14,638 nt of DNA from Candidatus Methylomirabilota bacterium (GTDB lineage: Bacteria > Methylomirabilota > Methylomirabilia > Rokubacteriales > CSP1-6). The position numbers and the translations under genes were made by a program. Below, piece by piece: positions 1-14,638 of the stretch; within the stretch, counting starts at the first letter, position 1, and every line of letters begins with the position of its first letter. The stretch is from NCBI GenBank assembly GCA_046726415.1, contig JBKPAK010000152.1:1-14638 (forward strand). The letters run 5' to 3'. The notes under the pieces are model-generated. The model was not told the DNA's origin. It saw nothing but the letters and a program-made list of their open reading frames with translations, and did not search any database.

Positions 1-12
1 GGGCGCCTGACC

Positions 13-837
13 GTGCGTGCCGCTGCGCCCGCGCCACCGACCGCCGCCGCCGGTCCGGTGCCCGCAACGGCGGCCCGCGCCGGCGCGGGGGCCGTGCTGC
101 TCCGCCGACTGCTGCTTCCGCTCGTGGTGATTGCGGTCCTCCTCGTCGTGTGGGACGTGGCGATCCGCGTCTTCTCGGTCCCGGCCTACGTCGTCCCGAC
201 CCCGGCGTCGGTCGGACAGGCGCTGGTGAAAGAGCGCGCCCGGCTGGCCGACAACGCGATTCCGACGATCCTCGAGAGCCTCGGCGGTTTCGCGCTGGGC
301 AACCTGGTCGCCATCGCCGCTGCGGTCGCGTTCGTCCACAACCGGATGCTTCAGCGGGCGTTCTATCCGGTAGCCGTGGCCGTCCGCACGCTTCCCATCG
401 TGGCCATCGCGCCCATCCTGGTGCTGATGCTGGGCAACGGCTACGCGCCCAAGATCGCGATCGCGGCGCTGATCACGTTCTTTCCGACGCTGGTGAACAT
501 GGTCGAGGGACTGGAGTCGGTCGATCCGCAGGCCATGGAGCTGATGCACGTCCTGTCCGCCCGCCGAAGCGAGGTCTTTCGCTATGTCCGGTGGCCGTCG
601 TCGCTGCCCTACCTGTTCTCCGCCATGCGCATCGCCTCGACCTCCAGCGTGCTGGGCGCGCTGGTGGCCGAGTGGATCGGAACGAACAAGGGCCTGGGGT
701 ATCTGATCGTGCTGACGACCTACGACTTCCGGACCGCGCTCCTCTACGCGGCCATGGCGGTCACGTCGGCCATCGCGCTCACGTTCTTCTTCCTGGTGAG
801 TATCTTGGAGTGGCTCCTGGTCCGCTGGGAGCGCTGA
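13..837 (+). CDS. ABC transporter permease, NitT/TauT (SsuC/TauC-like) family
   Basis: 274 aa with about 6 hydrophobic segments and family-typical motifs (VVPTPASV, LPIVAIAPIL, FFPTLVN, EAA-like loop VRWPSSLPYLFSAMR, ALVAEW..GLG). GTG start follows a TGA at 8-10 that may end an upstream gene. Confidence 0.92.
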   Translation: MRAAAPAPPTAAAGPVPATAARAGAGAVLLRRLLLPLVVIAVLLVVWDVAIRVFSVPAYVVPTPASVGQALVKERARLADNAIPTILESLGGFALGNLVAIAAAVAFVHNRMLQRAFYPVAVAVRTLPIVAIAPILVLMLGNGYAPKIAIAALITFFPTLVNMVEGLESVDPQAMELMHVLSARRSEVFRYVRWPSSLPYLFSAMRIASTSSVLGALVAEWIGTNKGLGYLIVLTTYDFRTALLYAAMAVTSAIALTFFFLVSILEWLLVRWER

Positions 838-857
838 GTTGAGAGGAGGGGACTTCG

Positions 858-2180
858 ATGCGTACGGTTTATGAACCGGGGCGGCAGACTCCCGTGGTGG
901 CCGAGACGGATGTGCTGGTGGTCGGCGGGGGGCCCGCGGGCCAGGCGGCGGCCGTCGCCGCCGGCCGCGCCGGCGCCGAGGTGACGCTGCTCGAGCGCTA
1001 CGGGTATCTGGGCGGGCTGGCCTCCGGCGGCATGGTCCTCGTGCTCGACGACATGTGCACCGAGCGCGAGGTCTCGGTGGGAGGGCAGGCCCTGGAGATC
1101 ATCGACCGAATGCGGCGGATCGGCGCCTGCGTGGCGCCGCCCATGGAGGACTGCTTTCGCAACGACCTCGAGGTCAGAGATCGCTGGGTCCGCTGGGGGT
1201 TCGAGGAGCTCTACGCGCGCAAGAGGCCGAAGCCGATCGTGTACGCCGGGTCCTTCGACCCCGAAGGCTGGAAGCAGGTCTCGCAGGAGATGGTCCTGGA
1301 GGCCGGCGTGCATCTGCGCTGCCACTCATGGTTCTCGCAGGCCCTCGTCGAGGAGGGCGCGGTCCGGGGCGTGATCGTGGAAACCAAGGCCGGCCGGCAG
1401 GCGGTGTTGGGCCGGGTGGTGATCGACGCAACCGGGGACGGGGATGTCTTCAGCAGCGCGGGCGCGCCGGCCGTGCAGGGCTCGTACATCCTCACCCTCG
1501 TGCATCGCCTCGCCGACGTGGACACAGAGGCGGCGATCCGGTTCGACCGCAAGGATCCGGCCGCCGCGCGTCAGCTCGACACGGAGGTCAAACAGCTGCT
1601 CGGCGGATCGTGGGACATGTGGTGGCTGCTCACTCCCCGGCCCGGCGTGGTCTGGTGCAACTGTCCACACATTCCCGGCTACGACGGGCTGAATCCCGAG
1701 CACCTGACCTACATCGAGACCGAGGGCCGGCGCCGGTTCATGAAGGTGGTGGAGTTCGTGCGGACGCACTACCCCGGATTCGAGCGCGCCTACATCCTCG
1801 ACGCGGCGCCACAGGTCGGTGTGCGCCAGACGCGGCTGCTCGAGGGCGAGTACGTCGTGACCAAGGACGACATTCTGGGGCGCCGGAGCTTTCCTGACGT
1901 CGTGGCGCGGGGTCGCGATTACTACACGCCCTACCGCAGCCTGGTCCCCAAGGACATCGACGGCCTGCTGGTGGCCGGCCGGTGCTACGCCGCCACGTCG
2001 GAGGCGCAGCGCATCAGCCGGGAGATTCCGCCGGTGATGGTCATGGGCGAGGCGGCCGGAACGGCCGCGGCGCTCAGCCTGGAAGCGGGGGTAGCGCCGC
2101 GGCGGGTGGACGTGACGCTACTACAGAAGCGGCTCATCGCCCAGGGCGTCAATCTCGGAACGCCGGTGCCCGCGGCCTGA
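858..2180 (+). CDS. FAD-dependent oxidoreductase (FAD_oxidored/PF12831-like)
   Basis: DVLVVGGGPAG Rossmann motif, LLERYGYLGG, IDATGDGD, PYRSLVP..LLVAGRC, MGEAAGTAAA. RBS GAGAGGAGG at 841-849. Confidence 0.92.
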   Translation: MRTVYEPGRQTPVVAETDVLVVGGGPAGQAAAVAAGRAGAEVTLLERYGYLGGLASGGMVLVLDDMCTEREVSVGGQALEIIDRMRRIGACVAPPMEDCFRNDLEVRDRWVRWGFEELYARKRPKPIVYAGSFDPEGWKQVSQEMVLEAGVHLRCHSWFSQALVEEGAVRGVIVETKAGRQAVLGRVVIDATGDGDVFSSAGAPAVQGSYILTLVHRLADVDTEAAIRFDRKDPAAARQLDTEVKQLLGGSWDMWWLLTPRPGVVWCNCPHIPGYDGLNPEHLTYIETEGRRRFMKVVEFVRTHYPGFERAYILDAAPQVGVRQTRLLEGEYVVTKDDILGRRSFPDVVARGRDYYTPYRSLVPKDIDGLLVAGRCYAATSEAQRISREIPPVMVMGEAAGTAAALSLEAGVAPRRVDVTLLQKRLIAQGVNLGTPVPAA

Positions 2181-2188
2181 GTGAGGCG

Positions 2189-2980
2189 ATGGAATTCTGC
2201 CGGGTCGAGCGCGATGGTCATCTCCTCGTCGTCACCCTCGATCGACCTCACGTCATGAACGCCCTGCACCGCGCCGCCACCGAGGAGCTCGATCAGGTCT
2301 GGACCAACTACGCCGCCGATCCTGAGCTGCGCGTAGCGATCCTCACCGGCGCCGGCGATCGGTCGTTCTCGGCCGGCTACGACATGAAGGAGCCCGCGGC
2401 ATCGAGTGCCGACCCGACGAACAGCGGCTACCTGGCGTCCCGGCATCCTCGCGGCCTCGGCGGTTTGACGCTTCGCCCCGACCTGAGCAAGCCCCTCATC
2501 GCGGCGGTGAACGGCTTCGCCCTCGGCGGCGGCTTCGAGCTCGCCCTCGCCTGTGACATCATCGTCGCCGCCGAGCACGCCGAGTTCGGACTGCCCGAGC
2601 CGCGGGTCGGTCGCATGGCGCTCGAGGGCGGCATGCACCGGCTGGCCCGACACATTCCCCTCAAGATCGCCATGGGGCTGTTGCTGACGGGGCGCCGCGT
2701 CTCGGCGCCGGAAGCGCACCGGATCGGTCTCGTCAACGAGGTGGTTCCGCTCGCCCACCTGCTCCCGGCGGCGCGTCGTTGGGCCGATGAAATACTGGAA
2801 TCCGCGCCGCTGTCGGTGCAGGCCACGAAGGACGCCGTGATGGCCGGGCTGGGCCTGCCCCTGACGGCCGCCATCGCGCTCGTCCCGACGACGATGGCCA
2901 GGGCGTTGGCCTCCGAGGACCAGGTCGAGGGCGTGAACGCGTTCCGCGAGAGGAGGGCTCCGCGATGGTCGGGTCGCTAA
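2189..2980 (+). CDS. Enoyl-CoA hydratase/isomerase (crotonase; carnitinyl-CoA dehydratase-like)
   Basis: ATG at 2189 (MEFCRVERDG) after GAGG, inside ORF 1982-2980. Motifs FSAGYD, AAVNGFALGGGFELALACD and FGLPEPRVG; both catalytic Glu are present. Confidence 0.92.
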   Translation: MEFCRVERDGHLLVVTLDRPHVMNALHRAATEELDQVWTNYAADPELRVAILTGAGDRSFSAGYDMKEPAASSADPTNSGYLASRHPRGLGGLTLRPDLSKPLIAAVNGFALGGGFELALACDIIVAAEHAEFGLPEPRVGRMALEGGMHRLARHIPLKIAMGLLLTGRRVSAPEAHRIGLVNEVVPLAHLLPAARRWADEILESAPLSVQATKDAVMAGLGLPLTAAIALVPTTMARALASEDQVEGVNAFRERRAPRWSGR

Positions 2981-4146
2981 AGGATGGTGCGCCGCTCGCA
3001 GGGATCACGGTCCTCGACTTCTCGCAGGTCGAGATGGGGCCGTGCGCGACGCAGGTGCTGGGCGACTTCGGCGCCGACGTCATCAAGATCGAACGACCGG
3101 GCGCCGGGGATCTCGCGCGCGTGCACATGAAGCACGCGAGCGGCGAGAGCGCGGTCTTCTGGAGCCTGAATCGCAATAAGCGGAGCGTCGCCCTCGACGT
3201 CCGCTCGCCCCGTGGCCGCGAGGTCATCCACCGTCTCGCCCGCTCGGCCGACGTCCTGGTGCACAACTTCCGCCCGGGCACGATGGAGCGGCTGGGCTTC
3301 GGCCCCGCGGAGCTGCGCGCCATCAACCCGCGCCTGATCTACGCCTTCGGCAGCGGGTACGGGCCCACCGGTCCCTACCGCGACAAAGGCGGTCAGGACG
3401 TGCTCGCGCAGGCGCTGAGCGGGATCGCCTCGCGCCGGGCGGATCCCGGCGCGCCGCCTGAACCCTGCGCGACACCCATCGCCGACTTCACCGGGGGGAT
3501 GCTGCTCGTGCAGGCCATTCTCCTGGCGCTGCTCGCGCGCGAACGCACCGGCCAGGGGCAGGTCGTCCACGTCTCCCTGCTGGACGGCATGCTGGCCATG
3601 CAGCTTCAGGAGGCCTCCGCCTGGCTGAATCTCGGCCAGCGCCTGAACTGGGGCGCCTTTCCCTTGTCCGGCACGTTCCAAACGATCGACGGGTACGTCG
3701 TCATGGTGGGCGCCTTCAAGGCGAATCCGCTCCAGGAGATCTGCCGGGGCCTGGGCATCGAGGACCTCTCGGCCGACCCCCGCTACGCGACGCACGAGAC
3801 GCAGGTCGCCCATCGCGACGATCTGCAGGCCCGGTGGCACCAGGAGTTCGGCCGACGGACGACGAAGCAGGTCATCGACGCCCTCGAGTCCGTGGACATC
3901 CTGTGCGCCCCGGTGAACACCATCGAGGCCGCGCTGGCCGATCCTCAGGTGGCGACCAACGAGATGGTCCTCGAGATGCGCCATCCCGACGCGGGAACGA
4001 TCAGGACGGTCGGGATCCCCGTGAAGCTGGAGAGCACGCCCGGCTCCGTCCGCCGGCCGCCGCCGCGTCTCGGAGAACACACGCACGAGGTCCTGGCCGA
4101 GCTGGGGTTCTCCCGAGAGGAGATTGCCGAGATGGCGTCCGGGTAG
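2965..4146 (+). CDS. CoA-transferase family III (CaiB/BaiF/Frc-like)
   Basis: PLAGITVLDFS, LGDFGADVIKIERPGAGD, NRNKRSVALD, NFRPG, IADFTGG (catalytic Asp), PPRLGEHT. Overlaps the crotonase stop. Confidence 0.95.
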   Translation: MVGSLKDGAPLAGITVLDFSQVEMGPCATQVLGDFGADVIKIERPGAGDLARVHMKHASGESAVFWSLNRNKRSVALDVRSPRGREVIHRLARSADVLVHNFRPGTMERLGFGPAELRAINPRLIYAFGSGYGPTGPYRDKGGQDVLAQALSGIASRRADPGAPPEPCATPIADFTGGMLLVQAILLALLARERTGQGQVVHVSLLDGMLAMQLQEASAWLNLGQRLNWGAFPLSGTFQTIDGYVVMVGAFKANPLQEICRGLGIEDLSADPRYATHETQVAHRDDLQARWHQEFGRRTTKQVIDALESVDILCAPVNTIEAALADPQVATNEMVLEMRHPDAGTIRTVGIPVKLESTPGSVRRPPPRLGEHTHEVLAELGFSREEIAEMASG

Positions 4147-4295
4147 AGCGCCTATTCAGCCTCGGCCTTTCCCCCGCCGCGGGCGCGGAGCCTGGGTTCT
4201 TCGTCATGATCTTCGCCGGCCTCTCCTACCCGGAGACCTGGAATACGGAGCGAAGGACCGGCTGATTGACGTTCCCTACTGAGCGGCCCTGCCGG

Positions 4296-4685
4296 TCAGG
4301 CGAGCGTCACGCGAAGGGCCACCGGCACGCTCAGCGCGCGACTGATGCGACAGGTTTCGGCCGCCTCTCTGAGCTTCGCCAACTGCGCGGGGTCGAGGGC
4401 GCCGTCCAGGATCAGCTCGGCATCGATGCCGATGATGCGCCCCTGGGCTTCCGTCGCCGCCAGGCGGGCCTCGAGGTGGCGGAGCGGCCACTGCTGGCGT
4501 TCGGCGAACCGCCGAACGTTCGAGAGTTTTCAGGCGCCGATGGCGCCGAGCAGCATCTCGGCCGGCGATGGGCCCTCGTCACCGCCCCCGGCCTCCGGCG
4601 GCGCGTCCAGCACCACCCGATGGGGCCCGATCACCGCTTCGGCCTTCATTCCCACCACCCACTGCACGGTCACCGCCCTCGCCAT
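4296..4685 (-). CDS. OsmC/Ohr-like peroxiredoxin-family protein, probable selenoprotein (Sec52 encoded by UGA)
   Basis: Manual translation gives MARAVTVQWVVGMKAEAVIGPHRVVLDAPPEAGGGDEGPSPAEMLLGAIGA-UGA-KLSNVRRFAERQQWPLRHLEARLAATEAQGRIIGIDAELILDGALDPAQLAKLREAAETCRISRALSVPVALRVTLA* (129 aa). The DxPxxxGGxDxGPSPxEMLLGAxGA(C) motif and a second Cys (C112) are OsmC hallmarks. RBS AGGGGG lies 9 nt upstream of the ATG. Confidence 0.88.
4498..4518 (-). promoter_or_regulatory. Bacterial SECIS-like hairpin
   Basis: The minus-strand mRNA reads UGA-AAACUCUCGAA-CGUUCGGCG-GUU-CGCCGAACG: a perfect 9-bp stem starting 11 nt after the UGA (4530-4532), with an apical loop beginning GU. Confidence 0.78.
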
Positions 4686-4888
4686 AGCGCGCATCCCCCT
4701 GGTGAGCGGCTCTGCGACATGGTTGGCTCCCTGTTGACGGCGGCCCCATCTTCTCCGTCCGCGTTCCTTCCGGCTCAGGATTCTACGTGAGGACGTGGGG
4801 GGCGAGGAAGCCGAAGCATCGGGGTCGAGGCCTATCGTGAGGCGCTGCCAAGAGCGGCGCCCGAGCGGCTGGGCGCGGCGGCGCTATA

Positions 4889-5167
4889 GTGGGGCGGCGG
4901 AACTCGGCGCATGTGGGCCTGCGGGAGATTCGCGAGGCCGCGCGCTGTCCCGTCCTGAGCATGATCGACGTTACGATCGACGACGTCGTGCGCCGGAAAT
5001 GCCGGCGCGTCGGCGTGCTCGGGTTCAACGGCGCGGCGCCACCCTACGTCGACGCGCTCCGGCGGCGCGGCATCGGTTGGGAGGGCATCGACGCGACGTC
5101 GCAGGCGGCCGTCGACTACGACGCGGAGGCCGCGGACGCCGCCGTCGCCATGGGAGGCCGCGCATGA
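4889..5167 (+). pseudogene. Internal fragment of an aspartate/glutamate racemase-family gene
   Basis: NSAHVGLREIREAARCPVLSMIDVTIDDVVRRKCRRVGVLG resembles the racemase segment (C)NTAH...IPVLSMI...RVGVLG. The N-terminus, the first catalytic Cys and the C-terminal GCTE motif are absent. Confidence 0.65.
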
Positions 5168-5257
5168 ACGAGAACGCGTGTCGCGCCCGTGCCGAGCGCG
5201 GCGCGGAGGTTGACGAGGCGTCGTTTCATGGGGCGGGTCAGCTTCGGGACGGGGGCG

Positions 5258-5317
5258 GCATAACAGCAGGCTTGAGCGGACCGGCTCGACGCCGGCCGCT
5301 CAGCCTGATCGTTCGGT
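5258..5317 (+). mobile_element. Integron cassette recombination site (attC, 60 bp), solo
   Basis: R'' GCATAAC - 5 nt - L'' GCTTGAGC - GGAC CGGC TCGAC GCCG GCC - L' GCTCAGC - 6 nt - R' GTTCGGT. It folds into a hairpin with two extrahelical bases and has canonical attC box spacing. Confidence 0.82.
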
Positions 5318-5511
5318 ACACAGACGAAGCACCGCCGCGTAGCGGGCGGCGGCCGTCGACCGCGTCAATGAGTATGAACGAGGACAGGAGATCGGCAAGA
5401 TGCTGGACCAGCCTTGGCAAAGCCCACGGGGTGTGAACGCTTGACACGGATCCACGCCGACGACCGCCGACCGCCACAGGGCCGCCCTCCGCCCCGCTCA
5501 GTAGGCGGCCT

Positions 5512-6030
5512 TCAGTCAGGCCTGTGCCCTGATTCGAGCTTGGCGTTGAGAAAGTCGATCTTCTCGTCGATCGTCTTGAGCTGCGCCCTCAGGACGAGCT
5601 CGTGGGCATTCTGCAATCGCTCCCTGATCTTGAGGAGCAGGCGGAGCTCGATGTCGGGATGATCGTCCATCAGGTCCCGGAACGGCGGGCCGTGGAGTTC
5701 CAGAACGATGGAGTGTTCCTTGGCGCGCACCGTCGCCGACCGCGGACGCCGCTCGATGAGACCTATCTCGCCGAAGACTTCGCCCCTGCCTAAAACCGCG
5801 AGGGAGATCGGCGTGCCGTCGCCTGGATCCAGGATCGCCTCCACCGACCCCGAGCCGATCACATAGATCGAGTCGCCGACCTCGCCCTGACGCAGGATGA
5901 CCTCCTCTTGGCCCACACTCCGCTCGGTGGAGGCCGAGTCTTCCAGCAGTACCTCGAGCTTCTTGGCGTCACGAACGCTGGAGAACATCGGGTGCTTCCG
6001 AAGAAAGTCCCTCCAGGGAAACGTCTTCAT
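5512..6030 (-). CDS. Stand-alone cyclic-nucleotide-binding (CAP_ED) domain protein
   Basis: 172 aa; ILRQGEVGDSIYVIGSGSVE...GEVFGEIGLIERRPRSATVRA (phosphate-binding cassette). No CRP HTH; C-terminal helix is coiled-coil-like. AGGAGG upstream. Confidence 0.9.
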   Translation of the reverse strand: MKTFPWRDFLRKHPMFSSVRDAKKLEVLLEDSASTERSVGQEEVILRQGEVGDSIYVIGSGSVEAILDPGDGTPISLAVLGRGEVFGEIGLIERRPRSATVRAKEHSIVLELHGPPFRDLMDDHPDIELRLLLKIRERLQNAHELVLRAQLKTIDEKIDFLNAKLESGHRPD

Positions 6031-6085
6031 GCTGGGCCTGCGCCTCCTCGCCGCGCGTTCAACGAAGGTGAAGACGCCGATGGGC

Positions 6086-6424
6086 TCACGACGTCACTTT
6101 CGGGACGGGGCGCCCACCTGTTCCCGGCGCGCCCACGAAAATGACGTCCCCTTTACGGTCTACGAACTCGCTCAACACGTTGCGCATCTCGTCGTCCGTG
6201 CCGAGCACCTGCGGTCCACTGTGATGTTCTGGCGGGGGATATAACCCCAAATCGCGAAGGCCTTGGTAGAACGCCTCGTCCCTCGGAGCGAGCTTGCATT
6301 GTGACGGACCTATGAGTAGGTACCCGACCGTCGGAACCTTCCCGGCAGGCTCCCCTACCAGCGCGAGCGGCGCGGCGAGGAAGCCGAGGCCGAGGATCAG
6401 GGTGACCTCTCTCCTGCTCATCAT
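6086..6424 (-). pseudogene. 5' fragment of ABC transporter substrate-binding protein (ABC_sub_bind/PF04392-like), frameshifted and truncated
   Basis: Signal MMSRREVTLILGLGFLAAPLA, then KVPTVGYL and EAFYQGLRDLG. The family-like continuation GYIPRQNITVDRR is in another frame (G4 run at 6245-6248), then SEFVDRKGDVIFVG. The remainder of the protein is missing. Confidence 0.75.
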
Positions 6425-6467
6425 TGTGGCGCGCCCCGACGCCGCCGAACGTCGACAGCGCCGCTGC

Positions 6468-6982
6468 TCACGCCAGCTCCCTCATCGCCGCCTCCGCCTG
6501 CTCCAGATAGAACCGCATGTCCATCTCGCGGTACATGGTCGTGGCGGTGGTGAGGCGTTCGCGGGCCTGATCGCGCCTTCCGGTGCGCCGGTAGAGCTTG
6601 CTGAGACCGAGGTGGCAGTGGGCGGCGAGGGGGCGCATGCCGCGCGGCTCGGCGAGGGCCAGCGCCTGTCGGTAGTTGCCTCGCCGCTCCCGGCGTTGAA
6701 CTGGTCGGGATGAGTCGCAATGTCACCGAGTAGGTGCAGCCCATCGGCTGCGTTCCCCTGGTGATACCGAGAGGACTCGACCGCGCGGTCGCCCAGGCGC
6801 CGCGCCTCGTCGAGCCGGCCGAGCAGCAGATTGGCGCGACCGAGCCAGGCGAGGCCCCGGTTGGGCCTGCCGCTGATCCCCCTCGCCGCCTGACGTTCGA
6901 AGAGCTGCTCGCCTTCCCGGACTCGCTCGAGCACCTCGCTTGTCTCGCCGAGCTGTGACAGTGCCCAGGCAGACGCGGCCAG
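6468..6982 (-). pseudogene. C-terminal TPR region of an AAA-ATPase/adenylate-guanylate cyclase-type multidomain protein, frameshifted
   Basis: LAASAWALSQLGE...LLLGRLDEARRLGDRAVE...LHLLGDIATHPD, then after a 1-nt shift near 6677-6680 NYRQALALAEPRGMRPLAAHCHLGLSKLYRRTGRRDQARERLTTATTMYREMDMRFYLEQAEAAMRELA*. Confidence 0.8.
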
Positions 6983-7210
6983 CCCTCTTCCTTGAGGATC
7001 GCGCGGTCGATCTCGTAGTCCCAGAAGACGTTCAGCGACTGACCCCTGGGCGTCGTCGTCTGCGCAGGCCAGCTTCACCAAGGACGATTGGTTGGGAGCA
7101 GAGGGCGGGACCACTTCCTCCACCAGCCACCTTCGTGAGCGAACCTGAACCAGCTCCCCGACCTCTGGGGCTCGCTCAGGTAGCGATCGCGCGGTGGTCA
7201 GAGTGCTCAC
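6979..7210 (-). pseudogene. drmD: 5' fragment of DISARM SNF2-like helicase (DrmD-like)
   Basis: GGAGG RBS then GTG: MSTLTTARSLPERAPEVGELVQVRSRRWLVEEV...LVKLACADDDAQG. Removing one G (run at 7043-7046) gives QSLNVFWDYEIDRAILKEEGW. This matches my recollection of DrmD N-termini; no helicase motifs follow. Confidence 0.72.
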
Positions 7211-7646
7211 AGTCAGTGGCCTCCCACGATGTCGGGTTCTGATGGTCGAGTGCCCCACGAGCGCAGCCCCGCGGTCGGATCCACCTTCGATCCTCCCGCC
7301 GCCAGAACTGTCGCCCCTGGGAGACCGTGACCGTCATATTAGCCGGGTTGGGGCCGGCCTGCGGCAGTCTTCGGGCGGGGCTCGCCCGATGGCACCAACC
7401 TCCGAAGACCTGGACTGTCGTCCCGGCGCCCCCCGGAGAGCACGAGCGGGGGGCGCCAGGCCACCTCCCCAAGCGCCACGACGGTCACCAGCTCGCGTGC
7501 CAATCGAAGGCGGACTTAGGGCTACGGAATGTCGAGCGCTACGGCTTAGAGGAGTTCCACTGAAACGAGCGCCGGCCGAGGAAAGAACTACACCGACGTT
7601 GGTGAGGAGGCGCAGAGGCATTCTGGGCGCTGCCTCGCTGCGGTCT

Positions 7647-7838
7647 TCATATAATCGAGAGCAATCCGCGCAGGCGCCAGGGAGTGGAGACGTAGAACTT
7701 CCGAATCGGGTCGGCGGCCCGGGCAGCCTGGGCGAGGCCCTGGTGTCGTTGGGCGTGGCGAGCGCACCGGCCACTACGCACGGCGAAGCCGGGGCAAGCA
7801 GGGACGAGGCAGGCGACGGGCGGACGCCAGGGACTCAC
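7647..7838 (-). pseudogene. 5' fragment of phage-type (terminase-associated) HNH endonuclease
   Basis: MSPWRPPVACLVPACPGFAVRSGRCARH...RKFYVSTPWR fits the P-x-R-P-x-x-x-C-x(4)-C-x(9)-C-x-x-H zinc knuckle and the FYxSxxWR helix of phage HNH proteins. It stops before the HNH core. Confidence 0.62.
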
Positions 7839-8092
7839 AACATGCTCAGGGTGGTCATTCACGAGCCCCAGGATCTGGAAGGCCGAGGGCCAGAGACACG
7901 GCCGCCCGACAGGACGACGCGCCCTTTCTCTATAATCGGCTGTTTCTCCTCGCGTGCATCTCGCACGTGATAGATCAGTCGATCCCACGGCTCCGGACCA
8001 TGTACCGCCATCGGCAGACATCGTTGACAATCAAGCGGATAGCGAGGGATAGGCGCGCGTCATCGAGCGATCGCCACGCATGTGAGCCGATG

Positions 8093-8116
8093 GTTTCGGC
8101 AAAGTTTCGGCAAAGT
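8093..8116 (+). repeat. 11-bp tandem direct repeat GTTTCGGCAAA x2 (+GT)
   Basis: Directly visible: gtttcggcaaa gtttcggcaaa gt. Confidence 0.85.
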
Positions 8117-8328
8117 CAGCTCACCTGGGAGCCCTCTTCAGCGAATGACTCAGTGTTCGCCCAGGGTCGTGCTCTCGCCGTGGCGGCCGACATCTGGATC
8201 GCCAACACCGGATCTGATGCGCCCGCCCACGCGGAACGGCCTCGAGAGTATCTAAGCAAGCCGGACATTCTTTCAAGGCGCGCCCAGATCGGCCGCGAGG
8301 AAGTCGCGGATGCCGACCGGACCAGTCA

Positions 8329-8351
8329 GTTCGAGTCAAACGGGTCCACCA
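8329..8351 (+). other. Degenerate tRNA/tmRNA 3'-end-like sequence (possible att core)
   Basis: GTTCGAGTC-AAACGGGTCC-ACCA has a T-loop motif and an NCCA end. It is one nt shorter than canonical and has no matching 5' half. Confidence 0.35.
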
Positions 8352-8381
8352 CCTGGCTCGGGCTTCGCCGCGCAGTTGTGG

Positions 8382-8801
8382 CTAGTGGCCGGCGAAATAC
8401 TCGAAGACCGGCGGCCAGATCCACGTCGTCGCGATGCCGACGCCGATCAGAAACACGATGAGCCAGCGCGAGATGCTCATGTCCCGGCGCCGCAGCGCGA
8501 AGTGGAGCCCCACCCAGCTCACGATCCACGCGAGGGCGGAGAGGGTCTCCTTGCCGGAGTAAGGCCCGATGCCCTCGGCGCCCGGCATCCACAGCTTGCC
8601 GACGCCGTGCACCCACGCGTTGAACGGCTTCGACGCCGCCGTGAACTGGTTCACGGCGGCGAGCACCAGCATACCGATCATCGCCGCAAGGAGCGCAGCC
8701 ACCGCGACGCCACCTGGTACCCACGTCTTCGTAGGCGGCTCGAACACCTCCATCACGTCAGTCCTGTGCGCGTCGACTCTCGTCTCGACCATGGTCGTCA
8801 T
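8382..8801 (-). CDS. Uncharacterised integral membrane protein (139 aa, about 3 TM)
   Basis: ATG at 8801 after AAGGAGGGAGG, within ORF 8382-9212. Hydrophobic segments AVAALLAAMIGMLVLAAV, LSALAWIVSWVGLHF and WLIVFLIGVGIATTWIWPP; loop WMPGAEGIGPYSGKE. Confidence 0.8.
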   Translation of the reverse strand: MTTMVETRVDAHRTDVMEVFEPPTKTWVPGGVAVAALLAAMIGMLVLAAVNQFTAASKPFNAWVHGVGKLWMPGAEGIGPYSGKETLSALAWIVSWVGLHFALRRRDMSISRWLIVFLIGVGIATTWIWPPVFEYFAGH

Positions 8802-8824
8802 GTCCGCCTCCCTCCTTAGGCCGC

Positions 8825-9430
8825 TCAAGCGGCCTTCAGCTTTGTGACCGCGGCGCCTAACCCGAAGGCCACCGCGAGGTAGAAGAACGACAAACCGAGG
8901 AGCACAGCCACCGTGTAGCGCAGCCACGCACGCTCCATCACCTGCGCACCGAATTTCCAGAGGATGAAGGCGGCCGCCACCGTGAGCGGCAGGGTGTAGA
9001 GGGCGGCGAACTCCTTGAACTCGAAGAAAATGCGGTGGATCTCCGGCGCCGTCGCCAGGAAGTATGAGCGCGGGCTGTCGGGCGTCTTGGCGCGGTAGTA
9101 GATGTAGAGCCAGTTCCCGAAGCCGATGGCGATCAGCGCGAACGTCGCCGAGACCGTCGCGAGAAGCTGCAGGTCCGCGAACGCGCGGATGCGCCCCGTC
9201 ATCAGCCGCCATCCTAGGTAGAGGCCGATGGTGCCGACGAACAGGTAGAGGAACGCCGCCATGCCGTGGAAGGCCGCCGGGACAGCGCCGCCTCCCGCGC
9301 CGAGCAGCTTCGCAACCGGTGCCGTCATCGCCGTGAACGCGAGGGCGCTCGCGATGAGGATCACAACGACGGCGGCGAGTGAGGCTGTCGAGGCCTCCCT
9401 CAGGTCATGGGTGTCGTGCACTACGCTCAT
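8825..9430 (-). CDS. Uncharacterised integral membrane protein (201 aa, about 5 TM)
   Basis: AGGAAGGAG RBS; five hydrophobic stretches; motifs FHGMAA, GNWLYIYYR and EIHRIFFEFKEF. Confidence 0.85.
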   Translation of the reverse strand: MSVVHDTHDLREASTASLAAVVVILIASALAFTAMTAPVAKLLGAGGGAVPAAFHGMAAFLYLFVGTIGLYLGWRLMTGRIRAFADLQLLATVSATFALIAIGFGNWLYIYYRAKTPDSPRSYFLATAPEIHRIFFEFKEFAALYTLPLTVAAAFILWKFGAQVMERAWLRYTVAVLLGLSFFYLAVAFGLGAAVTKLKAA

Positions 9431-9490
9431 CGTTCTTCTCCTTCCTGCCGCGCACGGCGCGCGAGCATCTGGACATCGAAGCTGCTTCAG

Positions 9491-9947
9491 TCAGCGCCAA
9501 CTGAGCACGACGCGGCGATCCCACTCGCCGGGACGCACGAGCATTACCGCCCCGGACGCTCTGCGGAGCAGCTGCTCCGGCACGCTGCTGCGAAGCACGT
9601 GGCAGAGGCCGCTGCTCCGGCCGGTCGCCATGGCGATAAGATCGGCCGCGAACAGGTCCGCCTCACGTAGGATCTCAGGCACCGGATCGCCGAACCGCAC
9701 CGCGCACTCGACGGGATACCCTCGAGCTGAAGCTCGACCGTGCGCAGATAGTTTCCATCGCGTCGACTTCGACCCATGCCATTTCTTGGTCCGCGTACGA
9801 CAACACGCGACCATCGTCGTCCACGACGGGCTCGGGGACCGCCGCGACGTGCAGGAGCTTGACCGACGCGCCGGCGTCGCGCGCGAGCAGCACTACCGCC
9901 TCCGATTCGAGCGTTCGTTCCAGCGGGACTAGAATGCGCTTCGCCAT
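9491..9947 (-). pseudogene. Universal stress protein (Usp), two frameshifts
   Basis: AAGGAG RBS. MAKRILVPLE...LLHV (frame 1), YLRTVELQLEGI (frame 2), VECAVRFGDPVPEILREADLFAADLIAMAT...SVPEQLLRRA..VMLVR (frame 3). Shifts near 9752-9754 and 9713-9715. Confidence 0.85.
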
Positions 9948-9977
9948 GGCGTTTCTCCTTATCCTCCCGCGCGTGGC

Positions 9978-10380
9978 CTACGCGGCGTCGACGCGGATCG
10001 CGGTTCCCGCCGCGGCCTGCGGTTTTCGGCATGGTGACCGTCAGCACACCGTTCTTGAAGGCGGCGGTCACCTTCGTCTCGTCAACGGCCACCGGCAGCC
10101 GCACGGCGCGCTCGAAGCGTCCGTACACGCGCTCGGCGTTGTAATGGCGCCCATCCTTTCCCGGCGTCTCTTCCTTCTTCTCGCCGGCGATCGTGAGGAC
10201 GTCGTCCTTCACCTCGACTCGCATGGCGGCGGCTCGATCCCTGGTGTCGACGATGTCCGTCCGCGGCCACCAGTTACCGCGCGCGGGAGCCTCCGGACCG
10301 AAGTCCATGAACCGCTCGAAGAAACGGTGCATCTCCCGCGGAAGACGCACCGGCGTGTCGAACAGTGTGAGGGCACGCAT
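9978..10380 (-). pseudogene. Small heat-shock protein Hsp20, internal deletion plus C-terminal frameshift
   Basis: GGAGGAGG RBS. WWPRTDIVDTRD-[AELPG strand missing]-RVEVKDDVLTIAGEK...ERVYGRFERAVRLP..VDETKVTAAFKNGVLTVTMPK. The tail AAAGTAIRVDAA* (IxV motif) is in a shifted frame ending at TAG 9978-9980. Confidence 0.85.
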
Positions 10381-10426
10381 GACGCCTCCTCCCTTCCCCC
10401 GTGGCGCGAACGCCGCCCTGTTAGGG

Positions 10427-10442
10427 AGCAACGTCGTTGCCA
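10427..10442 (-). promoter_or_regulatory. sigma54 -24/-12 promoter upstream of hsp20
   Basis: Minus strand TGGCAACGACGTTGCT versus consensus TGGCAC-N5-TTGCW; 46 nt upstream of the ATG. Confidence 0.72.
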
Positions 10443-10542
10443 CAGCAGACACCCGTAATCGCGCGGAGTTGCGAGGCGCGCCGGCGGCTTCGGTGTGGCA
10501 GCCACGCCTCGCGTGGGGCGCGAGGGCCACGGAAAGTGGCGC

Positions 10543-10914
10543 TCAGCGCGTGAGGCGCGGACGCGCGCGGCGAGGTCGGTGGCCTGGAACGGCCTGGCGT
10601 AGAACGCGGTCGCGCCCGCATTGAGCGCCGCATCACGGGCGGCCGCCGACGCGAAGCGCCAGACACCACGATCGCCGGCGTCGGCGGCGTGGCGCTGCGC
10701 GCACCACGTCGAGGCCGTCTCCGTCTGGCAGGCGTTCGTCCGCGATCACGAGCGCGAACGCCTCGCGCGCAAGCGCGGCGAGCGCCTCGCTCCGCGTGGC
10801 CGCTTCGACGACACGGAAGCCGTCGCGCGAGAGCAGCCGGCGAGATGTGGACAGGAAATCACTCTCGTCGTCGACGACGAGGATGCTCGACGCGACGAGG
10901 ATGCTCGAGGTCAT
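10543..10914 (-). pseudogene. Single-domain response regulator receiver, multiply frameshifted
   Basis: ILVVDDE...LVIADERLPDGDGLDVV; then ATPPTPAIVVSG in a second frame; then FASAAARDAALNAGATAFYARPF in a third. The 3' end is approximate. Confidence 0.8.
10875..10908. repeat. Tandem duplication with 18-bp period (CGACGAGGATGCTCGA x2) at the start of the receiver gene
   Basis: Directly visible; it produces SSILVA-SSILVV. Confidence 0.9.
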
Positions 10915-10923
10915 ACCGGCACC

Positions 10924-11343
10924 TCAGATCCCAGCCGCTTCTCCCGCGACGAAGGCACGGAGGAAGTCGGTCTCGGTGACGATGCCGACCAGGAGGCCGT
11001 TCTCGACCACGGGGAGGGCCCTGATCTGCTCCGCGATCAGAAGGCGGGCCGCCTCGCGCGCGTCGCGATCGGGCTCGACGACGATGACGGTCTGGGTCAT
11101 CACGTCGCCGACAGTGAGCTTCGCGAGCAGGTAGTTCAGCTCCCAGACGGACAGCGTCGTCGCGAGCGACGCAAGATTGAGCCGGATGTCGCGATCGGTC
11201 ACCATTCCAAGGACGTGCCGACCAGCGTCGACGACGGGGAGGTGGCGGATGCGTTTCTCTTGCATGAGACGGCAGGCCTCGACGACGGATGCCTCCGGCT
11301 CGATGGTGACGACGGCACCGGTGCGCAGATCCTTCACGCGCAT
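10924..11343 (-). CDS. CBS-pair protein (AcuB-like)
   Basis: GGAGG RBS, ATG at 11343. IRHLPVVD..GMVTDRDI, TTLSVWELNYLLAKLTVGDVMT, LPVVENGLLVGIVTETDFL. Confidence 0.9.
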   Translation of the reverse strand: MRVKDLRTGAVVTIEPEASVVEACRLMQEKRIRHLPVVDAGRHVLGMVTDRDIRLNLASLATTLSVWELNYLLAKLTVGDVMTQTVIVVEPDRDAREAARLLIAEQIRALPVVENGLLVGIVTETDFLRAFVAGEAAGI

Positions 11344-11486
11344 GATTGCCTCCGTCGTCGCGCGACCTGCTCCAGGTGGTCCGCGAGCTGCACGACCTGC
11401 TCGATCGCCGTCCATTCCGTGAGGCCGTGGTGAAGCACCACACGGGTAAGGTCGCATGCATTTCGATGGGCTGCCACGGATCCCGA

Positions 11487-11834
11487 TCAGTGCTGCGTAG
11501 CGAGAAAAGCAGCAAGGGCGGTGACCTCGGCGGGCGTGAGCTCGAGCTTGGGCATGTGTGCGTTCGGCTTTTGCGACGCCGGATCGCTGAGCCAGCGGAC
11601 CAGGTCACCCTCGGCATACTTGGCGCCGACGCGCGACAGGTTGGGACCGATCGGGGTGCCAAGAGCACCGATCCGGTGGCAGCCGTAGCAGCCGTGCTCC
11701 ATGAAGAGACGCGCGCCTGTTGTCACGGCGGCGCGATCCTGAGCCCGCGCGACCCAGGCCACGCCGAGTCCGGCGGGGAGCGTAAAGCTGAGTGCGATGC
11801 CGAGAGTCGTCAGGAGCACTGTCCGGTTACGCAT
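11487..11834 (-). CDS. Monoheme class I cytochrome c, exported or membrane-anchored
   Basis: N-terminal signal/TM segment, CYGCH heme motif, GPNL, distal HMP Met. The alternative GTG start at 11864 overlaps the sigma54 box. Confidence 0.9.
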   Translation of the reverse strand: MRNRTVLLTTLGIALSFTLPAGLGVAWVARAQDRAAVTTGARLFMEHGCYGCHRIGALGTPIGPNLSRVGAKYAEGDLVRWLSDPASQKPNAHMPKLELTPAEVTALAAFLATQH

Positions 11835-11847
11835 GACCGGACGGACA

Positions 11848-11863
11848 CGCAATGTCGCTGCCA
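11848..11863 (-). promoter_or_regulatory. sigma54 -24/-12 promoter upstream of cytochrome c
   Basis: Minus strand TGGCAGCGACATTGCG (GG-N10-GC). Confidence 0.6.
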
Positions 11864-12240
11864 CGACTCACTCGCGCCAAGGCCGTCCGATTTGCGTGCG
11901 ATGACCGCACGGTGGCCACAAGAGCCATGTCCTGAGCTCGCCGCAGTGGGTCACAGATGGGGCGGGCTGTTGACCCCTCAAACTTGGACCCCTGATACCG
12001 TCGAGGACGATCCACTTGAGATGACGGACCGAGATGAAGGCGACCCTTGGGAGGGTTGCGAGGTCCAGTCCTCCGAACGCTGTCCAGCCATAGTGTTCGT
12101 CTCGCGCAAAAAGGCCCCTGATCAGCAGGTTCCGGTCGAGTTGACGGACTGCGGGGCATGGATGTCCCACCGGGACCCGCTTGCCCCGGCCCAGTGTTCC
12201 GCCTGCTCCACTAACTCCCCATCATCACGCCCCTCGGGCG

Positions 12241-12256
12241 TGGCAGTACCGTTGCA
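12241..12256 (+). promoter_or_regulatory. sigma54 -24/-12 promoter facing the kinase-cbaDBA genes
   Basis: TGGCAGTACCGTTGCA, one mismatch to TGGCAC-N5-TTGCA. Confidence 0.7.
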
Positions 12257-12467
12257 CCAAGCGATGGCGGAACGCCGCGACGGATGGACTGACTTGAGCA
12301 TGGGGACGACGCCATGAGGCAACGCCGGGTGATTCGGGATCTTGTGGCTTCTTGGCCGGCGGTGTGTTGGGCGCGCAGGCCATCGCAGTGAGAATTGTGT
12401 GCAGCTCCTCCGGAGCGTGCGCGCTGTCAACGCGGTTTTGTCCGGCCATGATCGCCGGTGCCAAGCA

Positions 12468-13049
12468 GTGAGTTGGGCGATTTGGATCACCGGCCTGCCC
12501 GGAAGCGGCAAGAGCACCATCACCCAGCAGGTCGTTGCCGCTTTGCAGGGATGGGGTGAGCGCGTCGCCGTTCTGGAGGCAAGGGCTTTTGCCGCCGCCC
12601 TCGTGCCGGACCGGGCTCCATCGCCACACGAACTGGACCTGATCTATCGTGGCCTCGTCCACACCGCATCGGTCCTTACCCAGGCCGGCGTACCCGTCAT
12701 CGTGGACGCCACCGCGCACCGCCGCGCTTGGCGTGACCTCGCGCGCGAGACCATTGCAGATTTCGCCGAGGTTCAGCTCACCTGCCCTGAGGCGATCTGC
12801 GGGGCGCGGGAACAAGCCGTTCGCTGGCGAGGCGTCCCGCGCATTGGTCAGGGGACGGCGGCACCGTCCGAGCCCGCTGTCGTCCTCGATTACGAGTATT
12901 CCCTGCGTGCCGAGCTGACTATCAACACCGAGGCCCAGCACGTGTGGACTTCCGTGGCCGATGTGCTTCTCCTCGTAGAACGGCTCCGCCGCAGCGCGCG
13001 CCGCACCTCTGATGCGGAGGACCCCCCAAACGGGTCAGCGATCTCATGA
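12468..13049 (+). CDS. Adenylylsulfate kinase-like P-loop kinase
   Basis: WAIWITGLPGSGKST Walker A, VPVIVDATAHRRAWRDLAR, FAEVQLTCP..C..RE, YE...ELTINT. GTG at 12468 is the inferred start within ORF 12342-13049. Confidence 0.8.
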   Translation: MSWAIWITGLPGSGKSTITQQVVAALQGWGERVAVLEARAFAAALVPDRAPSPHELDLIYRGLVHTASVLTQAGVPVIVDATAHRRAWRDLARETIADFAEVQLTCPEAICGAREQAVRWRGVPRIGQGTAAPSEPAVVLDYEYSLRAELTINTEAQHVWTSVADVLLLVERLRRSARRTSDAEDPPNGSAIS

Positions 13050-13111
13050 GGGGCACCGTCAAGGCAGCAGAGCGCGAGTCCCGGCATCGACGCCACTGCA
13101 AGGGAAAGGAC

Positions 13112-13228
13112 ATGGACGAGAACGAACATCCCAAGGGTGCCTTGCTGTTCATCCTGGTCTACCTGTTGCTCCTCGCTGCGCTGTGGACGAACGCGTATCT
13201 GCGGCTGTGGAAGGGATGGGGAGCATGA
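13112..13228 (+). CDS. cbaD: ba3-type cytochrome c oxidase subunit IIa
   Basis: 38 aa MDENEHPKGALLFILVYLLLLAALWTNAYLRLWKGWGA; the PKGAL...W...Y pattern matches Thermus subunit IIa. ATGA overlap with subunit II. Confidence 0.82.
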   Translation: MDENEHPKGALLFILVYLLLLAALWTNAYLRLWKGWGA

Positions 13229-13718
13229 CCCCCGAGCGCAGACCAGCGACGACGATCTACCTGTACGAGCTGGCCTGGATCCTGCCGAGCATCGCCATCC
13301 CCGTGGGCATGCTCGTCGCGCTCACCGTGACCGCCTTCGGCGCCGGCATCCACCTGCCCGGCGTGGCCGGGCGAGTCAACCCCCAGGCAGTCGCGCAGAC
13401 GCCACCCTTCGATGACCCCAGGGTGGTCCAGGTCGCGCCCGGCCGCTATGAGGTGCGCATGACGGCGCAGATCTGGGCGTTCGCCCCCCGGGAGTCCGGC
13501 GGGCTCGCGGGTGCACTTCACGGGCACCAGCAAGGACGTGGTCCATGGGCTCTTCGTTCCGGGGGACCGACCTCAACGTGATGTTGCTGCCGGGCCAGAT
13601 CGCGCACGTCGAGGCCCGCTTCGACACACCGGGCGAGTATCCGATCATCTGCCACGAGTACTGCGGCATCGCTCACCACACAATGGCGGGCAAGATTATC
13701 GTGGAGCCGCGCCCATGA
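13225..13718 (+). pseudogene. cbaB: ba3-type cytochrome c oxidase subunit II (CuA), two frameshifts in this sequence
   Basis: IYLYELAW TM...PPFDDP...WAFAPRE | PAGSRVHFTGTSKDVVHGLFVP | TDLNVMLLPGQI...CHEYCGIAHHTM. Shifts near 13491-13496 and at the G5 run 13561-13565. Confidence 0.88.
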
Positions 13719-14638
13719 CGCCCGCCCCCGTTCCCACCGACCCTCGCAGCAGCGGTTTCGAGCCCGACGGACGTCTGGCCGGCGCCTACGTGGCCGTGGG
13801 GCTCGTCGCCCTCTTTGGCGGCATGGTCACCGGGCTCCTGCAAGCGCTCACGCTCGCGGGCGTCCATATCCCGGCGCACTTCCTGGTGCAGTCCTACTAC
13901 CACAGCGTCAGCCTGCACGGCGTGCTGAACGTGCTGGTGTGGACGACGTTCTTCATCTGCGGCTTCGTTCCTTTCATCGCCTCGCGCTCCCTCGGCACAC
14001 CTCTCGTGCAGGCTCTTGGCTGGGCGACCTTCTGGGTCATGATCACGGGCCTCCTGGCGGCGATCCCCCTCGTGGCCAATACCGCCACCGTCATGTTCAC
14101 CTTCTATCCGCCGCTCAAGGCCCCCTGGGCGTTCTACGTCGGTCTCACCTTGGTCGTGGCCGGGACCTGGCTGGTGACGCTCAATCTCACGCTCACGTGG
14201 CGGCGCTGGCGTGCCACTCATCCCGACGCCCGCACCCCGCTGGCAGCGTTCATGTCGCTTATCACCTTCGTGATGTGGACGATCGCCTCACTGGGCATCG
14301 CCGCCGAGATGCTGTTCCTCCTCATCCCGTGGTCCCTGGGTCTGGTCGGAACCACGGACGCGCTCCTTGCCCGCACGCTGTTCTGGTTTACCGGGCACCC
14401 CATCGTGTACTTCTGGCTGCTGCCCGCCTACATCTCCTGGTACACGCTGGTGCCGCGCCAGGCGGGCGGTAAGCTCTTCAGCGATCCGCTGGCCCGGACA
14501 TCGTTCATCCTGTTCCTGGTGTTGTCGACGCCACTCGGCCTGCACCATCAGTTTACCGATCCCGGTCTCCACCAGGGCTGGAAGCTGGTCCACGCCTTCC
14601 TGACGTTCGCCGTCTTCTTCCCGAGCCTGCTCACGTTC
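13715..14638 (+). CDS. cbaA: ba3-type (B-family) heme-copper oxidase subunit I, partial (runs off the window)
   Basis: ATGA overlap with cbaB; 308 open codons. YYHSVSLHGVLN (H68), TFYPPL, FWFTGHPIVYFWLLPAYISWY (H228, Y232), GLHHQFTDP (H277/H278), PSLLT. Confidence 0.95.
   Translation, partial: MTPAPVPTDPRSSGFEPDGRLAGAYVAVGLVALFGGMVTGLLQALTLAGVHIPAHFLVQSYYHSVSLHGVLNVLVWTTFFICGFVPFIASRSLGTPLVQALGWATFWVMITGLLAAIPLVANTATVMFTFYPPLKAPWAFYVGLTLVVAGTWLVTLNLTLTWRRWRATHPDARTPLAAFMSLITFVMWTIASLGIAAEMLFLLIPWSLGLVGTTDALLARTLFWFTGHPIVYFWLLPAYISWYTLVPRQAGGKLFSDPLARTSFILFLVLSTPLGLHHQFTDPGLHQGWKLVHAFLTFAVFFPSLLTF

Follow-up and report, generated by a model that had tools for sequence, protein, structure and literature searches.

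An OsmC-like protein (COG1765, motif UxxT) was among the 15 new selenoprotein families that Zhang, Fomenko and Gladyshev described from the Sargasso Sea in 2005, where a SECIS element was predicted for it (PMC1088965). OsmC-like selenoproteins recur in the GOS paper of 2008 (PMC2398784) and in reviews of 2022 (PMC9312934) and 2026 (PMC13188914). For the Ohr/OsmC peroxidases a lipoyl-dependent two-Cys cycle has been described (PMC8945050). The same account depicts YhfA proteins as a biochemically uninvestigated class that keeps the two cysteines but not the Arg and Glu found in Ohr/OsmC. According to PMC5113044, some OsmC domains bear an extra CxxC, and full-length EstRM, an esterase-OsmC fusion from R. 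marinus, had no significant peroxidase activity with H2O2 or cumene hydroperoxide in the FOX assay.

The 2026 review also reports Methylomirabilota/Rokubacteria as rich in selenoproteins, with 63 selenoprotein genes predicted in one Methylomirabilota MAG and the largest predicted bacterial selenoproteome assigned to the phylum (PMC13188914). Our survey of the literature on Rokubacteria/Methylomirabilota combined with selenocysteine or selenoproteins found nothing in print on the clade described below.

Here we analyze a gene at positions 4296..4685 (minus strand) of the window, the whole 14,638-nucleotide stretch of DNA studied, which is contig C152 of a 7.6 Mb Methylomirabilota genome (352 contigs, 98% complete). 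We consider it probable, at about 0.9, that this is an intact OsmC/Ohr/YhfA selenoprotein gene whose UGA52 is decoded as selenocysteine (Sec). The gene is like the 2005 family in its PF02566 fold, its Sec at the first conserved Cys, its predicted SECIS downstream and its likeness to YhfA. It differs from it in motif, which is U-K-L-S in the window protein and U-T-S-[MI]-T in relatives and thus not the literal UxxT (a comparison made by description), and in host, a soil Methylomirabilota/Rokubacteria member here and marine plankton there. OsmC-like selenoproteins have been published since 2005, and an earlier note on this DNA had mentioned their computational prediction; the gene therefore represents a known kind. 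Within a family whose members in this phylum mostly have Sec, it is a divergent short form of 129 aa with the motif U-K-L-S and without a CxxC insertion.

A single reading frame across an in-frame UGA

Translation, a Pfam match and an alignment of homologues all define a minus-strand CDS at 4296..4685 that encodes a protein of 129 aa. Its first 51 residues are followed by a TGA at 4530-4532 (codon 52) and then by another 77 residues, and the frame ends in a TGA at 4296-4298; translation of 4296-4685 revealed no other stop or frame break. The ATG start at 4685-4683 is matched by M in 16 of 18 full-length homologues and by V (GTG) in the other two. A purine-rich AGGGGGA at 4694..4700 (minus strand), 8 nt 5' of this ATG and read by eye, may be a Shine-Dalgarno-like site. 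An alternative ATG at 4694, which would add three residues, is without support from homologues.

The frame had been described as OsmC-like on both sides of a single TGA, and this is borne out by the PF02566 (OsmC) match, which crosses the TGA in one stretch (residues 34-122, E 1.9e-12, 47.9 bits where 27.5 is the cut-off). It had also been described as absent from the list of open reading frames. That holds for the read-through frame and not for its N-terminal piece, which is listed as an ordinary ORF of 54 aa at 4530..4694; the list contains no ORF of at least 50 aa after the TGA in the same frame.

We also considered whether the region holds two separate small genes, or a gene on the plus strand, where ORFs occupy 4266-4790 and 4345-4737. 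Long plus-strand ORFs do exist, but they are usual in DNA of 70% G+C; the G+C content of the window is 65-70%, so long antisense ORFs are expected and carry little meaning. Neither the two pieces taken separately nor the overlapping ORFs of both strands, plus-strand ORFs included, gave a Pfam match (0/6 at E<=0.01), whereas the OsmC match over the TGA is continuous, and no start after the TGA gives an in-frame ORF of at least 50 aa. Substitutions likewise fit the minus-strand frame. The idea is already contradicted by these data, and its probability is close to nil.

Substitution patterns are of the coding type on both sides of the UGA. In comparisons with six relatives (69-77% identity), third-position changes dominate downstream of codon 52, for example 15/11/33 changes by codon position in the comparison with locus L017, and 15-26 of the 42-45 changed codons downstream of the UGA are synonymous. 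The pattern 5' of the UGA is similar to that 3' of it. Loss of conservation past the UGA, which had been named as evidence to look for against a selenoprotein, is thus not seen.

The UGA codon is conserved at the position of the family cysteine

In an alignment of 18 sequences, the TGA column (4530..4532, minus strand) coincides with the OsmC family's first Cys, presumably the peroxidatic one, and residue C112 (codon 4350..4352, minus strand) with the second, presumably the resolving one. Both columns are invariant (18/18), and both residues align with the Cys pair of the solved relatives 9wo1 and 1ml8. The placing of the TGA at the family Cys and the retention of Cys112 in an otherwise open translation, both asserted in the earlier note, therefore hold.

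A six-frame search of 61 related genomes returned 52 matches, and in 29 of them a single TGA is the sole stop codon. Twenty-one loci were extracted: 18 full-length ones, two broken copies (L034 and L035) and one Cys form (L036). All 18 full-length loci have TGA in the same column. When 16 further regions were added, giving 37 loci, 28 of them had TGA at the aligned codon 52 and seven had TGC, while the codon was unalignable in two, the broken copies. Cys occupies this column in L036, a paralogue from the same genome, and in six distant homologues, so that the Cys/TGA pairs anticipated at position 52 do occur. Neither TAA nor TAG was ever found at codon 52 among the 37 loci; any stop codon there is TGA. 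The recurrence of TGA at the same codon in 28/37 loci from other genomes is far beyond chance.

The same picture emerged from a search of 251 genomes of the phylum, 146 of which have a match at E<=1e-10. Among the matches listed at >=120 bits, to which the tally applies (38 weaker ones fall outside it), about 105 of 123 have one TGA and 18 have none by hand count. TGA rather than TGC or TGT is also kept in all five close relatives from named public genomes, which are labelled Candidatus Methylomirabilota or Rokuibacteriota, with one labelled Verrucomicrobiia. One locus (L019, genome G025) and four rows of the phylum tally (G135, G104, G094) come from genomes flagged as unpublished, and no conclusion rests on them. 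The gene is a member of a Sec-dominated family that is widespread in Methylomirabilota/Rokubacteria.

Sequencing runs offered a further view of the locus. At least part of the stretch is contained in 20 of the 24 runs listed (19 studies). The runs with the stretch are mostly soil metagenomes, with some from rhizosphere and freshwater sediment. A 2238-nt contig from the soil metagenome run X2 (word depth 42.7) spans 4100-4900 with the TGA at 4530-4532 unchanged; the differences within 4100-4900 are confined to positions 4748 and 4829 and to one additional C following 4844. We give this contig modest weight, because X2 possibly comes from the same campaign as the source. Contigs from runs X6 and X10 cover the stretch in part, and a second X10 record, which extends over the TGA site but has an unlisted difference close to its end, was left uncounted. 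The single RNA run found (X20) covers 4769-4900 only, outside the gene.

These observations bear on the suspicion that a Cys-type osmC-like gene shows the TGA through nonsense mutation or through a mistake of sequencing or assembly, which would make the locus a pseudogene or an artefact. One change from TGC or TGT to TGA would suffice for this, the assembly is fragmented into its 352 contigs, and the relatives L034 and L035 are visibly broken. Against it stand the recurrence of TGA in the 37 loci and in the listed strong matches of the phylum, its presence on the independent-run contig, the purifying selection that persists 3' of the TGA, the lack of any Cys at codon 52 in the public close relatives inspected (nine of 34, see below), and a covarying hairpin that accompanies the TGA. 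This explanation, too, is already contradicted, and we regard it as very improbable.

A covarying SECIS-type hairpin and a complete decoding system

A SECIS hairpin lies within the CDS at 4499..4517 (minus strand), over codons 57-63, as judged by its fold, its covariation and published constraints. Its 7-bp stem pairs 4517-4511 with 4505-4499 and closes a loop (4510-4506) of sequence GGUUC. The hairpin begins 12 nt 3' of the UGA, its first base being the last position of codon 57. In E. coli fdhF, about 11 nt are needed between the UGA and the minimal upper stem-loop, and the spacing here is close to that. In isolation the hairpin folds at -11.6 kcal/mol, and its 66-nt context (4470-4535) has a fold z of -2.57. 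The bacterial SECIS model in the 2026 review specifies a stem of 4-16 bp, a loop of 3-9 nt with G in its two initial positions followed by G or U, a UGA-to-loop distance of 16-37 nt and a minimum free energy <= -7.5 kcal/mol (PMC13188914, including its Fig. 2). The present hairpin agrees with this model on all four constraints (7 bp; 5-nt loop GGUUC; 19 nt from UGA to loop; -11.6 kcal/mol).

The stem is conserved by compensatory change. In the alignment of 18 sequences, 97.6% of the cells are paired, and at three of the seven stem pairs both bases have changed in a compensatory way, each of these pairs occurring in three types. The covariation score was matched by 0 of 500 column shuffles, sliding the partner by 1-3 columns as a control reduced pairing to 22-48%, and RNAalifold recovered the same helix. 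The loop G30 and U31 (G-U) are invariant in 18/18. The stem arms encode R-R..E-R in the window gene and L-L..R-R or A-L..R-R in relatives, and the covariation of the hairpin is bought at a cost in protein sequence. L036, the Cys paralogue, encodes the same residues with codons that have lost the pairing (-2.7 kcal/mol). A GC-rich hairpin does occur at the same place in two of seven Cys-form homologues (-8.3 and -9.2 kcal/mol), so energy alone is a weak and non-discriminating measure, whereas covariation does discriminate. No Rfam match was found in the whole window at gathering thresholds, a scan that is uninformative for bacterial SECIS elements.

The genome also encodes the machinery that such a gene needs. 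selA (591.9 bits) and selB (374.2 bits) are adjacent on contig C313, and a tRNA-Sec gene (selC, anticodon tca) was detected beside them by ARAGORN. selD (335.6 bits) has an in-frame TGA of its own at the catalytic Cys/Sec position. All three protein genes exceed the curated cut-offs. The absence of selABCD from the genome, which had been named as evidence that would count against the proposal, is not what was found, since all four genes are there.

Taken together, the UGA at a conserved Cys position, the conserved and covarying hairpin and the presence of the machinery agree with the proposed 129-aa Sec-containing OsmC-like protein, and from them we infer actual incorporation of selenium at UGA52. 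A ribosome that reaches UGA52 would meet the hairpin at 4499-4517, whose apical-loop G-U would recruit SelB-GTP-Sec-tRNA(Sec); every part of this decoding system is encoded by the same genome.

Public gene predictions split or mistranslate the gene

The expectation that standard annotation would split or miss such a gene proved right. A database search returned 34 proteins at E<=1e-10, most of which correspond either to the portion preceding the UGA (40% of the query) or to the portion following it (58-59%). Among the nine of these 34 that were inspected, two end right before the UGA, two start after it, two are frameshifted around it, and three (P0003-P0005) are full-length JGI entries with W at position 52, a translation of TGA as Trp. 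None of the nine has Cys or Sec at this position.

The three Trp-containing translations are what might favor a reading of the UGA as a standard amino acid, whether Trp (code 4), Gly (code 25) or the product of near-cognate suppression. They suggest that some pipelines picked a TGA=Trp code for those short contigs. TGA acts as a stop in these genomes: the terminal TGA of the gene aligns with TGA in 12 and TAG in six of the 18 relatives, which marks it as an ordinary stop, and neighboring genes with Pfam support terminate at TGA under table 11. In addition, all non-TGA homologues have Cys at codon 52, never Trp or Gly, and both a complete Sec machinery and a SECIS-type hairpin are present. Decoding as a standard amino acid is therefore highly unlikely, and Sec remains the preferred reading of codon 52.

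The gene stands as a single unit, convergent with a CoA-transferase operon (ABC permease, FAD oxidoreductase, enoyl-CoA hydratase and CoA-transferase) and divergent from a racemase-like remnant. When seven window neighbors were searched by tblastn against 22 related loci, no conserved neighborhood was detected, the yield being two 38%-identical CoA-transferase paralogues only. Since the neighborhood is not conserved, the neighbors give no functional hint. Scans of 4100-4900 found no promoter-like site and one terminator-like site (4180-4194, plus strand) behind the convergent CoA-transferase gene. No further hidden selenoprotein was detected among 58 of 86 read-through candidates (from about position 4270 onward), none of which has a Pfam domain spanning its TGA.

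A short form of the YhfA branch

The best NCBIfam match of the window protein is NF041052, OsmC-related (seleno)protein, which it matches over nearly its full length at 47 bits against a cut-off of 95. NF041052 is also the best match for all 13 relatives tested, and all 14 proteins remain below 95 bits (46-69 bits), which places the clade outside the curated family. The Ohr model TIGR03561 scores 13 bits against a cut-off of 88.85, and TIGR03562 is not among the NCBIfam matches of the window protein. When the family profile was compared with the PDB, 9wo1 was the best match (E 9e-34, residues 270-393), followed by 1ml8 (E. coli YhfA).

An AlphaFold2 model of the protein (pLDDT 82.9, pTM 0.76, weaker over the N-terminal 40 residues) places U52 in a long helix that spans residues 41-63, and C112 in the gap that separates helix 99-110 from helix 113-117. 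Of 62 Foldseek matches at E<=0.001, the 31 listed are without exception members of the OsmC/Ohr family or structural-genomics entries of OsmC-like type; the top ones are 1ml8, 1lql and 2onf (E 1.5e-8 to 1.2e-7, TM about 0.6-0.68). The high RMSD of these matches (about 10 A) may be due to domain-swapped N-terminal strands in the monomer model. The protein belongs to the OsmC superfamily, nearest to its YhfA branch, and Sec stands where the peroxidatic Cys would be.

Solved relatives resemble the protein in different ways. YhfA (1ml8), 1lql and 2onf are stand-alone proteins like the window protein, and both Cys positions align; the matches ranked second and third by the family profile also come from this group. 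They are Cys proteins, however, with about 16-22% identity to the Sec protein. The closest solved sequence is 9wo1 (400 aa, "Osmotically inducible protein C"), which has the active-site helix motif and the CxxC insertion in common with the long-form relatives. In 9wo1, a Cys-type OsmC domain is joined to an N-terminal domain, whereas the window protein stands alone, contains Sec and is without the CxxC insertion. Judged by length and by where its OsmC domain sits, 9wo1 may belong to the esterase-OsmC fusion family. The Ohr/OsmC peroxidases proper (E. coli OsmC, 1qwi/1nye; Xylella Ohr, 1zb9) share the fold and the two-Cys architecture, but their catalytic Arg does not seem to be conserved here and the Ohr family model falls far short of its cut-off.

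Within the family, two forms can be told apart. Long-form relatives bear an extra CxxC insertion, and L036, the Cys-type long-form paralogue in the same genome, has 141 aa (contig C15, 16155-16532). The short form has 127-133 aa, the motif U-K/R/T-L/I-S/M and no CxxC insertion, and it comprises the window protein, L017-L019 and L053-L057. No Cys version was seen closer than about 42% identity. One might speculate that the short form is a Sec-only subfamily, largely confined to Methylomirabilota/Rokubacteria and outside NF041052, which works beside a Cys-type long-form paralogue; we hold this to be less likely than not.

Discussion

The most likely chemistry of the protein is a selenol/thiol redox cycle of U52 and C112, by analogy with the lipoyl-dependent two-Cys peroxidase cycle of Ohr/OsmC, on which our proposed mechanism is modelled. 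In the predicted OsmC fold, U52 and C112 take the places that the peroxidatic and the resolving Cys have in OsmC/Ohr. U52 would attack an oxidized substrate, most plausibly a hydroperoxide; C112 would resolve the resulting selenenic acid to a selenenylsulfide; and an external dithiol would then reduce the selenenylsulfide. That the substrate is a hydroperoxide has, in our estimate, even odds. The earlier note had called the protein a Sec/Cys peroxidase, a label that derives from family membership and may be read accordingly as provisional.

A strong competitor, to which we assign a little under an even chance, is a genuine selenoprotein that is no peroxidase, in which U52 and C112 serve another redox reaction, such as the reduction of a disulfide or selenenylsulfide in a partner protein or the handling of a small species that contains sulfur, selenium or a metal; the same may hold for the YhfA branch. 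Among solved relatives that stand alone, the nearest one, YhfA (1ml8), belongs to a class described as having no known activity (PMC8945050), and the OsmC domain of the esterase fusions, presumably the type of 9wo1, was inactive as a peroxidase in the assay reported for EstRM (PMC5113044). The scores of the NCBIfam Ohr and OsmC models, far under their cut-offs, and the CxxC insertion of the long-form relatives point the same way. In our alignment, read by eye, R23 is present in 13 of 18 sequences, and the N-terminal strands contain no invariant Arg. On the other hand, both peroxidase Cys positions are retained, with the first upgraded to Sec, and an acidic residue at position 43, nine before U52, is found by eye in 18/18 sequences. 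Moreover, the negative assay is a lone one, on a fusion protein of another phylum and in one reductant regime.

Knowledge of Sec decoding, and of the existence of OsmC-like selenoproteins, is unchanged by this gene. What it provides is a clear example, verified by comparative evidence, of a selenoprotein gene miscalled in public predictions. NF041052, the model meant to rescue such genes, stays under its cut-off for this clade, and fixing it would improve annotation across this soil phylum. The Sec/Cys pair at residue 52 marks this residue as the redox-active center of a YhfA-type OsmC protein. If the short form does turn out to be a Sec-only subfamily, it would be a distinct, obligately selenium-dependent YhfA-type enzyme, whose substrate could be something other than a hydroperoxide, and would offer a handle on the function of the whole YhfA branch.

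Gene neighborhood

Upstream of the selenoprotein gene lies a racemase-like region on the plus strand (4795-5436, especially 4889-5167 and position 4844). A 92-aa ORF in this region matches the Pfam Asp/Glu/hydantoin racemase model at positions 76-134 of 211 only (E 4.8e-9), a 213-aa ORF that overlaps it in a different frame has no Pfam match, and contigs from two sequencing runs, one DNA (X2) and one RNA (X20), carry an extra C after 4844. Taken together, the partial match, the overlapping ORF and the additional nucleotide suggest that 4795-5436 is either a gene remnant or a place where this assembly has an indel or frameshift.

Further along the window, a response-regulator receiver domain shares its minus-strand frame (10636-11604) with a CBS-pair protein, a single TGA (10924-10926) lying between them. 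This TGA is not spanned by any domain, and the two are therefore read as adjacent genes. Pfam matches identified stress and respiration genes at 8828-9892, 9544-10530 and 11337-11867 on the minus strand and at 12342-13049 and 13511-14638 on the plus strand, comprising a Usp domain, Hsp20, cytochrome c, an APS-kinase-like P-loop protein and haem-copper oxidase subunit I. Pfam has no match for several ORFs within 6086-9500.

Atypical relatives of the OsmC-like selenoprotein

Two copies of the short-form gene (without the CxxC insertion) are broken. In L034 (G008:C27) residues 1-52 match and the frame is lost just before codon 52; in L035 (G018:C200) residues 35-128 match and the region around codon 52 is unalignable. 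Both may be pseudogenes or assembly errors. Another copy of the Sec form (L057), 69% identical and with the same hairpin, is found on a public contig labelled as a Verrucomicrobiia MAG, that is, in another phylum, which reflects either mis-binning or transfer. Three public JGI proteins (P0003, P0004 and P0005), full-length translations of close relatives, have Trp at the Sec position; the short contigs behind them were apparently translated with a code in which TGA is Trp.

The same genome also encodes a Cys-type paralogue of 141 aa (L036; contig C15, 16155-16532). It is 42% identical to the selenoprotein over aligned residues and contains the insertion with CxxC, and synonymous codons abolish the hairpin (-2.7 kcal/mol).

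Selenocysteine machinery

The genome carries selB, selA and tRNA-Sec in a single cluster (contig C313, 28622-32915), with the tRNA, anticodon tca, on the complementary strand at 32818-32915. In its selD gene (contig C223, 11994-12938) the catalytic Cys/Sec position is encoded by an in-frame TGA, and thus the selenophosphate synthetase of this organism is also a selenoprotein.
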